A stretch of 63,890 nt of DNA, counting the filler, from an uncultured Methanosarcinales archaeon (GTDB taxonomy: Archaea > Nanobdellota > Nanobdellia > Woesearchaeales > CAYSVS01), in the NCBI GenBank assembly GCA_964434475.1. It is 7 parts of 7 records of this genome, joined end to end, with 100 filler letters (N's around TTAATTAATTAA, not from the genome) between each part and the next. Parts side by side here need not be neighbours in the genome. Positions count along the whole stretch, not along the records: positions 40,373 to 49,607 come from CAYSVS010000051.1; 6 more parts are not named here. One strand, written 5' to 3'. Below are positions 1-63,890 of this stretch, piece by piece. Every line of letters begins with the position of its first letter. Position 1 is the first letter of the stretch. The notes under the pieces were generated by a model. That model saw only the letters and a program-made list of their open reading frames with translations, searched no databases and was not told the origin of the DNA. Position numbers and translations under genes: made by a program.

Positions 1-52
1 GTGTTCAACTACCTAATTTTTTCGGTTTTTAGAAAAATCTGCACAACTCCAG
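1..52. mobile_element. IS-like element end, type A (TIR TCTGCACAACTCCAG at 38-52)
   Basis: The same 15+ bp terminus occurs at 40409-40423 and inverted at 63839-63853, always at a contig or window end. Confidence 0.7.
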
Positions 53-123
53 TAACATATAAGAAACATTTATATATCTTCATATATCTTTTTAATATAA
101 CACATAAACGGGGGGATGATAAT

Positions 124-351
124 ATGTATGCATATATTTTAGCAAGTTTTAATCCTGGAACAGAAAGAGAAGCGTATGATGATATAGCTGCAATCGAATC
201 TGTGAAGGATATTAATCTATTGTTCGGAGAATGGGATGTTATAGCTAAGGTTGAAATAGACGGACCAGGAGATCTTGAAAAGTTTATAATAGATAAGATA
301 AGAACTATTCCTGGCATCAAGTTGACTTCAACTATGATAGTTGCTAAATAG
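124..351 (+). CDS. Lrp/AsnC ligand-binding (RAM) domain protein
   Basis: MYAYIL..V..INLLFGEWDVIAKV..IRTIPGIKLTSTMI pattern; RBS GGGGATGA before ATG 124. Confidence 0.85.
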   Translation: MYAYILASFNPGTEREAYDDIAAIESVKDINLLFGEWDVIAKVEIDGPGDLEKFIIDKIRTIPGIKLTSTMIVAK

Positions 352-425
352 ATATTTTTCTATTTTTTATTTAAGTTTCATTTATAACGAAAAATTTATA
401 ATTTAAACCTATTATTGCTTTATTG

Positions 426-1310
426 ATGAGTATTCCTTTGATAAATAAAGAATGTGAAGTCGAAGAGCTTTTGGATGAATTATTTGAACTTACTAAAAAA
501 CATCCTGAAATGTTTAAGCATGATTTTTATGGTTTTAAAAAAGTAAAGAAAGATGTTGATAAAATAGAAACAAGGATAAACCAAATAATAAAATCCTTTA
601 GACATTTTCGTATAAAAGAGAAAAAAAGTATTTTTCAAAGGTTTTCACGGCTTGTTGATATTAAAAAAGTAACTGGTGTGAAATCGCAAATTTTTGATCT
701 ATTTGCACAATTACTAAGGTATTATTCTAAAAATCCTGAAAAGATAATGAATAATGTGAGTAAAGAGATAAATGAACTGTTCTTAGAGATTAATGATACA
801 CTTTTTAATTCATATGTATTGAAAGTAGTTAATGATATTGATTCTGTTGTGAAAAACGGTTTTAAGAAAAAAGTAAGCTTAAAGCAAAGATTTCAGAGTT
901 TATTTAAACATATAAGAGGTAATTATGGATATAGTAAGTTTATTTCTGTAATCAATCCTTATCAATATTATACGCATGACTTTGTAAGAAAATTTGCAAA
1001 TAGATATATTGAAAAATTAAAAAGATCAAATAAAATTAAAAACATAAAGACTAAAGTAGGTATTGTCAAAATAGATATTAAAAGTTTATTTGATTCTGGC
1101 TTGATAAACCGCATTTATCTTCCAAAAGATATTTATGCAGAAGCGAAATTAGTTCCTCATAGATATTTGCCGCATAAAAAGTCTTCAGCTCAAAAGGTGT
1201 TGTTGGATCATTCTTTAAGTTTAGGAGAAATAGTTATTGAATTAAATTTAAACAAGGATAAAGAAGGTATTTTTGTGTTTATTCCGCCTAAGTTTATAAG
1301 CCGTTTATAA
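426..1310 (+). CDS. hypothetical protein, C-terminal half possibly an ADP-ribosyltransferase-like fold
   Basis: Long ORF with TATA upstream; motifs YVLK..KNGF..LFKHIRG..FISV..VKID..GEIVI. Confidence 0.6.
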   Translation: MSIPLINKECEVEELLDELFELTKKHPEMFKHDFYGFKKVKKDVDKIETRINQIIKSFRHFRIKEKKSIFQRFSRLVDIKKVTGVKSQIFDLFAQLLRYYSKNPEKIMNNVSKEINELFLEINDTLFNSYVLKVVNDIDSVVKNGFKKKVSLKQRFQSLFKHIRGNYGYSKFISVINPYQYYTHDFVRKFANRYIEKLKRSNKIKNIKTKVGIVKIDIKSLFDSGLINRIYLPKDIYAEAKLVPHRYLPHKKSSAQKVLLDHSLSLGEIVIELNLNKDKEGIFVFIPPKFISRL

Positions 1311-2286
1311 TTTCATATGTTTTATAACTTAATTCTTCGATCTTATCTTTTACTTCAAGATTTTTAATCAAGCTTTTTTCTATTTTGCTGGCTCCATTGT
1401 TGTATCCTGACAATAAACCAGTTATAGCTCCGATAGAATCACTGTCTCCTCCTTGATTTACTGCATTGATAAGTGATTGTTTGAAGTTATTAGGTGTATA
1501 CACGAATGAATATATTCCAGAAGCAAGAACATCATAACATAGAGGCGAGGAACCTCCTATATTTGAAAAAGAAAAGTCTTTGTGGAGATTATTTTTTATA
1601 CTCTTTAGTTTGTCAGAAATTTCTGAAACTGATTTTATCTCCTCTTTTTCAAGCAAATAGTCTATCATATCTTTTCCATCTTTGTTCGAGGTTATATGAT
1701 TTTCTTTAAGATAATCTAAGCAATACATTAATGAATATGAACAAGATAAAGAATCATTATCTATGTGTGTTATGAAATTAAGTTCTCTGAAGTTATCATG
1801 GAAATTATCATAATCAAAAGATTTGAAGAATTTCAATAAGAACGATCTTGCCATTGCACCAGATCCTTTGCCATTTTTTTTGCCACATTCAGAATATTTT
1901 AGAAGGCTTCCTTTTTTCTCGAATATTCTTTTTCTTATTTTGTCTATGCCATAACATGTAGATCTTCCTGGAGCTCTTAGTATCATCTCTTCGTGATTTC
2001 TGCCTTTCAATGAGATATATCTTTTAGCAATATCTTCAATGTTATAGCCTTTATTTTCAATTAAAGATTCAAGTGTAGATATCAATAATTGACTGTCGTC
2101 GGTTATCTGTCCTTTTTTTAGATTAGGAGAAAGACAATATTTTGAAGGATTTTTATATTCTTTTATTGTACTTCCAAAATCTCTAATTATTTCTTGTTTA
2201 TCTAATCCTTCTATTGGCATACCTAAAGCATCTCCTATACAAAAACCTAGAAAAGCTCCTTTTAATTTATCTAATTTTTCTCCCAT
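1294..2286 (-). CDS. ADP-ribosylglycohydrolase (DraG/ARH family)
   Basis: GDALGMPIE, ITDDSQL, GSGAMAR, THID, GGDSDSIGAITG motifs. Confidence 0.93.
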   Translation of the reverse strand: MGEKLDKLKGAFLGFCIGDALGMPIEGLDKQEIIRDFGSTIKEYKNPSKYCLSPNLKKGQITDDSQLLISTLESLIENKGYNIEDIAKRYISLKGRNHEEMILRAPGRSTCYGIDKIRKRIFEKKGSLLKYSECGKKNGKGSGAMARSFLLKFFKSFDYDNFHDNFRELNFITHIDNDSLSCSYSLMYCLDYLKENHITSNKDGKDMIDYLLEKEEIKSVSEISDKLKSIKNNLHKDFSFSNIGGSSPLCYDVLASGIYSFVYTPNNFKQSLINAVNQGGDSDSIGAITGLLSGYNNGASKIEKSLIKNLEVKDKIEELSYKTYEIINGL

Positions 2287-2366
2287 GCTGTATATTACTA
2301 TAATGCTAAAAACTTATAAATCTAACTGATAAAATAGTTACTAATTAGTAATTATTTGATGACACC

Positions 2367-3854
2367 TTATTTGATTTTTATGCAGTTTAATGCTTTCAGT
2401 GCTTTTATAGCGTACTTGAGCTTTGTTTTGCTGTCAGCATAGATAGTCATTATAGGTTCTGCTTTCTTAACCATATGTTTTTCGTGCTTGTAAAGATAAA
2501 TTCCTGCACCTTTATCTTCGGGTGCTCCTGCAATTCGTGCGATCCTTCCGATTTCTTTATTGTCAATGTCGCATATTTTTCCTGTTTTTGGAGATTTGTA
2601 TGTATGTGTGAATTTACCTAGCTTGATGTCTTCTGGTTCAATATTATGATTACCTCCCTGAAGCTTTATAATCTCTTTCATCTTTTTATATGCTTTTCCT
2701 GAATCAAGAAGTTCAGTCGCTATTTTTCTTGCATTCTTCTTGCCTGCCATCTCAAGCATCAATGTTGCAAGATGCAGCCCTTTTCTTCTGAGGGATATAG
2801 GAGCATTGATATCATTTCTAAGAACATAAAGTACATCTCTTGCCTCTAAAGCAGGACCTATGCCATTGCCTATAGGTTGAGTGCCATTGGTTATAGTGAC
2901 CTTTATCTTTATCCCTATGTTTTTTCCTATCTCTATAAATTTTCTTTTAAGATGCATCGCTTGTTTTTTTGTTTTTATTTTCGTATCTCTTCCCAATGGA
3001 ATATCGATAAGTACATGGGTGGCATTTACTGCTGATTTTTTTGCTAATATGCTTGCTAATAGCATACCTTCTGGATCCAAACTTAATGGATGCCTTAGTT
3101 TGATCATCTTGTCATCTGCTGCAGCCAGGTTCATGGCTCCTCCCCATACCATGCATCCGTTCGCTTTTTCGACAATTTTCTTCATCTTTGGAACTGGTAT
3201 GCATACGTTTGATAAAACTTCCATGGTGTCGGCTGTACCTGCTGGCGAAGTTATGCTTCTTGAACTTGTTTTTGGTATTGTCAGACCTGCTGCTGCTATG
3301 ATGGGTACTACTATCATCGTTGTTCTATTCCCTGGTACGCCGCCAGTGCAATGTTTGTCAAGAATAAGTTTCTTGTTGATTTTTAATCGGTCTCCGTGCT
3401 TTACTATTGCGTTTGTCAAATATATGCTTTCTTTAAGGTCGAGTTTGTTGGTGTAACACGCTCCTATGAAATATGTTATCTCTATTGAATCAAGTTTTCC
3501 TTGGACTATGTCATTGACTATCTCATTCATCTCTTTATTGTTGAGATTTTCTCCATCTAATTTTTTTCTTATATATGATACTGAATCTGGTCTTGCTTCA
3601 AGGTCAAAGTTAACTATGTCTTTTTGTTTAGCTTTTAATTTTTTTAATGATTCTTCATATAATCCTATCATTCCAGGCGGAACAGCTTTCTTGCTTTCTG
3701 CTATGTCAAGTACTGCTATGGCTTTTTGCCTGCCTTTTTTTATGACAATTCTATCTCCATGGCGAAGGTCAAACTTTTTTGCATCTTTTTGATTTAGTAT
3801 TGCGACGATGATGCCTCCTGTAGCAATATCCATATCTTTTATTTTTAGTTTCAT
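2367..3854 (-). CDS. deoA: AMP phosphorylase (archaeal thymidine phosphorylase family)
   Basis: DKHCTGGVPGNRTT, PKTSSRSITSPAGTADTMEVL, GNGIGPALEA, ARIAGAP motifs with an N-terminal extension. Confidence 0.93.
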   Translation of the reverse strand: MKLKIKDMDIATGGIIVAILNQKDAKKFDLRHGDRIVIKKGRQKAIAVLDIAESKKAVPPGMIGLYEESLKKLKAKQKDIVNFDLEARPDSVSYIRKKLDGENLNNKEMNEIVNDIVQGKLDSIEITYFIGACYTNKLDLKESIYLTNAIVKHGDRLKINKKLILDKHCTGGVPGNRTTMIVVPIIAAAGLTIPKTSSRSITSPAGTADTMEVLSNVCIPVPKMKKIVEKANGCMVWGGAMNLAAADDKMIKLRHPLSLDPEGMLLASILAKKSAVNATHVLIDIPLGRDTKIKTKKQAMHLKRKFIEIGKNIGIKIKVTITNGTQPIGNGIGPALEARDVLYVLRNDINAPISLRRKGLHLATLMLEMAGKKNARKIATELLDSGKAYKKMKEIIKLQGGNHNIEPEDIKLGKFTHTYKSPKTGKICDIDNKEIGRIARIAGAPEDKGAGIYLYKHEKHMVKKAEPIMTIYADSKTKLKYAIKALKALNCIKIK

Positions 3855-4915
3855 TTATTTTCAACCTCTGCATGAATCTCTTTTTCGTATATCTTAATGA
3901 ACGTCGATATAAACGCTAAGACTAATGGTCCAAAAATAACTCCTATAAAACCGAATAGTTTTAGACCTCCCATAACTCCTAATAATACCAGTACGGGATG
4001 TATGTTTGCTTTATTACCTACTATCTTTGGTCTCAATATTGTGTCTATTCCTGAAGCTGTTAAACCTGTTATCAGTACACCAATTGCTGAAACATAGTTT
4101 CCCATTACTAATTGTATTATTGTAGCAGGAACCCATACTAAAGTAGGTCCTATCAATGGAATTAGTGCAAGGAAAGCTACAATTATTCCCCATAATATAG
4201 GAGATGCTATTCCTGAAAACCAGAATCCTATGGTTGTAACAGCGCCTTCAAGTAATCCTACTAGTATGGTTCCGTATATCAATGCGTATGTTACGTCGCC
4301 GAATTGCTTTACAAGATGCTCTCTGTGCCGAAGTTTTATAGGCAAAAGCCTTTCGAATTTTTTAACAAGCCTGTCTCCATCAATGAAAATATAAAAAGTC
4401 ACAAAAATAGTTATAAATATATCTAGCATTCTTTTAGGGATGCTGAAAATGAAATTAGTAGCATTCTCTGCGAGATTGTTTGTGATTGTCTTGATGTTCT
4501 GTTCAAGGTAATATGTGAACTTTATCTTTGTTGCTGGATCTTTGAATATAATATCCAATGTCTCACAGAAAAATTTGTTATCTTCTTTACAGGAAAGTAA
4601 AGTTGTAGTAGTTAGTTTTTGTGATGCGATGATAGAGACTACATTAGCTTCATTAATCAAAGCATTTAATGTGAAAATTATGGGTATTATTATCAGCAAT
4701 ATTATCACAACAGATATAAATAAAGCGCTTAAGTTTCTGTTCTTTATCTTATTTTTTAGTTTCTTGTATACTGGATAGAATACATATCCTGCAATCAATC
4801 CTGTCAATGTAGGTACAAGAAAATCTTTTATTATGTAGATAGACATAAGTATTGTGCCTATGAATAATAGTAGCATAAAATATTTTGAATAATCTTTAAG
4901 TTCCATATTGTTCAC
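3851..4915 (-). CDS. AI-2E (PerM/UPF0118) family transporter
   Basis: Multi-TM protein; LIPLIGP, LRPKIVG..IHP.LVLLGVMGG..FGFIGVIFGP. Confidence 0.9.
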   Translation of the reverse strand: MNNMELKDYSKYFMLLLFIGTILMSIYIIKDFLVPTLTGLIAGYVFYPVYKKLKNKIKNRNLSALFISVVIILLIIIPIIFTLNALINEANVVSIIASQKLTTTTLLSCKEDNKFFCETLDIIFKDPATKIKFTYYLEQNIKTITNNLAENATNFIFSIPKRMLDIFITIFVTFYIFIDGDRLVKKFERLLPIKLRHREHLVKQFGDVTYALIYGTILVGLLEGAVTTIGFWFSGIASPILWGIIVAFLALIPLIGPTLVWVPATIIQLVMGNYVSAIGVLITGLTASGIDTILRPKIVGNKANIHPVLVLLGVMGGLKLFGFIGVIFGPLVLAFISTFIKIYEKEIHAEVENK

Positions 4916-5342
4916 CCTTTGCGTATTTTATTAGATTCTGCAGATAAGCATAGATGTGGTTATTTTCTAGAATGTTCTTTAATTCCATGTCTTGGGATAA
5001 TGTTATTGTTTCTGTATTAAATATCTTGTCTATAAAATTTTTTTTTATTTTTAGCTTTGCTTGATTCAATATGACTGTGTTTTGATTGTCTGTTATCCTG
5101 TCTGGATATACGTAATATTGTTTTATTTTTTTTCTTGATTTTATTATTGTTTCTGCTATTGCTAAAGCTACCAACATAAGGATTATTATTGTATTCCATA
5201 TTCTGTTTATTCCTATGCCTATCAGATATGTGTTTAGACGTATTAATATATAAAATATAGTTATAAGTCCTAAAATCTTCAAGAATTCGGGAATATAGAC
5301 CCTTGCTTTACTTGTTTTTATTATAAATTGAGCTTCTACCAT
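4896..5342 (-). CDS. membrane protein with two TM helices and a bPH-like C-terminus
   Basis: ORF directly downstream of tRNA-Val; start moved to MVEAQ because the longer ORF overlaps the tRNA. Confidence 0.6.
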   Translation of the reverse strand: MVEAQFIIKTSKARVYIPEFLKILGLITIFYILIRLNTYLIGIGINRIWNTIIILMLVALAIAETIIKSRKKIKQYYVYPDRITDNQNTVILNQAKLKIKKNFIDKIFNTETITLSQDMELKNILENNHIYAYLQNLIKYAKGEQYGT

Positions 5343-5356
5343 CTTTTTTGAATTAA

Positions 5357-5431
5357 TGGGCCTGGCCAGACTTGAACTGGCGATCGCTCCCACGTCAAGG
5401 GAGAGTCATAGCCGGGCTAGACCACAGGCCC
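5357..5431 (-). tRNA. tRNA-Val(GAC)
   Basis: GGGCCTG..CAGGCCC-A acceptor, anticodon arm CTCCC-TTGACGT-GGGAG, T-loop GTTCAAGTC; no encoded CCA. Confidence 0.95.
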
Positions 5432-5550
5432 TTTTATTACTTAATGTAGAATATAGTATTTATAAAAGTATTGGTTTTTTGTTTTAATTCTTGAGCTAGA
5501 TTTCTTAGTAATTTGTGCAAAGTTTTAAATAATAATCGAATAACTTGTAT

Positions 5551-5612
5551 ATGTCGATGATGAAGTAATTCCTGGCTGATTAGATGATGAACGGATGTAA
5601 CTGCTGAGATAT
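5551..5612 (+). ncRNA. C/D-box methylation guide sRNA
   Basis: C ATGATGA 5557-5563, D' CTGA 5576-5579, C' ATGATGA 5584-5590, D CTGA 5604-5607; guides of 12 and 13 nt; terminal stem ATGTC/GATAT; TATA-like TTTTAAAT about 25 nt upstream. Confidence 0.88.
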
Positions 5613-6982
5613 TATTTTATCAAGCATAACATATGCTCTCTGAAGAAATTCATTGTTTTTGGAAATCTGTTGATGTTTTCTATTGTTTTCTTGTGTTTTT
5701 TTCTTAATGCTATAGCTTCCTTTTGGCTTAACCCTTTGCTTACTTTATATTTTATTTTTGGTTCTAGTATTGTTCTTTTTGTTTCTATTATCTTGGTTAT
5801 GAAATATTTTTTAGGGTTGTTGTATATGTCTGTGTTTTTTTGCAGACCGAAGATAGAGGTTGATACAAGGTCAATATTTTCTTTGTTATGCTCTATAAAT
5901 CTGATCGTATCAATAAATTCTTCTTTTGTTTCTGTAGGAAATCCGAACATAATGTAGATGATATTTTTGATTCCTGTTTTTTTTGACAATTTCAATACTT
6001 TTTCGTTATCTTCTACATTTGTGCCTTTTTTCATTAATTTTAATACTCTGTTGTTGCCTGATTCAATGCCCCATATTATGGCTTTCAATCCTGACTCTTT
6101 CAGTGTCTTCAATGTTTTTTCATCTAAATCTTTATGGGGTTTTAATTGGCACATCCATGATATCTTCAATGGCTTCAAGATTTTTGCTATCTCAAGAAGC
6201 CTTTTCTTGTATATCATATCATCTATTATGAATACAGATTTAGTATTTGATTGTTTTACTGATTTTTTTATGTTGTTTAGATCGTATTCAAAATATTGTT
6301 TTTTGTTATGGTGTGTGCAGAATGTGCATTGCTGGTAATAACAAGAGCTTGATGTCTTTATAGGTATGACTAAATCAGGAGTGAAGTAATCTTCTTTCTT
6401 ATACCTGCTGAAGTCAAGAATCGTGTTTGTTTTTAGTTTATTGTGTTCTATTATTTTCCCATTTATGTATTTTAATAATTCGACTTCATTGTTTAGGTGT
6501 TTGTCTGCAATGCTTCTTAACTTATTATTTACCGCCGGCCCTCCTACCACTGTTTTTATACCTAATTTATTCAATTCTTTTATCAAGGCATAAGTATAGA
6601 AAGCTTGGCTTGAGTAAACTATGCTGAATGCAACAATTTCGGGTTTATTTATTAGGATTTCTTTGAGCATATCATTAAGCAGTTCTGGATCTTTGTTTTT
6701 TACAACTTTTTTGTTATTTTCAGAATATGTTTTTCCTGTTTCTAGCAAAAACTTTTTTGATATTTTCTCGTATTCTTCTTTTTTGTATCTTTTTTTAAGA
6801 TTTTTGAAATGATTTTTGTATTCAGGAAACTTGAGGGAATGAAATCTAATGTTGAGGTCTATTTCTTTTACACTGAATGATCTTGATAGATTATCTTTTA
6901 GAAAACTTGCCAAATAAGTAATAGAGTAAGGCGGGCTAACAGGTGTACAGAAAGGTGCATATATCAATAATATCTTTTTCAT
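5612..6982 (-). CDS. B12-binding-domain radical SAM protein
   Basis: CYYQQCTFC motif, N-terminal PPYSITYLA, GIESG..LMKKG, YIMFGFPTET. Confidence 0.88.
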   Translation of the reverse strand: MKKILLIYAPFCTPVSPPYSITYLASFLKDNLSRSFSVKEIDLNIRFHSLKFPEYKNHFKNLKKRYKKEEYEKISKKFLLETGKTYSENNKKVVKNKDPELLNDMLKEILINKPEIVAFSIVYSSQAFYTYALIKELNKLGIKTVVGGPAVNNKLRSIADKHLNNEVELLKYINGKIIEHNKLKTNTILDFSRYKKEDYFTPDLVIPIKTSSSCYYQQCTFCTHHNKKQYFEYDLNNIKKSVKQSNTKSVFIIDDMIYKKRLLEIAKILKPLKISWMCQLKPHKDLDEKTLKTLKESGLKAIIWGIESGNNRVLKLMKKGTNVEDNEKVLKLSKKTGIKNIIYIMFGFPTETKEEFIDTIRFIEHNKENIDLVSTSIFGLQKNTDIYNNPKKYFITKIIETKRTILEPKIKYKVSKGLSQKEAIALRKKHKKTIENINRFPKTMNFFREHMLCLIK

Positions 6983-7147
6983 AATGTTTGTATTTGTTAT
7001 AAGTTTAAAAATCTATTGGGGTAGATAAGATATATGTTTATTCTTTGTTTATTTTGTGTTATGAGAAATATAGATGATATCATAAACAGTTACAAAAGCT
7101 ATTCTATATATTGTTTTTTCAATGGAAAAGTGTGATTTAACATACAT

Positions 7148-7309
7148 ATAGCAATAATAGGGAAAAAATAAGCTGAAAGTTTGATACTTAAGTATTACTA
7201 CATGAAACTATTACCAAAAATAAATAAGTTATATCTTGGTTGTTTTGTTGATAATGAATTAGTAGGTGGGATGACATTAGGTATTACTCAGAACAAATTC
7301 TTGTTTTGA
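7148..7309 (+). pseudogene. fragment resembling a Mom-family (GNAT-like) DNA modification protein
   Basis: IIGKK*AESLILKYYYMKLLPKINKLYLGCFVDNELVGGMTLG; internal stop, no start, truncated. Confidence 0.4.
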
Positions 7310-7680
7310 GGAAACTATGGGATTTTGATAATTTATACATACCTTATGAAGATCTTGAGATTATCTATCTAAATAAAGATTTATTTATCATCGGTTTACA
7401 TATTCATTCAGATGAAAGCACTTGTAATGAATATCCAAGAATTAAAGAATTTGTTAATTCATTAAAAGTCATTGAGAATCCTGAAAAGATAATATTGGTA
7501 TCGCATATTCCTGGAAAACTTAAATTTTCTAAATTAGGTTCAAGTGAGATATCTCTATTAAAGAAATAATTCAAATTTAAATATCATTATCATGGACATT
7601 GTAAGGATTATTATGGAGAATATTTAGAAGAAGGTGTGAAAACAAAATCTGTTCATTATAAACATCCTGAAGAAGAGTAA
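7285..7680 (+). pseudogene. metallophosphoesterase C-terminal fragment with a nonsense codon
   Basis: ILVSHIP...LGS; in-frame TAA at 7567-7569, then FKFKYHYHGHC...; ends at TAA 7678-7680. Confidence 0.55.
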
Positions 7681-7727
7681 GTGTGTCCTCCATTCTAATA
7701 GTTAGTCCCTGAAAAAATTGAACTTAA
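7681..7727 (-). repeat. cassette left arm of the decayed array
   Basis: Reverse complement of 7708-7727 is TTAAGTTCAATTTTTTCAGG, identical to 49020-49039; similarity continues to ..TTAGAAT..GG.CACAC. Confidence 0.75.
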
Positions 7728-7869
7728 GAACGTTAATATTTTCTGTTGATAATTGGATTTTTTTCATGATAAACATATTATAATATGATTTTAAAAATCT
7801 ATTGGTCGTTTTACTAATATATTTTCAAAAGTATTAAATATTTATTTTGTTAATCTGCTTAAATAAGAC

Positions 7870-8289
7870 ATGAATAAAATGGCAAAATTTTGTAATAATT
7901 GTAAAAAAAAGATTACTGAAAAACAGTGGAAAGAACTTGAACCTATTTTTGGAAGAGGTTTATGTAATGTTTGTAGAGATGAAGCTGCAAAGAAGGTTAC
8001 AAATCCTGCAAGGAATTTATTTGAAGCTTTTAAAAAAGAAGGTTTTAAAGTTTATTTGGAGAAATTTGATAAACATAAACATATTGATATTGTATTAATT
8101 GAACATAAAATAAATATTGAAGTTGATGGCAAGTTACATATTAATGATAGCGTATCTGCATTAAAAGATTTGGAGAGGTCTTTATATTCTATTAAAGCAG
8201 GATGGTTTACAATTCACATTCCAAATAAGATAGCAACTTACCATGCAGAAAAAGCAGTTGCATTAATAAAAAACATATTATTAAAGTAG
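7870..8289 (+). CDS. DUF559/Vsr-like PD-(D/E)xK endonuclease with an N-terminal Zn ribbon
   Basis: CNNC..CNVC; HIDIV..INIEVDGKLH..D.ER...GW..IHI. Confidence 0.8.
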   Translation: MNKMAKFCNNCKKKITEKQWKELEPIFGRGLCNVCRDEAAKKVTNPARNLFEAFKKEGFKVYLEKFDKHKHIDIVLIEHKINIEVDGKLHINDSVSALKDLERSLYSIKAGWFTIHIPNKIATYHAEKAVALIKNILLK

Positions 8290-8408
8290 TTAATTTATTA
8301 GCAAAAATTTTGTTTAGTATTTCTTATGAAAAACGTAGTTTCTATTTTATTTATTCTTAGTTAAACGAAGGCCCAGTGGTTAGAGATTTTTTTGTTTAGG
8401 CAGTAAGA

Positions 8409-8434
8409 AATTTCGTTTAACATCGGGATCCTTG
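8409..8434 (-). repeat. attC-like junction motif CAAGGATCCCGATG|TTAAACGAAATT
   Basis: 8418-8434 is the reverse complement of 17 bp identical to 41507-41523. Confidence 0.75.
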
Positions 8435-8804
8435 AAGAACGAAGATAATGCGTGGCTTTACAGACCTTGTAATGCCATAATTCAATTTTATTGTCTTTAA
8501 CTTAGACGCATTTGATTTTTTATTCATATAAATGCGTCACATAATATACAATAGTGTAGCTCATATAAATAGTTTTCCCTAGTTTTACGAAGTAAATGCG
8601 TCGAGCGATTAAAGATTGTTACCATTGCTGTTACCTTTTAAGTTACCAGATTTGTAATCGCTTTAGTTACCTTATACGGTTACTTTTTTGAGTACTATTT
8701 TTTATCCTGATAGTATATCTATGATGATGACCTTTAGTATGGTATGAAAGAAAAAGTTTTGTTTGTAAAAATAACTAAATAACAAGAAGAAGGGTGTGAG
8801 ATAA

Positions 8805-9080
8805 TTATAGTTCTAATTCATCAAATAACCCAACCATTTTTTTGTATTTTTCAATGAATAAGTATCCTTTGTCAGTTAAAGTTATGTATTTATTCTCTTT
8901 TTCATCATATATTTCTTTTATAAATTTGTTTTTAATAAGGTATTCATAATGATAATTAAAACTTGAAGTTGAAAGATTAGATTTTCTTTTTAGAGGTGTT
9001 ATCTTTATTGAATTATGATTTTTGTTTATTATTTCCAAAATCTCATTCATGATACTAAATCTATCTCTTTTTGAAGTCAT
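8805..9080 (-). CDS. winged-helix DNA-binding protein (HTH_45-like)
   Basis: KRDRFSIM.EIL...T.L..KSNLS...Y..L...YITLTDKG. Confidence 0.8.
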   Translation of the reverse strand: MTSKRDRFSIMNEILEIINKNHNSIKITPLKRKSNLSTSSFNYHYEYLIKNKFIKEIYDEKENKYITLTDKGYLFIEKYKKMVGLFDELEL

Positions 9081-9721
9081 TTTAACCACTTAGAAATCTT
9101 AAAATATATTGTAGCAATTACTATTAATGAGATTATATAAAAAACTGTCCTGATTTCAAATGGTACTAGTTTTCTAAAATTTAAAGTTATTAGATTAATA
9201 ACCCAAAAAGAGAGCATCAAAGCATAAAGTAACTTAATTTGCGAAAACTTCTTGTTGACATTCAATAAATAAATAAGTAAAGTAATTACTATAATTATTT
9301 GAAAAACTGCAATAAAATGTAATGAACTTAAGAAAAAAGAACTAATTCCCAATAATATAACTAATATATTAATAATAATAATAAAAATATATTTAGACTT
9401 GATTTTTCTCCATAATATGCTATACCCAACGTAAAATATAGCAAGTGTACTAAAGAAAGCAACAAGAGTAATTACTATTGGAAAAACTATTTTTTTGGGA
9501 CATATTGTAGGAAGATCATAAATTAAAATAAAGTAAAGTGCAAACCTGATAAAATAAGCAATTCCAAAAAACAGAAAAGCTTTACGAAAATATTTTAATG
9601 GTTCATATTGTGAAAGAGAATAGGTTTCTTTAGTTTTATAATATATAAGAAAACAAAATAGGAAAATTAAAAGACTATATATGAATTCAATATTGATTCC
9701 AAAATGATTACAACATGCCAT
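9077..9721 (-). CDS. polytopic (about 7 TM) membrane protein, translationally coupled to the wHTH gene
   Basis: Hydrophobic ORF; its stop codon overlaps the start region of the wHTH gene. Confidence 0.75.
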   Translation of the reverse strand: MACCNHFGINIEFIYSLLIFLFCFLIYYKTKETYSLSQYEPLKYFRKAFLFFGIAYFIRFALYFILIYDLPTICPKKIVFPIVITLVAFFSTLAIFYVGYSILWRKIKSKYIFIIIINILVILLGISSFFLSSLHFIAVFQIIIVITLLIYLLNVNKKFSQIKLLYALMLSFWVINLITLNFRKLVPFEIRTVFYIISLIVIATIYFKISKWLK

Positions 9722-9832
9722 TTTATTATTTAAATAATATTTGTATATATAACTTATAGGGATTATAAGTCCCTCTTATTTAAATACTATTGTTTTATAA
9801 TTCTTTATAAAATAATAGGAGGTGAAAACAAT

Positions 9833-10216
9833 ATGGATAGAAAAATAGCGGGAATCGGGATTGGAGCTATGCTGGTTATAAGCTTAGTTGCAATAATGGG
9901 TTTTGCATTTGCTCAAAATAGTAATATCGCACCAGCAACAGGATTTGTAGATGCTGATGGTGATGAAGTCTGCGACAATTTTGCAGATGTAGATGGCGAC
10001 AGTATTTGTGATCATAAGGGCCAAAGAGACGGATTTGCAGATGCAGACAATGATGGTGTCTGTGATAATGCAGAAAATTGCCCAATGCACCAGGACAATA
10101 AGAGGAGCATGCAAAAGGACCATAATAAAAGAATGGGTGGTTGCCATGGCTCTGAAGGTTGCCCTAAAATTAAAGAGGGATTCAAAAGAGGATGCCACAG
10201 AGTAACAACAGAATAA
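9833..10216 (+). CDS. secreted protein with DxDxDGxCD repeats and a Cys/His-rich tail
   Basis: Signal peptide; three D-x-D-x-D-x-x-C-D units; CPMH, GGCHG, GCH; RBS GGAGGTGA. Confidence 0.8.
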   Translation: MDRKIAGIGIGAMLVISLVAIMGFAFAQNSNIAPATGFVDADGDEVCDNFADVDGDSICDHKGQRDGFADADNDGVCDNAENCPMHQDNKRSMQKDHNKRMGGCHGSEGCPKIKEGFKRGCHRVTTE

Positions 10217-10273
10217 ACTTTTTTATTTTTTTTAATTTTTATATAAATAAACATATTCATAGAGGTTAATAAA

Positions 10274-10391
10274 ATGAGAAATATATTCATAATCACATTA
10301 ATAAGTTTAGTATTGTTGCTTGCATTGACAGGATGCACAGGAAAAGCAGAAGAAAGCATAACAGGAAATGTTGTTTCTGATACAAATGATA
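10274..10391 (+). CDS. lipoprotein, N-terminal part only (contig end)
   Basis: MRNIFIITLISLVLLLALTGC lipobox; RBS GAGGT. Confidence 0.6.
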
Positions 10392-10491
10392 NNNNNNNNN
10401 NNNNNNNNNNNNNNNNNNNNNNNNNNNNNNNNNNNTTAATTAATTAANNNNNNNNNNNNNNNNNNNNNNNNNNNNNNNNNNNNNNNNNNNN
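10392..10491. other. artificial contig linker N44-TTAATTAATTAA-N44
   Basis: Identical 100-nt linker also at 20597, 30786, 40273, 49608 and 58615. Confidence 0.97.
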
Positions 10492-10545
10492 GAATGTGCA
10501 ATTAATCTAAAAAGCTAAGCTAAACAGCAATTATGCAAAGTTCTC
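10492..10545. mobile_element. IS-like element end, type B (TIR GAGAACTTTGCATAATT)
   Basis: 10495-10545 is the exact reverse complement of 20546-20596. Confidence 0.8.
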
Positions 10546-10769
10546 CAAAGAAAGAAGAATATATTGGATTAACTATATATAATTCACTAAAAGCAGGTGC
10601 AAGAGGATATGTGGCAGGAGCAGGACTGATGATACCAATGATAACCATGACAGGAGATTCAACATATGCGCTTCTTCCTTTTTTCGGAGGATTATATGGA
10701 GCAAGCGTCTATTTCTACCAGCACATGAATCATAGAATAGAAGAGTTAAGAAAGAAGAAAAATCAATGA
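10546..10769 (+). pseudogene. 3' part of a small membrane protein gene cut by the IS end
   Basis: The ORF start codon at 10533 lies inside the IS TIR; two hydrophobic segments follow. Confidence 0.45.
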
Positions 10770-10826
10770 AAACTTTTAATCCTAATTCAGAAAGCATTAA
10801 ATATATTCTTCATTTTCTTGAGCAAT

Positions 10827-12287
10827 ATGGCATTATTGACTAAATCAAACTATCTTATAGGATTGCAATGCCCTAAATATCTTTGGACAGTTACAAATAG
10901 AAAACAAGAAATGCCTGAATTTGATGAAGCTACACAACACAGGTTTAAACAAGGACATATATTAGAAGGATATGCGCATAAATGGTTTTCTAATGCATTA
11001 AACATTCCAACCGATAACTTCATGGGAAACATAAGAAAGACACAGACAGTATTAAAATTGAACAAGCCATTATTCGAGCCAGGATTTATGGTAGAAAATT
11101 TATATTCAAGAGCAGACGTATTGGAACCAGTAGGAGATGGGTGGAACATAGTTGAAATAAAAAGCGCAACTAAAGTCAAAGAAATAAACCTGCATGATTT
11201 AAGTTTTCAAAAATATGTGTATGAAAAATCAGGCCTTAAAATCAACAGATGCTATCTGATGCACATAAACAATGAATATGTAAGACAAGGAGATATTGAA
11301 CCTAAGAAATTGCTTATCAAAGAAGATATCACAAAAGATGTAGAAATATATTCTAAAGGCATTGAAGACAGGATAAAAGAAATGCTGGCGATTATGCAGC
11401 AAGTAAATAATCCAGAAATAAAAATAGGCAAACATTGTTCTGATCCTTACAGCTGCCCATTGAAAGATAAATGCTGGGATTTTGTTCCTGACAAGAATGT
11501 TTTTGAATTATATAGGGCAGGGATAAAATCATTTGAATTGTTTGAGAGAGGAATACTAAATTTAGAGGAAATTCCTGACGATTATAAATTAACGCAAAAA
11601 CAAGACATACAAAAACAATGCGCACAGACCGGCAATACATATATAGATAAAAAACAATTATCTACATTCTTATCTCAATTAAAATATCCTTTGCATTTTC
11701 TTGATTTTGAAACATACAATTCAGCTATCCCTTTCTCTGACGGGTTAAGGCCATATCAAAGGATTCCTTTCCAATTTTCATTGCACATAAAAGAATCTCC
11801 TACTTCAAAGGTTGAACATCTTTCTTTTTTAGCTCAAGGTACAAATGATCCAAGATTGACTTTTTTAGTATCATTGAATAATCTTATCAAAGACAAAGGA
11901 AGTATTGTTGTATTCAATCAAGCTTTTGAAAAAGGAGTTTTAGGCGAATTAGCACAGACATATCCTAGCTATAACACATGGGTAAATAGCTTATTACCAA
12001 GGTTTGTTGATTTGTTGGTCCCTTTCAAAAACTTCTGGTATTATGATCCTAAACAGGAAGGGCGTGCAAGTCTAAAACATGTTCTGCCAGCATTGACAGG
12101 ACAAAGCTATGACCAGATGAAAATAAATAATGGTAATGCAGCAAGCCTGGCATTCCTGAACATAACTCATGGAGAAGCTGCAGAAGAAGAGATAAAACAA
12201 GTCAGGCAAGATCTAGAAGAGTATTGCGGACTGGACACAGAAGGCATGATATGGATATTGGAGAAATTAAAAGAGGTTGTAAAATGA
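10827..12287 (+). CDS. DUF2779 protein (Cas4-like N-terminus plus RNase H-like domain)
   Basis: LTKS.Y..GLQCPK.LW, EIKSATK, C..PY.C....C, FLDFET, QRIPFQFSLH, YC.LDT. Confidence 0.88.
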   Translation: MALLTKSNYLIGLQCPKYLWTVTNRKQEMPEFDEATQHRFKQGHILEGYAHKWFSNALNIPTDNFMGNIRKTQTVLKLNKPLFEPGFMVENLYSRADVLEPVGDGWNIVEIKSATKVKEINLHDLSFQKYVYEKSGLKINRCYLMHINNEYVRQGDIEPKKLLIKEDITKDVEIYSKGIEDRIKEMLAIMQQVNNPEIKIGKHCSDPYSCPLKDKCWDFVPDKNVFELYRAGIKSFELFERGILNLEEIPDDYKLTQKQDIQKQCAQTGNTYIDKKQLSTFLSQLKYPLHFLDFETYNSAIPFSDGLRPYQRIPFQFSLHIKESPTSKVEHLSFLAQGTNDPRLTFLVSLNNLIKDKGSIVVFNQAFEKGVLGELAQTYPSYNTWVNSLLPRFVDLLVPFKNFWYYDPKQEGRASLKHVLPALTGQSYDQMKINNGNAASLAFLNITHGEAAEEEIKQVRQDLEEYCGLDTEGMIWILEKLKEVVK

Positions 12288-12757
12288 AAACATTGATTAT
12301 CTTCTATTCTTATGAAGGCAATACTAAGTTTATTGCTGAAACTATGGCAACGCAGTTGGATGCAGATGTATTAGAACTTAAATTAGAAAAAGAATACAAG
12401 ACAAAAGGCTTTATGAGATTCATCTGGATTGGTAAAGAAATTATGCTTAGCAGAAAGCCAAAGTTAAAGGAGTTTGACAAAAACATAGAAAGTTATGACT
12501 TGATCTTGATAGGAACTCCTGTATGGGCGTTCACCTTTACACCTCCATTAAGGAGATTTTTTGCTGAAAACAAGATACAAGGCAAAAAAATAGCATTATT
12601 CTGTACACATGAAGGCAAAAAAGGAAAAACTATTGAAAATATGGAAAAAAAGCTGCAAGGTAATAAGATTATAGCCAAGACTGATTTTGGGAAAGTAAAA
12701 GAAAATAAGGAAGAAAACAGGAAAAAAGCTATAGGATGGTGCAAGTCATTTAGCTAA
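12284..12757 (+). CDS. flavodoxin family protein
   Basis: IIFYSYEGNTKFIAE, YDLILIGTPVW; ATGA overlap with the upstream gene. Confidence 0.9.
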   Translation: MKTLIIFYSYEGNTKFIAETMATQLDADVLELKLEKEYKTKGFMRFIWIGKEIMLSRKPKLKEFDKNIESYDLILIGTPVWAFTFTPPLRRFFAENKIQGKKIALFCTHEGKKGKTIENMEKKLQGNKIIAKTDFGKVKENKEENRKKAIGWCKSFS

Positions 12758-13228
12758 ACTACAAAGGAGACTGTAAATCTCATGCTTAAGATTATCTATT
12801 TTTTCTATCTTTTCTTTAGTCAAAAATCCAGAGTATTCATATAACATGTTATGCGAATAACTTGTCAAACCATTTAATTTATCTTTTATCTCCTGATTAT
12901 GTCCTATATAAGATTCAGAAATTATATTTATACAACTGTCTACTGCAAGCAAAGAGTTTAGCTTTAAAGCATTCTTTTGATAATAATCCCAGAATCCGCT
13001 GTATTCCTTTTCCATGTCTTTCCGCCATTCGCATCTTGCTCGATGATCTTTTCCGAACTTGTCAACAACATAATACATATCAAGAAAATCATACAAAATA
13101 TTAGTGAAAGTTTCTATATTGTCATTAAATAAAGAAGAATCTATCCCTTTCCTGTCATAATTATCAGGAAGTATTATATCTACGACATGGTGATTTTTTC
13201 TAAGTATATTTTCAAGATCCAATCTCAT
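12746..13228 (-). CDS. hypothetical protein
   Basis: 160-aa ORF with upstream TATA. Confidence 0.6.
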   Translation of the reverse strand: MRLDLENILRKNHHVVDIILPDNYDRKGIDSSLFNDNIETFTNILYDFLDMYYVVDKFGKDHRARCEWRKDMEKEYSGFWDYYQKNALKLNSLLAVDSCINIISESYIGHNQEIKDKLNGLTSYSHNMLYEYSGFLTKEKIEKIDNLKHEIYSLLCSLAK

Positions 13229-13456
13229 AAAATCAAGTAAAAGTTAAAGGTTTTTAAAATTAACGATAAGAGCACTGGACACACTGGACAGGTGTGTGCG
13301 TCAGATATTTAAAGTAGTTCTTACATAAAAAAATTAAGAAGTAGCCGAATAGCCAAGACACTTAACTGAAGACCAGGTTGAGATTCAAATATCTCACATA
13401 GGTTCAAATCAACTCAACCGAGCAAAGAAAATCCATTCCTGCTGCACATATATACC

Positions 13457-14536
13457 ATGAACACATTAGAAAAAGCAAAAATACTAGGACAAGCTGGCAA
13501 ATATGATAGCTGCGGCCCTAAAGCATGCGAAGTAAACGTAAAGCAAGGATTAGGAGGAATCTATCATGCAAAAGCAGAACACAAGACATGCAGGATATTC
13601 AAAACATTGATGGACAACACTTGCTCATTTGACTGTAAGTATTGCGCTAATTCAAACAGATGCGCAAAAAAGAAAGCAGCGTATGAACCTAAAGAATTAG
13701 CTGACCTGTTCATGTATCTAAGAAAAGAGATGCAGGTGCATGGCTTGTTCTTAAGTTCTGGTGTTGCAGGCAATGCTGACAAAGTAACTGAAAAGATGAT
13801 CGAATCTGTGAAGATTATAAGACATAAACATAATTTTAAAGGATATGTACATTTCAAAATTCTGCCAGGAACATCTAAGCATCTGATAAAACAAGCATCC
13901 GAACTATCTAACAGGATGAGTATAAACATAGAATCTCCTAATTCTACAGTTATGAATGAGCTAAGCAGCTGCAAAGATTACAAAGTAGATATTTTAAGAA
14001 GGCAATCATGGATCACAAAGCTTGGTAAAAACCAAACAACACAGATTATATTAAATAAATTAAGCACAGACAAAGACATACTTAAGATGGTACACTGGGA
14101 GTATGATTCGTTTAATCTGAGGAGAGTATATTTTTCTGGATTTAAACCAGTAAAAGGCACTGAACTAGAAAAAGAGAAAGCTGAACCAGTGCATAGACAG
14201 AATCATCTATACAACATAGATTTCTTGGTAAAAAGATATAATTATACATTCAAGGAATTCAATAAGATAATGGACAATGGCATGCTGCCTAATTGCGATC
14301 CTAAAATAGCCATGGCAAAAGCAAACTTCAATTCTAGGGTGGACGTGAACGAAGCAAGCTATGATGAGCTTATCAGGGTGCCAGGAATAGGGCCAAAGAC
14401 AGCTGATATCATAACACTTAACCAAGGCAAGATAAAGAAATTCTTAGACCTGCATAAATTAGGGGTCAAGGTAGAAAAGGCAAAGCCATTCATAGAAGTC
14501 AATGGCAAAAGACAGATGACTTTGATAGACTTTTAG
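13457..14536 (+). CDS. putative DNA modification/repair radical SAM protein with a C-terminal HhH
   Basis: KYDSC, GIYHA, FKTLM.N.CSFDCKYC, GLFLSSGV, DVNEAS..EL.RVPGIGPK. Confidence 0.88.
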   Translation: MNTLEKAKILGQAGKYDSCGPKACEVNVKQGLGGIYHAKAEHKTCRIFKTLMDNTCSFDCKYCANSNRCAKKKAAYEPKELADLFMYLRKEMQVHGLFLSSGVAGNADKVTEKMIESVKIIRHKHNFKGYVHFKILPGTSKHLIKQASELSNRMSINIESPNSTVMNELSSCKDYKVDILRRQSWITKLGKNQTTQIILNKLSTDKDILKMVHWEYDSFNLRRVYFSGFKPVKGTELEKEKAEPVHRQNHLYNIDFLVKRYNYTFKEFNKIMDNGMLPNCDPKIAMAKANFNSRVDVNEASYDELIRVPGIGPKTADIITLNQGKIKKFLDLHKLGVKVEKAKPFIEVNGKRQMTLIDF

Positions 14537-14593
14537 GAGACTTATCTTTATTTTAGGGTTAGTTTTAAATAATTTGATTAAAGGTAAAAACAT

Positions 14594-14713
14594 ATGACAT
14601 CATTTTTAGTTGGAACATTAAAATATATAGGGTTAGTCATAATATCTATAGCATCATTCATAGGATTGATATGCTTGTTCTACAAAGGATTAAAGTTGAT
14701 TTTCAGGAGATAG
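14594..14713 (+). CDS. small single-TM peptide (39 aa)
   Basis: MTSFLVGTLKYIGLVIISIASFIGLICLFYKGLKLIFRR; TATA and AAGGT upstream. Confidence 0.5.
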   Translation: MTSFLVGTLKYIGLVIISIASFIGLICLFYKGLKLIFRR

Positions 14714-14725
14714 TCATTCCATTAT

Positions 14726-15148
14726 CTAGTCAACAACTAAGAAGGAATCCATATCAAAAGCCAAAGTTCTACCAACATAAAGATATCGCTTGTTTACGTA
14801 TTTAGTCAATTCTTTTATCAGATCCATCTGGCTATCTCCTAAATTATGAGTAGCTCTGCAATCCACAATATAGTCATACTTTTTTTCCAATAATTTAGGC
14901 AGATCAAAGTTTTCGTGATATTCTGAATTGTGGACAAAGTATTTTTCAAGCTCTTTTCTATTCATGCCAAAGCGAGTGAGGAAATTATCTATAAACAATT
15001 GAACAGAAGCAGGATGATTATGCAGCTTGCTCAATACACACCAAAAAGCATATGTTGAAGTTAAAATTTTATCATAATATTTAGGATCATTAAACTTTTT
15101 CTAATGCTCATCATACTTTTCTGTAAATTCAGGCAATATTAATTTCAT
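14726..15148 (-). pseudogene. hypothetical protein with an in-frame TAG at codon 16
   Basis: ATG 15148 gives MKLILPEFTEKYDEH*KKFND..., continuing in frame into ORF 14726-15034. Confidence 0.5.
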
Positions 15149-15206
15149 ATAAGTGATAGATAAAGAAAGTTATTAAAACTAATGGATAAAATAAAATAGA
15201 TAATTT

Positions 15207-15324
15207 AGAAAAAACGCCGAAGGCAGGATTACCACCAGCTTTTTAAAAAAAACCTGGGAAAAACAAGTGATATCTTCGCTAAAGCTCGATAACACGAAAA
15301 AGAAAAAACGCCGAAGGCAGGATT
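15207..15324. repeat. 24-bp direct repeat of the tRNA-Ser 3' end plus terminator
   Basis: AGAAAAAACGCCGAAGGCAGGATT at 15207-15230 and 15301-15324. Confidence 0.85.
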
Positions 15325-15391
15325 TGAACCTGCACGTCCAAAGGACAGTTGGGTTCGAGCCAACCGCAATGCCAGGTTATGCGACTTCGGC
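15309..15391 (-). tRNA. tRNA-Ser(CGA)
   Basis: GCCGAAG..CTTCGGC-G acceptor, GTTGG-CTCGAAC-CCAAC arm, variable arm GTCCTTTGGAC, GTTCAAATC. Confidence 0.95.
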
Positions 15392-15447
15392 ACTGCCTTA
15401 AAAATAACAGCATAACTTATAAACATTTACATTTTTTCTTGGTTAAA

Positions 15448-15639
15448 ATGACAAAAAACATCAAAAGACTATATAGGTCAAAAAAAGAAAGGATTATTGC
15501 AGGAGTATGCGGAGGAATCGCAGAATACTTTGATGTTGATCCTACTTTAATCAGATTATTATGGATAGTGTTCATACTTATGGGCGGATCAGGAATCATC
15601 GCTTACTTAATAGCATGGATAATAGTCCCAGAAAGATAG
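15448..15639 (+). CDS. pspC: PspC domain protein
   Basis: [40 protein letters not shown]. Confidence 0.92.
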
Positions 15640-15771
15640 ACCTATTTTAAATTATATTTTTAAACATTCTAGACCATATAAGTATAACAGATAAATAAAT
15701 CTATAATCTAACATATTCAAAAAGATAAAGGATTAGGAAGTATTTTAAATCATAGAACTATTTTGATAAAA

Positions 15772-16158
15772 ATGGCATACAGAAGAAAGGAATACGGTAA
15801 ATCAAAGATAGACTCATGCCCATTCTGCGGAAAGCGAGCAACAGCTGTTAATTCGCAAGGTGTGCCAGTTTGCCAAAAACATAAATATTCTGAACTAAAA
15901 GATCTGAAATGTGTTTGCGGGGAATGGCTTGACCTAAAGACAGGAAAATTCGGCCCGTACTTTCATTGCATGAACTGCGGCAACATAAATTTCAGGAAAG
16001 GATTGGATATGAATCCTAATTTGAGCGAGAATAAAAATTATAAACAGAATAACATTGAAAAGAATAAATATAAGAAAAAAACAAGTAATAATTATGCAAA
16101 CAAAAATATGCATAAAGAGATTACTATATCTTCTAAAGACATAGGGATATATTATTAA
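15772..16158 (+). CDS. double zinc-ribbon hypothetical protein
   Basis: CPFC..CQKH; CVCG..GKFGPYFHCMNCG. Confidence 0.75.
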   Translation: MAYRRKEYGKSKIDSCPFCGKRATAVNSQGVPVCQKHKYSELKDLKCVCGEWLDLKTGKFGPYFHCMNCGNINFRKGLDMNPNLSENKNYKQNNIEKNKYKKKTSNNYANKNMHKEITISSKDIGIYY

Positions 16159-16350
16159 TCCAAGCAAATCATCTTAGAAATGCTCAACGGCGTATATGCT
16201 GATTACCTTGGAAAAAAGAATACATTGTTGATTAAAGGAGCTATAATTCTAGCGATAAGATTGCATTTAGTAGATAGTATGTTTGATTCAATAAGAAATA
16301 ATAGCTCGAATAATATTTATAAGTAAAAAGTAAGAAAAAAAATAAAAAAC

Positions 16351-16929
16351 TCAATCAAACAAGTTTTTAACTTCTGGTGCTGTCTCTGTGCCTTGAACTG
16401 CTTCAAACATATCCTTTTTCTCGAAATTAAAGATTCCAGCTATAAGGTTTGTAGGAAATCTTCTTACCTTGACATTATATGTCTTGACAGCTTTATTGAA
16501 GATATCCCTTTCAGTCTTTATCCTGTTTTCAGTTCCAGCTAATTCATCTTGCAATGAAAGGAAATTCTCGTTTGCCTTTAACTGAGGATAATTTTCTGCA
16601 ACAAGCAATAATCTTGAAATAGCTGAATTCATCTCTTCTCCAGCTGCATTCAGTTCTCCAGGCGTAGATGCAGAACCAACTCTTGCTCTTGCTTCTGTTA
16701 CAGTTGTAAAAACATCTTTTTCATGGTCTGCATATTGCTGCACAGTCTCAACAATATTAGGTATCAGATCAGCTCTTCTCTGGTATGCAGTCTGTACATT
16801 AGCCCATTTTTCATTGACAGTTTCATCTGAGTTAACCAAGCCGTTGTATGAGCCTATAACCCAAAACATGATCAATAGTACAGCAATACCTATTCCATAA
16901 AGCCACATCTTATTGTTCTTTTTTTTCAT
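16351..16929 (-). CDS. lemA: LemA family protein
   Basis: YQRRADLIPN.VETV, ENYPQLKANENF..LQDELAGTENRI, RFPTN. Confidence 0.95.
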   Translation of the reverse strand: MKKKNNKMWLYGIGIAVLLIMFWVIGSYNGLVNSDETVNEKWANVQTAYQRRADLIPNIVETVQQYADHEKDVFTTVTEARARVGSASTPGELNAAGEEMNSAISRLLLVAENYPQLKANENFLSLQDELAGTENRIKTERDIFNKAVKTYNVKVRRFPTNLIAGIFNFEKKDMFEAVQGTETAPEVKNLFD

Positions 16930-17114
16930 TTTTCTTCCTCCTCATTTGCGATCTCTGCCAGTTTTTCCAGTTCACCAGAATCAACCCACATTCCTCCGCA
17001 TTTTTTGCATATATCAATAACAACATCCTTTTTAACGAGTTTATTCATATGAATATTACATCTTGGACAAAGCAGATAGTGTTCTCCGCTTTCTTTATGT
17101 ATCTTTTTTTTCAT
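16926..17114 (-). CDS. zf-TFIIB-like zinc ribbon protein
   Basis: CPRCNIHM....VVIDICKKCGGMWVDSGELEKL. Confidence 0.85.
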   Translation of the reverse strand: MKKKIHKESGEHYLLCPRCNIHMNKLVKKDVVIDICKKCGGMWVDSGELEKLAEIANEEEEK

Positions 17115-17115
17115 T

Positions 17116-17886
17116 TTACCAACCTCCTGAGGCGCCTCCGCCACCAAAACCTCCGCCACCAAAACCTCCGCCGCCGAATCCACCGAATCCGCCGCCAAAG
17201 CCTCCGCTTCCGCCAAAACCGCCTCTACCTCTGCCGCCAAAAAGTATTATTGCTCCTATAGCAGCATCAAAATACTTATCTTTACCTTTCTTTTTTGAAA
17301 GTATAACAAAGAAATTCACTAAAAATATTATGGTAAAAAATAAAAGCCAAATATATAATTTTAGTTTCTCAAAATCTTGCTCCTGTACATCACTGACATA
17401 ATATTGTGAATCTATATCACCAAGCATTATACTGTTTATAGCATAGGTTGCTTCTAGTATTCCTTTGCCGTATTCGTTATTCTGGAAATTAGGGACAAGA
17501 TAGTTTCTTCCTATCCTTCCAATTTTTGCATCGTTAAAAATATATTCTATACCCCTTCCAACCTCAAACCTATATCTTTTTTCCTCTAATGCCACCAATA
17601 ATAATAAGCCATTATTCTTTTCCTTATCTCCTAATACGGCTTGCGCCAGATTTAAAGAATATGATTCAATATCTTTGCCTTGAAGATCATTAACAGTAAC
17701 AATTGCATATTCTAAGGTATTAGATTTGTGAAGATTTTCAAGTATTGAGTTTAGTTCTGCTTCTTCTTTATCTGTTATTATATTTGCATAATCATTCACA
17801 TATTGCTTTATCTCTACTTCAGCAAATACCGATATAGACAATATGCTTATCAAAAATATGAACAAAAATATTCTGAAATGTTTCAT
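17116..17886 (-). CDS. TPM domain protein (YgcG-like) with a Gly-rich tail
   Basis: YVNDYANII, NNGLLLLVA..E.RYRFEVGRGIE, GGGGFGGGGASGGW; typical lemA partner. Confidence 0.92.
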   Translation of the reverse strand: MKHFRIFLFIFLISILSISVFAEVEIKQYVNDYANIITDKEEAELNSILENLHKSNTLEYAIVTVNDLQGKDIESYSLNLAQAVLGDKEKNNGLLLLVALEEKRYRFEVGRGIEYIFNDAKIGRIGRNYLVPNFQNNEYGKGILEATYAINSIMLGDIDSQYYVSDVQEQDFEKLKLYIWLLFFTIIFLVNFFVILSKKKGKDKYFDAAIGAIILFGGRGRGGFGGSGGFGGGFGGFGGGGFGGGGFGGGGASGGW

Positions 17887-18190
17887 AGGCTAAAAAACAA
17901 GAGCATATTATATAAATGTTTTTGTAGGATTTTTTCTAAAAAATAATTTAGAGAAAACTTTAATAATAAAAGTATATTTAAACAACATAAGCATAACATA
18001 TAATGTACTAAAGTTAGATAATAACATAAGAGGAATAATCCCTGAAGAAATCGCCCTCAACCATATAAAATTAGGCATTATACCCAAAAGATCTAAAACA
18101 AAAATAATTGATAACTTTCTTCTCAATAGATAAACTAAAAAGACTTCGTTCGAATACGGACGGGCTAAATAATTAAAATTATAGAAAATA

Positions 18191-18263
18191 TAGCCCCGCA
18201 CGGATTCGAACCGTGGTCCACGCCTCCAAAGGGCGTGATGATTGGCCACTACACCACGGGGCT
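18191..18263 (-). tRNA. tRNA-Gln(TTG)
   Basis: A1-T72 acceptor AGCCCCG..CGGGGCT-A, ACGCC-CTTTGGA-GGCGT arm, GTTCGAATC. Confidence 0.95.
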
Positions 18264-18424
18264 GTGTGTGTTACAATCAGAGATTAAATACTTTCTTTTA
18301 AAGTTTTTGGTTTTTCAATGAACAAGTACACAAGATAAGCGCTCGACGAAGAAATCGAAACATTTATATACCTGCTAACATAATATCGTCTAAAAAACTA
18401 CCTTAAAAAGGAGGGATTAAAAAA

Positions 18425-18868
18425 ATGGCAAAAAAAGTAGCAAAAGTTGGAGTTAAAAAAGACCCTACTTGCTTATACTTCGTGGACAAAAACGGAGACA
18501 TCTCTTGTGCAAAGATGGCAAGAGGCGGAAAAAAAGGCGGAAAAGCAAAAAAAGTTGAAAAAGTAGGCATCAAAAAAGAAAAAGGATACTTGTATTTCGT
18601 CGACAAGCAAGGAGACATTTCATGCGCTAAAATGTCTAGAGGCGGAGTAAAAAGAAAGAAAAAGAAGAAAGCTGTAAAAAAGAAAAAAGCAGCTAAGAAG
18701 AAGCCTAAGAAAAAAAAAGCAGCTAAAAAGAAACCTAAGAAGAAGAAAGTAGCTAAGAAGAAACCTAAGAAGAAGAAAGCAGCTAAAAAGAAACCTAAGA
18801 AGAAGAAAGTAGCTAAGAAGAAACCTAAGAAAAAGAAAGCAGCTAAAAAAAAACCTAAGAAGAAATAA
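18425..18868 (+). CDS. Cc1-like chromatin protein (tandem domain) with a histone H1-like Lys-rich tail
   Basis: Two copies of KV.KVG.KK....LYFVDK.GDISCAKM.RGG, then (KKKKAAKKKP)n; RBS GGAGGG. Confidence 0.75.
   Translation: MAKKVAKVGVKKDPTCLYFVDKNGDISCAKMARGGKKGGKAKKVEKVGIKKEKGYLYFVDKQGDISCAKMSRGGVKRKKKKKAVKKKKAAKKKPKKKKAAKKKPKKKKVAKKKPKKKKAAKKKPKKKKVAKKKPKKKKAAKKKPKKK
18680..18865 (+). repeat. about 6 copies of a 30-bp coding tandem repeat
   Basis: AAGAAGAAAG(C/T)AGCTAA(G/A)AAGAAACCTAAG units. Confidence 0.9.
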
Positions 18869-18902
18869 GTAATTCTTTAATTTTTATTTTTTTATAATTT
18901 TT

Positions 18903-19826
18903 TTAACCGATTATAGGATATGACTTATAAGATAACAACCTATTCGCAAAGCCTTCTCCAAACCTAAAGAAAAAGTTATCTGATTTTCCAGATATGAAAT
19001 CATAAAATGTCTTTTCTGTGTTATATTCATAAATACTTACTTTTGCCAAATCATGCTTGTCTTTTATGTACTGCTCTGCTGTTTCTATATTGCCGAATTC
19101 GTCTATCAATCCTTTCTCTTTTGCCTGTATACCTAATAAGATAGAGCCCTCTGTCTCTTCTATGCTTTCTATACTTATGTTCCTGTTCTTAGCGACCATC
19201 ATAACAAAGTAATCATGCGCCATGTCGAGCTGCTTCAGAATCATTTGTCTTTCATCTTCATCCAGCTGCCTGAAAGGACTTCCCATATCCTTATGATCTG
19301 CTGACACTAATCTTTCGTAAGTTATGTTGTATTTGTCCAGGAATCCTGAAAATTCTAGATAACTTGATATGGCTCCTATGCTTCCGGTTATAGACAGCTC
19401 ATCTGCAATTATATGATCGCATGCTGAAGCTATTAGATAACCTGATGAAGCTCCTACCTCTCTTATAACAGCTACTGTTGTTTTGTTGATCAGTTTAATC
19501 TTCTGTGCTATCTCTTTACCTGCAATAGCTGTTCCACCAGGAGAGTTTATCTCAAATATTATCGCTTTTACAGCAGGATTTGATTCAGTATCATCTATCC
19601 ATTGCAATATATTATCAGAATAGCTTAATCTGGTCCCAAACTGTTCAATCCCTTCACTAACCAATGTTCCTTTTATTGGAATTACTGCAACATTCCCTAT
19701 ATTCCTGCTTGCTTCATAGGTAGATGCAAATATCCAAGAAGCCAGCCAAAGAACTACCAACAACATAATTATATAGACATATTTATTTCTCTTAATACTA
19801 ACATTTTTTGTTGTTTTCTTTTTCAT
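18903..19826 (-). CDS. sppA: signal peptide peptidase SppA (S49)
   Basis: INSPGGT, ASSGYLIASA, TGSIG, KDMGSPFR. Confidence 0.93.
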   Translation of the reverse strand: MKKKTTKNVSIKRNKYVYIIMLLVVLWLASWIFASTYEASRNIGNVAVIPIKGTLVSEGIEQFGTRLSYSDNILQWIDDTESNPAVKAIIFEINSPGGTAIAGKEIAQKIKLINKTTVAVIREVGASSGYLIASACDHIIADELSITGSIGAISSYLEFSGFLDKYNITYERLVSADHKDMGSPFRQLDEDERQMILKQLDMAHDYFVMMVAKNRNISIESIEETEGSILLGIQAKEKGLIDEFGNIETAEQYIKDKHDLAKVSIYEYNTEKTFYDFISGKSDNFFFRFGEGFANRLLSYKSYPIIG

Positions 19827-20320
19827 GGCTCAAGCACCTTTTGTTCTATCAAAGATATATTGCTCAACTTTTCCATAAATCTTTTGTTTGTAAAAAGTAC
19901 ATACAAAGGATCTATGATCCATAATATGATTACAGGAAAAACCGGCAAAAAAGTAATGTTACTAAATAGTACCCTCCAAAAACTTAGTTCTAATTTAGTG
20001 GAAGATTTGATATAAATCCCTAAAAACATCTTACCTATGGTCTGATGAAACTTAAATTCCATAATAGTAAAATAGATTATCATAAGTACGAACATAAATA
20101 TAAAAACCACATATAATGATTGGAACATTGCAGGATTGCTATTAAGAAATTGCGAAGACTCCGTATAAGTCATATCTTTAGGAACTATCCTATAGACCAA
20201 CTCTTTCAAAGGAGAAAACACAATAATGTCAAGGATTAGTACGTCGATGATAAAAGCCAGTAGTCTTTTGAAAACAGAACATTCAACTTCAACTACCTTA
20301 CCTCTTTTTTTTCTTGACAT
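19823..20320 (-). CDS. RDD family membrane protein
   Basis: FKRLLAFIID, YFTIME...QTIGKMFLGI. Confidence 0.85.
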   Translation of the reverse strand: MSRKKRGKVVEVECSVFKRLLAFIIDVLILDIIVFSPLKELVYRIVPKDMTYTESSQFLNSNPAMFQSLYVVFIFMFVLMIIYFTIMEFKFHQTIGKMFLGIYIKSSTKLELSFWRVLFSNITFLPVFPVIILWIIDPLYVLFTNKRFMEKLSNISLIEQKVLEP

Positions 20321-20372
20321 CTTATTTATTGTTTATTTTATGGTTTAAATAAGTTTCTATTGAATAAAAAAC

Positions 20373-20545
20373 GGGTTCATCCGGAAAAGAATAAATATGT
20401 ATACTGAATACTAAATTGCGAGGTGTTCAGCCATGCAAAATATACTCAGTATACAAGAAAATAAGTTACATAAGGATATTATTAAACTTTGTCATTTAAT
20501 GGAGCTTCCATTAAACTATAATCACAAAGGTCCTAAGTTTTTTAA
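20373..20545 (+). mobile_element. IS-like element type C: left end and 5' fragment of a probable transposase, interrupted by IS type B
   Basis: TIR GGGTTCATCCGGAA 20373-20386 (inverted copy 30927-30940); RBS GAGGTG and ATG 20433, MQNILSIQENKLHKDIIKLCHLMELPLNYNHKGPK. Confidence 0.7.
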
Positions 20546-20596
20546 GAGAACTTTGCATAATTGCTGTTTAGCTTAGCTTTTTAGATTAATTGCACA
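20546..20596. mobile_element. IS-like element end, type B
   Basis: Reverse complement of 10495-10545. Confidence 0.8.
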
Positions 20597-20696
20597 NNNN
20601 NNNNNNNNNNNNNNNNNNNNNNNNNNNNNNNNNNNNNNNNTTAATTAATTAANNNNNNNNNNNNNNNNNNNNNNNNNNNNNNNNNNNNNNNNNNNN

Positions 20697-20921
20697 TTTA
20701 TAAACCAACTTGATCAAATAAATTTTGCAGAATTATCGAATTTCACATTTTTTAAATGAATATTGGCTAAAACTTACTTATTTTACTAAATATCTTTGTA
20801 AAAAAAATTAGTGAACTTTATCAGCAATTATATTTGTAATTATAAATCGACTTTCAGCAATAATATTAGTAAAGATCATATATGTATGTCTTGCAGTGAA
20901 CAAGACTGTTTCTACAGAGCC
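20697..20921. mobile_element. IS-like element right end, type D (..CAAGACTGTTTCTACAGAGCC)
   Basis: 21 bp identical to 52390-52410; located at a contig start. Confidence 0.65.
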
Positions 20922-20967
20922 TACTAACCGTAAGTTTTATATATCGCATAAAAATTCTATGGCAGTT

Positions 20968-21162
20968 ATGGGAAGAATAAAAACAAAATTGATAAAACGG
21001 ATAACATTGGATCTGTATAAAGAACGCGGCAGTGATTTCAAGGATGATTTTGAGGAAAATAAGAGCTTAGTGGCTAAATATGTTAATGTTCCTTCAAACA
21101 AACTTAGGAATATAATCGCTGGTTATATTACTAGATTAGTAAGAACAAAGAAAGAATTTTAG
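20968..21162 (+). CDS. rps17e: 30S ribosomal protein S17e
   Basis: MGRIKTKLIKR...F..DFEENK..V....S.KLRNIIAGYITR. Confidence 0.95.
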   Translation: MGRIKTKLIKRITLDLYKERGSDFKDDFEENKSLVAKYVNVPSNKLRNIIAGYITRLVRTKKEF

Positions 21163-21180
21163 AGACACGAGGTGTTAACT

Positions 21181-21468
21181 ATGGAAGAAGAAAGAGATAA
21201 CTCAATTTTTGTTGGCGGAAAGCCTTTCATGAATTATGTGACAGGAGTAGTGATGCAGTTTACGACAAAGAACGCAGAAGAGGTAAGCATTAAAGCAAGA
21301 GGCAAATTTATTGCAAGAGCAGTAGATATTGCTGAGGTTGCGACTAAAAGATTCCTTGAAGGACAGGTTGATGTAAAAGATATCAAGATTGATTCCGAGG
21401 AATTTGAGAATAAGGAAGGAAAGCAAGTAAGGGTTTCAACAATTGAGATTGTACTTGGAAGGAATTAG
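21181..21468 (+). CDS. albA: DNA/RNA-binding protein Alba
   Basis: [37 protein letters not shown]. Confidence 0.95.
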
Positions 21469-21624
21469 ATCCTAATCATATTTACGGGGGTAGACTGATG
21501 ATAGGAGAATTCATATTTTCGATAAGTCTTTTAAGCACGATATTGTCTTTGGCATATCTGGTTAAGAAAAAGACACCAAAAAAAGCTGAATTATATATTT
21601 GGGTAGGAAAAGGCAAGAATCCTT

Positions 21625-22722
21625 TTAATTGATTTTTTTCATCTCATTTTTATTTCTGGATTTTTCTTCTACTATATGTATCCATATATTTCCATTTCCA
21701 TAAGCATTGTTAAATTTTATTTCATCGCCATTTTTATAGAAATATTTCACTTTGTCCTTTTCTCTAATAACTTTTCCTTCTATACTTTCTCCGTTTCTTA
21801 ATATTGTTGTATCGTGCTCCCCATATACATCATAGGCTATGTGTAGTAATTTGTCTTTTATGTCTTCTATTTCAACATATTCTGCAACAATGTTGTCAAC
21901 ATATACATCTTTAGGATTATCAGGATCAAAGATATCCTTAAATTCTTCTAGATTGTCATTGTCAATCATAATTACTTTGTAGCTGTTTTTTTCCTTATCA
22001 AATTCGTATTCAACAGCATACCTGCAATTGATATTTTTTCCTTTAACCCATCCTTGCTTATACAATTCTACTCTATATCTATCTTTATCATTTCCTTTAG
22101 CTTTCATATTCTTATGATTGAAGTATGTATCTGAAGCTTTTATCTCGTCTGTAAACTTTTCAACAAAACCCTTTAAGTTAAGAAATAAAGAGTGTGATTG
22201 TGTTCTTATTTCTTGATATTGGTTTTTGGATCTGTTATCATTTTCATCCATAAACCTCTTAAACATATCTCTTGCTTTGCTTCTTGAAATCTCATCATAG
22301 CTTTTTAGTTCTCCTGATTTTTTCAATTCTTTAAGATAACTATATCCTGTCTTGCTGGCTCCACAATGTACAAGCATTCCTTTTTTATTCAGATGTGGAA
22401 GAGCTAAGCTTATCGCTTGTATTCTTGCGCTTCTTTCTGGTCCATAAAATCCTTCTTTTATATTATCTGCATCATATATGCATAAGAATCTGTATCCTGG
22501 TCTTTCTACAGGATATAGATAAGTTATTTTTGCTTGAGAAATACCGCTTTGATATCTTGCTTTTCTGTTATTGTCCATTACTATGCCTACTAATCTTTGT
22601 TTTATTGTCTTTTGGATATTCTGTTGTTTCTTAATTTCTTTATCCAATTCACCATTAGTGCATTCTGATCCTATGCATATGCTTCCTGCAAGTATCAAAG
22701 CAGATAGTATTTTTTTTAGCAT
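21625..22722 (-). CDS. secreted hypothetical protein
   Basis: 365-aa ORF with an N-terminal signal peptide. Confidence 0.65.
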   Translation of the reverse strand: MLKKILSALILAGSICIGSECTNGELDKEIKKQQNIQKTIKQRLVGIVMDNNRKARYQSGISQAKITYLYPVERPGYRFLCIYDADNIKEGFYGPERSARIQAISLALPHLNKKGMLVHCGASKTGYSYLKELKKSGELKSYDEISRSKARDMFKRFMDENDNRSKNQYQEIRTQSHSLFLNLKGFVEKFTDEIKASDTYFNHKNMKAKGNDKDRYRVELYKQGWVKGKNINCRYAVEYEFDKEKNSYKVIMIDNDNLEEFKDIFDPDNPKDVYVDNIVAEYVEIEDIKDKLLHIAYDVYGEHDTTILRNGESIEGKVIREKDKVKYFYKNGDEIKFNNAYGNGNIWIHIVEEKSRNKNEMKKIN

Positions 22723-22902
22723 ATAAACAATAGTTTAGTTATATTTATAAATATAACTTATTTTTAGTCTCTATCAAGGGACACCAGAAAATATGAATAA
22801 ATATTTAAATATATAATGAAATTCATTAATTGATATAGAATTATATGATATTCAAAAAATATTTATGCATTTTTGATTATTTTATTCATATAATTCAGTA
22901 TA

Positions 22903-22995
22903 GTTCATTTGGGCCTATAGCATACTCAAAAATACTGTGTATTTTTGGTCGCTTTAGTCCTTCATTCACTGACGTTCATTTGGGCCTATAGCATA
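22903..22995 (+). repeat. 22-bp direct repeat of the tRNA-Arg leader and 5' end
   Basis: GTTCATTTGGGCCTATAGCATA at 22903-22924 and 22974-22995. Confidence 0.85.
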
Positions 22996-23226
22996 ATGGA
23001 TTAGTGCGGTCGGCTTCGGAACTATTGCTTTTCTGTATGGGAAAGCATAAGTGTACATTGATTACATAGCCTTTATGTGATTTGTGGAGATACCGATTGA
23101 TCGGGGTTCGAATCCTNNNNNNNNNNNNNNNNNNNNNNNNNNNNNNNNNNNNNNNNNNNNNNNNNNNNNNNNNNNNNNNNNNNNNNNNNNNNNNNNNNNN
23201 NNNNNNNNNNNNNNNNCGTAGGCTCA
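22982..23226 (+). tRNA. tRNA-Arg(TCG) with a 72-nt intron at 37/38 (23020-23091); 3' end split by the N gap
   Basis: GGGCCTA..TAGGCTC-A acceptor, GTCGG-CT-TCG-G[intron]A-CCGAT, BHB central helix CTTC/GGAG with 3-nt bulges, GTTCGAATC. Confidence 0.88.
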
Positions 23227-23363
23227 TCACATGTTAATTTTGCAGTGCTGTTGAGCATAGCGAAACGTACACAGGATAATAAGGGTGAAACCCTTATGTT
23301 TGAATCCTCGTAGGCTCATCACATGTTAATTTTGCAGTGCTGTTGAGCATAGCGAAACGTACA
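23217..23363 (+). repeat. 92-bp tandem repeat beginning with the tRNA-Arg 3' end
   Basis: CGTAGGCTCATCACATG...GAAACGTACA at 23217 and 23309; hairpin ATAAGGGTGAAACCCTTAT inside the unit. Confidence 0.85.
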
Positions 23364-23486
23364 AAATAATGTGTCTGCTTTTAGACTGGAAAAAAGTGTG
23401 TTTTTTGTAATTTTATTGGATTATCTAGCCGCACAAACAAAAACTTTAAAAATAAATAGAAAATCTATTATTTATCACATTAATGG

Positions 23487-23714
23487 GTGGTTCTTATGGG
23501 TAAGAAGAAAAAGAAAAAAGATAAGGTAAAAAGAGTAAAAGATAAGAGTAAAGTAGAAGAAAGATTAAAGCAGATTTCTAATATAGAGACTCCTGAAAAG
23601 AATGATTGGAAACTTGATAATGAGAACAAGATAGACAGGTTTTTAAGGTTCAACAGGTCTCAAAAACCCAAGTTAGCAAAAAAAGTGGCCAATAGGATGG
23701 CTAGCAAGAGGTAA
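23487..23714 (+). CDS. small basic hypothetical protein
   Basis: ORF followed after 2 nt by the next ORF; true start may be ATG 23496. Confidence 0.55.
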   Translation: MVLMGKKKKKKDKVKRVKDKSKVEERLKQISNIETPEKNDWKLDNENKIDRFLRFNRSQKPKLAKKVANRMASKR

Positions 23715-23716
23715 AT

Positions 23717-23914
23717 ATGGATCTTCAGGAAGAATTGACAAGAGATTTAAACTTTGTCGAAGAAAAGCTTAAGTCAGAAGAGGATAAAATTTTCAAAGCA
23801 TTTTGGGAAGGACAGAGATATGCTCTTTTAAGGCTTCTAAGAAATCATCACGATGAATATGATAAACAGTATCAAAAATTCAAAGAAAAGTGGTGCGAGA
23901 TAGACAATAGATAA
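23717..23914 (+). CDS. small hypothetical protein
   Basis: RBS GAGGT; 65 aa, helical. Confidence 0.6.
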   Translation: MDLQEELTRDLNFVEEKLKSEEDKIFKAFWEGQRYALLRLLRNHHDEYDKQYQKFKEKWCEIDNR

Positions 23915-23943
23915 GTTTTATATTTATTCTATTTCTTTTATTT

Positions 23944-24804
23944 TTGATGATTAAAGATAAGAATTCATTATTCAATCTTTTAGATATGTACGTAGACTCT
24001 GGAAAATCTCTTAGACAATTGGAAAAGATAGCTGGTTGTTCTAAGGAATACATAAGACAATACTATATTAAATCAGGTCAGTTAGACATATACAAATCTG
24101 TTCGAGAATCAAAACTAAAAGAGTCTAAAAAGGACAAAGAGATTCGAAATAAGAACATTGAGTCTCTTGTTTCAGGTATGATGCAGATCTTATCACAAAA
24201 AGCACAAAAAAAAAGCTCTGCTCATTATTATGCTGTTAAGTTTTATTTTTCACCTTTAACTAACAATAAGAATAGGTCTTTTGAATCTCTGGTTAAACTT
24301 TTCAAGATATATTTTGATAATAAAAATAAAAAAAAGGCTTTAGGCTTTTGGGATATCGGAAAAAGATGTGGAATGAATGGATCTTCTGTTAGGATTATCC
24401 TTAATCGTGTTGGTCTGAAATCTATGAATTGGGAGCATAAGAAGTATTCGGAAGATATTATTAAAGCATTAAGAAATTCTGCATATTCTAATATGACCTA
24501 TAAAGATATAAGCGGATTTTTAGGTTTAAATAAATCATACGCTTATTTTTATTTGAACAAACACCATATTAAGAAGAAGCAGAGTTTACCTTTGAGAAAC
24601 AATGGTTTTCCAAGCTATAAGTATATCAGTGAAATATATGAGTTATGTGACATTGCAGGCAGTGAACAAGAGATAAAAGAAATTTATAAAGATAATATTC
24701 ATATAGACACTATCCTAAAAGAAAGACCTGTTATGGAAAAGAAAATCATCAAACAATTGAGAATCTTGTTCCCAGATAGAAATATTACTAAGCCATACCT
24801 ATAA
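23944..24804 (+). CDS. hypothetical protein with several HTH-like segments
   Basis: SLRQLEKIAGCSKEYIRQ; ..IGKRCGMNGSSVRIIL..VGLKS. Confidence 0.6.
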   Translation: MMIKDKNSLFNLLDMYVDSGKSLRQLEKIAGCSKEYIRQYYIKSGQLDIYKSVRESKLKESKKDKEIRNKNIESLVSGMMQILSQKAQKKSSAHYYAVKFYFSPLTNNKNRSFESLVKLFKIYFDNKNKKKALGFWDIGKRCGMNGSSVRIILNRVGLKSMNWEHKKYSEDIIKALRNSAYSNMTYKDISGFLGLNKSYAYFYLNKHHIKKKQSLPLRNNGFPSYKYISEIYELCDIAGSEQEIKEIYKDNIHIDTILKERPVMEKKIIKQLRILFPDRNITKPYL

Positions 24805-25356
24805 TCTTTCTAGACATTTACTTAATTCTCTTACAGCCGCTACACAGCTTTTGTCTGCAACCACTTGATCATCTGCAAATGTCATCACCAAGATAGAACC
24901 ATCATTGAAATTAAATTCTCTTTTCAATTTTTCAAAAGCCTTGTTCGTATAATCACAATCAGGCAGTTCAAGCTTTCCTTTGATATATCTGAAAAGCATA
25001 GCCCCATTAGCTTGGTTCCTTATAGCTATATCTCTTATCTTATAGTCGACTTTTTTATTGTTATGGTCATTTATCAACATAGCTGTATTAAATTTGTTCT
25101 TGAATAATCCAACATCAATATTCTTTTTGAATTTTATGTTTTTTTTAATGTAATTAATCAACTTTATGCCTTTGTTTGTATACTTGTGGCCTTTATTTGT
25201 AGAAACAACAAGATTTTTATTTTTAAGACTATCAAGTATTTTTCTAACTATCCCTTCTCCCATATCTAGAGCATTGGCTATATCCTGTCTTCCTGGATGT
25301 TCATTTACTTTTACAAAAACCCTTATCTCATCAATCTTTTCTTTATTTGAATACAT
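24799..25356 (-). CDS. HTH protein, DUF4443-like
   Basis: PGRQDIANALDMGEGIVR.IL..L......T.KGH..T.KG; RDIAIR..A.GA. Confidence 0.7.
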   Translation of the reverse strand: MYSNKEKIDEIRVFVKVNEHPGRQDIANALDMGEGIVRKILDSLKNKNLVVSTNKGHKYTNKGIKLINYIKKNIKFKKNIDVGLFKNKFNTAMLINDHNNKKVDYKIRDIAIRNQANGAMLFRYIKGKLELPDCDYTNKAFEKLKREFNFNDGSILVMTFADDQVVADKSCVAAVRELSKCLERL

Positions 25357-25431
25357 GATGCATTATCAAAAACCTTAAATAGTATTTAAGCTTTCTGCTG
25401 GATAAGATATCCAACAAAATAAGGAGATAAT

Positions 25432-25755
25432 ATGATACAACCAGAAGTCGCTTTTACATCTATGCTGCAAACATCAAAGAAAGATGCATTTACTGGTCAA
25501 AGCAAAAAGGGATTTTTCATAAATTCTATGTTTTTGATAGTTATGTTGTTTACTGTAAAGTTTTCTTTCGAAGAATTCATCCCTAACAGTTTTCAGATAA
25601 TAGGGATCTTATTTTCAGGTATTATTATTATATCCTTTTTGTTCTATCTCGTAAATCTTTTCAACAACAAGATAGTGAGGAATAAGTTTCAGGGATTGTT
25701 GAGCTCGATGTGTATCATGACTTTTTTGATTTTTGTATTAGGTATGATATTATGA
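25432..25755 (+). CDS. small membrane protein
   Basis: Three TM segments; RBS AAGGAG. Confidence 0.65.
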   Translation: MIQPEVAFTSMLQTSKKDAFTGQSKKGFFINSMFLIVMLFTVKFSFEEFIPNSFQIIGILFSGIIIISFLFYLVNLFNNKIVRNKFQGLLSSMCIMTFLIFVLGMIL

Positions 25756-26021
25756 TTACAAAGATATTAGGATTAGGAGATGCTTTTGTGATATTGGCCA
25801 TGTTATTCTCTCCTTTGCTGCCTTTGAAGGTTATGTTCTATGCGGCTATGTATCTTATAGTTAAAGGCGGGATGTTTGCATTTTCTGGAGATGTGGCAAG
25901 CTGGCTCGATATTTTTTCTGGAGTTTATGTTGTCTTATTCACGTTCGGAATTTCTACAACAATTTTCAGCATACTGGTCGGATTTTATCTGGCACAAAAA
26001 TTTATGGTGTCTTGGTTATGA
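25752..26021 (+). CDS. small membrane protein
   Basis: MITKILGLGD..YLIVKG...GDVASWLD; ATGA overlaps on both sides. Confidence 0.7.
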   Translation: MITKILGLGDAFVILAMLFSPLLPLKVMFYAAMYLIVKGGMFAFSGDVASWLDIFSGVYVVLFTFGISTTIFSILVGFYLAQKFMVSWL

Positions 26022-27013
26022 AAACAATAATGATCTCTGGCTTTCTCGGAAGCGGCAAGACTGAATTGTTGAAGTGGTTCATAGCCCAATATCCTTATAA
26101 AAATATTTTGGTCATAGAGAACGAGATTGCAGATTATGGTGTTGACGGCAAAATGACAGATGTAAATGTTATCGAAATAAACGGCGGCAGCATCAGCTCT
26201 GTAAATATGAGTGTATTTAAAAAATTGATAAGAAAGCTCGATAGAAGAAAGATTGACCTTTTGTTAATCGAAACTTCTGGTGCCGCTAATCTAACCCCTG
26301 TTGTTTCTTTGTTGAATAAAAATAAGATAAAGCCATACGTCATTTCAGTAGTCGATGCATTGCGGTTTGCTAATTGTGAAAAGCTAAGCAGTTATTCTTT
26401 GGATCATATAGAGAATTCATCCGCTGTTATCCTGAACAAAGTGGATATGATAAACACAAATACTAAAAAGAAACTTATGCGCAACCTAAGATTTCTTAAT
26501 GCAAAAGTATATGCTGCTGAGAAATGTGTGATAGACTTGAATAATTTGCTTGAAGAACTAGAGACTGTGGACGCAAAAGATGAAAACAAGAAATTCAATA
26601 TGCCTTATATTTTTTGGAGGATTAAGAATAATCTTGGTATCAGATCAAAAGAGGATAATCACGACAATCTAAACGCTTATTTGTACCGCAGATACGGCAT
26701 AGTTGATATGCAAGAGCTAAAAAGACAGCTGCGTAGGATGAAGATCCCGCGGGCAAAAGGATTTGTCAATGCAAAAAAAGGCAGGTTTTTCTTTAGCTTA
26801 GTAGATGGAAGTTTTGTATGCAAGGCAAGCAATGATGGTGATGATGATAAGAACGAGGTTGTTATTATCGGACATAATATTTTCTCAAAAAGAGCAAGCA
26901 TAAGAAAAAGATTGTCTAGGTGCATCAAGATGACTTTCAAACATAAGATGAAAAACGCGTTTATGATGTGGAAGAGTCAGCAGAAACTGCCTGAAAGATT
27001 GATTGTTTCTTGA
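26018..27013 (+). CDS. CobW/COG0523-family P-loop GTPase lacking the CxCC motif
   Basis: SGFLGSGKT, VIENE, LIETSG.A, VVDA, LNKVD, RAKGF. Confidence 0.88.
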   Translation: MKTIMISGFLGSGKTELLKWFIAQYPYKNILVIENEIADYGVDGKMTDVNVIEINGGSISSVNMSVFKKLIRKLDRRKIDLLLIETSGAANLTPVVSLLNKNKIKPYVISVVDALRFANCEKLSSYSLDHIENSSAVILNKVDMINTNTKKKLMRNLRFLNAKVYAAEKCVIDLNNLLEELETVDAKDENKKFNMPYIFWRIKNNLGIRSKEDNHDNLNAYLYRRYGIVDMQELKRQLRRMKIPRAKGFVNAKKGRFFFSLVDGSFVCKASNDGDDDKNEVVIIGHNIFSKRASIRKRLSRCIKMTFKHKMKNAFMMWKSQQKLPERLIVS

Positions 27014-27213
27014 TATTCTAGAGTTACTTTTATATATGTCTTTCACTTATGTGTTATAATGGTGAAATCAGATTACAACATCAACATAGGCACTTCATTG
27101 GCTATTTTGTTTCCCAATCTTTAATTCTAATGACAAACTTTAAAAATCAGTTAGTTATTTGTTTTTATTAACATAATTATAATCTAATATAAATTATTTA
27201 AGGTGATACTCTT

Positions 27214-28698
27214 ATGTCAAAAAAAGTTGAGAAAAAGCAAAAGAATAAGTCAAAAAATCAGGAAGAAAAGGATAAAGGCATTACTGTAAAAAGAGATAAG
27301 GATATGCCTGAATGGTATAGCCAAGTCATACTTAAATCAGGATTGGCTGATTTTGCGCCTGTCAAAGGATGCTATATAATCAAGCCTTTAGGATATGCTA
27401 TATGGCAATCCATACAAGATTATTTTAACCAACGCCTTAAGCTGCAAAATGTAGATAATGCGTATTTTCCATTGTTTATACCAGAAAGCTTTTTTCATAG
27501 GGAAGCAGAACATGCAAAAGGATTCTCGCCTGAAGTAGCTTGGATTGCTAACAAGGATGAGGATCAAGAAAGGCTAGCAGTAAGACCAACATCTGAAACC
27601 ATCATGTATGATTCTTATGCTAAATGGATAAGAAGTCATAGAGACTTGCCTTTAAAGATAAACCAATGGGCAAATGTAGTAAGATGGGAAACACAGGCAA
27701 CAAAACTGTTCTTAAGAAGCAGAGAGTTTCTTTGGCAGGAAGGCCATTGTGTTTATGAAACTTTAGAGGAATGCGATAAGGAAACTTTGCTCTATCTTGC
27801 AGAATACAAAAAACTATGTGAGGAATTGCTTGCTGTTCCTGTAATAATGGGCAAGAAAACAGACAAAGAAAAGTTTGCTGGCGCATATTATACAACAACT
27901 ATAGAAAGCTTGATGCCTGATGGAAAAGCTTTGCAATGCGGCACTTCACATAATTTAGGTCAAGGATTTGCAAAATCTTTTGGAATAAGTTTTATAGGTG
28001 ATGATGAAAAAGAACACTTACCTTGGCAGAATTCCTGGGGTTTTTCAACAAGGCTCATAGGAGCTATGGTGATGACTCATTCAGATGATAAAGGATTGGT
28101 GTTGCCGCCTAAGGTTGCAAAGAATAAGCTTGTAATAATTCCAATATTATTTGACAAGACCAAAAAACAGGTATTGAAAAAATGCAAAGAACTTTTAGAA
28201 GAGCTTAGTGAGTTTGATCCTGTATTGGATGATAGGGAAGAATATTCTCCTGGATGGAAATACAATGAATATGAACTAAAAGGTATGCCTTTAAGGTTAG
28301 AGGTTGGTCCTCGTGATCTGGAAGCAGGGCATGCTATGGTGGTGAGAAGGGATACTGGAGAAAAGGAAACTGTAAAATTCGATAAACTTTTGACAAAAAT
28401 CCCTGCTTTGTTGGATAACATGCAAAAAGACTTGCTGAAAAAAGCTGAAGAAAGGATGTACAGTAATATAGTTGAAACAGAATCTTGGGATGAGTTTGCA
28501 GAAGCTATAAAGAACCAGAAGATGGTTAAAACAAACTTTTGCGGAGAGACAAGCTGCGAGGATTGGATAAAAGACAAGAGCGGAGGAGCAAGTTCAAGAT
28601 GTATTCCTTTAGGAGATGAAAAACCTAAACAAGGAAGTAAATGTATATATTGCGGAAAGCCTGCTAAAGTTAATATATACTTCGCTAGAAGTTATTGA
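27214..28698 (+). CDS. proS: proline--tRNA ligase (archaeal/eukaryotic type)
   Basis: RPTSETIMY, QWANVVRWE, FLRSREFLWQEGH, GTSHNLGQ, C-terminal Zn site and ARSY. Confidence 0.97.
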   Translation: MSKKVEKKQKNKSKNQEEKDKGITVKRDKDMPEWYSQVILKSGLADFAPVKGCYIIKPLGYAIWQSIQDYFNQRLKLQNVDNAYFPLFIPESFFHREAEHAKGFSPEVAWIANKDEDQERLAVRPTSETIMYDSYAKWIRSHRDLPLKINQWANVVRWETQATKLFLRSREFLWQEGHCVYETLEECDKETLLYLAEYKKLCEELLAVPVIMGKKTDKEKFAGAYYTTTIESLMPDGKALQCGTSHNLGQGFAKSFGISFIGDDEKEHLPWQNSWGFSTRLIGAMVMTHSDDKGLVLPPKVAKNKLVIIPILFDKTKKQVLKKCKELLEELSEFDPVLDDREEYSPGWKYNEYELKGMPLRLEVGPRDLEAGHAMVVRRDTGEKETVKFDKLLTKIPALLDNMQKDLLKKAEERMYSNIVETESWDEFAEAIKNQKMVKTNFCGETSCEDWIKDKSGGASSRCIPLGDEKPKQGSKCIYCGKPAKVNIYFARSY

Positions 28699-29302
28699 TC
28701 TTTTCTATTATTTTTTCTACTTTTTTATATGGATTGAATTCTTCTGGTGATATTTCAGTAATATCATAACCACAAAGTTCTCTTTTAAGAAAATCTACTA
28801 GACCATTGTTGCATTTTCTATATGCTACTGAAGCTGCTTGTTGGTTTCCATCTGCAGGTTGTATTTCTCTTCCTTCCACGACTTGCTGGCAGTAATTGAC
28901 AAAAAAAGCGTCCAAACCTCTTTTGTATTGTTTAAGTGTTAGTTGGTCCATTATTTTGTATGATTGCAGAAGATTCTTTTCATAATCTTCGATGTTCTCT
29001 AAATTTATCTTAAATTTAGAGTTTGCAATAATGCTTGCATAATATAGTCTATATAAAGATAATTGTGTAACTATGCTGTCTATGGCTTTATTAGTGCTTA
29101 TTCCACTTTGCAATAAATACATATCTGTCAGATAATCTCCATCTTCTTTCAATTTTCTTAATACATATTTAGAATTGCCTATATATGAATCTACTGTGCA
29201 TAATCCTCTTGGTAAAGGCATATTCAAACAGTATGAAACAATATTTTCTGTTTTAGTCACTATTTCTCTAAATTTTTTTATTTCTTCTTCATCGCCTTTC
29301 AT
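28685..29302 (-). CDS. hypothetical protein
   Basis: 205-aa ORF with upstream TATA. Confidence 0.6.
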   Translation of the reverse strand: MKGDEEEIKKFREIVTKTENIVSYCLNMPLPRGLCTVDSYIGNSKYVLRKLKEDGDYLTDMYLLQSGISTNKAIDSIVTQLSLYRLYYASIIANSKFKINLENIEDYEKNLLQSYKIMDQLTLKQYKRGLDAFFVNYCQQVVEGREIQPADGNQQAASVAYRKCNNGLVDFLKRELCGYDITEISPEEFNPYKKVEKIIEKINNF

Positions 29303-29342
29303 TTTCTAGAATTATAGTAATAATAATAAATATAAATTTAAC

Positions 29343-30734
29343 CTAAATTATCTCTATTTCCCTATGCTTAACCCTTCTGTAGCCGTTGTCGTAATAGCTT
29401 ATTCTTGCAGTATAGAACCCTGGCTGAGCATTAAATGGAATATCAAGCATCAATGTTGCTCTTTCTTCTTCATCTATTTCCACTTGTTTTGAAGTATGTA
29501 TTGCAAGTTCTGGGATGGATAATGTAACCTTAGCATTCTCGCTTTCAAGATCATCTTTTAGGCTTACTGTTACCCTTAATATTTCGCCTGGCATTATTGT
29601 GTCTGAATTTAGTCCAATGTGATTCATCTGAACATTTTTCTCTTCTTCCTGTGGTTCTTCTTCAAATTCATCTTCATAGACTTTTGGCACAACATCATAC
29701 CTAGAGAATCCTGGAACTGTAAAAACTATAGCTTGTTCAGGAGAATTGCTTACTATTGTGCATTCTTCGCAAACTTCACCATTTCTTAATATCATAGGAT
29801 CAGCTATATTTGTGCCGAACAATGTTATTGTTGCTTGTTTGTTTAGTTGAGGATATTTGTCGCTGTTTATTATTATGTATGATTTGCCTATCTCTATTCC
29901 GCCTTTGAATTCATCTATATCGCTTAGGTCCAGAGTTTCTGAAAAATCAACATGGCCTTTTTCATCTGATATCCTTACGTCATCAGCAATATGTGTTATA
30001 AGATCGTCATTAAATTCATCATCTTCTATTAGTTCATTCTTGTTTGCATCTGCTAATCCATATAATTCAATTTTCCATGACGGCAAAGCTGATTCAAGAG
30101 CGTCTTGATATTTACCAATGAACTCAGTTTTCCTTTGTATGCTTCCGCCTGCTGCTACATACTTAGATATGTCGACAACTATCTTGTTGAACTGAAGCAT
30201 GTATTCAAGATTATCTATTGTAGGTGTTTCGATGAAATTTTCAAAGTCTTCAAAGCTTTTGAACTCGATTATAAAATCCTCTACTTCTGCTCCATCTCCG
30301 TATAAAGGAACATCATTGTCTGAAAAATAAGCAATGCCATTCCTGAATATTATTTCATAAGAGTATATTGTCTTTTGGCCATATGGTACAATTATTGTCA
30401 TATCTCCTGAATCAATCTCTTTTACGAAATCAAGAGAATTTAATGCAGTCTCTAATTTTTTTTCTATCTCATCAGCTTTTCCAACTTCTTTAACTTCAAG
30501 CTTTTTACCTGTGAAATAATAATCATCTCCATCATAGCAGAATACTGAAAATATATTGTAATCATCATCAACAACAACTTTTTCTTTTCTGTTTTCGGTT
30601 CCATAAATATATCTGTATCTGTAATTTCCCATCTCATCTAATGTTACATATCCGCAGAAAGCATCCTTTGTTGTTGTTATATCAAGTATAAAACTCTCAG
30701 AAGTTACACTGGATGTAGGATAATTAACCTTAAA
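29343..30734 (-). CDS. acidic extracellular Ig-like protein, 5'-truncated at the IS end
   Basis: Reading frame stays open from 30632 up to the type B TIR at 30735; P.ILRNG..C..C, F.VPGFS.Y, L.IP..A.PG.Y.ARI. Confidence 0.65.
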   Translation of the reverse strand, partial: FKVNYPTSSVTSESFILDITTTKDAFCGYVTLDEMGNYRYRYIYGTENRKEKVVVDDDYNIFSVFCYDGDDYYFTGKKLEVKEVGKADEIEKKLETALNSLDFVKEIDSGDMTIIVPYGQKTIYSYEIIFRNGIAYFSDNDVPLYGDGAEVEDFIIEFKSFEDFENFIETPTIDNLEYMLQFNKIVVDISKYVAAGGSIQRKTEFIGKYQDALESALPSWKIELYGLADANKNELIEDDEFNDDLITHIADDVRISDEKGHVDFSETLDLSDIDEFKGGIEIGKSYIIINSDKYPQLNKQATITLFGTNIADPMILRNGEVCEECTIVSNSPEQAIVFTVPGFSRYDVVPKVYEDEFEEEPQEEEKNVQMNHIGLNSDTIMPGEILRVTVSLKDDLESENAKVTLSIPELAIHTSKQVEIDEEERATLMLDIPFNAQPGFYTARISYYDNGYRRVKHREIEII

Positions 30735-30785
30735 GGGAACTTTGCAAAATTAGCAAAAACGTAAACTCTATATATCTACTTGATA
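30735..30785. mobile_element. IS-like element type B, opposite end (GGGAACTTTGCAAAATT)
   Basis: 15/17 match to the TIR at 20546; internal sequence differs. Confidence 0.7.
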
Positions 30786-30885
30786 NNNNNNNNNNNNNNN
30801 NNNNNNNNNNNNNNNNNNNNNNNNNNNNNTTAATTAATTAANNNNNNNNNNNNNNNNNNNNNNNNNNNNNNNNNNNNNNNNNNNN

Positions 30886-30940
30886 AGAATGATTAATCTC
30901 ATATTTAAAATATTATTTGAACCTTATTCCGGATGAACCC
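30886..30940. mobile_element. IS-like element type C, opposite end
   Basis: TTCCGGATGAACCC 30927-30940 is the inverse of 20373-20386. Confidence 0.7.
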
Positions 30941-30978
30941 CAGTTTAGAAATAGTATGTGTTTTTTATTTGTTTTGAC

Positions 30979-33213
30979 TTATATAATTTCTTTCTCTTCC
31001 TTATTGCTCATCCTTCTTATTTTAAAATCTTCTCTTATTTTTTTCAGACAGTATGCTATGGTTTTCTTTTCTATCTTTGTTGTTCTTGATGCTTGATTTA
31101 TATATTTGGCCATAACCCTTTTATTGTTAAATTTAACATGATCTACAAAAGTCTTTTTGCTAAGATTGTTTTCTGTTTCAAACATATAGTGCTCATTTTT
31201 TTCGTCTATTATTTTTGTTATTTCAAAATGATATTTCTGGTCATATGTCCATAGATATTCTGTTATGAATCTTAATCTTTTCATATTGCCATTTAAGATA
31301 ATGTATGATGCTATAATCATTGTTGTTATGACTATTATGATCCAATAGCACCAATAACATGGTTTTCTTACAACTATGATTTCAGGCATCTCTATTTTTG
31401 GTTTTGGCAGTGCTTTGTCGTTAACTATTACCAAAACTTTAATATTTTTAGCAAATTCTGGATTTATATTCTTTTTTATCAGTATATTATATTCTTTTGT
31501 TTCATTTCCGTTGAATCTTGAATAGTTCCATGCTAGTATAGGGTCCTCCTCTAATATCTTATAATTTTCTGTCAATATTCTTATCTCGCTTGTGTTTTTT
31601 GCTATATATTTGGGTATGATTATTATCACTTTTGCAGGTTTGTGTCTTTCCATCCTCTTGTTTACTACTGTTTTTGTAATAAGCAGCTGTTTTTCTTTCC
31701 TTCCATTCACATATTCTATAGCTATCCTGTTAGCTTCAGAAAAAACATCAAACTCCTTATGGATTTTTCTGTCAAGGTTATCATAGATGCTTTTTTCTTT
31801 TGTTGTAAAATCTGTTTTGTCTATTATATCATATTCTATCTCTTGAAGTTCATCTCTTCTGTCTATTATGATGCTTTCATGCTTAAATTTGGCAGTTTTT
31901 GCATCTATATATATATCTTCTATGCAAAGTTTCTCTAGTTCTTTTATTCTTTTGTTTATCCTGTTGACCTTTTCTTTCTTTTCTTGGAAATCTACTTGTG
32001 ATGACCTTATCCTATCGAGCTCCTCTTCAAGCCTCTTTAATTCTTTTATATGCTCTTCTATTTCTTTATCCAGCCCGATTATCCTTCCCAGTTCCTGTGT
32101 TTCGTTATCTAATAAGTCAAAAACATCTAGTCTGCATACTTCACACGCTTCGTTAACTTCTTCCTCAGCAGCACTGACTCTTCTGGATATAGATGGGGCT
32201 GGAGGTGGCGGCGGACAACTTCCGCAATCCTGTTGACAAGAAGCGCATGTTTCACCTCCTTCACATACTCCATCTCCGCAATAGATTGTGTTCAACACAG
32301 TCACAATCGCTTTTCTTTCTACATAGTAGCCTTTTGAGTTGGTTAGTCTAATTATCACTTCATATACTCCTTCATCATCATAATCAGTCTGCCATTGTCC
32401 TGTTGAATTGAATTCTAAGCTGATGTTAAGCGGGTTTGTGAAAGTATATGTTAGATCAAGATTGTTAGGATCATAACCGCTTACATTAAGGTCAGCTATC
32501 TCTCCTTCATATATTGTAATATTATCTACTGGATTAAGAACAGGATAATAGCATTCATCCTTATCACTTGGATCAAGGAAAAAATTATATTTTAGGTTTG
32601 ATGTTCCAGAAGGAACAGGTACCATTATCTGATAATTAGCATAAGCTCCATTAAACGCTTTATTTAAATCAGAAATATCTGTGACAATCACAAAATTATG
32701 TTCTTGTTTTAATAATCCCATATAATAATCTCCTTGTTCTGCATTTGTTTTTGCTGCAGGCAGTTCCATGGTGATGTCGTCCACTGTAAAATTTCTTAAA
32801 TATTTGAATACGCTTGTCCCTGAAAATTTATTTGAAGAAGATAATCCTAAAAAAACATCTACCATCGAGACATTACCTGGCTCTAATTTAGAGAAATTTA
32901 TACTGCTCATGTTTGTTATGTATAATTCAGTTACAACACATTTTGATAAGTTTAGATTCAATGTTCTCACATTAGTGGTTGCATTCACATATGTATAGTT
33001 TCGTATTGCTTCTGTTGTAAGGTTTCCATATAATCCTTGCCACGTGTTGTTTATATGGTCTGGAGTGATAACTATGGCTTGTACTTTTCCAGCTTCTCCT
33101 TGTATTCCTATTATAAAACCAAGATAGCTTGGTTCAATATTCATAAAAAATAATATTGTTAGAATTAATACACAAATTAAGATGAACGTTGCTTTTAACC
33201 CCTTTTTATACAT
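30979..33213 (-). CDS. membrane-anchored surface protein (WQG.YGN domain, Ig-like domain, Cys-rich repeat, coiled coil)
   Basis: N-terminal TM; WQGLYGN..YQIMVP..YNFF; W.TDYDD.G.Y; CGDGVCEGGETCASCQQDCGSC; C-terminal TM. Confidence 0.75.
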   Translation of the reverse strand: MYKKGLKATFILICVLILTILFFMNIEPSYLGFIIGIQGEAGKVQAIVITPDHINNTWQGLYGNLTTEAIRNYTYVNATTNVRTLNLNLSKCVVTELYITNMSSINFSKLEPGNVSMVDVFLGLSSSNKFSGTSVFKYLRNFTVDDITMELPAAKTNAEQGDYYMGLLKQEHNFVIVTDISDLNKAFNGAYANYQIMVPVPSGTSNLKYNFFLDPSDKDECYYPVLNPVDNITIYEGEIADLNVSGYDPNNLDLTYTFTNPLNISLEFNSTGQWQTDYDDEGVYEVIIRLTNSKGYYVERKAIVTVLNTIYCGDGVCEGGETCASCQQDCGSCPPPPPAPSISRRVSAAEEEVNEACEVCRLDVFDLLDNETQELGRIIGLDKEIEEHIKELKRLEEELDRIRSSQVDFQEKKEKVNRINKRIKELEKLCIEDIYIDAKTAKFKHESIIIDRRDELQEIEYDIIDKTDFTTKEKSIYDNLDRKIHKEFDVFSEANRIAIEYVNGRKEKQLLITKTVVNKRMERHKPAKVIIIIPKYIAKNTSEIRILTENYKILEEDPILAWNYSRFNGNETKEYNILIKKNINPEFAKNIKVLVIVNDKALPKPKIEMPEIIVVRKPCYWCYWIIIVITTMIIASYIILNGNMKRLRFITEYLWTYDQKYHFEITKIIDEKNEHYMFETENNLSKKTFVDHVKFNNKRVMAKYINQASRTTKIEKKTIAYCLKKIREDFKIRRMSNKEEKEII

Positions 33214-33402
33214 GGTTCTTAAAAATAGATATCATATTATTTAAACTTTTTTATGTGAATAAAGCTTTTATTTTCTTGAATTTAACAAATATTCAAAATA
33301 ATACTTCTAAAACACAGAAACATTTATATATGAGTATACGTATTAATATACTCATAGCCACAATATGGTTTATATTAAAAAAAGAAAAAAGGAGGTAATA
33401 AC

Positions 33403-34068
33403 ATGAAAAAAACATTTATCCTAGGAATAATGATTTTTTTGGTTTCTGCAGTTTGTGTAGTTGCTATAGATCCACCAGGAGGAGCAAGCACAGATTTGAA
33501 ATCAACAGGATCTTTTGCTGCAAGCACAGCAGGAAGCGAAGAGATTTTTGCTTCTAACGTGAGTCTGGTTAATCTACAAGCAAATCAGACAACATACAAA
33601 TGGGCAGGTTTTTACGGTAATGTATCTGGAAACCTATCTTTAGGTTGGGACAGCTCAATATTGTATGATTTCGGAGCAAGCGCTGAAAGCGTATTGGCAA
33701 CAACAAACAATGCATTTGCTTGGTCAACATTGGCGGCAGGAACTGCTCAAGATGTAGATGATCTTTGGCATGCAGGAGCTACTGGAGCTAATGATAACGC
33801 AACAAGCCATTACTCAAACACAGGAACTATAGCTACAGTTGACAGTGTACCTTATGTTACATTGAACCCTGCAGCATCAGGATTCGAATCAGGAATTTTT
33901 GATGACGGCACAAATGGTGCAAAAACAAATATTGCATTCGGCACAGATGTTGTTGACGGCGGAGCTACAGATTTCAGAGGCGGAACATCTGATTTTGAAC
34001 TTATGGTTCCAATAGATGCAGGCCAAGGAAACTCAGAAACATATTACTTTTATGTAATAATGGGTTAA
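33403..34068 (+). CDS. secreted Gly/Ala/Thr-rich protein, candidate surface structural subunit
   Basis: Signal peptide; strong RBS AGGAGGT; WAGFYGNVSG..FELMVP..YYFYV; T-rich terminator. Confidence 0.8.
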   Translation: MKKTFILGIMIFLVSAVCVVAIDPPGGASTDLKSTGSFAASTAGSEEIFASNVSLVNLQANQTTYKWAGFYGNVSGNLSLGWDSSILYDFGASAESVLATTNNAFAWSTLAAGTAQDVDDLWHAGATGANDNATSHYSNTGTIATVDSVPYVTLNPAASGFESGIFDDGTNGAKTNIAFGTDVVDGGATDFRGGTSDFELMVPIDAGQGNSETYYFYVIMG

Positions 34069-34163
34069 AGACTTTTATTTTTTATTTTATTTATTTTTTC
34101 TTACAAATTTAAGATGCAATTGATTAGAAACTTTTAAATATCATTTTGTTTATTCTCTCTTTT

Positions 34164-35840
34164 ATGAAAAAGAGGTATATTGTTTGTTTATTATTTTCGA
34201 TTATTTTCTTGTTATCACTATCTACATTTGTAAGTGCAGAATTCCAAACATTGATTAATTCTGATGAATGGATAGATGTATATTCTGGTATGCTTTATTC
34301 AAGATTGAATTATGCAGACAGCGATTTTGTGATAGACGAACTTCATGGCATTGAACAGCTTGGTATTCTTGATAGAAATATAGATGATGTAATTTTGATA
34401 GAATCAGATGATCCTTATGTGATAGGCTATAACAATATGATTAAAAATAAAGGGTTTGATGTTGAAGTAATAAGCAACAAAGATCCTCTAGATACTAACT
34501 TTGAGCTTGCCCAAAGGACAAGTCTTACAAGTTTCATAATAATCGATAATGCCTATGCTTATAACGCCATATCTGTAGCACCTTATGCTGTTGCAACAGA
34601 TTCATATGTTCTGTTTGCAAACAAAAGAAATATAGATGATGTAAAAAGTTTTCTTGAATCCAGAGATTCTGCCGTAATGCTGTATGGAAGATTAGACAGG
34701 GAAGTAAAAGATGCTTTATCTGTGTTCAACCCTGAGATAATATACAATAGAGATAAATACAGGGATAATCTTGAACTTGCTCAAAGACATTGTGATATTA
34801 GCCATAGAAAGCAAATCCTTTTTTCAAACGGAGATTTTATAGAAAAAAGCTATTTTTATGGTGAAGATCCTATATTGTTTATAGGAAAATCAAATATTCC
34901 TGACGGCATTGTTGATTTTATTAAGGAAAGAGATATTGAGATTGGTGTATTGGTAGGGACAGATATTATTGAAAATGCTAAATTCATTAAGGATGCAACA
35001 GATATAAAATTATTTGTAAAATATGCGCAAGGCAGAAATTCTGTTCAGAAAGCGTTGGATATGTTTTTTTTGCCTCAGTATTATATAGATATACAGATAA
35101 ATTCAATAAATTATAACAAGGCAACAAAACAATTAGAAGTGACTTATTTTAATAAAGAGCCTTCTAAGGGATTTTTTAAGGCATCGCATGAGATAATTGC
35201 TGATGATGCTTCTATCGTTAAGATTGGTGATGAGAATGTTGTTTTTATCGACTCAAAAGAGATAAAGACAATAACATATGAACTGGATATGACTGATTAC
35301 CTTAATGATGATATAAAGATATCAAGCCTTGTTCTTTTCGGACCTGAAGAGCAGAATCTCGATAGGATGAAAACTTTTATCTCGACAATAGCCATTATAG
35401 AATATCTTGATGAATCTCAGATAGATATACTTGATTTGGAATATAATAAGAATCTAAAGAGATTTTATGTTGAATTGAAGAATTTAGGAGACAAGACAGC
35501 CTATGTTGATCTTGACCTTATAGATATTTTAATAGATCAAGAACCTATTTCATTTAGTCTCGAAAATATCGCTTCTATTGATCCTGGAAAAAAAGGTATA
35601 GCTAAGATAAGGGCTGACTTGAGCGATGCAGACATAGAAGATAATCCTTATATTAATGTACGTGCAAGATACGGTTCAAGACCTGAAGTTTTGGTAAAAA
35701 ATATTGAAAAGCAGATGCCTATGAAAGTTACTGTGATGAATTATACTCTGCTTATCATACTTCTTTTGGTGTTTGTTGCTGTTATTTCGTACATGCTGGG
35801 AAAAAAAGATACTTCTAAAAAGAAAAAAAGAAGAAAGTAA
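34164..35840 (+). CDS. secreted, C-terminally anchored surface protein (CWB2-like repeats plus Ig-like domains)
   Basis: Signal peptide; NAISVAPYA, D.Y..N..LA, G..PIL; C-terminal TM and basic tail. Confidence 0.7.
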   Translation: MKKRYIVCLLFSIIFLLSLSTFVSAEFQTLINSDEWIDVYSGMLYSRLNYADSDFVIDELHGIEQLGILDRNIDDVILIESDDPYVIGYNNMIKNKGFDVEVISNKDPLDTNFELAQRTSLTSFIIIDNAYAYNAISVAPYAVATDSYVLFANKRNIDDVKSFLESRDSAVMLYGRLDREVKDALSVFNPEIIYNRDKYRDNLELAQRHCDISHRKQILFSNGDFIEKSYFYGEDPILFIGKSNIPDGIVDFIKERDIEIGVLVGTDIIENAKFIKDATDIKLFVKYAQGRNSVQKALDMFFLPQYYIDIQINSINYNKATKQLEVTYFNKEPSKGFFKASHEIIADDASIVKIGDENVVFIDSKEIKTITYELDMTDYLNDDIKISSLVLFGPEEQNLDRMKTFISTIAIIEYLDESQIDILDLEYNKNLKRFYVELKNLGDKTAYVDLDLIDILIDQEPISFSLENIASIDPGKKGIAKIRADLSDADIEDNPYINVRARYGSRPEVLVKNIEKQMPMKVTVMNYTLLIILLLVFVAVISYMLGKKDTSKKKKRRK

Positions 35841-35920
35841 TTTAGTAACTGTTAGACTTTATTTCTCTACCTTCTCAAAATATAAATCAGGATCAAGATG
35901 ATTTTTTGCAATGGGAATAT

Positions 35921-37030
35921 TCATAATTTCCTTATGCCTTTTAAGATCATCATAATCAATACAACTATCATAATAATTACAGCAGGTATCTCTAGCCACT
36001 CGTAACTGCTTTCAAATTCTCTTGTAATGACTTTCTTGATGCTGAACATATTCTCTGCTACAGCTTCTTGATTGTTTCCGTACAATAACTTAAGAGATAA
36101 TATATATTCTCCATCTTTTATGTTGTCAGGTAATTCAAACGTCTTTATGAGTTCTGTCTGTGTCTCAAGAATTATGTATTCTGTTTGTGATATTATTGTA
36201 TTGTTATTGATGTCCTTTATCTTGTAATTTATCGTGACATTTGCTTTTCCTGGAACTCCGAAGTTTATCAAGGTTATTTTTGCAGTCAGATCTCCTTCTG
36301 TATTATCTATCTTTAACATTTCAGAGATGATATCAAACAGATGTTTCTGTTTCTTAATCGCCTCATTTTTATTAAATCTATTTTTTTCTTTACTTTTACT
36401 ATTATTATCTTTTTGTTCTTCAGAAGGCTGTGCATACGTACAAGTTATTTCAGTAGGGAAAGGATTGTCATTATGATCTTGGCAGTTTCCTATGTATCTA
36501 CAGCTTCTTGTCTTTGTTCCTTCAGGTGTACAATCATCCCAGCTATTGCATGTCCATGCGTGTATGCAACTGATAGGTTCTTCTGGCTGTGTTGTATGTT
36601 TTTCATTACATGTGGTAAAAGACCATGCATAAGTATCGTAATTGTTTTTTTCTAGATCAAGAACATCTCCTATTATTGCTGTATATATCTTATTGTTATC
36701 CATATTATTTTTAGGATCAAATATTATAGTATACGTAGAGTTGTCATAATATATTTTTCCGGAAACATAATTGTTATTCTCATCTCTTAACCTTATGGTT
36801 GATGAGTTAAATGTTTCCTTATTCATAGGTATAAGAAATTTTGCAGATATATTGCTGTTTATGTTGATATCTGTCTGGCCTTTATATGGAATAGTAAAGC
36901 TCACATATGTTTTAGCTATATTAAGATTAACTCCATAAAGTTGAGTTACTGCTGCATATGAAGATATACTTAATATGACTAGTATAAAGCTGAATATGAT
37001 GATTTTATTCATTTTTTTAATATTAAACAT
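35921..37030 (-). CDS. Ig-like (Big_5/SbsA-like) surface protein
   Basis: P..GQTDI.IN..I...F..PM....IF.P.....Y.....WSFTT; W.C..W..C...G.KTR.C; C-terminal TM. Confidence 0.75.
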   Translation of the reverse strand: MFNIKKMNKIIIFSFILVILSISSYAAVTQLYGVNLNIAKTYVSFTIPYKGQTDININSNISAKFLIPMNKETFNSSTIRLRDENNNYVSGKIYYDNSTYTIIFDPKNNMDNNKIYTAIIGDVLDLEKNNYDTYAWSFTTCNEKHTTQPEEPISCIHAWTCNSWDDCTPEGTKTRSCRYIGNCQDHNDNPFPTEITCTYAQPSEEQKDNNSKSKEKNRFNKNEAIKKQKHLFDIISEMLKIDNTEGDLTAKITLINFGVPGKANVTINYKIKDINNNTIISQTEYIILETQTELIKTFELPDNIKDGEYILSLKLLYGNNQEAVAENMFSIKKVITREFESSYEWLEIPAVIIMIVVLIMMILKGIRKL

Positions 37031-37126
37031 TTTTATTCTTGTAATGCTATTCTTTTATTTTAATACTTTTCTATAATTGTTATGATAAATAGTTAAATAT
37101 TTAAAAGGAGATTTTATTTTTATCTG

Positions 37127-38680
37127 ATGATGAAAACAAAAAAAAGAAGGCAAAAGACTGAATCAGAACTATGCGATATCCAATATGTTGAACTTTTTAA
37201 TAACATGAGAAGCGGGGTTTCTGTATATGAAGTAAAGAATAATGGAAAATCTTTCATAATCGCGGATTTTAATAAGGCTGCTGAAATTATCGAGGGAAAA
37301 AAAGCAAATGATGTTATAGGAAAGAACGTTTTGTATGTTTTTCCTGGCGCTAGAAGATCAGGGATATATGATTCTTTCAAAAGAGTGTGGATAACAGGAA
37401 AGCCTGAGCATCATCCTATTTATATGTACAAGGAAGGCAAAAAAGTTTTTTGGCGTGAAAATTATATCTACAAACTTCCTTCTGGTAATATAGTTGAGAT
37501 ATATGATGACATAACTGACAAAAAGCTTGCAGAGGAGGAAAAGGAAAAAATCCTTATAAATCTAAATGAGAGGATAAAAGAATTAAGCTGTTTATACAGG
37601 ATAAATAATATTGCAAGACAAAACATAACTATTCCTGAGTTTCTTGATACTGTTGTTTCGATAATGCCTATTGCGTGGAGATATCCTGAAATAACTGGCT
37701 GCTCTATTGATTTCGAAGGTCATAAATACAAAACATGCAATTTTAGAAAGACTAAATTTGTCAAGGAAGCTGATATTATAGTAAATGATGAAAAAAAGGG
37801 TTTAATAAAAGTATGTTATCTAAAATGTTTTAATAATAAATGTAATAAGAGTTCTTTATTTAACAATGAGGAAAAAAGTCTTATAGATTCTATCGCTAAA
37901 CAGATAGGATTGTTTATCGAAAGGAATAAATCCAGAGAAGAGTTTATACTGACAAATGAGAAACTGAAACAATCAAATGAAGAGCTCAAGGAGCTTGATA
38001 AGGCTAAATCTGATTTCTTGAACATAGTATCTCATGAGTTAAAGACTCCTCTTACTGCAGTATTTGCCCATATGGGTGTTATAGATGATTTTAGCCAGGA
38101 TTTTAACCAGGTGCAGAATTCGAGTTTTGAAGCGATAAAACGTAATGTAAAGAATCTTAAATCATTGATAAACAATATTCTCGAGATATCTAGGATAGAG
38201 GCTGGCAAGTTTGAGCTAAACTTATCCAGACTTAGTATTGAACAAGAGATTAAGCATGTTGTAAATGACTTAAAGGTATTGAACAAGAAAAACCTTGATT
38301 TTGAGTTTAAGATAGACAAGCTTCCAAATATTGTTGCAGATCAAACACGTGTAAGAGAGATATTGATCAACCTGATAGGAAATGCCATAAAGTTTACTCC
38401 GCAAGGAAAGATAACTATAAAATCAATAAAATTCAATAATTATATAAAGACAAGCATAATAGATACAGGCATAGGTGTGCCCTATAAAAAGAAAAAACAA
38501 CTATTTCAAAAGTTTTATCAGGTTGACAGTTCATTGAACAGGAAATATGATGGCACAGGATTAGGGTTGTCAATTACAAAACATCTTGTAGAATTACAAG
38601 GCGGAAAGATAGGCTTTAACAGCAAACTGAAAAAAGGTTCAGAATTTCATTTCACTTTACCTATAAATAGAGGTGGTTAA
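37127..38680 (+). CDS. PAS-domain sensor histidine kinase
   Basis: H-box VSHELKTPL, N-box NLIGNAIKFT, DTGIG, FYQVD, GTGLGL. Confidence 0.95.
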   Translation: MMKTKKRRQKTESELCDIQYVELFNNMRSGVSVYEVKNNGKSFIIADFNKAAEIIEGKKANDVIGKNVLYVFPGARRSGIYDSFKRVWITGKPEHHPIYMYKEGKKVFWRENYIYKLPSGNIVEIYDDITDKKLAEEEKEKILINLNERIKELSCLYRINNIARQNITIPEFLDTVVSIMPIAWRYPEITGCSIDFEGHKYKTCNFRKTKFVKEADIIVNDEKKGLIKVCYLKCFNNKCNKSSLFNNEEKSLIDSIAKQIGLFIERNKSREEFILTNEKLKQSNEELKELDKAKSDFLNIVSHELKTPLTAVFAHMGVIDDFSQDFNQVQNSSFEAIKRNVKNLKSLINNILEISRIEAGKFELNLSRLSIEQEIKHVVNDLKVLNKKNLDFEFKIDKLPNIVADQTRVREILINLIGNAIKFTPQGKITIKSIKFNNYIKTSIIDTGIGVPYKKKKQLFQKFYQVDSSLNRKYDGTGLGLSITKHLVELQGGKIGFNSKLKKGSEFHFTLPINRGG

Positions 38681-39050
38681 AATAAATAAGGTATTGTATG
38701 TTGAGGATAATGAAGATACAGCAGAAGCGGTCAAGATCATGCTTGATAATGCAGGCTTTGAGACAGAGTTGGCATTCTGCGGAAAAGATGCTTTAAGCAA
38801 AGTACGCAAAGCAAAACAGCAGTTTAATCTGATTTTACTTGATATAATGCTTCCAGATATGTCAGGGTGGGATGTTTTCCAAAAGCTTCAGAAACTAAAA
38901 GTAGATCCAAATTATGCGTTCTTAAGCGCTATTCCTGTATCGATAGAACGTATGGAGGAATTAAAGAGATCTGGTGTTTCTGATTATATAACAAAGCCGT
39001 TTGAGAAAGATGATCTCATCAAGAGGGTTAAATATATTCTGCAAAAATGA
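38673..39050 (+). CDS. single-domain response regulator
   Basis: VLYVED, LLDIMLPDMSG, DYITKPF. Confidence 0.95.
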   Translation: MVKINKVLYVEDNEDTAEAVKIMLDNAGFETELAFCGKDALSKVRKAKQQFNLILLDIMLPDMSGWDVFQKLQKLKVDPNYAFLSAIPVSIERMEELKRSGVSDYITKPFEKDDLIKRVKYILQK

Positions 39051-39535
39051 GCTCATTACTTATAATTACTCCTGTTGAAAAACTAGATAAGAAGATTTTG
39101 TCTACTTTGAGATCCTTAGGAAACATACCTGTTGTTTATCTTTCTTTGAACAAGCCTCATGACAATGTAGAGCATTTTCTTAGATCAAACAAGATTAATC
39201 TTAATAAGATGTTTTTCATAGATTGTGTAGCATCAGATCAAAAGAAGGATGATGTTCTACATTTCAAGCCTAATGATATTGAACATATAAGAAAAGCTAT
39301 TAATGCCTATATGAAATATATCAAAGGCAGGAAATTTTTGATAATAGATGCATTGACAACATTATTGATCTACAATGATGAGAACAAAGTTATAAAGTTC
39401 GCAAAAAGAATATCTGAATTTGCAGCAAGAGAAGACATAGAGGTTATTGCTTTATCATCTAAATCCACTACTAGTGATGCGTTGTTCAACAAGATATACA
39501 ATTTTTTTGATGAAGTAAAGAAGGTAAGAAAATGA
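39047..39535 (+). CDS. degenerate KaiC/RecA-like protein lacking Walker A
   Basis: VYLSLNKP, FFIDCV, FLIIDALTTLLIYN, FFDEV. Confidence 0.7.
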   Translation: MSSLLIITPVEKLDKKILSTLRSLGNIPVVYLSLNKPHDNVEHFLRSNKINLNKMFFIDCVASDQKKDDVLHFKPNDIEHIRKAINAYMKYIKGRKFLIIDALTTLLIYNDENKVIKFAKRISEFAAREDIEVIALSSKSTTSDALFNKIYNFFDEVKKVRK

Positions 39536-40104
39536 AAAATATATGTATTTTGTTCATCATATTAATATTGTCATGTAACTTTGCTATAGCTGATAAAACA
39601 TTTGATATAGAGGTTGAAGTTCCAAAAACATATGAAATAGTAAAGCCAGGAGAAACTGTTTGGTTTACTACCAAATTAATAAATCTTGCAAATGACAAAA
39701 GAAGCGATGTTACTTTAACATATAATATAATAGATAAGGACAATAACATAATCGCTTCAAAATCTGAGACTGTTGCTGTTGAAACGCAGGCATCTTTTGT
39801 AAGCAACATAAAGCTTCCTGAAAATGTTGAACAAGGAACGTTCATGATAAGAGCAACATCTGACCCTTTAGATTCTAAATTTGGAACCTCTCATTCAGAG
39901 ATTAATTTTGATGTTTTATATGGTGCTGAAAAGCAGTTTAATCTTTATAACGAACTAAAAAAAGATTTTTTTTATGGGCTGACTGCTCTTATTATCATTT
40001 TTTTTGGTTTCATGATATTTAAGAAGACAAAGATATATCTTGACAAGAAAGCTATACAGCTTAAGGTAAAGCATATCATAAAGAGACGCGGAATGTTGAA
40101 ATAA
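39532..40104 (+). CDS. secreted Ig-like protein with a C-terminal TM
   Basis: Signal peptide; V.PGE.V.F..KL.N, ETVAVET..SF...LP....G. Confidence 0.7.
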   Translation: MKNICILFIILILSCNFAIADKTFDIEVEVPKTYEIVKPGETVWFTTKLINLANDKRSDVTLTYNIIDKDNNIIASKSETVAVETQASFVSNIKLPENVEQGTFMIRATSDPLDSKFGTSHSEINFDVLYGAEKQFNLYNELKKDFFYGLTALIIIFFGFMIFKKTKIYLDKKAIQLKVKHIIKRRGMLK

Positions 40105-40372
40105 TACTATGATTTTTAAGTGTACCTTGCTCTTTTGTGATTATTTATTTATTTATTTATTTATTTAATTTTTAATATCCTTATTAATCTTTAATTATTG
40201 AATTATTCGAGTTTCTTTTCTATTCTATTTCTATATAGAAAACAACTTCATCTGTGCCTGCTTTATAAGAATNNNNNNNNNNNNNNNNNNNNNNNNNNNN
40301 NNNNNNNNNNNNNNNNTTAATTAATTAANNNNNNNNNNNNNNNNNNNNNNNNNNNNNNNNNNNNNNNNNNNN

Positions 40373-40423
40373 CAATATTTAGAGGTTTAGCCAAGGCTAG
40401 AGTTTAAATCTGCACAACTCCAG
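40373..40423. mobile_element. IS-like element end, type A
   Basis: 51 bp reverse complement of 63839-63889. Confidence 0.8.
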
Positions 40424-40450
40424 TATAGTTACTACTCATAAGTTAATATC

Positions 40451-40578
40451 TATAACGACGCCCTCCCTTAAAAAAAGCTCGCCAACAAAAACTCCTTCGC
40501 CACTTCGTTGCTCGGGCACGTTGCACTCTCGGGCTACGCCCTCGGCGGATTTAACAGGGCCCGATGTTATATTCAATT
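40451..40578 (+). repeat. attC-like junction J1
   Basis: TATAAC-GAC-GCCCT-CCC-TTAAA ... TTTAA-C-AGGGC-CCGAT-GTTATA hairpin. Confidence 0.7.
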
Positions 40579-40664
40579 TTTTGGGCAAAATAGTGGATTG
40601 GGCAAGAAGTCATACTTCCTCTATAGTAGAAACATATTTAAAACAATCAGCTTTCTTCTTAATT

Positions 40665-41393
40665 ATGCAACATTATGAAAGAATGGATCCGCAAGATAAA
40701 GATATACTTTCAATTACTAGACTAGGACATTTTGAAAGATATAAGCTTGCAACCAAATTGATTACACCCAATGCAGTTGTGCTCGATACAGCATGTGGTT
40801 GTGGATATGGAACAGAAATGCTTAGTAGAAAAGTTGCCCATGCAATCGGAATTGATAGGGATACTGATACTATATCATTATGCAAAGAAAGGTACAAAAA
40901 TAATGGAACCATTGATTTTCTTGTCGCTAATGTTGGAGAAATTCCGTTTGATGATTCTTACTTTGATTCTGTTGTAGGTATGGAAATGATTGAGCATATT
41001 GAACATCCAGAAAGGTTTGTTTCTGAAGCCTATCGTGTTTTGAATCAAAATGGTTCCCTTTTAATTTCAACACCCTATGGAGATAATACTCTTCTTTCAA
41101 ATGGAAAACCCTTTAGTCAATATCATATAAAAGAATATACTCAAAAAGAAATGGAAGAGATGTTACAAGATTTTGGATTTGATGTCATTCAGACTTACTG
41201 CCAGTATATCCTTCTTGGAGTACTTATGAAGCTAACAAATAATAGGGTTGAACCTATTAGCAATGTAAAAGCCGGAGGAACTCAATCACTAATGGAGAGA
41301 TTACCTTTCTTTGCTGAAATTTTTTCAAGACACTATCCGTTCTTGAAATCCACATCTAAAAACATGTTTTATCATGTTGTAAAGAGAACTTGA
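40665..41393 (+). CDS. class I SAM-dependent methyltransferase (cassette 1)
   Basis: H.ERY, VLDTACGCGYG, FD.VV..E.IEH, G.L.ISTP, YHIKEY. Confidence 0.92.
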   Translation: MQHYERMDPQDKDILSITRLGHFERYKLATKLITPNAVVLDTACGCGYGTEMLSRKVAHAIGIDRDTDTISLCKERYKNNGTIDFLVANVGEIPFDDSYFDSVVGMEMIEHIEHPERFVSEAYRVLNQNGSLLISTPYGDNTLLSNGKPFSQYHIKEYTQKEMEEMLQDFGFDVIQTYCQYILLGVLMKLTNNRVEPISNVKAGGTQSLMERLPFFAEIFSRHYPFLKSTSKNMFYHVVKRT

Positions 41394-41466
41394 CTTCTTG
41401 CCCCTAATTATTTTTACTTTATGGAACTCCGTTCTCAATATAATTTTGCCCAAAAAAACTTTTCGG

Positions 41467-41532
41467 TCGAAATCCATCGGAACTTCGTAACAGACGGAGA
41501 GCATAACAAGGATCCCGATGTTAGTTTCAATT
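41467..41532 (+). repeat. attC-like junction J2
   Basis: TCGAAATCC..AACTTCGTAAC..TAACAAGGATCCCGATGTTAGTTTCAATT. Confidence 0.7.
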
Positions 41533-41631
41533 TGGATTTTGGCTAATAGTCTAATAGGGCGGGAAGAAAACCGAAAGGTTTATATAGATATTCTTACTTT
41601 TCTTACTTATAAGAATATAAAGGTGAACAAT

Positions 41632-41880
41632 ATGCCATTAGTTGAAATTAAAAGTGCAACAATAACTGAAAAAGGACAGATTGCTATTCCAAAAGATATT
41701 AGAGAAGCAGAAGGATTTAAAAAAGGAACTAAAATTGCTATTTTAGCTTTTGAAGATCATGTTGAATTAAGATCTATGAAACAAATAAATGAAAAAATGG
41801 CTACTGCAGTAGCAAGCGAAAAAGTTTTAGCTAAAGATTGGAATAGCAAAGAGGATGATGAAGCATGGAAGAATTTGTAA
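41632..41880 (+). CDS. AbrB/MazE-family antitoxin (cassette 2)
   Basis: TITEKGQIAIPKDIRE..G...G; C-terminal LAKDWNSKEDDEAWKNL. Confidence 0.9.
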   Translation: MPLVEIKSATITEKGQIAIPKDIREAEGFKKGTKIAILAFEDHVELRSMKQINEKMATAVASEKVLAKDWNSKEDDEAWKNL

Positions 41881-42197
41881 AAGGAGATATAGTTGTTTTA
41901 CCTTTTCCATTTTCAGATTTAAGTAAATCAAAAAAGAGACCTGCTTTAATTGTCTCAAATTTACAAGGAGATGATGTAATACTTTCTCAAATTACAAGTG
42001 AAGCAAGAATAGATGATTATTCTATTACTCTTATTAGTGATGATTTTAAACAAGGAAATTTAAATCTAACTAGTATAATCAGACCAAATCGTTTATTTAC
42101 AGCTGAAAAATCTATAATTTTATATAAAGCAGGGTCTCTTAAAGAATCTAAAATTAAAGAAGTTGAAAAAGAATTAATTAAGATATTTACAAAATAG
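41865..42197 (+). CDS. MazF/PemK-family toxin (cassette 2)
   Basis: KGDIVVLPFPFSDL..SKKRPALIVS...ITS. Confidence 0.93.
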   Translation: MEEFVKGDIVVLPFPFSDLSKSKKRPALIVSNLQGDDVILSQITSEARIDDYSITLISDDFKQGNLNLTSIIRPNRLFTAEKSIILYKAGSLKESKIKEVEKELIKIFTK

Positions 42198-42240
42198 TTT
42201 TCTTCCCGCCCTTAATTCTTTTACTTAATGTACCGCTGAC

Positions 42241-42342
42241 GCTCTTTTAATAAAACGCCCTCTTTCTCGACTCTGCGGACTCAGGTTTCCAGAACTTCGT
42301 AACTGGGAACGAAACTAACAGGGCCCGATGTTATCTGTAATT
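42241..42342 (+). repeat. attC-like junction J3
   Basis: GCCCT/AGGGC pairing; AACTTCGTAAC 42293; TAACAGGGCCCGATGTTAT 42316-42334 identical to 40552-40570. Confidence 0.7.
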
Positions 42343-42389
42343 ACTTAATAAAGAAAACAAATATAAATCAAATAAAACCCCTAACTAAT

Positions 42390-43025
42390 ATGACTGAATG
42401 GAATGAAATTTATTCAAACGGAGCAATCCATAATACTCCTTCAAAAGAATTAACTTCAATAATTGAAATTTTAAGAGAAAACAATTTAGTTCATACCTTA
42501 GATGCAGGTTGTGGAACAGGAAGACATTCTCAATATCTAGCAGAACAAGGTTTTGTCTCTCATGGAATTGACATATCTCCAAAGGCCATTGAAGAAGCAA
42601 AAAATAATTCTCAAGGTTTAGATATTGATTATAAAATTGGCAAATTAATTAATTTACCATACCAAAATAATTCAATGGATTTCATTATTGCAAATCAATC
42701 ATTACAATATGCTTCTAATGAAGATGTGAAAAAATCAGTATCTGAATTAGATAGAGTTTTAAAACCTAAGAAACCAATTTTAATAAGAGTTTCTTCAGAT
42801 AAACATATTTTTAATGGAGCTAAATCCGAAGAAATATATGGATTTTCACACATCGGCTTTTCTATTAAAAAAGGTCTTCCAGTACATTTTTTTTCAGAAA
42901 GCGAATTAAGAAAATATTTTGAAGGATATAGAATAAAAAGATTAGAACACATTTCTCATAAAGTAGATCATGATAAAATTTCAGTTCCATTATCTGAATG
43001 GGTTTTGTTTGCATATAAAAAATGA
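42390..43025 (+). CDS. class I SAM-dependent methyltransferase (cassette 3)
   Basis: LDAGCGTGRH, GIDIS, LPY....D, RVLKP, HFFS..EL. Confidence 0.92.
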   Translation: MTEWNEIYSNGAIHNTPSKELTSIIEILRENNLVHTLDAGCGTGRHSQYLAEQGFVSHGIDISPKAIEEAKNNSQGLDIDYKIGKLINLPYQNNSMDFIIANQSLQYASNEDVKKSVSELDRVLKPKKPILIRVSSDKHIFNGAKSEEIYGFSHIGFSIKKGLPVHFFSESELRKYFEGYRIKRLEHISHKVDHDKISVPLSEWVLFAYKK

Positions 43026-43043
43026 GTTTTCTTTTTTAAGTAA

Positions 43044-43175
43044 CTTCTCCGTTCCTCACTTCGTTGCGGTACTCGACCACGCTGCGCTCTCGCTTCGTTC
43101 GGGACGTTTAACATTGTCTATGCGGTTTATTTCATTACACCCAAATTTCTGAAAACTTTAACTGATGTTGAGGGG
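43044..43175 (+). repeat. degenerate attC-like junction J4
   Basis: CACTTCGTTGC shared with J1; TTTAACAT...TAACTGATGTTGA. Confidence 0.5.
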
Positions 43176-43225
43176 ATTTTTCTTATATCTAAAATCAATA
43201 AAACATAGAAATAAAGAAAAAAAAT

Positions 43226-44251
43226 TTATGGTCTTCCTTCAGGTGTCCCTGATGATGCGCCAGTTATATTTGCTCTTGCTTCGCCTGCTTCTTCTCTGAC
43301 TTCTGCCTCGCTTTCTTCAGCTTCTGGTTCAAGTTCTTCAGCATCCGCTTCTTCTCTACCAGGAACATCAGCAGGTCTCCCTCTAGCTTCATCGGGAATG
43401 GGCAATCCTCTCTCTTCCAAAGCATTAACAGCAGAGTCTCTTCCCATCTGGGATTGTTCTATTGCTCTTTGAATACTGGATTTCGCTTGCTCAGGAACTT
43501 TTTCCAGAACATCTTCCAGAACAGTTATGTGCAATGATGTTGCTTTAGCAACTAATTCATTTACCTTTGAAGGGTCTTTGCCAACCTGTTGCGCAATAGC
43601 AGAAATTTCCTCACCAAATCTTGCATATTTCTCATATTCTTCTGCTGCTTCAGTAGCTTCTTCTTCATCTCCTGCATCCGATGCTTGCTTTGCTTTGTTT
43701 GCTCTGCTTTCTGCAACTCCCATCGCGACCTCAGCAGCTTTTTCAGGATTTTCTCTTGCTAATGCCTTCAAAGCTTCTTGGTTGCCTCGTATTGACCTTT
43801 CCCTTGCAGCAGCAATTTTTTCCCTTGCCTGCTCAGGCACTCTTTCCTGCACTTCATCAAGAACGCTTATATGCTGAGAAGTGGCTGTTGAAACAAGCTC
43901 TGCTAATTTTTCTTTATCTTGCGCTTCTTTTGCTAAAGTTGCAATTTCATTCGCTTCATTTACTTTATTTTCATATTCTTGTGATATATCATCTACAAAT
44001 TCAGGCTTTCCTTTAGCAGCCATTGCCTCTGCTTCAGCTAATCTTTTTTCAGTAAGCCCCAATGCACGCTCTGCTTTTGCTGTTTCTCCGAAAGTAAAAG
44101 CATTCCCAACAGATTCAAATGCTTTTTTTATTCCATAAAATGCGCTGTCTGGCAGAGTTCCAGGATCTGGTAATTCAGCTTGCGCATAAACTAGATTAGA
44201 CAATAAGAAAATCATCAAAAATGACAGGATTATTTTTTTCATTCTTTTCAC
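43226..44251 (-). CDS. secreted helical DUF5667-like protein (cassette 4, reverse orientation)
   Basis: PGTLPDS.FY..K...E; KRL.EA; repeated H..VL..V.E.VPEQA. Confidence 0.8.
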   Translation of the reverse strand: MKRMKKIILSFLMIFLLSNLVYAQAELPDPGTLPDSAFYGIKKAFESVGNAFTFGETAKAERALGLTEKRLAEAEAMAAKGKPEFVDDISQEYENKVNEANEIATLAKEAQDKEKLAELVSTATSQHISVLDEVQERVPEQAREKIAAARERSIRGNQEALKALARENPEKAAEVAMGVAESRANKAKQASDAGDEEEATEAAEEYEKYARFGEEISAIAQQVGKDPSKVNELVAKATSLHITVLEDVLEKVPEQAKSSIQRAIEQSQMGRDSAVNALEERGLPIPDEARGRPADVPGREEADAEELEPEAEESEAEVREEAGEARANITGASSGTPEGRP

Positions 44252-44338
44252 CTCTTTATACTATATATAATAATATTGATAAAGTTCTTTATAAAAATTT
44301 CTGTTTTGAAAATAAGCCCACCACTAACTTTACTCTGC

Positions 44339-44938
44339 TTACGCAGAATTTATCGTTTCAAAAATTTTACAAGCTTCCTCAATATTTTTGTCTTCTATGC
44401 TTATAACTGGGAATGGATAGTTTTTTAGTCTATCTTTAACCCTCATGATGCTTTTCTTTCTCGCATCAGTTAGTTTATTATAGACCTCAAGAAATTTGTC
44501 TTCATTAAGAACGGTATGAATAGATATATTTCTTTCATTGTTCTCGGAATCTACATTAAACTTATGAGTATCAAGATCAAAACAAATTTTTGAGTAATCA
44601 AACCCTCTTATTTCAAGACCCCTATAAACTGCATATAATGATGTTAATCTTTGTTGTCCATCAAGAATAAAATGAGTATAATATCTCATATTTCCTTTTT
44701 CAATCTTTAACTCTGGAATGTCTTTGTAATAATGAGCATAATCTTCTGGGGGTAGCCAAAGAAAAAAACTTCCTATTGGAAATTCTTTATACATACTGTC
44801 CAAAAGTTCAATAACTTTACTTTTTTCCCAAACAAATTCTCTTTGAAATCTTGGAATTTTCCATTCTCCCTTTTTTATTGAAGAGACTACTTCGGGTAAT
44901 GTTACTCCGGGATTAATTTTGATTGTTTTTTCTGCCAT
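44339..44938 (-). pseudogene. DUF262 (GmrSD N-terminal) protein, apparently C-terminally truncated
   Basis: IPRFQREFVW, PIGSFFLW, LDGQQRLT, IFETINS followed by an immediate stop inside the junction hairpin. Confidence 0.75.
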
Positions 44939-44958
44939 GATTATTTTATAACCTCATA

Positions 44959-45204
44959 TCAAGCAATAATCGGTTTATAATGTTTCCCTACCTTAAACTT
45001 AATTTTTGAAACATTCTCTTTTGATAAACTTCCTCCAACATTTACAATTTTTATTTTGAGACCACCTTCTCCTTCTTTAGTATTAATTATTGCTAATTCA
45101 AACTCAATCTCGCCTTTTAGTTTATATCCCTCTTTCAGACCTTTCTCAATTCCTTCAATTGTAGATTTTACATAATCTCCTAATTCTGCACTGTCAATTT
45201 CCAT
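44959..45204 (-). CDS. Trypco2-like small protein
   Basis: EL.DYV..T...I..G......IEFELA.......GGLKI..V..G.......SKIKF.V. Confidence 0.65.
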   Translation of the reverse strand: MEIDSAELGDYVKSTIEGIEKGLKEGYKLKGEIEFELAIINTKEGEGGLKIKIVNVGGSLSKENVSKIKFKVGKHYKPIIA

Positions 45205-45205
45205 T

Positions 45206-46582
45206 TTATTTCCTATCCTCATTAAGCACGTAATACGCTCCTCTATACGAGCCTACTTTTTTGATGTATTTAAATTTTAATAATTCATTTATGTCAGCAA
45301 TCGCTGTTCCAAAAGAGGTATTATTTAGTTCTTCATACTTTTTTGTCTTTATTGACTTGTGTTTTTTCAAAAATTCAATACATTTCTTTTGTCGTTCGTT
45401 TAAATCTGAATATTCTTCAATTGGCTTCTGTTTTCCTTTTTCATTGAATAAAACTATCCTGAAAAATCTCTCATAAATACTAAATTCCGGATCTTTTAAT
45501 CCATGGTCACGCATGGCGTTAATCATACGTGGCACGCCCGAACCTAATCCTTCCACATAACCATAATCTCGTAACAAGCGGTAAATTATTGGATTTCTTC
45601 TAACTGACAATGTTCCAAATAATTCCTTTGGCAGACCAGATGGCAGAGACCCTGGGCTTGTTACTTCAATTCTATTACTAAAAAGATAAATTTGGATGGA
45701 ATCTTTGCTAAAATAATCTCTGTGAGCAACCGCATTAACAATCGCTTCTCTAATAACCTCAAGAGGATATTCAAATTTTTCTTGCCTTTTTGGTTTGTCT
45801 GTTATTTGTATACTTTTGGAGAGATTCTTTTTGACAAATGAGAGAGATTTTTCAATTGAACTTACAGGATCAGATTGAATTAATTGATGAGAAATAATCT
45901 TTACTGGCTCTGTTCCATCAAACTGAGCAAGTTTAATCTCAATTTGTGGAGAAAAATCTTCTGGTTCTTTAGCAAAAAATAATGCAGTAGCATTTTTGAT
46001 TTTCAAACTGCCATTTTTCATAGCTAATTTTGAACTCAAAAGAAAATTTTCTACTGAATTTTGTTTTAGGAAATTTTCTTGATTACGAATTTTCAGATAC
46101 TCATTGATCTTCTCAACATCTAAATCATCAAGTGTGGCATCGCTGGAAATCTCATCAAAACAGAGAATTTGTTTGCTTCTTAGAAAATCTACTAATTGGT
46201 TGCCTTCAAATTTTTTGAGAGTGCTCCCGACCTTAACATAAATAGCCCCTTGGAATGTGTGAAAAGTGCTGTCAATTGCTTTTTGAATAACAACAGCAAT
46301 CACTTTCTTCCCCTCAATAGTATGAAATTGGATGTCTGGAACGAGGGGAGGAGAAACAGCTTGTGCGGATGCTGAGATTTTTTGCTGTAATCTATCAACA
46401 TCTTCTCTCACGCCGATTATAGTCTTCTTTGCATTTACTCCTACAAGAATCATACCGCCTTGAGTATTAGCAAAGCCACTCATCAGCTTTGAGAAATCTT
46501 GCGAACTATGGAAAGATTGCTTTAACTCTACTTCCTGTGTTTCTCCGCTTTCAATTACCTCTAAAAGTTGGTCTGTTTCCAT
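45206..46582 (-). CDS. AlbA_2/Schlafen domain + HATPase_c_4 + wHTH protein
   Basis: GE.Q.VE.K, FANT.GG.I.VGV, YP..V.REAIVNAVAHRDY, SPG.LP, RN..I, E..GSG. Confidence 0.92.
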   Translation of the reverse strand: METDQLLEVIESGETQEVELKQSFHSSQDFSKLMSGFANTQGGMILVGVNAKKTIIGVREDVDRLQQKISASAQAVSPPLVPDIQFHTIEGKKVIAVVIQKAIDSTFHTFQGAIYVKVGSTLKKFEGNQLVDFLRSKQILCFDEISSDATLDDLDVEKINEYLKIRNQENFLKQNSVENFLLSSKLAMKNGSLKIKNATALFFAKEPEDFSPQIEIKLAQFDGTEPVKIISHQLIQSDPVSSIEKSLSFVKKNLSKSIQITDKPKRQEKFEYPLEVIREAIVNAVAHRDYFSKDSIQIYLFSNRIEVTSPGSLPSGLPKELFGTLSVRRNPIIYRLLRDYGYVEGLGSGVPRMINAMRDHGLKDPEFSIYERFFRIVLFNEKGKQKPIEEYSDLNERQKKCIEFLKKHKSIKTKKYEELNNTSFGTAIADINELLKFKYIKKVGSYRGAYYVLNEDRK

Positions 46583-46584
46583 TT

Positions 46585-46702
46585 CTATCAGATACTATTA
46601 ATAATATTTGATAGTAAGTTGATAGTTATTTATAAAGCTTTCTCTTCTGTAAACACAAAAACTATCAAAAAAGATTGATACTAATCGATAATAAACTGAT
46701 AA
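46585..46702. promoter_or_regulatory. candidate operator array of TGATA/TATCA units around the AlbA-gene promoter
   Basis: CTATCA, TTGATAGT x2, ACTATCAA, TTGATACT, TCGATAAT, CTGATAAT, several about 10-11 bp apart. Confidence 0.45.
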
Positions 46703-46882
46703 TAAAAAATAGTGTTTTCTCGCCCCTCTCTTCTTGTTCTTTATGGCTCACTTTGTTCGTTTTTATCGGAACTCCCATTTGACGAAAAGAACTTCCCTCA
46801 GTACTTGTTCTATATTTGTCTCATCTGCTTATTTGAAGGAACTTTGTAAGCAAAAATATTCACGTTAATTTTATATTCTAAG

Positions 46883-47383
46883 CTATTTCTTGCCATTATC
46901 TAATAAACCTCTAAATTTTTCCCTCATATTTTCAGCATATTCGCCAGCAATATTACTAATAATAACCTTGATTTTTAGTACAAAATCTTCTGCATCAGCA
47001 AGCAATTCTTGTGTTGGTTCTTTCGTCAAGTCATCTTTTTCAGTAGTCACGTAATACTGCTTGTCAATTCTTTCTTCTTTTGCATTAGAAATTATCTTGA
47101 ATAATTCTGCTTCATCAAATAATAGTTTTAATAATAGGATTGAACCTGAATGATTCTCTGATTTTATTCCCACTCTAAACAGGAATGCGATCAATGAATT
47201 ATACATTGCATAATAGGACATACCGACAGAATTTTCGTAAAGATCATTCTTAAACAACAATCCTGCTGAAGTCAAGCAATTCTTGGACTTTTCAAGATAG
47301 GAATCGCATATCTCACTAGATGGCTCAACTAATTCTATTTTTTCTTCTTTTCTTAGCTTACTCAAAAACTTGTTTTTTTTCAT
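46883..47383 (-). CDS. HEPN domain protein
   Basis: YL.KS...L.SA, SYYAMY, GIKSENH, R...QYY. Confidence 0.9.
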   Translation of the reverse strand: MKKNKFLSKLRKEEKIELVEPSSEICDSYLEKSKNCLTSAGLLFKNDLYENSVGMSYYAMYNSLIAFLFRVGIKSENHSGSILLLKLLFDEAELFKIISNAKEERIDKQYYVTTEKDDLTKEPTQELLADAEDFVLKIKVIISNIAGEYAENMREKFRGLLDNGKK

Positions 47384-47912
47384 AGAATTTCTCCGCCCCC
47401 CTTATTATTATGTGATTTTTCACGATTTCCTTGATTAAATTTGATTTGGTATCAAAAGAACCAATCTTGACTTTTATCCTTGAATTAACAGCTTCAACTT
47501 CTTTCTTGACATTCCTATTTTTAGTTTCAATATAAATATCAATATCACTACTTTTTTTTGCTATGCCTTTGGCGTAACTGCCAAAAAGAATTATGAGGTC
47601 TTCATCTGTTTTTTTTAATATCTCTTCAAATATGATACTTAATTCTGGGTATTTCCTTAACAACTTTGTCAGCTTGTGAGACTCAGCTTTTAGCACATAA
47701 TTTTTAGCAACGAAACTTTTCTTCAAAAAAAATATCTTGTTCTTTCCTTCCTTTCTAAAATCAATAACATTTTCCTTGACCAAGTTGTTTAGTTTTCTAG
47801 ATATCGTTGTGTGGGACTCATCCAAGCTTTTAGCGATCCCTCGTACATGAGCTTCTTTATGGAGTAACAATTCTATGATATCTAATTCCAAGTTGCCCCT
47901 CTTTTGAACCAT
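47358..47912 (-). CDS. HTH-fused minimal nucleotidyltransferase (MNT)
   Basis: HVRGIAK.L...H.TI; ILFGSYAKG....SDIDIYI. Confidence 0.9.
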   Translation of the reverse strand: MVQKRGNLELDIIELLLHKEAHVRGIAKSLDESHTTISRKLNNLVKENVIDFRKEGKNKIFFLKKSFVAKNYVLKAESHKLTKLLRKYPELSIIFEEILKKTDEDLIILFGSYAKGIAKKSSDIDIYIETKNRNVKKEVEAVNSRIKVKIGSFDTKSNLIKEIVKNHIIIRGAEKFYEKKQVFE

Positions 47913-48020
47913 ATGTACCAAAAATGCACCATAATTATATAAATGTTGTGTTTCCCTACAGAGTAACAAGTATGAAAAACTCCCCTTTGCTACTTGTTCT
48001 TGATGTGTCGCTTTGCTCTT

Positions 48021-48167
48021 TTGAATTAACGAAATCCCCCATTCTACGCACATATACACTCGCTACGCTCGAAATTTATCTGAAGTTAAATACAACTCTG
48101 CGGACGCAGTTTGACCCCACGTTGTAGGGTCAAAGAGTTTAATAGGACCCCGATGTTAAGTTCAATT
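48021..48167 (+). repeat. attC-like junction J5
   Basis: TTGAATTAAC (48021) pairs with GTTAAGTTCAA (48155); CGAAATCC/GGACCCCG; internal hairpins CTGCGGACGCAG and TTTGACCC..GGGTCAAA. Confidence 0.72.
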
Positions 48168-48280
48168 AAATTTAAGTTTATAGATAATAAAAAAGGGAAT
48201 TCTCTCTAAAATGAATAGGCAAGAATTTAATCGAAAGGTTTATATATAAGTAATTATATATTGACTATAGGTGATATATA

Positions 48281-48505
48281 ATGACTGCAACCACAATACA
48301 ATTAGATAAAGAATTAGTAAATTCTCTTAAAGATGTAAGAGAATATCCTAGACAAACCTATAATGAATTAATCAGCAGAATGGTCGAAGTTTTTAAGAAT
48401 ATTAAAAAAAAGAATCAATACGATGAATTTCTTCATAAGATCCAGCAAGTTAAAATGAAAGAATTATGGGACAATGAAGAAGATGAGGCTTGGAAAAATG
48501 CTTAA
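48281..48505 (+). CDS. RHH-type antitoxin
   Basis: TTIQL...L...LK....YPRQTYNELI; C-terminal MKELWDNEEDEAWKNA. Confidence 0.8.
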   Translation: MTATTIQLDKELVNSLKDVREYPRQTYNELISRMVEVFKNIKKKNQYDEFLHKIQQVKMKELWDNEEDEAWKNA

Positions 48506-48812
48506 ACCCGGAGATGTTGTTTTAACAAGAATCCAATTTGCTGATACTTTTGAAATAAAAACAAGGCCTGCTGTAATCTTATTTGAAGAATTTGATAACT
48601 TTATTGTTGCAGGTGTAACAAGCAACAAGTCTATGAAAGGTATTTCTTTAACTAAAAAAGAAGGCGCGATTAAAGATAGTGTTATCAAATTAAATTATAT
48701 TTTTACAATATCTAAGATTATGATCGATAAGGCGTTATTCTCTTTGACAAAAGAAAAGAAAAAGATTGTTTTCGATACACTTGTTGAGAAATTAGAAGTA
48801 TTAAAAGATTAA
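48498..48812 (+). CDS. MazF/PemK-family toxin
   Basis: KPGDVVL..IQF.DT.E.KTRPAVIL....AGVTSN. Confidence 0.88.
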   Translation: MLKPGDVVLTRIQFADTFEIKTRPAVILFEEFDNFIVAGVTSNKSMKGISLTKKEGAIKDSVIKLNYIFTISKIMIDKALFSLTKEKKKIVFDTLVEKLEVLKD

Positions 48813-48979
48813 ATTCTTGCCCTTTCTTCTTTTATTTTTCTTACTTAATTTATCTAATTTTTTCAATAATTATTCATCAATTTCTAAAAAATACATTTTA
48901 GAGATTCAATCTTTTTCTAAGATTTTTAGTAGTTCCTACATGAATTTTTCTCTGCTTCATAATATGTTTAGCTTTTTTG

Positions 48980-49064
48980 ATATATTCGGGTCTCAATTCA
49001 GGCTCTAAAAGACCCTATGTTAAGTTCAATTTTTTCAGGAGCTATTAGTTAGAATAGGGCACAC
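48980..49064 (+). repeat. attC-like junction J6 plus cassette left arm
   Basis: GGGTCT/AGACCC hairpin; GACCCTATG|TTAAGTTCAATTTTTTCAGG..AATAGGGC. Confidence 0.65.
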
Positions 49065-49607
49065 TCAACTTAGATATGATAATCCCGCATAAATACACAG
49101 CAGAAATAATCAGCACAATTATAGGACCTGTTGCAAAATTCAAATAATACGAAATAAACAATCCTGAAATGCTTGCAAACAAAGTGATTAAAGAAGAAGT
49201 TAGCATTATTTTCTTGACTGTCTTATGAAATAGTTGAGCAGTAGCAGCTGGAATTGATAATATAGCAATCATAAGAACAATTCCAACAACCCTTATGGTA
49301 GCCACTATTGTCAATGCTACCAATACAAAAAGTATCATATTAACTAAAGTGACAGGCATATTTCTTGTTTCGGCATATTCTTCATCAAATGTAACCGCCA
49401 AAAATGAATTATACATCAAATAAACTATTGCTAGTATAATTATATCTAAGAAAAGAATTATATAAAGATCAAATTTTGATACCAGTAAAATATTCCCGAA
49501 TAGGTAAGTAAACAAATCTGTTGCATAGCCAGGAGTTAAAAAAATAAAGACCAAACCAATAGCCATTCCTGTTGCCCATAAAAAACTAAGCAGAGTATCG
49601 ATTCTAT
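49045..49607 (-). CDS. Zn/Mn ABC transporter permease (ZnuB-like), 5' part missing at the contig end
   Basis: YLFGNIL, TFDEEYA, IRVVGIVL..A.L.IPAATA, G.IIVL. Confidence 0.9.
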
Positions 49608-49852
49608 NNNNNNNNNNNNNNNNNNNNNNNNNNNNNNNNNNNNNNNNNNNNTTAATTAATTAANNNNNNNNNNNNNNNNNNNNNNNNNNNNNNNNNNNNN
49701 NNNNNNNATGGACAAAACCCATTTTATTCTTTAAAAGCTCTAATCTAAGCTATGCACATACGGATGAATTGTCCTTTCTTTTAACTGAATTTAGGCAATT
49801 AAAGTTATATTAACAGAAAACTATTTATAAAGGAATATATGGCATATATAAT

Positions 49853-50245
49853 ATGGAAGAAAAAGAAATGATAAAAAAAACATTTGCCAATGATCTTATG
49901 GCTTTAGGAGGACTGCCACTCTATCTTATATTAATAGTTAGAGCGATAATAGGACAATATGCTCCTTTTATAACACAGCTTGTTATAGGCTTGATAGGAA
50001 TTTATATGTTTTCAATGATATTCAAAGAATCAAATAAATACATAGCAAGGGCTTTTGTTTTGGTTATATTCACATCTTATTATTATAAAGAATTTCTATT
50101 TACAACAATGGTGAGCATAATCTGGATATTCATGATATTTGCGGCATACTATCTAAATCAAAATAAGAAAAAGATTATATATGGAATATTTTCAGGGATA
50201 ATATTCTCTATCATCAGTTATTTTATTACAAATTTGATAATATAA
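49853..50245 (+). CDS. small membrane protein (PAP2-like topology)
   Basis: DLMALGG..Y.I...RA.IG; 4-5 TM segments. Confidence 0.7.
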   Translation: MEEKEMIKKTFANDLMALGGLPLYLILIVRAIIGQYAPFITQLVIGLIGIYMFSMIFKESNKYIARAFVLVIFTSYYYKEFLFTTMVSIIWIFMIFAAYYLNQNKKKIIYGIFSGIIFSIISYFITNLII

Positions 50246-50259
50246 TCCACTTTAAGAGT

Positions 50260-51033
50260 TTACTTAAGAAGTTTTATTGTCTTTATCGCATCTCCTACAG
50301 GATTAGGAGACTCGTTTATCAATGTTATGTCGAGCTTATATTTTTTTATATATTTCAACAGTTCTTTAATCTCTTTTGTATCAGTTATAAGATGTCTTCT
50401 TTCACCTTTCTCAGTATACTCTATTCCTGAAAAATGTGCATGGATGTGCTTTCCGAAACTTCTCAGTTTTTTCATCACATCATCATAATCTATCTTACCG
50501 TTATTCCTTGCTTTTATGTGAGCAAAGTCAATAGTGAAATGGCATTTAGTTTCTTTTGCAAGTTTAAGAAGTTCATCCAAGGAGCCAAATTGAGATCTTT
50601 TGCCTGTAGTCTCTGGTGCAAGCTTTACTCTCCAATTTTTTTCTTTTATGACTTTTTGCATATCGATTATCTCTTTCTTTACCTGTTCATAGCATTTTTC
50701 TGGACTTGATTTGCCGTAAAAAGCAGCATGAAATACAATATACTTTGCACCTAAAATATTACCTGTCTCACAGCATTTCAATATCCTTTTTTTACTGGCT
50801 TCAATCTTCTTCTTATCATCACTATCTAAATTGATATAATAAGGAGCATGTATGCTTAGATCAACATCCTTAACTTTTGCAAATTCTCCTATTCGCAGGG
50901 CATCCTTTTTTTTGAGATAGACACCATAAGTAAATGCTATCTCTACTGCTTTCAGTCCACTCTTTCGATAATGCTTAATATTATCTTTAGCTTCTTTTGC
51001 GCCGCCTATCCCGGCAGGTCCTATTTTTATCAT
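50260..51033 (-). CDS. nfo: endonuclease IV / AP endonuclease 2 family
   Basis: SIHAPYYINL, VFHA, PETTGK.SQFG, IDFAH..AR, H.HFSGIEY..KGERRH, INESP. Confidence 0.9.
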   Translation of the reverse strand: MIKIGPAGIGGAKEAKDNIKHYRKSGLKAVEIAFTYGVYLKKKDALRIGEFAKVKDVDLSIHAPYYINLDSDDKKKIEASKKRILKCCETGNILGAKYIVFHAAFYGKSSPEKCYEQVKKEIIDMQKVIKEKNWRVKLAPETTGKRSQFGSLDELLKLAKETKCHFTIDFAHIKARNNGKIDYDDVMKKLRSFGKHIHAHFSGIEYTEKGERRHLITDTKEIKELLKYIKKYKLDITLINESPNPVGDAIKTIKLLK

Positions 51034-52223
51034 TTTATTATGTTAGTCCTTAAAAAATATTTAGAAAATTTGATGACTACAGTAGAAAGCAAGATACTAT
51101 AAAGCATAAACAATAATGTAAGATCAAGTAATGGTTTAAGCCCAGGAATAGCCATATTTATCAACAAAGCTGCAACAACCGCTGTCGCTATCCCTTTGGG
51201 CATATTAAGCGTCATGAAGATACGTTCCTTGAAATTTGCCTCTTTTGGATTAAATGATAATTGCACTGATAAAAACCTGACCAATATATAGACAAGGAAC
51301 AACAATATTGATTTCATTAAAAACATAGGATCCCTTGGAATAGTTATAAGCAATCCAACAAATACAAAAACTAATATCTCCAGTATAATAGAAAATAACT
51401 TAGAAAATTCCAATAACGCTATCTTCTGCTTTATAGTTACGTTTGCAAATATTATGCCTGCAACAGTTACACTCAATACTCCATTACCTCCTAAATTCTC
51501 TGCAAGGATATAAGATACTAGAGCAGTAGAGATAACAGCCAAAGGTGATAACTTTTCTGAATAATATCTCCTCATAACCTTAAAAACAACAATCGCGATT
51601 ATCAAACCAACGCCTGCACCTGTAAATATCTGAAGCAGAAAAGGCTGAAAATATTCGATAGCGACATCAAAAATCTTCTGCGACTGTACAGTATTTATGA
51701 AATCTATGATTATAAAAGGCAGCAATACAATTATAGGTGTATTTATGATAGATTCTAGCTTCAATAATTCTATAATCTTATTTGTCGTATCCTCTACCAT
51801 GCTCATTACAACATCAGGAGCAGTTCCTGCCATCAATGCAGCGAACAATAAAGCATATAATATAGGTGAAGAAGGAAAAAAAAGGTATGTTGCAAAGGTC
51901 ATAAATATAAGCGTAAGCACCAAAAATATTCCTGTCAACTGCAATGCGTTTGTAGAAAAAGTATCAACTTCCTTGAAACTTAACCTTGAACTTGAATCAA
52001 AAACTATCATAACCAACGCTAGTATAGATATGCTCGTAGTGAAAGCTACAGGAAACTGTATCAAAGGTGCTCCTTTATAATAAATATTATTTAAAGCTAT
52101 ACCTGACAACAGCAATAAAAACACATTAGGAATCTTCAGTTGATTAGCTATTACAGAACATACTAAACCTATCAGTAATACAATAGCAAAATAAGTTAAA
52201 CTCAAAATAGGATCTGTCAACAT
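51030..52223 (-). CDS. cation:proton antiporter (CPA1/NhaP-like)
   Basis: About 12 TM; LKLESIIN, AE.LGGNG.L, PKG.A.AV. Confidence 0.85.
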   Translation of the reverse strand: MLTDPILSLTYFAIVLLIGLVCSVIANQLKIPNVFLLLLSGIALNNIYYKGAPLIQFPVAFTTSISILALVMIVFDSSSRLSFKEVDTFSTNALQLTGIFLVLTLIFMTFATYLFFPSSPILYALLFAALMAGTAPDVVMSMVEDTTNKIIELLKLESIINTPIIVLLPFIIIDFINTVQSQKIFDVAIEYFQPFLLQIFTGAGVGLIIAIVVFKVMRRYYSEKLSPLAVISTALVSYILAENLGGNGVLSVTVAGIIFANVTIKQKIALLEFSKLFSIILEILVFVFVGLLITIPRDPMFLMKSILLFLVYILVRFLSVQLSFNPKEANFKERIFMTLNMPKGIATAVVAALLINMAIPGLKPLLDLTLLFMLYSILLSTVVIKFSKYFLRTNIIK

Positions 52224-52282
52224 TATAACCTCTTTTTAATTTAATCATCAATAATCTAGTATATAAAGTTATCTGTAATATC

Positions 52283-52410
52283 GGCTCTAAAGAAAATGTG
52301 AATTTAACCAAATAAAATATGTCAAGTTGTAAAACAATACTTTTCAGCTCAGGACACTACCTAAACTTATGTATATGAGCTGCAATGGGCAAGACTGTTT
52401 CTACAGAGCC
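52283..52410. mobile_element. 128-bp MITE-like remnant of IS type D
   Basis: TIRs GGCTCTAAAGAAA / TTTCTACAGAGCC; right 21 bp identical to 20901-20921. Confidence 0.7.
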
Positions 52411-52454
52411 GAAATAGCAAACATTTTATATATATTAGATAATATGTTTTTAAT

Positions 52455-53693
52455 ATGGAATTGTTGAATAAAGTATTGAAAAAAAACTTACCCAAGAATG
52501 ATGCAGAAAAAAAAGCGAATGAAATAGTCAAAAGAATAAACTCTGAACTAGCTAAACAAGAGATAAAAGCTAAAGCTATGCTAGGCGGAAGTTTGGGCAA
52601 AAACACACATCTAAATAATTTTGACTGCGATATATTCGTTAAGTTTGACTTAATGTATAAGAAAAAAAGTCTAAGCGAGATGTTAGAAAAAGTTTTGATT
52701 AAGCATAAGCCAACAAGAGTGCATGGCTCAAGAGATTATTTCCAGTTCAAACATAAGGGAATGGATTTCGAGATTGTACCAGTATTGGACATAAAGCATG
52801 TAAAGAATATTGTTAATGTTACTGATATGAGTCCTTTTCATGTCGATTGGGTAAACAAGAATATCAAAAAACTTAATGATGAAGTTAGGCTAGCTAAATT
52901 ATTCTGTAAAGCGAACTATGTTTACGGAGCAGAAAGCTATATTCAGGGTTTTTCAGGATATATCTTAGAAATTTTAATTATTAAGTATGGCGGATTCTTA
53001 CAAATGTTAAAAGCTATAAGCAAGTGGAAACCAAAACAAGTTATAGATATAGAACATCACTTTAAAAGAAATGATGCTTTAAACATATTAAATTCAAGCA
53101 AAACGCATGGACCTTTGATTATCATCGATCCTGTTCAGAAAGACAGGAATGCAGCAGCTGCTTTGAATACAGAAAAATTCAGTAAGATGATATTATTAGC
53201 AAAATTATTTTTAGACAGTCCTGACAAAAGCTTTTTTGAAAAAAAGAGGTTTGATGTCAAAGAGATAAAGAAAGAGGCTAAAGAAGGAGGATATGAAACT
53301 ATAATCCTGAAGGTAAAACCTTTGGAAGGCAAAAGAGATGTTGTCGGCACAAAAATATTAAGAGTGATGAATCTTATCAAGAAACAAATAGAATTGAATG
53401 AATTCAATGTGTTTGATAATGGCTTTGATTGGGAAGAAGGAAAAGATGCTGTAATCTGGTTTTTGATATGGCCAAATAAACTGCCAAAATACAAAAAACA
53501 TCAAGGTCCTAAAGTTTATTCTGACAATAAGAATGTTTTTAATTTTATAGACAAACACTCTGAGATAATGCTTAAGGATTATACAATTTATGCTAAAGTA
53601 AAAAGAAAATATATTGATGTGAAAAGTTTAGTTAAAGCTATAATCAAAGAAGATTTTATCAAAGATAAGGTTAACAAGATTAATCTTCATTGA
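52455..53693 (+). CDS. cca: CCA-adding tRNA nucleotidyltransferase (class I)
   Basis: GGS.GKNT.L...DCDIF, HGSRDY, D.SPFH, YGAE....GFSGY..E, IDPV...RN.AAAL. Confidence 0.95.
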   Translation: MELLNKVLKKNLPKNDAEKKANEIVKRINSELAKQEIKAKAMLGGSLGKNTHLNNFDCDIFVKFDLMYKKKSLSEMLEKVLIKHKPTRVHGSRDYFQFKHKGMDFEIVPVLDIKHVKNIVNVTDMSPFHVDWVNKNIKKLNDEVRLAKLFCKANYVYGAESYIQGFSGYILEILIIKYGGFLQMLKAISKWKPKQVIDIEHHFKRNDALNILNSSKTHGPLIIIDPVQKDRNAAAALNTEKFSKMILLAKLFLDSPDKSFFEKKRFDVKEIKKEAKEGGYETIILKVKPLEGKRDVVGTKILRVMNLIKKQIELNEFNVFDNGFDWEEGKDAVIWFLIWPNKLPKYKKHQGPKVYSDNKNVFNFIDKHSEIMLKDYTIYAKVKRKYIDVKSLVKAIIKEDFIKDKVNKINLH

Positions 53694-53843
53694 AATCTAT
53701 TTTGCTTCCATCTAAATTGAAATTCTTAGTATGGTAAATATTGATTCAATCATGGCCAGGATGCCAATCAGATATATCGAATTCCTGTTTAAGGTTCATA
53801 CCAAAAGGTAGCTGTAAATAACCTAATCTATGTTCCCTTTTTA

Positions 53844-54131
53844 TTATGCCTTTATCTGGTTTTGACATATCCTTAAATTGTATCTTCCGATAAGAATCAC
53901 ATATATACCTCCTGCTACAAAATCAAACTTACAGTAATGTATAGGGTCTACAACATGACCTCTCTTCTTATGCAGTTTATCAAAGCAGCCATCATTCTTT
54001 ATCCAACAACCAATGTTTTTTCGGTCATCATCCTTAAACTCAACTTTCCTGTAAATCGGAACAAAAAATTCAACAGGACATAAATCATCTGATTCTTCTC
54101 TGCAGATATCTTTACAACCTGGAAGCTCCAT
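53844..54131 (-). CDS. small Cys-containing hypothetical protein
   Basis: 95-aa ORF among short or broken ORFs. Confidence 0.4.
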   Translation of the reverse strand: MELPGCKDICREESDDLCPVEFFVPIYRKVEFKDDDRKNIGCWIKNDGCFDKLHKKRGHVVDPIHYCKFDFVAGGIYVILIGRYNLRICQNQIKA

Positions 54132-54418
54132 AATCCTTGTAAAAGTATAATCAGGAGAATATAGTGGAAAATTTTTTCAGTCTTTTTCAAAAATAAAAAC
54201 AGTTTAGTAGAACTCGCTGTGATTCCGTCCATACAAAACTATTTTCTTTTCCAATCCATCTTCTAACTTGAATATTGACAACTCTTGATGGTTCCAAAAG
54301 CATTTACCAATATCTATGTCTTTTGTTTTTATTATATAATAGTTTTGACCATATCGCATACCCCGTGTTTATCTTTTGTATAGGATAATTTACAGTAATT
54401 ATTGTAAAGAAGAACAGA

Positions 54419-54676
54419 TTATTTCTTTTTCGCAGTTATATCTATTACATTGTCGTCTATGGGTTTGTGTTTTTTTATATTGTCATGGAAAGCATCTTTA
54501 TTTTTCCATAACAAAAACCTAAACAAAAAATATACAGACAAGGGTATTATTATGAACACAAATATAAAAAACCAAAGCAGCATCCTGAAAAATGCCAGAA
54601 AACCAAAAAAACCTATGAAAAGAATTACTGCAAGCCAGAACCAAAAGCTTGAGAAGTTTAACCGGTATATTTTCAT
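54419..54676 (-). CDS. small membrane protein coupled to topA
   Basis: ATGA overlap; two TM segments; C-terminal VIDI. Confidence 0.65.
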   Translation of the reverse strand: MKIYRLNFSSFWFWLAVILFIGFFGFLAFFRMLLWFFIFVFIIIPLSVYFLFRFLLWKNKDAFHDNIKKHKPIDDNVIDITAKKK

Positions 54677-56937
54677 TTTTCAGATAATTTGTGTTTTGGT
54701 TTTTTCTTCTTGTTAAAATCCTCTTTAAGAGGACCGTCACCTAATTTTTCTACATATCGACATTTAGGATATTTACTGCAACCATAGAATTTGCCGTATA
54801 TACTTTGCCTTAGCACAAGATGACCTTCTTTGCATTTAGGGCATTCTTTTTCAACTTTTCCAGACATTATCTCTTTTGCCTCTTTTGCCAATGCTTTATC
54901 CTGTATCTTTTTTCCAGAACAGTTAGGATTCAAACAAAAGTTTTGCGTCCTTCTTCCTCTTATTACCTTTAATATAGGGTAGCCGCAATGTTCACATATC
55001 TTATCTGTACCTTTGAATTTTCCTGTATTTGGCAAAGAAAATGTTGTTTTACAATCAGGATATTTATCACATGCGACAAAATTGCCGAACTTGCCTTTTC
55101 TTATATGCAGTTCTCCTTCTTTACACTTAGGACATTTTCCTACATAGGATTCTTTTTGCCATGTCTTGTATTCTGCCTGTTTTAGTTCATTTCCTATCTG
55201 TTTCTGATTTTTCTTAAAATCTTCGACAATGTCCCTTACTGCTTTTATTGCAGTATCAAGCACTTTATCTGGCTCAGTCTTATTATTCCTAATATCTTCC
55301 ATCTTCTCTTCAAATGACTTGGTCAAAGCTTCATCAACTATCTTAGGAGAATATTTTTCTAAAGTATTTTCAGTCTGTATGCCTAATTCAGTTGCATTTA
55401 TTGGCTTTCCACTAACATACCCTCTTTTGAATAATGTATCGACTATAGTAGCTCTGGTAGCTTTTGTTCCTAGGTTTCTTTTTTCAAGCTCTTTTATTAT
55501 GCTTGATTCAGTATAGCGCTTTGGAGGAGAAGTCTCTTTCTGATGCAATGTTATCTTCTTTATATCTATTATATCTCCTTTTGCCATACTAGGAAGTTCT
55601 TCCTCCTTCAATCTCACATATTTACCATATAGTTCATGCCATCCTTTTACTTTTGTCCTTGTTCCTTTTGAAACAAAAGGCTCTTTATTACAATCAATAT
55701 GAACAGCCATAGTCTCTCTTACTGCAATGTCTCCAAAAGTTGCCATAAATCTTCTTACTATAAGATCATATAGTTTCTCCTCTCTTGGTTTGCCAAACTT
55801 AGGCGCTATCCCAGTAGGATATATAGCAGGATGAGCAGGATCTGTCTTTTTTCCATTATTAGGGTTTAATTCTTTTTTAGCTAGAAGGAATCTAGCTTCT
55901 TTAGTGTATTTTGTTAATTTGCTCAATGATTTCAATATCTTTGTATATCCTATACTTTTAGGCAACTGTTGTGATGATGTTCTTGGATATGAAATGTATC
56001 CTCCAGTATACAACTCTTGTGCCAGTGCTAAAGTTTCTTTAGGACTTATACCTAAACATTTATGAGCCTCTATCTGCATACTTGTCAGATCAAAAGGAAA
56101 TGGAGGCTGTTGTTTTGTCTCTGATGTCTTGATATCTATAACAACAGCTTTTTTCTCGTTTTTTACATTTTTATAAGATGTATCTGCTTTTTCTTTTTCC
56201 CAAAATTTATCTGTTTTGTGCCAAGCTATCACTGCAGATGTCTTTATATTGCCCACTATCTCTATCTGCCAATAAGGTTTTGGGTTAAAAGCCTGTATAA
56301 CTTTTTCTTTATCAACCACTAATTTCAAAGCAGGACCCTGCACCCTTCCTGTAGACATTATCTTGAACATACCTGTGCTTCGTATAGCATTTGTCAATGC
56401 TCTTGAAGTGTTGATGCCATAAAACCAGTCGAGTTTATGTCTTGTCTCTCCTGCTTTTGCCTGACCCCAATCAAGATGAGTTGATTTATTTTCATAAGCT
56501 TTTATCAGATCCGGCTTGGTCAATGTTGAAAACTTCATTCTGTTTGCATCTTTTTTTTTGCACACATATCTTACAACATTAAGACCTATGACTTCTCCTT
56601 CAATGTCATAATCAGTCGCAACAGTAAATTCTTTTGCTTCCTTACACAATTTCTTCAATGCATTCAAATATTTTTTAGAAAAAGCGCTTGTTTTGCTTAC
56701 CTCAAAAGTAGGGCGCCATTCAATATCAAAAACAGGAAGCCGCCATTTTACTGATTCCTTTTGCTTTAATCCATAAAGATGACCAACTGCACATCCTACA
56801 ATAATATCTTTGTTTCCATGGGTTACTTTGTAATAAGGTACGCCCTTTATATTTTCTTTTATAGGTTTTCCATCAGCTAATGCTGCTGCTACTTTTTGAG
56901 CTGCTTTTGGCTTTTCACAAATGATTAATTCTACCAT
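54673..56937 (-). CDS. topA: DNA topoisomerase I (type IA)
   Basis: IICEKP, ATDYDIEGE, STGRVQGP, ISYPRT, AHPAIYPT, LGTKATR, three C4 zinc ribbons. Confidence 0.97.
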   Translation of the reverse strand: MVELIICEKPKAAQKVAAALADGKPIKENIKGVPYYKVTHGNKDIIVGCAVGHLYGLKQKESVKWRLPVFDIEWRPTFEVSKTSAFSKKYLNALKKLCKEAKEFTVATDYDIEGEVIGLNVVRYVCKKKDANRMKFSTLTKPDLIKAYENKSTHLDWGQAKAGETRHKLDWFYGINTSRALTNAIRSTGMFKIMSTGRVQGPALKLVVDKEKVIQAFNPKPYWQIEIVGNIKTSAVIAWHKTDKFWEKEKADTSYKNVKNEKKAVVIDIKTSETKQQPPFPFDLTSMQIEAHKCLGISPKETLALAQELYTGGYISYPRTSSQQLPKSIGYTKILKSLSKLTKYTKEARFLLAKKELNPNNGKKTDPAHPAIYPTGIAPKFGKPREEKLYDLIVRRFMATFGDIAVRETMAVHIDCNKEPFVSKGTRTKVKGWHELYGKYVRLKEEELPSMAKGDIIDIKKITLHQKETSPPKRYTESSIIKELEKRNLGTKATRATIVDTLFKRGYVSGKPINATELGIQTENTLEKYSPKIVDEALTKSFEEKMEDIRNNKTEPDKVLDTAIKAVRDIVEDFKKNQKQIGNELKQAEYKTWQKESYVGKCPKCKEGELHIRKGKFGNFVACDKYPDCKTTFSLPNTGKFKGTDKICEHCGYPILKVIRGRRTQNFCLNPNCSGKKIQDKALAKEAKEIMSGKVEKECPKCKEGHLVLRQSIYGKFYGCSKYPKCRYVEKLGDGPLKEDFNKKKKPKHKLSEK

Positions 56938-57055
56938 CTCTTTCTTTGATTTTGAATATTATTTAAAAACTTTTGGTTTTATGGGTTTTTTTGTGAATTT
57001 TCAATACATATTCCACATAACGAAAATAATTAAAAAGAAAAGGTTTATCAAAAGT

Positions 57056-58108
57056 ATGATGATAAATAATATAATAACAGATATACTGAAAAACATAGAA
57101 GAAAAAGAAGCAGAATACGAAAAAGATAAACCGCGGTTTACAAACAAAAATTATGTTGTTAAAGATATTTCTAAAGAAAATTTCAAGAAAATAGAACAAA
57201 AAGAAAACAAGAGAAAGATAGCTTTTATTGACGGCGGAAATGCAGAAATATTAAAAGCTGCAAATTTCTCGCTACATTTTATAAGGATTGCAGCCTGTGT
57301 ATTCTATAGCAATAAAAAAATAAAAAAAATAGAGAATGAATTCTATTGCTTTGCTTATTCAAAAATTAAAGATAAGGAGATATACTACAACACTAAAATA
57401 TTTCAGGTAAAAGGCAGCAAAATAATAGACGAAATAAGTTTCAATTCAATGGATAATACAATAAAGCAAGGAATATTTAGAGCAAACATATCTATAGTTC
57501 CGCAGATAATAAGAAGGTTTGCAGAGCATAAGGTTTGTGTTGAAGTTATGGAGGGATTGGAAAGAGGAGACATAATAATCAAGGACGGAACACTAGAAGC
57601 GTGCTATACTGACGAATCAAAAATAATGGATAATATTTATTCTATCGCAAAAGAAAAAGGGATAATAATTTCTGGATTAGCCAAGACATCTACAATATTT
57701 ACTGAAAAAGGAAACAACCTATTAGGGTTATTGAACAATATTACACAAGAAGATGATCAAAATAGTTGGTATTATAAAATTGCTGAAGTTAATTATCCTA
57801 AGCATAGAGCAAACATATTTGCGGTTAAACTGGATAAAGACTCGGATTTTGTGTTCAGGTTTGAAATACATAATATAATAGATTTTGACATCAATAATAT
57901 ATTATCAAACATTTCGGACAATGCAAAAGATCCTGCATTCATAGGTTATCCTTACGGATTGGTTGCTGTAGACAAGCTTGCAAGAGTAAGCAATAATGAG
58001 ACAAATTACCTTAGAATCAAGTTTGAGAGAAAATTCAGCAATAACTGGAAAAAAATTCAAAAATATCAAAATTCAATTTCTGCACATTCTGTATTAGATT
58101 CTATGTAA
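57056..58108 (+). CDS. nurA: NurA family nuclease
   Basis: AFIDGG, RRFAE, DGTL, GLAKTS, GYPYGL...D..ARVS. Confidence 0.85.
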   Translation: MMINNIITDILKNIEEKEAEYEKDKPRFTNKNYVVKDISKENFKKIEQKENKRKIAFIDGGNAEILKAANFSLHFIRIAACVFYSNKKIKKIENEFYCFAYSKIKDKEIYYNTKIFQVKGSKIIDEISFNSMDNTIKQGIFRANISIVPQIIRRFAEHKVCVEVMEGLERGDIIIKDGTLEACYTDESKIMDNIYSIAKEKGIIISGLAKTSTIFTEKGNNLLGLLNNITQEDDQNSWYYKIAEVNYPKHRANIFAVKLDKDSDFVFRFEIHNIIDFDINNILSNISDNAKDPAFIGYPYGLVAVDKLARVSNNETNYLRIKFERKFSNNWKKIQKYQNSISAHSVLDSM

Positions 58109-58186
58109 AACGTCGTCCCACTCAAAAATAGTAACGAAAGTTTATAAAATAAGTTTACAAAAGCATCTGTATTAATACCAAGGAGG

Positions 58187-58528
58187 TTGATGCTGATGGA
58201 CAAAAAAATAGGTCATTATGCATTTCTGGCAGGTATTTTGCTAGCTTTATTAGCTGGTATGATCAAAGATTTCTTGCCAGTAGAAACAACAACTTTAATC
58301 TTAGTAATCTTAGGTTTGGTTGTCGGTTTCTTAAATGTTACAGCAAAAGAAACAATCGAATTCTTGGTTGCTGCAGTAGCATTGATGATTGCAGGATCTG
58401 CTAATTTAACAGCAATTCCTGGTCTAGGTGCTCATCTACAAGCAATCTTGAGCTACATCGTTGTTTTTGTTGCACCTGCGGCAATCGTTGTATCATTTAA
58501 AGCAATCTATGCTTTAGCTGAAAGATAA
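58187..58528 (+). CDS. conserved 4-TM archaeal membrane protein
   Basis: G..AFL.G, LGLVVGFLNVT.KE...FLVA, FVAPAA. Confidence 0.8.
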   Translation: MMLMDKKIGHYAFLAGILLALLAGMIKDFLPVETTTLILVILGLVVGFLNVTAKETIEFLVAAVALMIAGSANLTAIPGLGAHLQAILSYIVVFVAPAAIVVSFKAIYALAER

Positions 58529-58714
58529 GGTTTTTCTTATCTTTTATTTTTTTTTATTTTTTAATTGGTTCTGAAATAAAAATATCATGAATAATATTAT
58601 TGAGTATAATCTATNNNNNNNNNNNNNNNNNNNNNNNNNNNNNNNNNNNNNNNNNNNNTTAATTAATTAANNNNNNNNNNNNNNNNNNNNNNNNNNNNNN
58701 NNNNNNNNNNNNNN

Positions 58715-59097
58715 TATTGTTCTTATGCACTGAAAATTCAGCAAGAAGCCAGATAGCAGAAGGTTTTTTTAATTTTTTGAATAAAAATCCAAAATATAAA
58801 GCTGCAAGTGCAGGTACAAATCCTTCAAAAGATATTAAGCATCCTGCAGTTAAAGTGATGAAAGAAAAAGACATTGATATATCTAAACAAAAGCCCAAAA
58901 TGATAGATATGAAAACATCACAAGAAGCATACAAAATATTTACAATGGGATGCATTAAAGGCTGCCCTATAACTTCTAAAGAAAAAACAAAGGAATGGAA
59001 TTTGGATGATCCTGCAGGAAAATCAATTGATTTTTACAGGAAAGTAAGAGATGAAATAGAGAAAAAAATCAAACAGTTAATAATAAAATTAAAATGA
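58715..59097 (+). CDS. arsC: arsenate reductase ArsC (LMW-PTP fold), 5' end lost at the contig start
   Basis: LFLCTENSARSQIAEG, SAGT.P, TMGC...CP, W.L.DP. Confidence 0.9.
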
Positions 59098-59110
59098 GGT
59101 TTTTATTAAA

Positions 59111-59821
59111 ATGGGATTGATGGCATTTATGGAAGCGATGGGGACAAGTGAGATAGGAATAATCGCTGCATTTTTTATAGGTTTGATGACTGCGATAAGC
59201 CCTTGTCCGATGGCAACAAACATAACAGCAATAGCATACGCAAGCAAGAAGATAGATAATAGTAAACATACTATTATGGTTGGATTTTTCTATACGCTTG
59301 GAAGAATGCTGACTTATGTTTTGATTGCTTCAGCAATAGTCTGGTTTGGATTAAATACCCAAAGCATCGCTTTAACACTTCAAAAATACGGAGATAAAAT
59401 ACTGGGTCCTTTATTATTAATTGTGGGAATAATCATGCTTGATGTCATTAAGATAAATTTCTTCAAATCAAGCGACAAATTAAACAAACTTAAAGAAAAA
59501 CTTGCAGGAAAAGGATTTTTAGGAAGTTTTCTATTAGGAGTTATATTTGCATTAGCATTCTGCCCATTTAGTGCAGTATTATTTTTTGGGATGTTAATAC
59601 CAATAGCTCTTAAAGCAGGAGATGGAATAATAATACCTTCAGTTTTTGCTTTTGCAACAGGACTTCCAGTGATAATATTCTCATTCATACTTGTTTACAG
59701 CGTTTCAAAACTTGGAAAGATTATGAACAAGATAGGAACTTTTGAGAAATGGATGAGAAAGATAGTTGCAATAATATTCATACTAGCAGGATTATATTAT
59801 ATAGGGATTATGGTGATTTAA
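59111..59821 (+). CDS. ArsG/CcdA-like (DsbD_2) membrane protein
   Basis: AISPCPMATNI, LAFCP.S, FA.ATGLPV. Confidence 0.85.
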   Translation: MGLMAFMEAMGTSEIGIIAAFFIGLMTAISPCPMATNITAIAYASKKIDNSKHTIMVGFFYTLGRMLTYVLIASAIVWFGLNTQSIALTLQKYGDKILGPLLLIVGIIMLDVIKINFFKSSDKLNKLKEKLAGKGFLGSFLLGVIFALAFCPFSAVLFFGMLIPIALKAGDGIIIPSVFAFATGLPVIIFSFILVYSVSKLGKIMNKIGTFEKWMRKIVAIIFILAGLYYIGIMVI

Positions 59822-59823
59822 AG

Positions 59824-60939
59824 ATGGAAAAGAAAGATTGGAATATGATGTTATGGATTGGAATAATATTTGCTATACTTTACTTTGTGCCTTCACAGGC
59901 AAAATGGTTCCAGACTTCAATACTCTCTGCTTTTGACCTGCTTCACGATTATGCAAGAAAGCATGTTTTGACTTGTTTAATACCAGCCTTGTTTATCGCT
60001 GGTGCAATAGCTGTTTTTATCCAAAAAGAAAAAGTTATGAAATATTTAGGACATGAAGCAAAAAAACATGTTTCTTATGGCGTTGCTTCGATTTCAGGAG
60101 CTATTCTTGCTGTATGCTCCTGCACAATATTGCCGATTTTTGCAGGAATCAGAAAAAGAGGGGCAGGATTAGGGCCAGCAATAACTTTCCTGTTTTCAGG
60201 TCCAGCCATAAATATTGCCGCCATTTTCTTAACTATGAATGTTTTGGGAATCCAGATAGGGTTAGCCAGGATTATTTCTGCGGTTTCATTATCAATTTTG
60301 GTCGGTTTGACTATGGCATTTATCTTTAAAGAAAAAATTGACAAAGACAAATTGCTGATAAAAGAAACTGAAGAATCACAATTATCAAATAAAGTTATGT
60401 TTGCTTTTTTTGGTCTGATGATTGGTGTTTTAGTTGTAAACGGGTTGCAGATTGATAAAATGTTGAAATATTCTTTGATGGGCATTTTTACATTCGGAGT
60501 TATAGGGCTAGTTCTTTGGAAGTTTAGAGATCATACAGCTCAAATATGGCTGAATGAAACATGGAATTTTTCAAAGATGCTTCTTCCTTTGCTATTCATA
60601 GGGGTTTTTATTGCTGGATTTATTATGCCATTATTACCCCAAACACTTATTGAAAACTTGGTTGGACAAAATACAATCATAGGCAATGTTGTTGCTTCTA
60701 TATTTGGAGCTTTCATGTACTTCTCAACACTAACAGAAATTCCAATCTTGCAGGCATTGATTGCTAAAGGGATGCATTCTGGACCAGCGTTAGCTTTGCT
60801 TCTTGCAGGACCTAGTTTGAGTTTACCTAATATGTTAGTAGTAAGAGTTGTGCTTGGAACAAAGAAAACAACAGTATATGTTTTATTAGTGGTTGTTTAT
60901 TCAACAATAGCAGGATTGATATTTGGTTCGATAATTTAA
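59824..60939 (+). CDS. ArsP/DUF318 permease
   Basis: AVCSCTILP.F, GAGLGPA..FL.SGPAIN, MYFSTLTE.P, LLAGP.LSLP. Confidence 0.9.
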   Translation: MEKKDWNMMLWIGIIFAILYFVPSQAKWFQTSILSAFDLLHDYARKHVLTCLIPALFIAGAIAVFIQKEKVMKYLGHEAKKHVSYGVASISGAILAVCSCTILPIFAGIRKRGAGLGPAITFLFSGPAINIAAIFLTMNVLGIQIGLARIISAVSLSILVGLTMAFIFKEKIDKDKLLIKETEESQLSNKVMFAFFGLMIGVLVVNGLQIDKMLKYSLMGIFTFGVIGLVLWKFRDHTAQIWLNETWNFSKMLLPLLFIGVFIAGFIMPLLPQTLIENLVGQNTIIGNVVASIFGAFMYFSTLTEIPILQALIAKGMHSGPALALLLAGPSLSLPNMLVVRVVLGTKKTTVYVLLVVVYSTIAGLIFGSII

Positions 60940-60992
60940 TATTTTACAAAATAAAAGGCAAAACATCAAAAACATACTATTTTTGAGCATCC

Positions 60993-61295
60993 TTAATTCT
61001 TTCTATAATCCAGGAAGAAAGCCAATGCATGTATAAAGCTTAGTATTGTTCCTATAATTATCGCAATATATTCGATGAGAACTATATGCAAAAAAGGATA
61101 GATCAATAAAAAGATTATATTCATTGCTATACTCTTTTTCTTACTAATAAAACCTATAGAGATATTGGCAATAATCAGAACAGGCAGGATATAAAGTAAA
61201 AATACAGGTATTTTTACAAAAACACCTAATAAAAATACTGCAAATATTGTAATCCTTACACAGAGTTGAATTTGTTCTATTTTTTGTTTATCCAT
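60993..61295 (-). CDS. small membrane protein
   Basis: Hydrophobic ORF immediately downstream of 61301-63661. Confidence 0.6.
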   Translation of the reverse strand: MDKQKIEQIQLCVRITIFAVFLLGVFVKIPVFLLYILPVLIIANISIGFISKKKSIAMNIIFLLIYPFLHIVLIEYIAIIIGTILSFIHALAFFLDYRKN

Positions 61296-61300
61296 CTTTA

Positions 61301-63661
61301 TCATCCTTTAGATATCTTGAAGGTATAACTTCCTGAAGATGAACCAGTACCTACAAAAATTCCAAAATTAGCAACATCAGTATCATCTGTCCAGACAAAA
61401 CTGTCGCTCTCTTTTTCTCCTGCTCCACCTTTATTTCCAGAGCCTCCGGGACTCATAGAATCTGTTCCTTTATTAGGCAACATCAATATCACATCAATGC
61501 TGTTGTCTGGATTTGCTTCTACTGTATATGTATTACCATTAAATACTTTTATCTTATAGAAGTCCATCTTATCGCCGGCATCAACGTCCAAGCTTCCTGA
61601 ATAAGTTTTCCCTTCTTCAACCTTGACAGGTTCTAAATCTGGTCTTTCTTCAGTATAGCCTAGTTTTTCCATAAATTCTTGTCCTGGAGCGTCTCTTCCA
61701 GAACCCGCATCATCTCCTGATTCTTGAACATCTTGTTTTAAGGTTTCTTGTTCATTATCTTCTTCAGAATCTGTAACCGCTTGATCCTTATCTTTTTTTT
61801 CTGAATCAGGTTTTTCTTTTTGTTCAGCGGCATCCCATATGTTTTCTGAATCAGATTCCTGCATCAACCCAATCAGATCTTTTGTACTGAAAAACAACTT
61901 GAAAAGCGCATGCCTTGGTTGGATAGTAACGCCTTCTTTCCACATCTTGCTTAAAGCTCCAAGAGCACTAAATAATTTTCCAGGACCTTCATCTCCTTTT
62001 ACATTAACCCAATGAGGTCCATTAATCTGATCTCCTTCCATCTCATTTGTCATATAGTTAATAAAATCATAAAAAACATCATAGTCAATTTTAATAGAAA
62101 TATCTTCTTTTGAATTATCTCCTTCTACAGACAAAGAATCAGCCATCTTAACAGCAATATCAGGATTGACCCTTAAGTATTTTGAAATTGCAAAATCCTT
62201 GTCCTCCTGACTTAACTCTATCCTTACATCAAAACTTCCGCCATATTTGTCAGATAAACCATTTATGATCTGCATTTTTCCTGGATCAGATTTTATTTTA
62301 ATTATCTCTTTTGCAGAAGGACCAAAATTGTTTGTTTTTGAAATTTGATATTCTATTAACTCTTTCATAAGTTGTTTGTCAGGAACCCAGGAATATTTAA
62401 ATAAAGTAGTGTAGTGCTTGATCTGGTTTTCTTCTATCGGTGCAAACTTTTCCCATACTTCAACATTAACATTTTTTGAATCATAATTTATATTGATTTT
62501 TTCAAAACCTTCAGGCCATCCATCTTTTTCATAACAGTTTAAATTCATGGAAATTTCTTCCTCATTTTCAATTAATAACTGCAGTACAGCTTCAAATCCT
62601 CCTTCACCGTTTATTATCTTATCATAATCCTCTCCCGCCATAAATTCCTCAAAATACCATTCAGCAAATTCATTATCCAAATCTTCCTGCAAAACTTTTC
62701 TTACTTTAACCAATGAATTCATCCTTGCATTGCAGTTCCATTTTTCATGTTTATTTATCTGCTGGTATCTATCATAACCTTCTCCCCATGCACCAACAGA
62801 TATGCCTGATTTTTCCTTATCACAATGTCCTTGCATATTGATCTCTTTCTCAACATATTCATTGCATTCTTCGTTTTCATCACAAACCTGGCGGCAATTT
62901 CGTTTCTCTTCCCAGCATTCGCCGTCGTTATTGCAGACCTCTTCTGTATCACATTCTTCATGGCAACCTGATTTATCTGTCCAACAATCCTTTTTTATAT
63001 CCTGATCTAAAATCTTGACATACTTCTTTCCTTCGCCATAGTTTTCCTTGTCTTCTTTCATACCTAGATATTCCATAATTTCTATGCATTCATCTTGAGT
63101 CTTAATTTCTTCGCCCATTCTTTGTTTGATATCATTTAATTTGTTCTTTAGGTTTTCTTCTTTATTGCTATTGCCGCCTGATTTCACCAGTTTTACAAAT
63201 TCATCTTCAAAATCTTTTAACTGTTCGACAATATCTTCTTGAGAATCTGATTCAAGGGCTTCTATTCTATAATAAATTCCGTATAAGGTTTCAGCCTCTT
63301 TTTCTCTTTTTTCCCAATAATCAGAACTGTATTCTAAAGATCGGGTTGTAGCAAAAACAATCTTGAAATCTCCAGTCTCAAAAATTTTTTCATAATCTCT
63401 CCAATCTTTATCCGATTTATCAAAAACAGTGCTGATTTCACTTTTAGTAAATGCATCCTTATCTTTTGTATCTAATTCCTCATATATTTTATTTTGTATA
63501 TAATTAAGATGAACTATCAACTGGGGTGCTGTAACTTTTCCAGAATCGTACTGAGTAACATAATTATCAACTTCCTGCATATGAGAAGAAAGTGAAGCAG
63601 AAACTGAAGGAATAATTACAAAAATCAGTGTTATAAAAAATATATACTTTTTAAATCCCAT
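61301..63661 (-). CDS. large secreted acidic protein with a Cys-rich insert and a C-terminal PPC-like domain
   Basis: Signal peptide; CW....C.EEC...C....C; G.L...D..DFYK...G..Y.V....D..L...G.Y.F. Confidence 0.7.
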   Translation of the reverse strand: MGFKKYIFFITLIFVIIPSVSASLSSHMQEVDNYVTQYDSGKVTAPQLIVHLNYIQNKIYEELDTKDKDAFTKSEISTVFDKSDKDWRDYEKIFETGDFKIVFATTRSLEYSSDYWEKREKEAETLYGIYYRIEALESDSQEDIVEQLKDFEDEFVKLVKSGGNSNKEENLKNKLNDIKQRMGEEIKTQDECIEIMEYLGMKEDKENYGEGKKYVKILDQDIKKDCWTDKSGCHEECDTEEVCNNDGECWEEKRNCRQVCDENEECNEYVEKEINMQGHCDKEKSGISVGAWGEGYDRYQQINKHEKWNCNARMNSLVKVRKVLQEDLDNEFAEWYFEEFMAGEDYDKIINGEGGFEAVLQLLIENEEEISMNLNCYEKDGWPEGFEKININYDSKNVNVEVWEKFAPIEENQIKHYTTLFKYSWVPDKQLMKELIEYQISKTNNFGPSAKEIIKIKSDPGKMQIINGLSDKYGGSFDVRIELSQEDKDFAISKYLRVNPDIAVKMADSLSVEGDNSKEDISIKIDYDVFYDFINYMTNEMEGDQINGPHWVNVKGDEGPGKLFSALGALSKMWKEGVTIQPRHALFKLFFSTKDLIGLMQESDSENIWDAAEQKEKPDSEKKDKDQAVTDSEEDNEQETLKQDVQESGDDAGSGRDAPGQEFMEKLGYTEERPDLEPVKVEEGKTYSGSLDVDAGDKMDFYKIKVFNGNTYTVEANPDNSIDVILMLPNKGTDSMSPGGSGNKGGAGEKESDSFVWTDDTDVANFGIFVGTGSSSGSYTFKISKG

Positions 63662-63838
63662 ATAACTTAATTTTTATCTTTGCATTTATTTAAATGTTTC
63701 GAAGGGTTTGATGAAAATAAGCAAATATGATTCCTGAATATCAATTGCACCTTAGTAAATTCCTGGCAATTTTAATCTCAGGATTATTTTTAGCAGAGAT
63801 AATTTTAGAAACCATAGTTTTTTTATTTAATTATTTAA

Positions 63839-63890
63839 CTGGAGTTGTGCAGATTTAAACTCTAGCCTTGGCTAAACCTCTAAATATTGC
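63839..63890. mobile_element. IS-like element end, type A
   Basis: CTGGAGTTGTGCAGATTT...; reverse complement of 40373-40423. Confidence 0.8.

Follow-up and report, generated by a model that had tools for sequence, protein, structure and literature searches.

Five strong inverted repeats bracket the cargo of cassettes in an integron-like array of a tiny, uncultured DPANN archaeon, and each left arm matches only its own right arm. We propose, with a probability of roughly 75%, that these arms are the halves of one folded recombination-site stem, which is split to the two cassette ends on insertion into the array. The window analysed (63,890 nt) consists of seven contigs joined by N44-TTAATTAATTAA-N44 linkers. 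All of the repeats fall within a single contig (40373-49607), which is a cassette array with the conserved box CCCGATG↓TTAnnTTCAAT (the arrow marks the predicted crossover) between its units; CCCGATGTTA is found there in 4 exact copies, all on the + strand.

The five repeats are real and above background, and their coordinates and sequences, as given in a preliminary description, proved exact on re-checking. Perfect inverted repeats of at least 15 nt with loops of 200-3000 nt occur three times in this 9.2-kb contig and once, as a poly-A/T match, in the remaining 54 kb of the window. When the stop region of each gene was compared with the 130 nt before that gene, the four forward units scored 13, 16, 15 and 15; the 58 other genes of the window scored 7 in the median and at most 11. 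Ordinary genes, which had been suggested as controls, thus stay below the strong pairs. We also scored the 5' and 3' ends of the cassettes against each other in a matrix. Own pairs gave runs of 15, 16, 9 (with a score of 15) and 15, for scores of 15-16, and all non-own pairs, including physical neighbours, scored 10 or less, which bears out the claim of exclusive partners.

Chance matching in AT-rich DNA does produce perfect repeats of 12-13 nt with kb-sized loops (3-13 per contig). The pairs previously described as weaker are at that level, both 43200-43212/44297-44307, whose arms are unequal (13 vs 11 nt), and the 8-mers 46802/47965 and 46841/47957 around HEPN-MNT (score 8-9). For the five strong pairs a chance origin has practically no probability: three perfect repeats of at least 15 nt and a 17/18 match all lie at homologous positions, and the diagonal-only matrix, the 58 control genes and replication in other genomes refute it.

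Features of the cassette array (positions along the window)
Feature	Position	Strand	Details and basis
C0, truncated upstream cassette: 3' recombination-site core	40440-40566	+	sequence, family D2, nhmmer
Junction box TAACAGGGCCCGATG↓TTATATTCAATT	40552-40578	+	box family D2, 5 copies; nhmmer
Further junction-box copies	41506-41532, 42316-42342, 48141-48167, 49005-49031		all direct orientation
Cassette C1	40567-41520	+	954 bp; R' remainder TTATATTCAA; R'' ATAACA 41503-41508; loop; TG 41519-41520
C1 arm A pair (first methyltransferase)	40600-40612 / 41391-41403		13/13
C1 arm B pair (outer)	40577-40591 / 41443-41457		15/15
C1 cargo: class I SAM methyltransferase	40665 (in-frame ATG) to 41393 (stop)	+	PF08241, 2.6e-21
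Cassette C2	41521-42330	+	810 bp; R' remainder TTAGTTTC 41521-41528; promoter-like CGAAAGGTTTATATA 41572-41586; R'' GAAACTAACA 42311-42320; loop GGGCCCGA 42321-42328; TG 42329-42330
C2 arm pair (AbrB-MazF)	41556-41571 / 42197-42212		16/16
C2 cargo: AbrB/MazE-type antitoxin	41632-41880	+	Pfam
C2 cargo: MazF/PemK toxin	41865-42197	+	Pfam
Cassette C3	42331-43167	+	methyltransferase 42390-43025 (Pfam)
C3 arm pair (second methyltransferase)	42341-42358 / 43026-43043		17/18
Reverse-oriented cargo block	43168-48155	-	Pfam, family D6
DUF5667	43226-44251	-
GmrSD_N	44339-44938	-
Trypco2-like	44959-45222	-
Schlafen/AlbA_2 ATPase	45206-46582	-
HEPN	46883-47383	-
Nucleotidyltransferase	47358-48059	-
Cassette C8	48156-49019	+	CGAAAGGTTTATATA at 48232-48246; repeat families D11 and I25
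C8 arm pair (RHH-like + MazF)	48218-48232 / 48807-48821		15/15
C8 cargo: DUF7557 (RHH-like)	48281-48505	+	Pfam
C8 cargo: MazF/PemK	48474-48812	+	Pfam
Array-end flank TTAAGTTCAATTTTTTCAGGAGCTATTAGTTAGAATAGGGCACAC	49020-49070	+	abuts stop of convergent ABC-3 permease gene (49045-49566, minus)

The placement of the arms at stop codons and promoter edges also holds in the sequence. Four right arms contain or touch stop codons (TGA 41391-41393, TAG 42195-42197, TGA 43023-43025 and TAA 48810-48812), and a T-rich run follows each right arm. In two units, both toxin-antitoxin, the left arm immediately adjoins the promoter-like CGAAAGGTTTATATA (repeat family D11), and the cassettes probably carry their own promoters. 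The arms have a loose common motif, GGGC..AAGAA.

The recombination sites of the window are of a reduced form, in which a loop of just 7-10 nt, and no L stem, lies between R'' and R'. The R''/R' stem is good only in C2, where it reaches a perfect 10 bp with the own 5' end (5 bp with the array neighbour); it has 6 bp in C1 and 3 bp in C8, where R'' is not recognisable and the degenerate core ends in CCCTATG (G 49019). The GC-rich C0 core, in which small hairpins and the motif GTTGCACT occur, extends to the crossover G 40566; an nhmmer match to its box lies at 40545 (25 bits). The C3 left arm starts directly after TGTTATCTGTAAT, and the C3 site is of the long type but degenerate, with CCCAAAT, and ends in CTGATG↓TTGAGG (G 43167; the end used in computations, 43166, is one base short). 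The reverse-oriented block contains a decayed junction near G 46807 and right-arm-like motifs (46713-46762 and 47975-48022), and its cargo has no own inverted repeat over background (8-9 vs control median 7, maximum 11). A second, decayed array in contig 1 has a similar flank at its end (~7690-7735, minus), and no strong arm pair was found for the contig-1 cassette. The window array may itself be partly decayed.

A Pfam search of the 74 ORFs in the window detected no recombinase gene, so the link to an enzyme rests on relatives. The same box family forms arrays in related Woese- and Pacearchaeota MAGs, starting at an attI-like site that comprises a perfect hairpin followed by ATG↓TTAnnnnnAAT. 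Divergent from this site, these relatives encode a tyrosine recombinase of 267 aa that is XerA-like (238 bits against NCBIfam XerA_Arch, cut-off 220) and lacks the IntI-specific insert. All 35 nhmmer box matches, at 23 recombinase loci, are upstream of and divergent from the recombinase gene, and in 21 of 22 recombinase loci examined the attI-like TGTT[AC]N5AAT is found 83-173 nt away from the start codon. Two loci (G003:C67 and G002:C4) have the order recombinase (minus), attI-like box, left arm, small ORF, right arm and site, with arms of 15/15 and about 15/16, respectively. The same genomes encode a second Xer paralogue (43% identity) with conserved synteny. The preliminary description, which had no recombinase, is thus supplemented by the enzyme and attI-like site of the relatives. 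The recombinase probably acts on these sites.

Repeats that bracket a gene-sized unit and have a loose family motif could instead be the terminal inverted repeats of non-autonomous transposons (MITE- or IS-derived). We regard this as very improbable. Reading the flanks gave no consistent target-site duplication, the arms vary between units rather than being conserved for one transposase, Pfam found no transposase in the window, and the arms lie inside the box-defined units, not at their ends. In the relatives, moreover, a tyrosine recombinase accompanies the arrays, at an attI-like site that is fixed.

The relatives' sites are attC-like (R''-L''-variable loop-L'-GA-R'), and both stems covary. 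Cassette borders in the relatives were defined by our own regular expression and an nhmmer profile, and some may be wrong. Perfect 10-bp R''/R' stems occur in ten cassettes, including C2 of the window, and their variable 5 nt covary. L''/L' stems of 8-13 bp are present in all of 15 hand-picked sites (R'' located by at least 6 bp), with 11 distinct L'' 10-mers and a median of 12 bp for own stems vs 3 for cross-site pairings. The arms form a direct extension of the covarying R''/R' stem, and many of them begin immediately after the box AAT. An arm score of at least 12 is reached by 17 of 33 cassettes with their own ends and by 20 of 1056 non-own pairings; an ungapped score of this size is absent in 16 of the 33 relatives' cassettes, about half. 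Of 30 cassettes, 19 have a longer R'' pairing with the own 5' end than with the array neighbour, 9 have pairings of equal length and 2 a shorter one. Of 26 cassettes (22 from 13 recombinase loci and 4 from the window; L201 and two units <350 nt excluded), 24 have own 3' and 5' ends that, once joined, fold better than the actual junction in the array (means of -50.7 vs -39.4 kcal/mol, Wilcoxon p = 2.6e-5). The arm stem covaries as well, with arms that differ between units yet pair with their own partner, and the earlier suggestion of covarying base-pairing partners is thereby supported. Taken alone, own-end pairing fits a circular form and long-range pairing in an integrated single strand alike.

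The arms could alternatively act in the integrated state as regulators, whether as a terminator/insulator pair, as antitoxin operators or as a long-range RNA stem in read-through. The T-runs after right arms, the left arms abutting CGAAAGGTTTATATA and the small hairpins with TTC/TTCG loops within the sites would all suit this reading, which we nevertheless consider improbable. The same bracket surrounds methyltransferases, small membrane ORFs and gene-less units, and no Rfam family matched (best E-value 0.14, below gathering score). The R'' partner lies across the crossover, and regulation leaves unexplained that homology between junctions breaks at the box. All 22 similar pairs show this break: of the 1711 pairs that 59 junctions form, 14 have only the upstream flank in common, 8 only the downstream flank, and none both. 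Similarly, a 126-nt segment abutting attI in locus L187 is found behind three cassettes in L185, with homology beginning no more than 3 nt from the predicted crossover.

In one relative, cassettes of 213 nt lack a gene, and the same arms close a loop of 40 nt; a 373-nt unit has a 56-aa ORF at this place. This agrees with the claim that the arms enclose promoter and gene as a loop. Alignments of the AbrB-MazF cargo to homologues in other genomes, where contexts differ, extend only over query 44-684. Homology therefore ends inside the arms. Both observations, together with the exact fit of the arms to the cargo edges (stop codon and promoter-like motif) and a T-rich run after each right arm, would also fit a capture footprint, in which the arms are the stem of an ancestral small hairpin (an empty cassette or a terminator-like hairpin), promoter and gene were inserted into its loop, and no later role in recombination follows. 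We find this unlikely, if less so than regulation. Although they differ from unit to unit, the arms remain perfect (13/13 to 16/16), suggesting that constraint or correction continues, and they stack on the covarying R''/R' stem. No loop-insertion mechanism or enzyme was seen, and the empty cassettes are equally explicable by cargo loss. The preliminary reading took the repeats as a structure of the integrated unit, possibly left by gene capture. Its arm-closed loop around the cargo is retained; the data favour the simpler topology of a split site and do not require capture.

In the split-stem reading, each cassette would have, or would once have had, a long folded site, whose full form in the relatives consists, in order, of outer arm, small hairpins, R'' (nnnnnTAACA), L'', variable multi-hairpin loop, L', GA, R' (TG↓TTAnnnnn), AAT and outer arm. 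Strand exchange would take place inside R', within the invariant GATGTTA and, by analogy, at G↓TT. In the excised single-stranded circle, the site would form one long stem (L stem, R stem and arm stem), with the variable loop at one end and promoter and gene in the loop at the other. After integration, TTAnnnnn, AAT and one arm would become the cassette 5' end, and the rest would stay 3', behind the stop codon. Because exchange would occur within the stem, its halves would come to lie at opposite cassette ends; a stem split at the crossover would therefore leave each cargo bracketed by its own repeat, with arms that vary yet match their own partner. The substrate is presumably folded single-stranded DNA, and excised circles probably exist. 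The stronger fold of the circular form may matter, for instance if it promotes capture or helps to make excision precise.

The recombinase of the relatives exceeds the cut-off for archaeal XerA. In Xer/dif chromosome-dimer resolution of archaea, dif of Thermococcales is unique and not beside xerA (PMC2958812). The circular form of window C2 is an 11-6-11 near-palindrome, the dif format; unlike dif, the sites here are many per genome and arrayed by the recombinase gene, and TAACA...TGTTA spacing in the window varies from 7 to 10 nt. IMEX and the CTX phage (hairpin attP) are elements that exploit Xer, and the latter is a precedent for a Xer enzyme using a folded single strand. The pdif modules of Acinetobacter plasmids are likewise small Xer-type-bounded gene modules, including toxin-antitoxin pairs, that are shuffled between replicons. 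Their bounds are inversely oriented 28-bp duplex sites, whereas here the boxes are all direct and the recombinase site itself is distinct from the inverted repeat, which forms a unit-specific stem.

In layout the array also closely resembles integrons, CALINs (attC clusters without integrase) and the archaeal integrons of Ghaly et al. 2022 (PMC9668308), which share tandem cassettes with one site orientation and a cargo rich in toxin-antitoxin, methyltransferase and defence genes. Also shared are the divergent tyrosine recombinase adjoining an attI-like insertion point (in relatives) and imperfect-palindrome sites with R''-L''...L'-R' boxes, AAC/GTT triplets and covarying stems. With an integron-like crossover in R', the first bases of a cassette would therefore pair with its own R''. 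The differences are the XerA-like recombinase of the relatives, which lacks the IntI insert, and sites that are longer and multi-branched, or reduced to R''-loop-R' in the window. Canonical cassettes pair over about 6-7 nt past the crossover; here pairing extends 25-75 nt beyond it, and a 13-18-bp repeat therefore brackets each cassette, in line with the preliminary claim that the layout exceeds the ~7 nt of own R'/R'' complementarity. We found no paper describing these split-stem cassette arrays, whose layout would represent a new variant of the integron principle.

The window joins seven contigs, and genes on either side of a join have no physical linkage; since all the claimed repeat pairs lie inside the single 9,235-bp array contig, none of them spans a join. 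Among the genes on the other contigs, those for ribosomal protein S17e, Alba, an archaeal CCA-adding enzyme and NurA (Pfam) point to a DPANN-type archaeon as host. The five strong inverted-repeat pairs reported in the preliminary description are present in the array contig, with 13/13, 15/15, 16/16, 17/18 and 15/15 matching positions. Perfect repeats of 12-13 nt with kilobase-sized loops are frequent in this AT-rich window (3-13 per contig), while those of at least 15 nt number three in the array contig versus one, of poly-A/T, in the other 54 kb. Bracketing scores, from a comparison of the 130 nt upstream of each gene or operon with the region around its stop codon, are 13, 16, 15 and 15 for the four forward cassettes (C1, C2, C3 and C8). 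For 58 other genes of the window the median is 7 and the highest score 11. Scores for the three reverse-oriented units are 8, 9 and 8, and the weaker pairs proposed around them prove no better than chance. Each left arm had been said to match its own right arm alone, and the matrix of all cassette 5' and 3' ends bears this out: it is diagonal, with own pairs at 15, 16, 15 (by score) and 15 and all non-own pairs, adjacent units included, at 10 or below. The inverted-repeat observation is significant for the four forward cassettes. Chance matching, a reading with practically no probability left, is excluded for the five strong pairs.

A 27-nt box (consensus TAACAGGGCCCGATGTTAnnTTCAATT), the junction motif between cassettes, occurs five times in the array contig, always in direct orientation. 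Left arms begin 11-63 nt past the GTTA of a box, and right arms sit on the stop codon, 63-198 nt short of the next box, so that the arms of one unit flank its cargo yet fall between two boxes. Joined to its own 5' end, the 3' end of C2 (AbrB-MazF) turns the box into a perfect 10-bp hairpin (GAAACTAACA / TGTTAGTTTC), whereas the real neighbour pairs over 5 bp; this places the predicted crossover inside the invariant TGTTA. The same logic of own-end pairing was historically the way of placing the integron crossover in G/TTRRRY (here and below, a slash within a motif marks the crossover).

The window sites are reduced, with a gap of 7-10 nt between the stem halves R'' and R' (GGGCCCGA and variants) and no L stem. 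The C3 site is long and degenerate, ending in CTGATG/TTGAGG at its last G, and the R'' of C8 is not recognisable. The stretch of reverse cargo holds a decayed junction and no repeat of its own. The end of the array abuts a convergent ABC-3 permease gene, and its terminal flank is similar to the one that closes a second and decayed array on contig 1, where a reverse-oriented 139-aa ORF between the junctions has no inverted repeat of its own (score 9). Given the reduced and degenerate sites, the decayed junction and the decayed second array end, the window array may be an old one that has in part become immobile. In C1, C2 and C8 the arms are perfect, which speaks either for a recent arrival or for ongoing constraint.

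Several other features of the array contig were recorded. Its first 51 nt form part of a separate 1,069-nt Logan contig at a depth of 186, versus about 10 for the rest, and are either a high-copy repeat or sequence of a foreign organism at the contig edge. Among the reverse-oriented cargo, consecutive genes encode a GmrSD_N (DUF262-type) protein, a weakly Trypco2-like small protein and a Schlafen/AlbA_2 protein with HATPase_c_4 (Pfam), possibly a defence cluster. Rfam returned sub-threshold chance matches only on this contig at E-values up to 10. We dropped the idea that the GC-rich cores are tRNA fragments, ARAGORN finding no tRNA on the array contig. Logan contigs of one public run, possibly from the source sample, yielded two backward joints. 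Both trace to a single other 4.8-kb contig that has short site repeats in common, which rules them out as cassette circles, and they have no bearing on excision either way.

Table. Coordinates of joins, cassettes and other features in the window
Feature	Position	Strand	Remarks
Linkers, N44-TTAATTAATTAA-N44	10392-10491, 20597-20696, 30786-30885, 40273-40372, 49608-49707, 58615-58714		contigs of 5-10 kb each
Extra gap	23117-23216		100 N
Second decayed junction pair	~7690-8430	minus	contig 1; exact CCCGATGTTA at 8418-8427, degenerate box near 7732
Array contig	40373-49607		
High-depth edge of array contig	40373-40423		
C1	40567-41520		forward cassette
C2	41521-42330		forward cassette
C3	42331-43167		forward cassette; site ends at G 43167
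Reverse cargo	43168-48155		decayed junction near 46807
Possible defence cluster	44339-46582	minus	
C8	48156-49019		forward cassette
Terminal flank	49020-49070		

Relatives of the array were sought by scanning one genome per species for the pattern CCCGATGTTANNTTCAA. Matches were mostly chance ones, in bacteria; at least five Woese- or Pacearchaeota MAGs with the same GC-rich context stand among the 80 listed of 118 stretches. Those five genomes hold further copies of the pattern, often at contig ends, and each encodes at least two strong tyrosine recombinases. In two of them (G003:C67 and G002:C4), a divergent 267-aa recombinase gene, frameshifted in G002, is followed by a box-like site, a left arm, a small membrane ORF, a right arm (complementary over 15/15 and about 15/16 positions) and a structured element of about 150 nt with a terminal box. 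This array-linked recombinase (class A) is of XerA type, three array-linked proteins scoring 234-238 bits against NCBIfam XerA_Arch (NF040815; cut-off 220). Against TIGR02249 it aligns in two pieces (profile positions 1-181 and 237-314; 212 bits, below the 265-bit cut-off), and since the match skips positions 182-236, class A lacks the IntI insert. A second paralogue in the same genomes (class B), 43% identical to class A and with zinc-ribbon genes at its flanks, is the likelier housekeeping Xer. At L150, L151, L155 and L156 (genomes G001-G003 and G005), genes for small zinc-ribbon (CxxC) proteins adjoin class B on one side or both, in conserved synteny; these archaea may have their housekeeping Xer locus here.

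Querying with an alignment of three class-A proteins brought up 80 loci. Identity is at least 59% in 45 of them, which come from Woese-, Pace-, Nano-, Aenigm- and Parvarchaeota MAGs. The box, as an nhmmer profile, gave 35 matches in 23 of the loci, every one upstream of and divergent from the recombinase and none downstream. In 21 of 22 loci, the start codon of the recombinase is 83-173 nt away from a TGTT[AC]N5AAT motif that directly follows a perfect hairpin with 10-14-bp arms; this element is an attI-like site. A recombinase divergent from attI, together with one-way sites, is thus found in relatives only, and the window contig has the array alone, with its direct boxes. The attI-like hairpin recurs 60-150 nt upstream of the recombinase start in L163, L168, L171, L184, L185, L188, L194, L196, L197, L201, L206 and others, with arms such as TATCATAA/TTATGATA or GGATATG/CATATCC and a spacer of 6-18 nt, directly before ATG/TTA; it could be a recombinase-binding or folded element. 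Contigs labelled Parcubacteria, Flavobacterium, Mangrovibacterium and Cyclobacteriaceae (L233, L237, L239 and L240) carry more distant recombinases, at 36-42% identity, and L233 also has a weak box match upstream; spread into bacteria or mis-binning may be the cause.

Plain single-hairpin folds of array junctions were not attC-like; the structure became clear after a cassette's own ends were joined. The recurrent fold in relatives then comprises an outer arm, optional hairpins, R'' (nnnnnTAACA), L'' (8-13 nt), a multi-hairpin variable region that contains CCCAAAT, L', a constant unpaired GA, R' (TG/TTAnnnnn), AA(T) and the outer arm again, with 64-163 nt from R'' to R' and with extra hairpins and outer arms present. 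In 19 of 30 cassettes, R'' pairs over a longer stretch with the R' of the cassette's own 5' end than with that of the neighbour in the array; the two are equal in nine, and the own pairing is shorter in two. Ten cassettes have perfect 10-bp R''/R' stems, and their variable pentamers covary. The L''/L' stem is 8-13 bp long in all 15 sites chosen because R'' could be located by at least 6 bp, with 11 distinct L'' 10-mers and a median of 12 bp for own pairs versus 3 across sites. The first bases of a cassette pair with its own R''; L' stays with the L'' of its junction and the pentamer after TGTTA with the R'' of its own cassette, so that the crossover is confined to GATGTTA, an interval rather than a single bond. 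Own arms score at least 12 in 17 of 33 cassettes, versus 20 of 1056 pairings between different cassettes. The fold of the joined own ends is stronger than that of the array junction in 24 of 26 cases (means -50.7 versus -39.4 kcal/mol, p = 2.6e-5; L201 and two units shorter than 350 nt left out). Within one order, 201 of 401 genomes have a match to the AbrB-MazF cargo with an E-value no higher than 0.001, and the homologues are about 66-74% identical; 20 such loci were fetched and seven inspected, and L256, a related cassette of the same system, has no clear arm (score 8).

Evidence of exchange at the box comes from 59 junctions (1711 pairs). Eight pairs are alike downstream only, with unrelated upstream flanks in 8/8, 14 are alike upstream only, with unrelated downstream flanks in 14/14, and none is alike on both sides. 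A 126-nt segment abuts attI in L187 and stands behind three cassettes in L185 at 86% identity, its homology starting no more than 3 nt from the predicted crossover. The pairing across the crossover and these breaks of homology would be left unexplained if the arms had a regulatory role, which we regard as improbable, and equally if they derived from a MITE or IS element, which is more improbable still. On the latter, terminal inverted repeats with target duplications are also contradicted by arms that differ between units, by flanks without consistent duplication and by the absence of any transposase from the window (Pfam).

The repeats and their specificity, the three stacked covarying stems across the crossover, the layout of recombinase, attI and array in relatives and the breaks at the box are established at the level of sequence. 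With a probability of roughly three in four, the arms are the two separated halves of the basal stem of an attC-like site, belonging to an integron-like system that a Xer-type recombinase drives in the relatives. The preliminary description had put a whole promoter and gene in the loop of a large stem, which is literally right, and the stem itself is better understood as the base of a recombination site. That the arms are purely a footprint of gene capture is unlikely. In the integron-like reading, the class-A enzyme would catalyse the exchange on folded single strands, a substrate favoured over a rigid duplex core by the variable loop lengths and the covariation of the stems, and excised circles would exist. 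The fold of the circular form, better by about 11 kcal/mol, might bias capture, or own-end pairing might align the flanking crossover points for precise excision.

Gene-less cassettes provide a further view of the site. In L201 (reverse complement), two identical 213-nt tandem cassettes without genes adjoin the attI-like site, 100-526 nt from the recombinase start. They fold completely, with R'/R'' and L''/L' stems and a 40-nt loop that is closed by the arms TTTTGCTCCT/AGGAGCAAAA, and the same 5' module appears again past the last box at 3936 of that locus. A 373-nt unit in L172 holds a 56-aa ORF in the loop closed by the arms. From the fold of the gene-less cassettes and the position of this ORF, the single-stranded circular cassette would be a dumbbell, running from the variable loop through the L, R and arm stems to a loop of promoter and gene.

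Recombination at folded single-stranded sites in integrons is thought to depend on an IntI-specific domain. Here dozens of DPANN genomes link a covarying attC-like folded site with a recombinase that has no such domain, and the pairing reaches tens of bases across the crossover. Sequence alone thereby suffices to map cassette borders and crossover points, and a cassette is predicted to be a far better substrate in its circular form than in the array. The system is a likely route of exchange for defence, toxin-antitoxin and surface genes among small-genome symbiotic archaea. How cassettes arise is an open question for integrons, and gene-less cassettes offer a handle on their making. A bolder proposal, which we advance tentatively and consider doubtful, is that DPANN archaea have a second, independent kind of integron, run by a plain Xer-type recombinase that lacks the IntI domain and made up of self-addressed cassettes. 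The cassette's own 5' end (the remainder of R' plus the arm) would be a 25-75-nt guide that pairs with the 3' end, joins the flanking crossover points and templates precise excision and circularisation, and the arm hairpin would be the docking point for new genes into an empty, site-only minicircle. If so, the genesis of cassettes could be traced by comparing empty and filled ones.

Canonical integrons use an IntI with an additional domain, whereas the window has no tyrosine recombinase (Pfam) and class A of the relatives has no IntI insert. According to PMC3053210, canonical attC is an imperfect palindrome of 57-141 bp, from RYYYAAC to GTTRRRY, arranged R''-L''/L'-R' and conserved in structure over sequence, and IntI reads its folded bottom strand through extrahelical bases. 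The sites of the relatives have covarying R and L stems, but also R''-to-R' distances of 64-163 nt, extra hairpins and outer arms, and the window sites have no L stem. The archaeal integrons reported so far have an IntI with the extra domain and bacterial-like attCs (PMC9668308). No description of Xer-type cassette arrays in DPANN was found in the literature searched, which comprised main texts of open journals; the accessible parts of two articles on tyrosine recombinases (PMC8138268 and PMC8371274) contain no mention of them. Archaeal dif, according to PMC2958812, is a single 28-bp duplex site (11-6-11) at the replication terminus, away from xerA, whereas multiple arrayed sites adjoin the recombinase gene in the relatives studied here. 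The 11-6-11 form fits the circular junction of window C2 only, and TAACA-N8-TGTTA as a general duplex, dif-like form was rejected because half-site spacing in the window varies from 7 to 10 nt. IntI itself keeps an ancestral duplex activity (PMC4792948), which makes a Xer-type enzyme acting on folded sites plausible as an evolutionary relative.

Follow-up and report, generated by a model that had tools for sequence, protein, structure and literature searches.

An integron-like gene cassette array in a DPANN archaeon, with related sites linked to XerA-family recombinases in other archaea

Background

In the pdif modules of Acinetobacter plasmids and in the IMEX of CTX phage, Xer-type sites bound small modules without a recombinase of their own, which frequently carry toxin-antitoxin or resistance genes; pdif sites are plain, 28 bp long and alternate in orientation. 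The array described here likewise consists of small gene modules with Xer-type sites and no recombinase of their own. Its sites, however, are all direct repeats (every array site in the window lies on the + strand), are structured, and are tied to a dedicated recombinase paralog and an attI-like entry site. In integrons, attC sites measure 57–141 nt, have extrahelical bases and an unpaired spacer between the R and L boxes, and are recognized by the attC covariance model (HattCI/IntegronFinder); these boxes are usually spaced differently from the 1 and 3 nt seen here. The archaeal XerA acts alone on its site, a single dif of two binding sites and a 6-nt spacer, in the parts of the published account considered here (PMC3646895).

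For the comparison with integrons, we included sedentary chromosomal integrons, CALINs, and the archaeal integrons of Ghaly et al. 2022, within the portion of that source considered here (PMC9668308). Integrons and the present family share a tyrosine recombinase gene divergent from a one-orientation array with an attI-like site alongside, hairpin-forming sites at cassette ends with inverted AAC/GTT cores and G|TT exchange, an end box that complements the first bases of its own cassette, cargo rich in toxin-antitoxin and defence genes, and sites that are more alike within lineages. The same source reports a few attC sites in metagenome-assembled genomes (MAGs) of Woesearchaeales and Pacearchaeales. 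In contrast to integrons, the recombinase here is XerA-like. The site is divided close to its tip, which leaves about 45–70 nt of it, with a private inverted repeat, at the cassette 5' end. Each cassette brings promoters of its own, can hold more than one gene and may point in either direction. Spacings of 1 and 3 nt separate R'' from the stem that follows, and R'' is preceded on its 5' side by further conserved hairpin modules. We found no description of a XerA-type cassette array of this design in the published literature.

Junctions and cassettes in the window

The window, by which we mean the whole 63,890-nucleotide stretch analyzed, consists of 8 contigs joined by N spacers. One of these (40373–49607), from a tiny (DPANN) archaeon, is filled by the array. 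An IS-like repeat cuts the array's left end: 40373–40424 recurs inverted at 63839–63890, where the last contig ends, a 20-nt piece is found again at 35–54, and in run X1, the probable source run, a contig over 40373–40423 has a depth of 186 compared with 10 elsewhere (about 18-fold). The inverted copy and the high depth make plausible the IS end that the first-pass annotation had placed at the contig start. The array sites, together with a second, smaller site set on contig 1 (7701–8434, − strand), are as follows.

40373–40425, no strand assigned: IS-like repeat end, which starts the contig and truncates the cassette 5' of J1
40547–40578, + strand: J1, core GGATTTAAC-A-GGGCCC-GATG|TTATATTCAATT, G at 40566
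41499–41532, + strand: J2, core GAGCATAAC-AA-GGATCC-CGATG|TTAGTTTCAATT, G at 41520
42311–42342, + strand: J3, core GAAACTAAC-A-GGGCCC-GATG|TTATCTGTAATT, G at 42330
43104–43175, + strand: J4, decayed (site at 43160–43175), AACTGATG|TTGAGGGG, G at 43167; R'' ACGTTTAAC at 43104–43112, followed by an apical-domain remnant (CCCAAATT..)
48135–48167, + strand: J5, core GAGTTTAAT-A-GGACCC-CGATG|TTAAGTTCAATT, G at 48155
49003–49064, + strand: J6, decayed (site at 49003–49031), CTCTAAAAGACCCTATG|TTAAGTTCAATT, G at 49019; includes a cassette-start-like tail, the last of the array
8409–8434, − strand: K1 on contig 1, ..GGATCCCGATG|TTAAACGAAATT
7701–7734, − strand: K2 tail on contig 1

The sites share the motif ..TAAC-A-GGGCCC-GATG|TTAnnTTCAATT, which recurs in a single orientation between unrelated genes. 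With at most one mismatch, CCCGATGTTA matched six times in the window compared with 1.17 expected, a count reached in 0 of 100 shuffles; five of the matches lie on the + strand of the array contig and one on the − strand of contig 1 (8418). The looser pattern ATGTTRNNTNYAATT was not enriched by itself in the window (8 compared with 7.2 expected), and its five exact matches are identical with the five sites. A profile built from nine elements of other genomes matched J1 (E 2e-8), J5 (2e-8), J3 (1.8e-7) and J2 (1.9e-6). J1 is a hairpin-less "type A" site. The six motifs quoted in the first-pass annotation were all recovered at the positions given there, on the + strand; the submotifs AACTTCGTAAC, ACTCTGCGGAC and CACTTCGTTGC each occur twice; the spacing between TTA and AATT, given there as 4 nt, is 5 nt. 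The tail of J6 resembles the K2 tail and the recombinase-adjacent first-cassette start of a related locus (L146).

Between the sites lie five cassettes, with genes predicted by Pfam matches (Pfam and PADLOC for cassette 4).

40567–41520, + strand: cassette 1, SAM methyltransferase gene (40665–41393)
41521–42330, + strand: cassette 2, MazE-like (41632–41880) and PemK/MazF-like (41865–42197) genes
42331–43167, + strand: cassette 3, SAM methyltransferase gene (42390–43025)
43168–48155, + strand: cassette 4, 5 kb, every gene on the − strand: DUF5667 (43226–44251), GmrSD_N (44339–44938), Trypco2-like (44959–45222), Schlafen AlbA_2/HATPase_c_4 (45206–46582), HEPN (46883–47383) and HTH-nucleotidyltransferase (47358–48059)
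48156–49019, + strand: cassette 5, DUF7557 antitoxin-like (48281–48505) and PemK-like (48474–48812) genes
49045–49566, − strand: ABC-3 permease gene, its 3' end overlapped by the J6 tail

The cargo consists of toxin-antitoxin, methyltransferase and defence-type genes. Canonical integron cassettes are mostly promoterless, share one orientation and are expressed from Pc; here, an identical 15-nt BRE/TATA-like box, CGAAAGGTTTATATA, is found in cassettes 2 (41572–41586) and 5 (48232–48246), and the six genes of cassette 4 lie on the opposite strand.

Complementarity of cassette ends

We found that the end of a cassette, in the five bases that precede TAAC, tends to complement its own start, located at the previous junction. 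Across 29 junction pairs, which include one duplicate (L066 repeats L011) and one pair of the G004:C4 array from a coding false hit that scores 1/5, the R'' box matched the complement of TTAnnnnn at the previous junction at a mean of 3.90 of 5 positions, and perfectly in 16 pairs. Against its own junction the mean was 2.38, and the null was 2.20 (maximum 2.90 in 1000 draws). Hairpin-bearing pairs passed more often (13 of 17) than hairpin-less pairs (3 of 12), and most pairs of G004:C4 failed. In the window, the R'' of J3, GAAACTAAC, complements GTTAGTTTC at J2 without a mismatch (5/5, compared with 1/5 at its own junction), and the R'' of J2 matches the start of cassette 1 at 3/5. The division into cassette units is thus borne out in relatives and in one of the two testable window pairs. 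J3–J4, J4–J5 and J5–J6 fell outside the scoring, the pattern being missed or the spacing beyond the limit, and by eye their R'' boxes mismatch the starts of their own cassettes. Inverted AAC/GTT cores, G|TT exchange and an R'' that matches its own cassette start are features of canonical integrons that recur in this family. Hairpin partners had earlier been assigned to a far-upstream TATAAC..GCCCT at J1 and to TTGAATTAAC at J5, but the main pairing lies elsewhere: R'' directly adjoins GGGCCC and in fact pairs with the beginning of its own cassette, at the previous junction.

Private inverted repeats gave a similar pattern. With the coding false hit excluded, complementarity between a cassette's own ends was at least 12 in 12 of 21 cassettes, compared with 3 of 100 mismatched pairs, and own ends formed the most stable fold in four of the five window cassettes. 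In cassette 1 (repeats 40600–40609/41394–41403 and 40577–40590/41444–41457), the own ends fold at −29.7 kcal/mol, compared with −11 to −19 with the ends of other cassettes; in cassette 2 (repeats 41557–41570/42198–42211, 14/14), they fold at −29.9, compared with −10 to −14.5 when mismatched. Cassettes 3 (42341–42358/43026–43043, 17/18) and 5 (48218–48229/48810–48821, 12/12) also have private repeats. In cassette 4, which contains a junction relic at 46715–46878, the end repeats (43170–43182/47974–47985) match at 11/12 with one indel, and own-end score and fold were no better than in mismatched pairs.

In relatives, the site includes an apical hairpin of 64–175 nt, and its 12-bp stem covaries (position 4: AT 13, CG 9, GC 4; position 10: CG 7, GC 9, AT 10), and own pairing scored 7.43, shuffled partners 6.21 (maximum 6.65 in 500). 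On inspection, only A and GAT separate TAAC and GTTA from GGGCCC in the window sites, leaving no loop; these sites are hairpin-less, with GGGCCC or GGATCC only, or decayed. Since the sites are of this kind and the left end is cut by the IS-like repeat, the window copy may be weakly mobile or largely frozen.

Related arrays and their recombinases

Many MAGs of Woesearchaeota, Pacearchaeota and Nanoarchaeota carry sites of this family. A scan of a genome collection gave 94 loci, many at contig ends, and 50 showed conserved flanking modules on inspection. Of the 80 loci (among the 94) with listed titles, 31 bore the names Woesearchaeota, Pacearchaeota, Nanoarchaeota, Nanoarchaeia, Nanobdellati or "archaeon". 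Within one order, the strict motif was present in 22 of 200 genomes, with 37 hits compared with 5 for the reversed control. Across species, the same upstream element can be followed by different downstream starts, and the same start can be preceded by different upstream elements. The module 5' of J4 (43033–43113) is 83–85% identical to array junctions in G004. Junction modules are rich in C(UUCG)G-type loops, which would suit an RNA role equally.

In two relatives (G001 and G002), the arrays and a XerA-like gene diverge from each other, and four others (G011, G061, G079 and G101) have a site and a divergent recombinase 0.7–3.9 kb apart. An attI-like site, CGCTTAATAnrTG|TTA (fuller form yrCGYTTAATAnrTG|TTAnnnnnAAT), lies 55–198 nt upstream in divergent orientation in 19 of 33 recombinase loci. 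Control searches for G|TTAnnnnnAAT gave one hit on the same strand and seven downstream on both strands. The remaining 14 loci had no attI-like hit, and four of these had less than 160 nt of flank. The recombinase tree is split (support 99/93) into a clade of 26, 18 of them with the site, and a clade of 7, six without it; the array-adjacent recombinase of G002 (L105) falls on a long branch inside the latter. In G001 and G002, as read from the loci, the R'' rule also holds for the first cassettes beside the attI-like sites. The canonical arrangement of attI beside an integrase with a divergent array was found in relatives only.

All recombinases of the relatives had their highest scores with NF040815, the model for archaeal XerA (210–240 bits, cut-off 220). 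They matched the XerA structure 4A8E at full length in one stretch (E 2e-48), and IntI4 (2A3V) in two stretches. Whole proteins scored 180–210 bits on the integrase model TIGR02249 (cut-off 265), and no match reached the IntI cut-off in the five relatives' genomes searched. The TIGR02249 matches are split and skip model positions of about 180–235, which we interpret as absence of the IntI insert; an IntI with the additional domain was found neither in the window nor in the relatives searched.

Discussion

The array is integron-like in design, yet it is not a canonical integron, because the array-linked recombinases of relatives are XerA-family proteins without the IntI insert. From the earlier integron reading, the single orientation, G|TTA exchange, inverted AAC/GTT cores and the toxin-antitoxin, methyltransferase and defence cargo hold. 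An IntI integron that lacks intI only through the contig break is not supported, given the XerA-family paralog beside relatives' arrays. The caveats raised with that reading (own promoters, both orientations, poor RYYYAAC) were correct and prove to be traits of the family.

The similarity to XerA, the nearest protein relatives among known recombinases (P. abyssi XerA, PDB 4A8E), could instead reflect housekeeping Xer/dif recombination, with the recombinase-side site being the chromosomal dif, acted on by the normal XerA, and IMEX-like elements piled up beside it. Best scores on the XerA model and structures would fit, as would the single Xer-like gene in G001, G004 and G005, all incomplete assemblies. 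We consider this unlikely. G002 and G003 have a second Xer-like gene without such a site, from which the site-linked genes cluster apart, and most genes linked to arrays belong to a clade of their own. The sites are also long, hairpin-forming and multi-copy, with inverted 9-nt boxes 10 nt apart or separated by 64–175 nt with a hairpin, unlike the single dif in the parts of PMC3646895 considered here, where 6 nt separate two binding sites.

Dispersed MITE- or REP-like repeats between genes, with order changing only through homologous recombination between copies, are distinctly unlikely. The element is multi-copy, palindrome-rich and breaks assemblies, with many copies at contig ends, and mixed 5' and 3' apical-stem halves, as in L035, point to recombination within elements. 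However, the inverted repeats pair across genes and not within one intergenic element, as terminal repeats of MITEs or IS would (adjacent-junction complementarity 8.5, background 8.1), and neither the match of R'' to the previous junction nor a fixed exchange point beside a dedicated recombinase and an attI-like half-site is expected of MITEs.

It is very unlikely that the element acts chiefly as RNA, whether as a terminator, a small RNA or a structured 3' UTR, and takes no part in DNA recombination. Elements do begin directly after stop codons and have several small hairpins, UUCG/UACG-type loops and covarying stems, and the junction modules may double as terminators. However, no Rfam family matches the element, the family is linked to recombinases and attI-like sites, and the cassette end complements the start of that cassette, some 1 kb upstream, a pairing impossible within one mRNA since that start lies upstream of the promoter.

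A fragment of a canonical IntI integron (CALIN) with its integrase elsewhere in the genome is highly improbable: the array layout, cores, G|TT exchange, toxin-antitoxin-rich cargo and the attC sites of Woesearchaeales and Pacearchaeales MAGs in the portion of Ghaly et al. 2022 considered here (PMC9668308) would suit it, but the IntI results in relatives, the cassettes' own promoters and both orientations, the box spacing of 1 and 3 nt, and the failure to find the window motif in the supplement text of that paper considered here argue against it.

We consider it probable that the contig carries part of an integron-like cassette array, without a recombinase, and that such arrays are common in DPANN archaea of the Woesearchaeota type. 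Against this reading, the window has neither a tyrosine recombinase (tblastn) nor an attI-like site (site scan), and no recombination product was observed. A cassette would run from TTAnnTTCAATT up to the next ..GATG, and would begin with a private left repeat, followed by a promoter of its own and one or more genes. The right repeat that matches the left one would come directly after the stop codon, and beyond it small hairpins over 60–250 nt and finally an R'' box (nnnnnTAAC) adjoining GGGCCC. In a circular cassette, an intermediate that we infer, the joined ends would form one long hairpin-forming site in which R'' pairs with G|TTAnnnnn; folding of this site in vivo is likewise predicted. 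The exchange point is at or adjoining G|TTA. Exchange there, near the tip of the site, would split the site, and one half would therefore be kept at each cassette end. Relatives' arrays start at the attI-like site upstream of the divergent XerA-family paralog, the putative catalyst of cassette excision and insertion.

On balance, we favor the broader proposal that Woesearchaeota/Pacearchaeota DPANN archaea have their own gene-capture platform, derived from XerA independently of bacterial IntI. It would comprise a dedicated paralog, an attI-like entry and cassettes with a large hairpin-forming site cut near its tip, so that every cassette has a matching pair of private ends, a promoter of its own and cargo of the defence type. 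If this is true, the integron principle would have been invented a second time, convergently.

Contents and ends of the cassette array

The window comprises eight contigs separated by N spacers, and the array fills one of them entirely (40373-49607). Other contigs carry a class I CCA-adding enzyme and an archaeal-type ProRS among archaeal-type genes, consistent with an archaeon. With at most one mismatch, the motif CCCGATGTTA occurs six times in the window against 1.17 expected, a count reached in none of 100 shuffles. Five copies lie on the plus strand of the array contig and the sixth on the minus strand of contig 1. All six motifs quoted in the first-pass annotation, which had proposed an integron-like array with attC-like junctions, were found where it had placed them. 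Between the sites (junctions J1 to J6) are accessory genes without mutual relation (Pfam, PADLOC), and the array terminus abuts the 3' end of an ABC-3 permease gene.

Features of the array and of a second junction set
Window cassettes: two SAM methyltransferases (Pfam)
Window cassettes: two PemK/MazF-type toxin-antitoxin pairs (Pfam)
5-kb block, opposite strand: DUF5667, GmrSD_N-only protein, Schlafen/AlbA_2-HATPase_c_4 protein, HEPN/nucleotidyltransferase pair (Pfam, PADLOC)
40600-40609/41394-41403: private inverted repeats
41557-41570/42198-42211: private inverted repeats
42341-42358/43026-43043: private inverted repeats
48218-48229/48810-48821: private inverted repeats
7701-8434, minus strand, contig 1: second small junction set (8409-8434 and 7701-7734)

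The earlier suggestion of an IS end at the contig start is plausible, since the first 52 nt are a repeat present too at two further contig ends and are spanned by a contig of ~18-fold higher depth in the probable source run. This repeat, with the common end AAATCTGCACAACTCCAGT, lies at 40373-40425, 63839-63890 (inverted) and 35-54; in run X1, contig depth was ~186 over it versus ~10 elsewhere. The likely source is a multi-copy IS at which the assembly breaks, with this repeat as its terminal inverted repeat. Contig 2 has inverted ~50-nt copies at its start and end (10492-10545 and 20545-20596). An assembly fold-back could explain these copies, as could a bounded element or a terminal inverted repeat.

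The second junction set (K1 and K2) sits downstream of a small wHTH gene. The K1 start allele, TTAAACGAAATT, is also the first-cassette start beside the recombinase of a relative's genome, G001, and the K2 tail is similar to 49030-49064.

Both toxin-antitoxin cassettes are headed by an identical 15-nt BRE/TATA-like box, CGAAAGGTTTATATA (41572-41586 and 48232-48246), just inside the left private repeat. The promoter and MazE/PemK unit of cassette 2 (41572-42205) has counterparts with 68-78% identity in six further genomes from the order. In these six genomes, junction elements of the window type were absent from the flanks of the homologues, and none offered a case of one cassette set between differing junctions. 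Cassette 2 appears to be a capture of an entire toxin-antitoxin unit that circulates independently. Within the 5-kb cassette, 46715-46878 holds a junction relic (TTTTCTCGCCCCTCTC, resembling a right repeat, followed by modules and CACG|TTAATTTTATATTC), and two cassettes may have fused to form the block.

Site anatomy and distribution

Locally, the site motif is nearly palindromic (nnnnnTAAC-A-GGGCCC-GAT-G|TTAnnnnn). Thus the box at the cassette end (R'', nnnnnTAAC) abuts GGGCCC directly, and the AAC box does not lie ~100 nt upstream as first described. The far-upstream hairpin partners of that description were also set aside, as single-site MFE folds were ambiguous, and were replaced by cassette-unit pairing. 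Its submotifs do recur among the conserved words 5' of R'' (e.g., CGTTGCACT), a region with additional small hairpins, whose loops are in many cases of the UUCG/UACG type.

Relatives carry two forms of the site, the hairpin-less type A, as in the window, and type B, in which 64-175 nt are inserted between GGGC and GCCC, with complementary strands at both ends (GGGCTTAAAGGG...CCCTTAAGCCC, GGATTTAGAG...CTCTAAATCC and GGAATTTAACG...CGTTAAATTCC, for example). Compensatory changes in the 12-bp apical stem were seen across the 33 non-redundant rows in which 9 or more of the 14 positions pair; two of these rows (loci L031 and L044) come from chance matches in bacteria. At position 4, AT occurred in 13 rows, CG in 9 and GC in 4; position 7 was TA in 11 and AT in 19; and position 10 was CG in 7, GC in 9 and AT in 10. 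Among 98 parsed rows, pairing was 7.43 with own partners versus 6.21 with shuffled ones (maximum 6.65 in 500 shuffles). At the level of sequence, the compensatory changes and own-partner pairing together point to a folded strand or cruciform.

Exact matching of CCCGATGTTANNTTCAATT against a collection with one genome for each species (596 Gb) gave 94 loci; by an arithmetic estimate, a pattern with 17 fixed bases should occur ~70 times by chance in that much sequence. Around 44 of the loci are coding-sequence matches in assorted bacteria, and the remaining 50 have, by inspection, conserved non-coding flanks in common with the window. Of 80 title-listed loci, 31 have titles naming Woesearchaeota, Pacearchaeota, Nanoarchaeota, Nanoarchaeia, Nanobdellati or "archaeon". 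A contig end is within tens of bases of many loci, as expected for a multi-copy repeat. Within the order containing the relative G004, CCGATGTTANNTNNAATT was present in 22 of 200 genomes (37 matches versus 5 for the reversed control). An nhmmer profile of nine elements, all from other genomes, recovered J1, J5, J3 and J2 (E 2e-8 to 2e-6) and no other match in the window. The junctions matched no Rfam family, either across the whole window at gathering thresholds or on the contig at E up to 1.

Recombinases and attI-like sites in relatives

For the relatives' tyrosine recombinases (266-295 aa), the top-scoring model was that of archaeal XerA, NF040815 (210-240 bits), and the top-scoring structure that of P. 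abyssi XerA, matched in one stretch (E 2e-48), versus two stretches for IntI4. One rival explanation to be set beside this affinity is a housekeeping Xer/dif system with elements piled up. A second is a CALIN of the IntI type; in five relatives' genomes, no protein reached the integron-integrase cut-off, and the recombinases matched TIGR02249 in two pieces, skipping the IntI-specific insert.

At their heads, the relatives' arrays resemble integrons. In G002, the minus-strand sites at 303085, 302172, 299753 and 298842 lead away from an Xer-like gene at 304287-305111 (plus strand), and in G001, sites at 372069, 379815, 380734 and 390091 (plus strand) lead away from a recombinase gene at 370945-371763 (minus strand). 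A strict site and a divergent Xer-like gene share a contig, 0.7-3.9 kb apart, in G011, G061, G079 and G101, four of the 13 motif-bearing genomes common to the site and recombinase searches. In the other nine, the two were on different contigs or there was no recombinase match. Xer-like genes often lie at contig ends; 97 of 121 genomes had a match, the only tally in which the unpublished G117 is counted.

An attI-like half-site, a candidate entry site, accompanies many of these genes. G|TTAnnnnnAA[AT], reading away from the gene, was found 55-198 nt from the start codon in 19 of 33 distinct recombinase loci, compared with one match when the opposite strand of these segments was read and seven in 300 nt downstream (both strands). 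It is preceded by a conserved yrCGYTTAATAnrTG, not CCCGAT. Four of the 14 loci with no match have less than 160 nt of flank. The tree of the 33 recombinases has two clades (99/93 support). The clade of 26 includes 18 with the site, four with short flank and four without, and the clade of seven includes six without, among them the second Xer-like gene of each of G002 and G003. The G002 recombinase next to the array also falls in this smaller clade, on a long branch. The 64 kb of the window contained no recombinase by tblastn and no attI-like site by fuzzy search.

Evidence for cassettes

If cassettes move as units at G|TT, the end box should, as is the hallmark of integrons, be complementary to the first bases of its own cassette, which lie one junction earlier. 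Across 29 pairs of successive junctions, taken from the window and all loci, R'' and the previous junction agreed on average at 3.90 of the five variable bases, and perfectly in 16 pairs; random partners averaged 2.20 (maximum 2.90 in 1000 draws). The pairs include one duplicate (L066 = L011) and one G004C4 pair from a coding false hit, scored 1/5, which was kept here and excluded from the private-repeat test. Pairing of R'' with its own junction was at chance level (2.38 against the null of 2.20). Many alleles join in the complementarity (e.g., AGACATAAC, GCATTTAAC, GAGTTTAAC and GCAATTAAC). Within the window, the match was 5/5 for J2 to J3 (GAAACTAAC versus GTTAGTTTC) and 3/5 for J1 to J2. 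The test was passed by 13 of 17 hairpin-bearing sites versus 3 of 12 hairpin-less ones, and most pairs in the array on contig G004:C4 failed it. First cassettes at the attI-like sites of G001 and G002 kept the rule (TCGTTTAAC and ACGTTTAAC versus G|TTAAACG.).

Elements and starts are shuffled across species. One upstream element precedes varied downstream starts (L062, L077, L093, L094), and one start follows differing elements (L077/L086, L047/L093, L040/L092). Since, in addition, the variable dinucleotide after TTA goes mostly with the downstream side, exchange is placed within the invariant CCCGATG|TTA. Two contig-end loci of one MAG, L099 (G004:C1) and L117 (G004:C24), have a common cassette start, TTAAATACAATAAAATT, after an attI-like site at one and a cassette junction at the other; these could be alternative array orders in the population. 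Joints skipping or circularising a cassette were absent from three runs, which bears neither way on excision; the sole run containing the array contig is probably its source, in contig form. Two joints that seemed to go back derive from another contig with common junction modules.

Each small cassette has its own inverted repeats flanking its genes, and MITE-like repeats are a third rival explanation to consider here. Own-end complementarity was at least 12 in 12 of 21 cassettes versus 3 of 100 mismatched pairs, and ends adjoining across a junction scored 8.5 against a background of 8.1. When joined in silico, own ends gave the most stable fold in four of five window cassettes (for example, -29.9 versus -10 to -14.5 kcal/mol), the exception being the 5-kb cassette. 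Stability was similar for the top- and bottom-strand folds of joined cassette ends. The last rival is an element acting purely at the RNA level. Judged from sequence, the tests of R'' complementarity, shuffling and private repeats together indicate that the array units are real cassettes.

Proposed mechanism and significance

Integrons are the textbook bacterial gene-capture system. The array works like an integron array, as the first-pass annotation proposed, but it failed the defining tests of integron membership. In contrast to canonical integrons, relatives of the window array have no IntI-type enzyme, window-type cassettes bear their own promoters and occur in both orientations, and the site geometry differs. 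We consider excision and insertion by a dedicated XerA paralog, site-specific at G|TTA on folded sites, to be the likeliest reading, in which we infer catalysis, in vivo folding and circular intermediates. A circular cassette would present one long hairpin-forming site, with the private stem at its base and the R''/R' stem near its top. Because the exchange point would lie a few bases from the tip, insertion would leave a half-site at either cassette end. Such XerA-linked cassettes would account for the window's repeated junctions, the private inverted repeats round each gene block and the mosaic cargo. The window's own copy may be a frozen remnant, given the lack of a recombinase in 64 kb, the hairpin-less or decayed sites and the IS-like break at its left.

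Archaeal integrons reported to date are IntI-based, with only six integrases found (Ghaly et al. 2022, PMC9668308). Full-text literature searches returned only these integrons and no XerA-linked cassette arrays. The window motif was not found in the supplement text searched for that paper, whose PDF supplement may contain attC sequences relevant to overlap with this family.

If a widespread XerA-paralog array is confirmed, the design of recombinase, entry site and folded cassette sites would have arisen more than once, and it would offer a compact recombinase/site pair directly testable in vitro. It would also help explain why assemblies of DPANN archaea break at such loci and how these tiny-genome archaea exchange defence and toxin-antitoxin genes.
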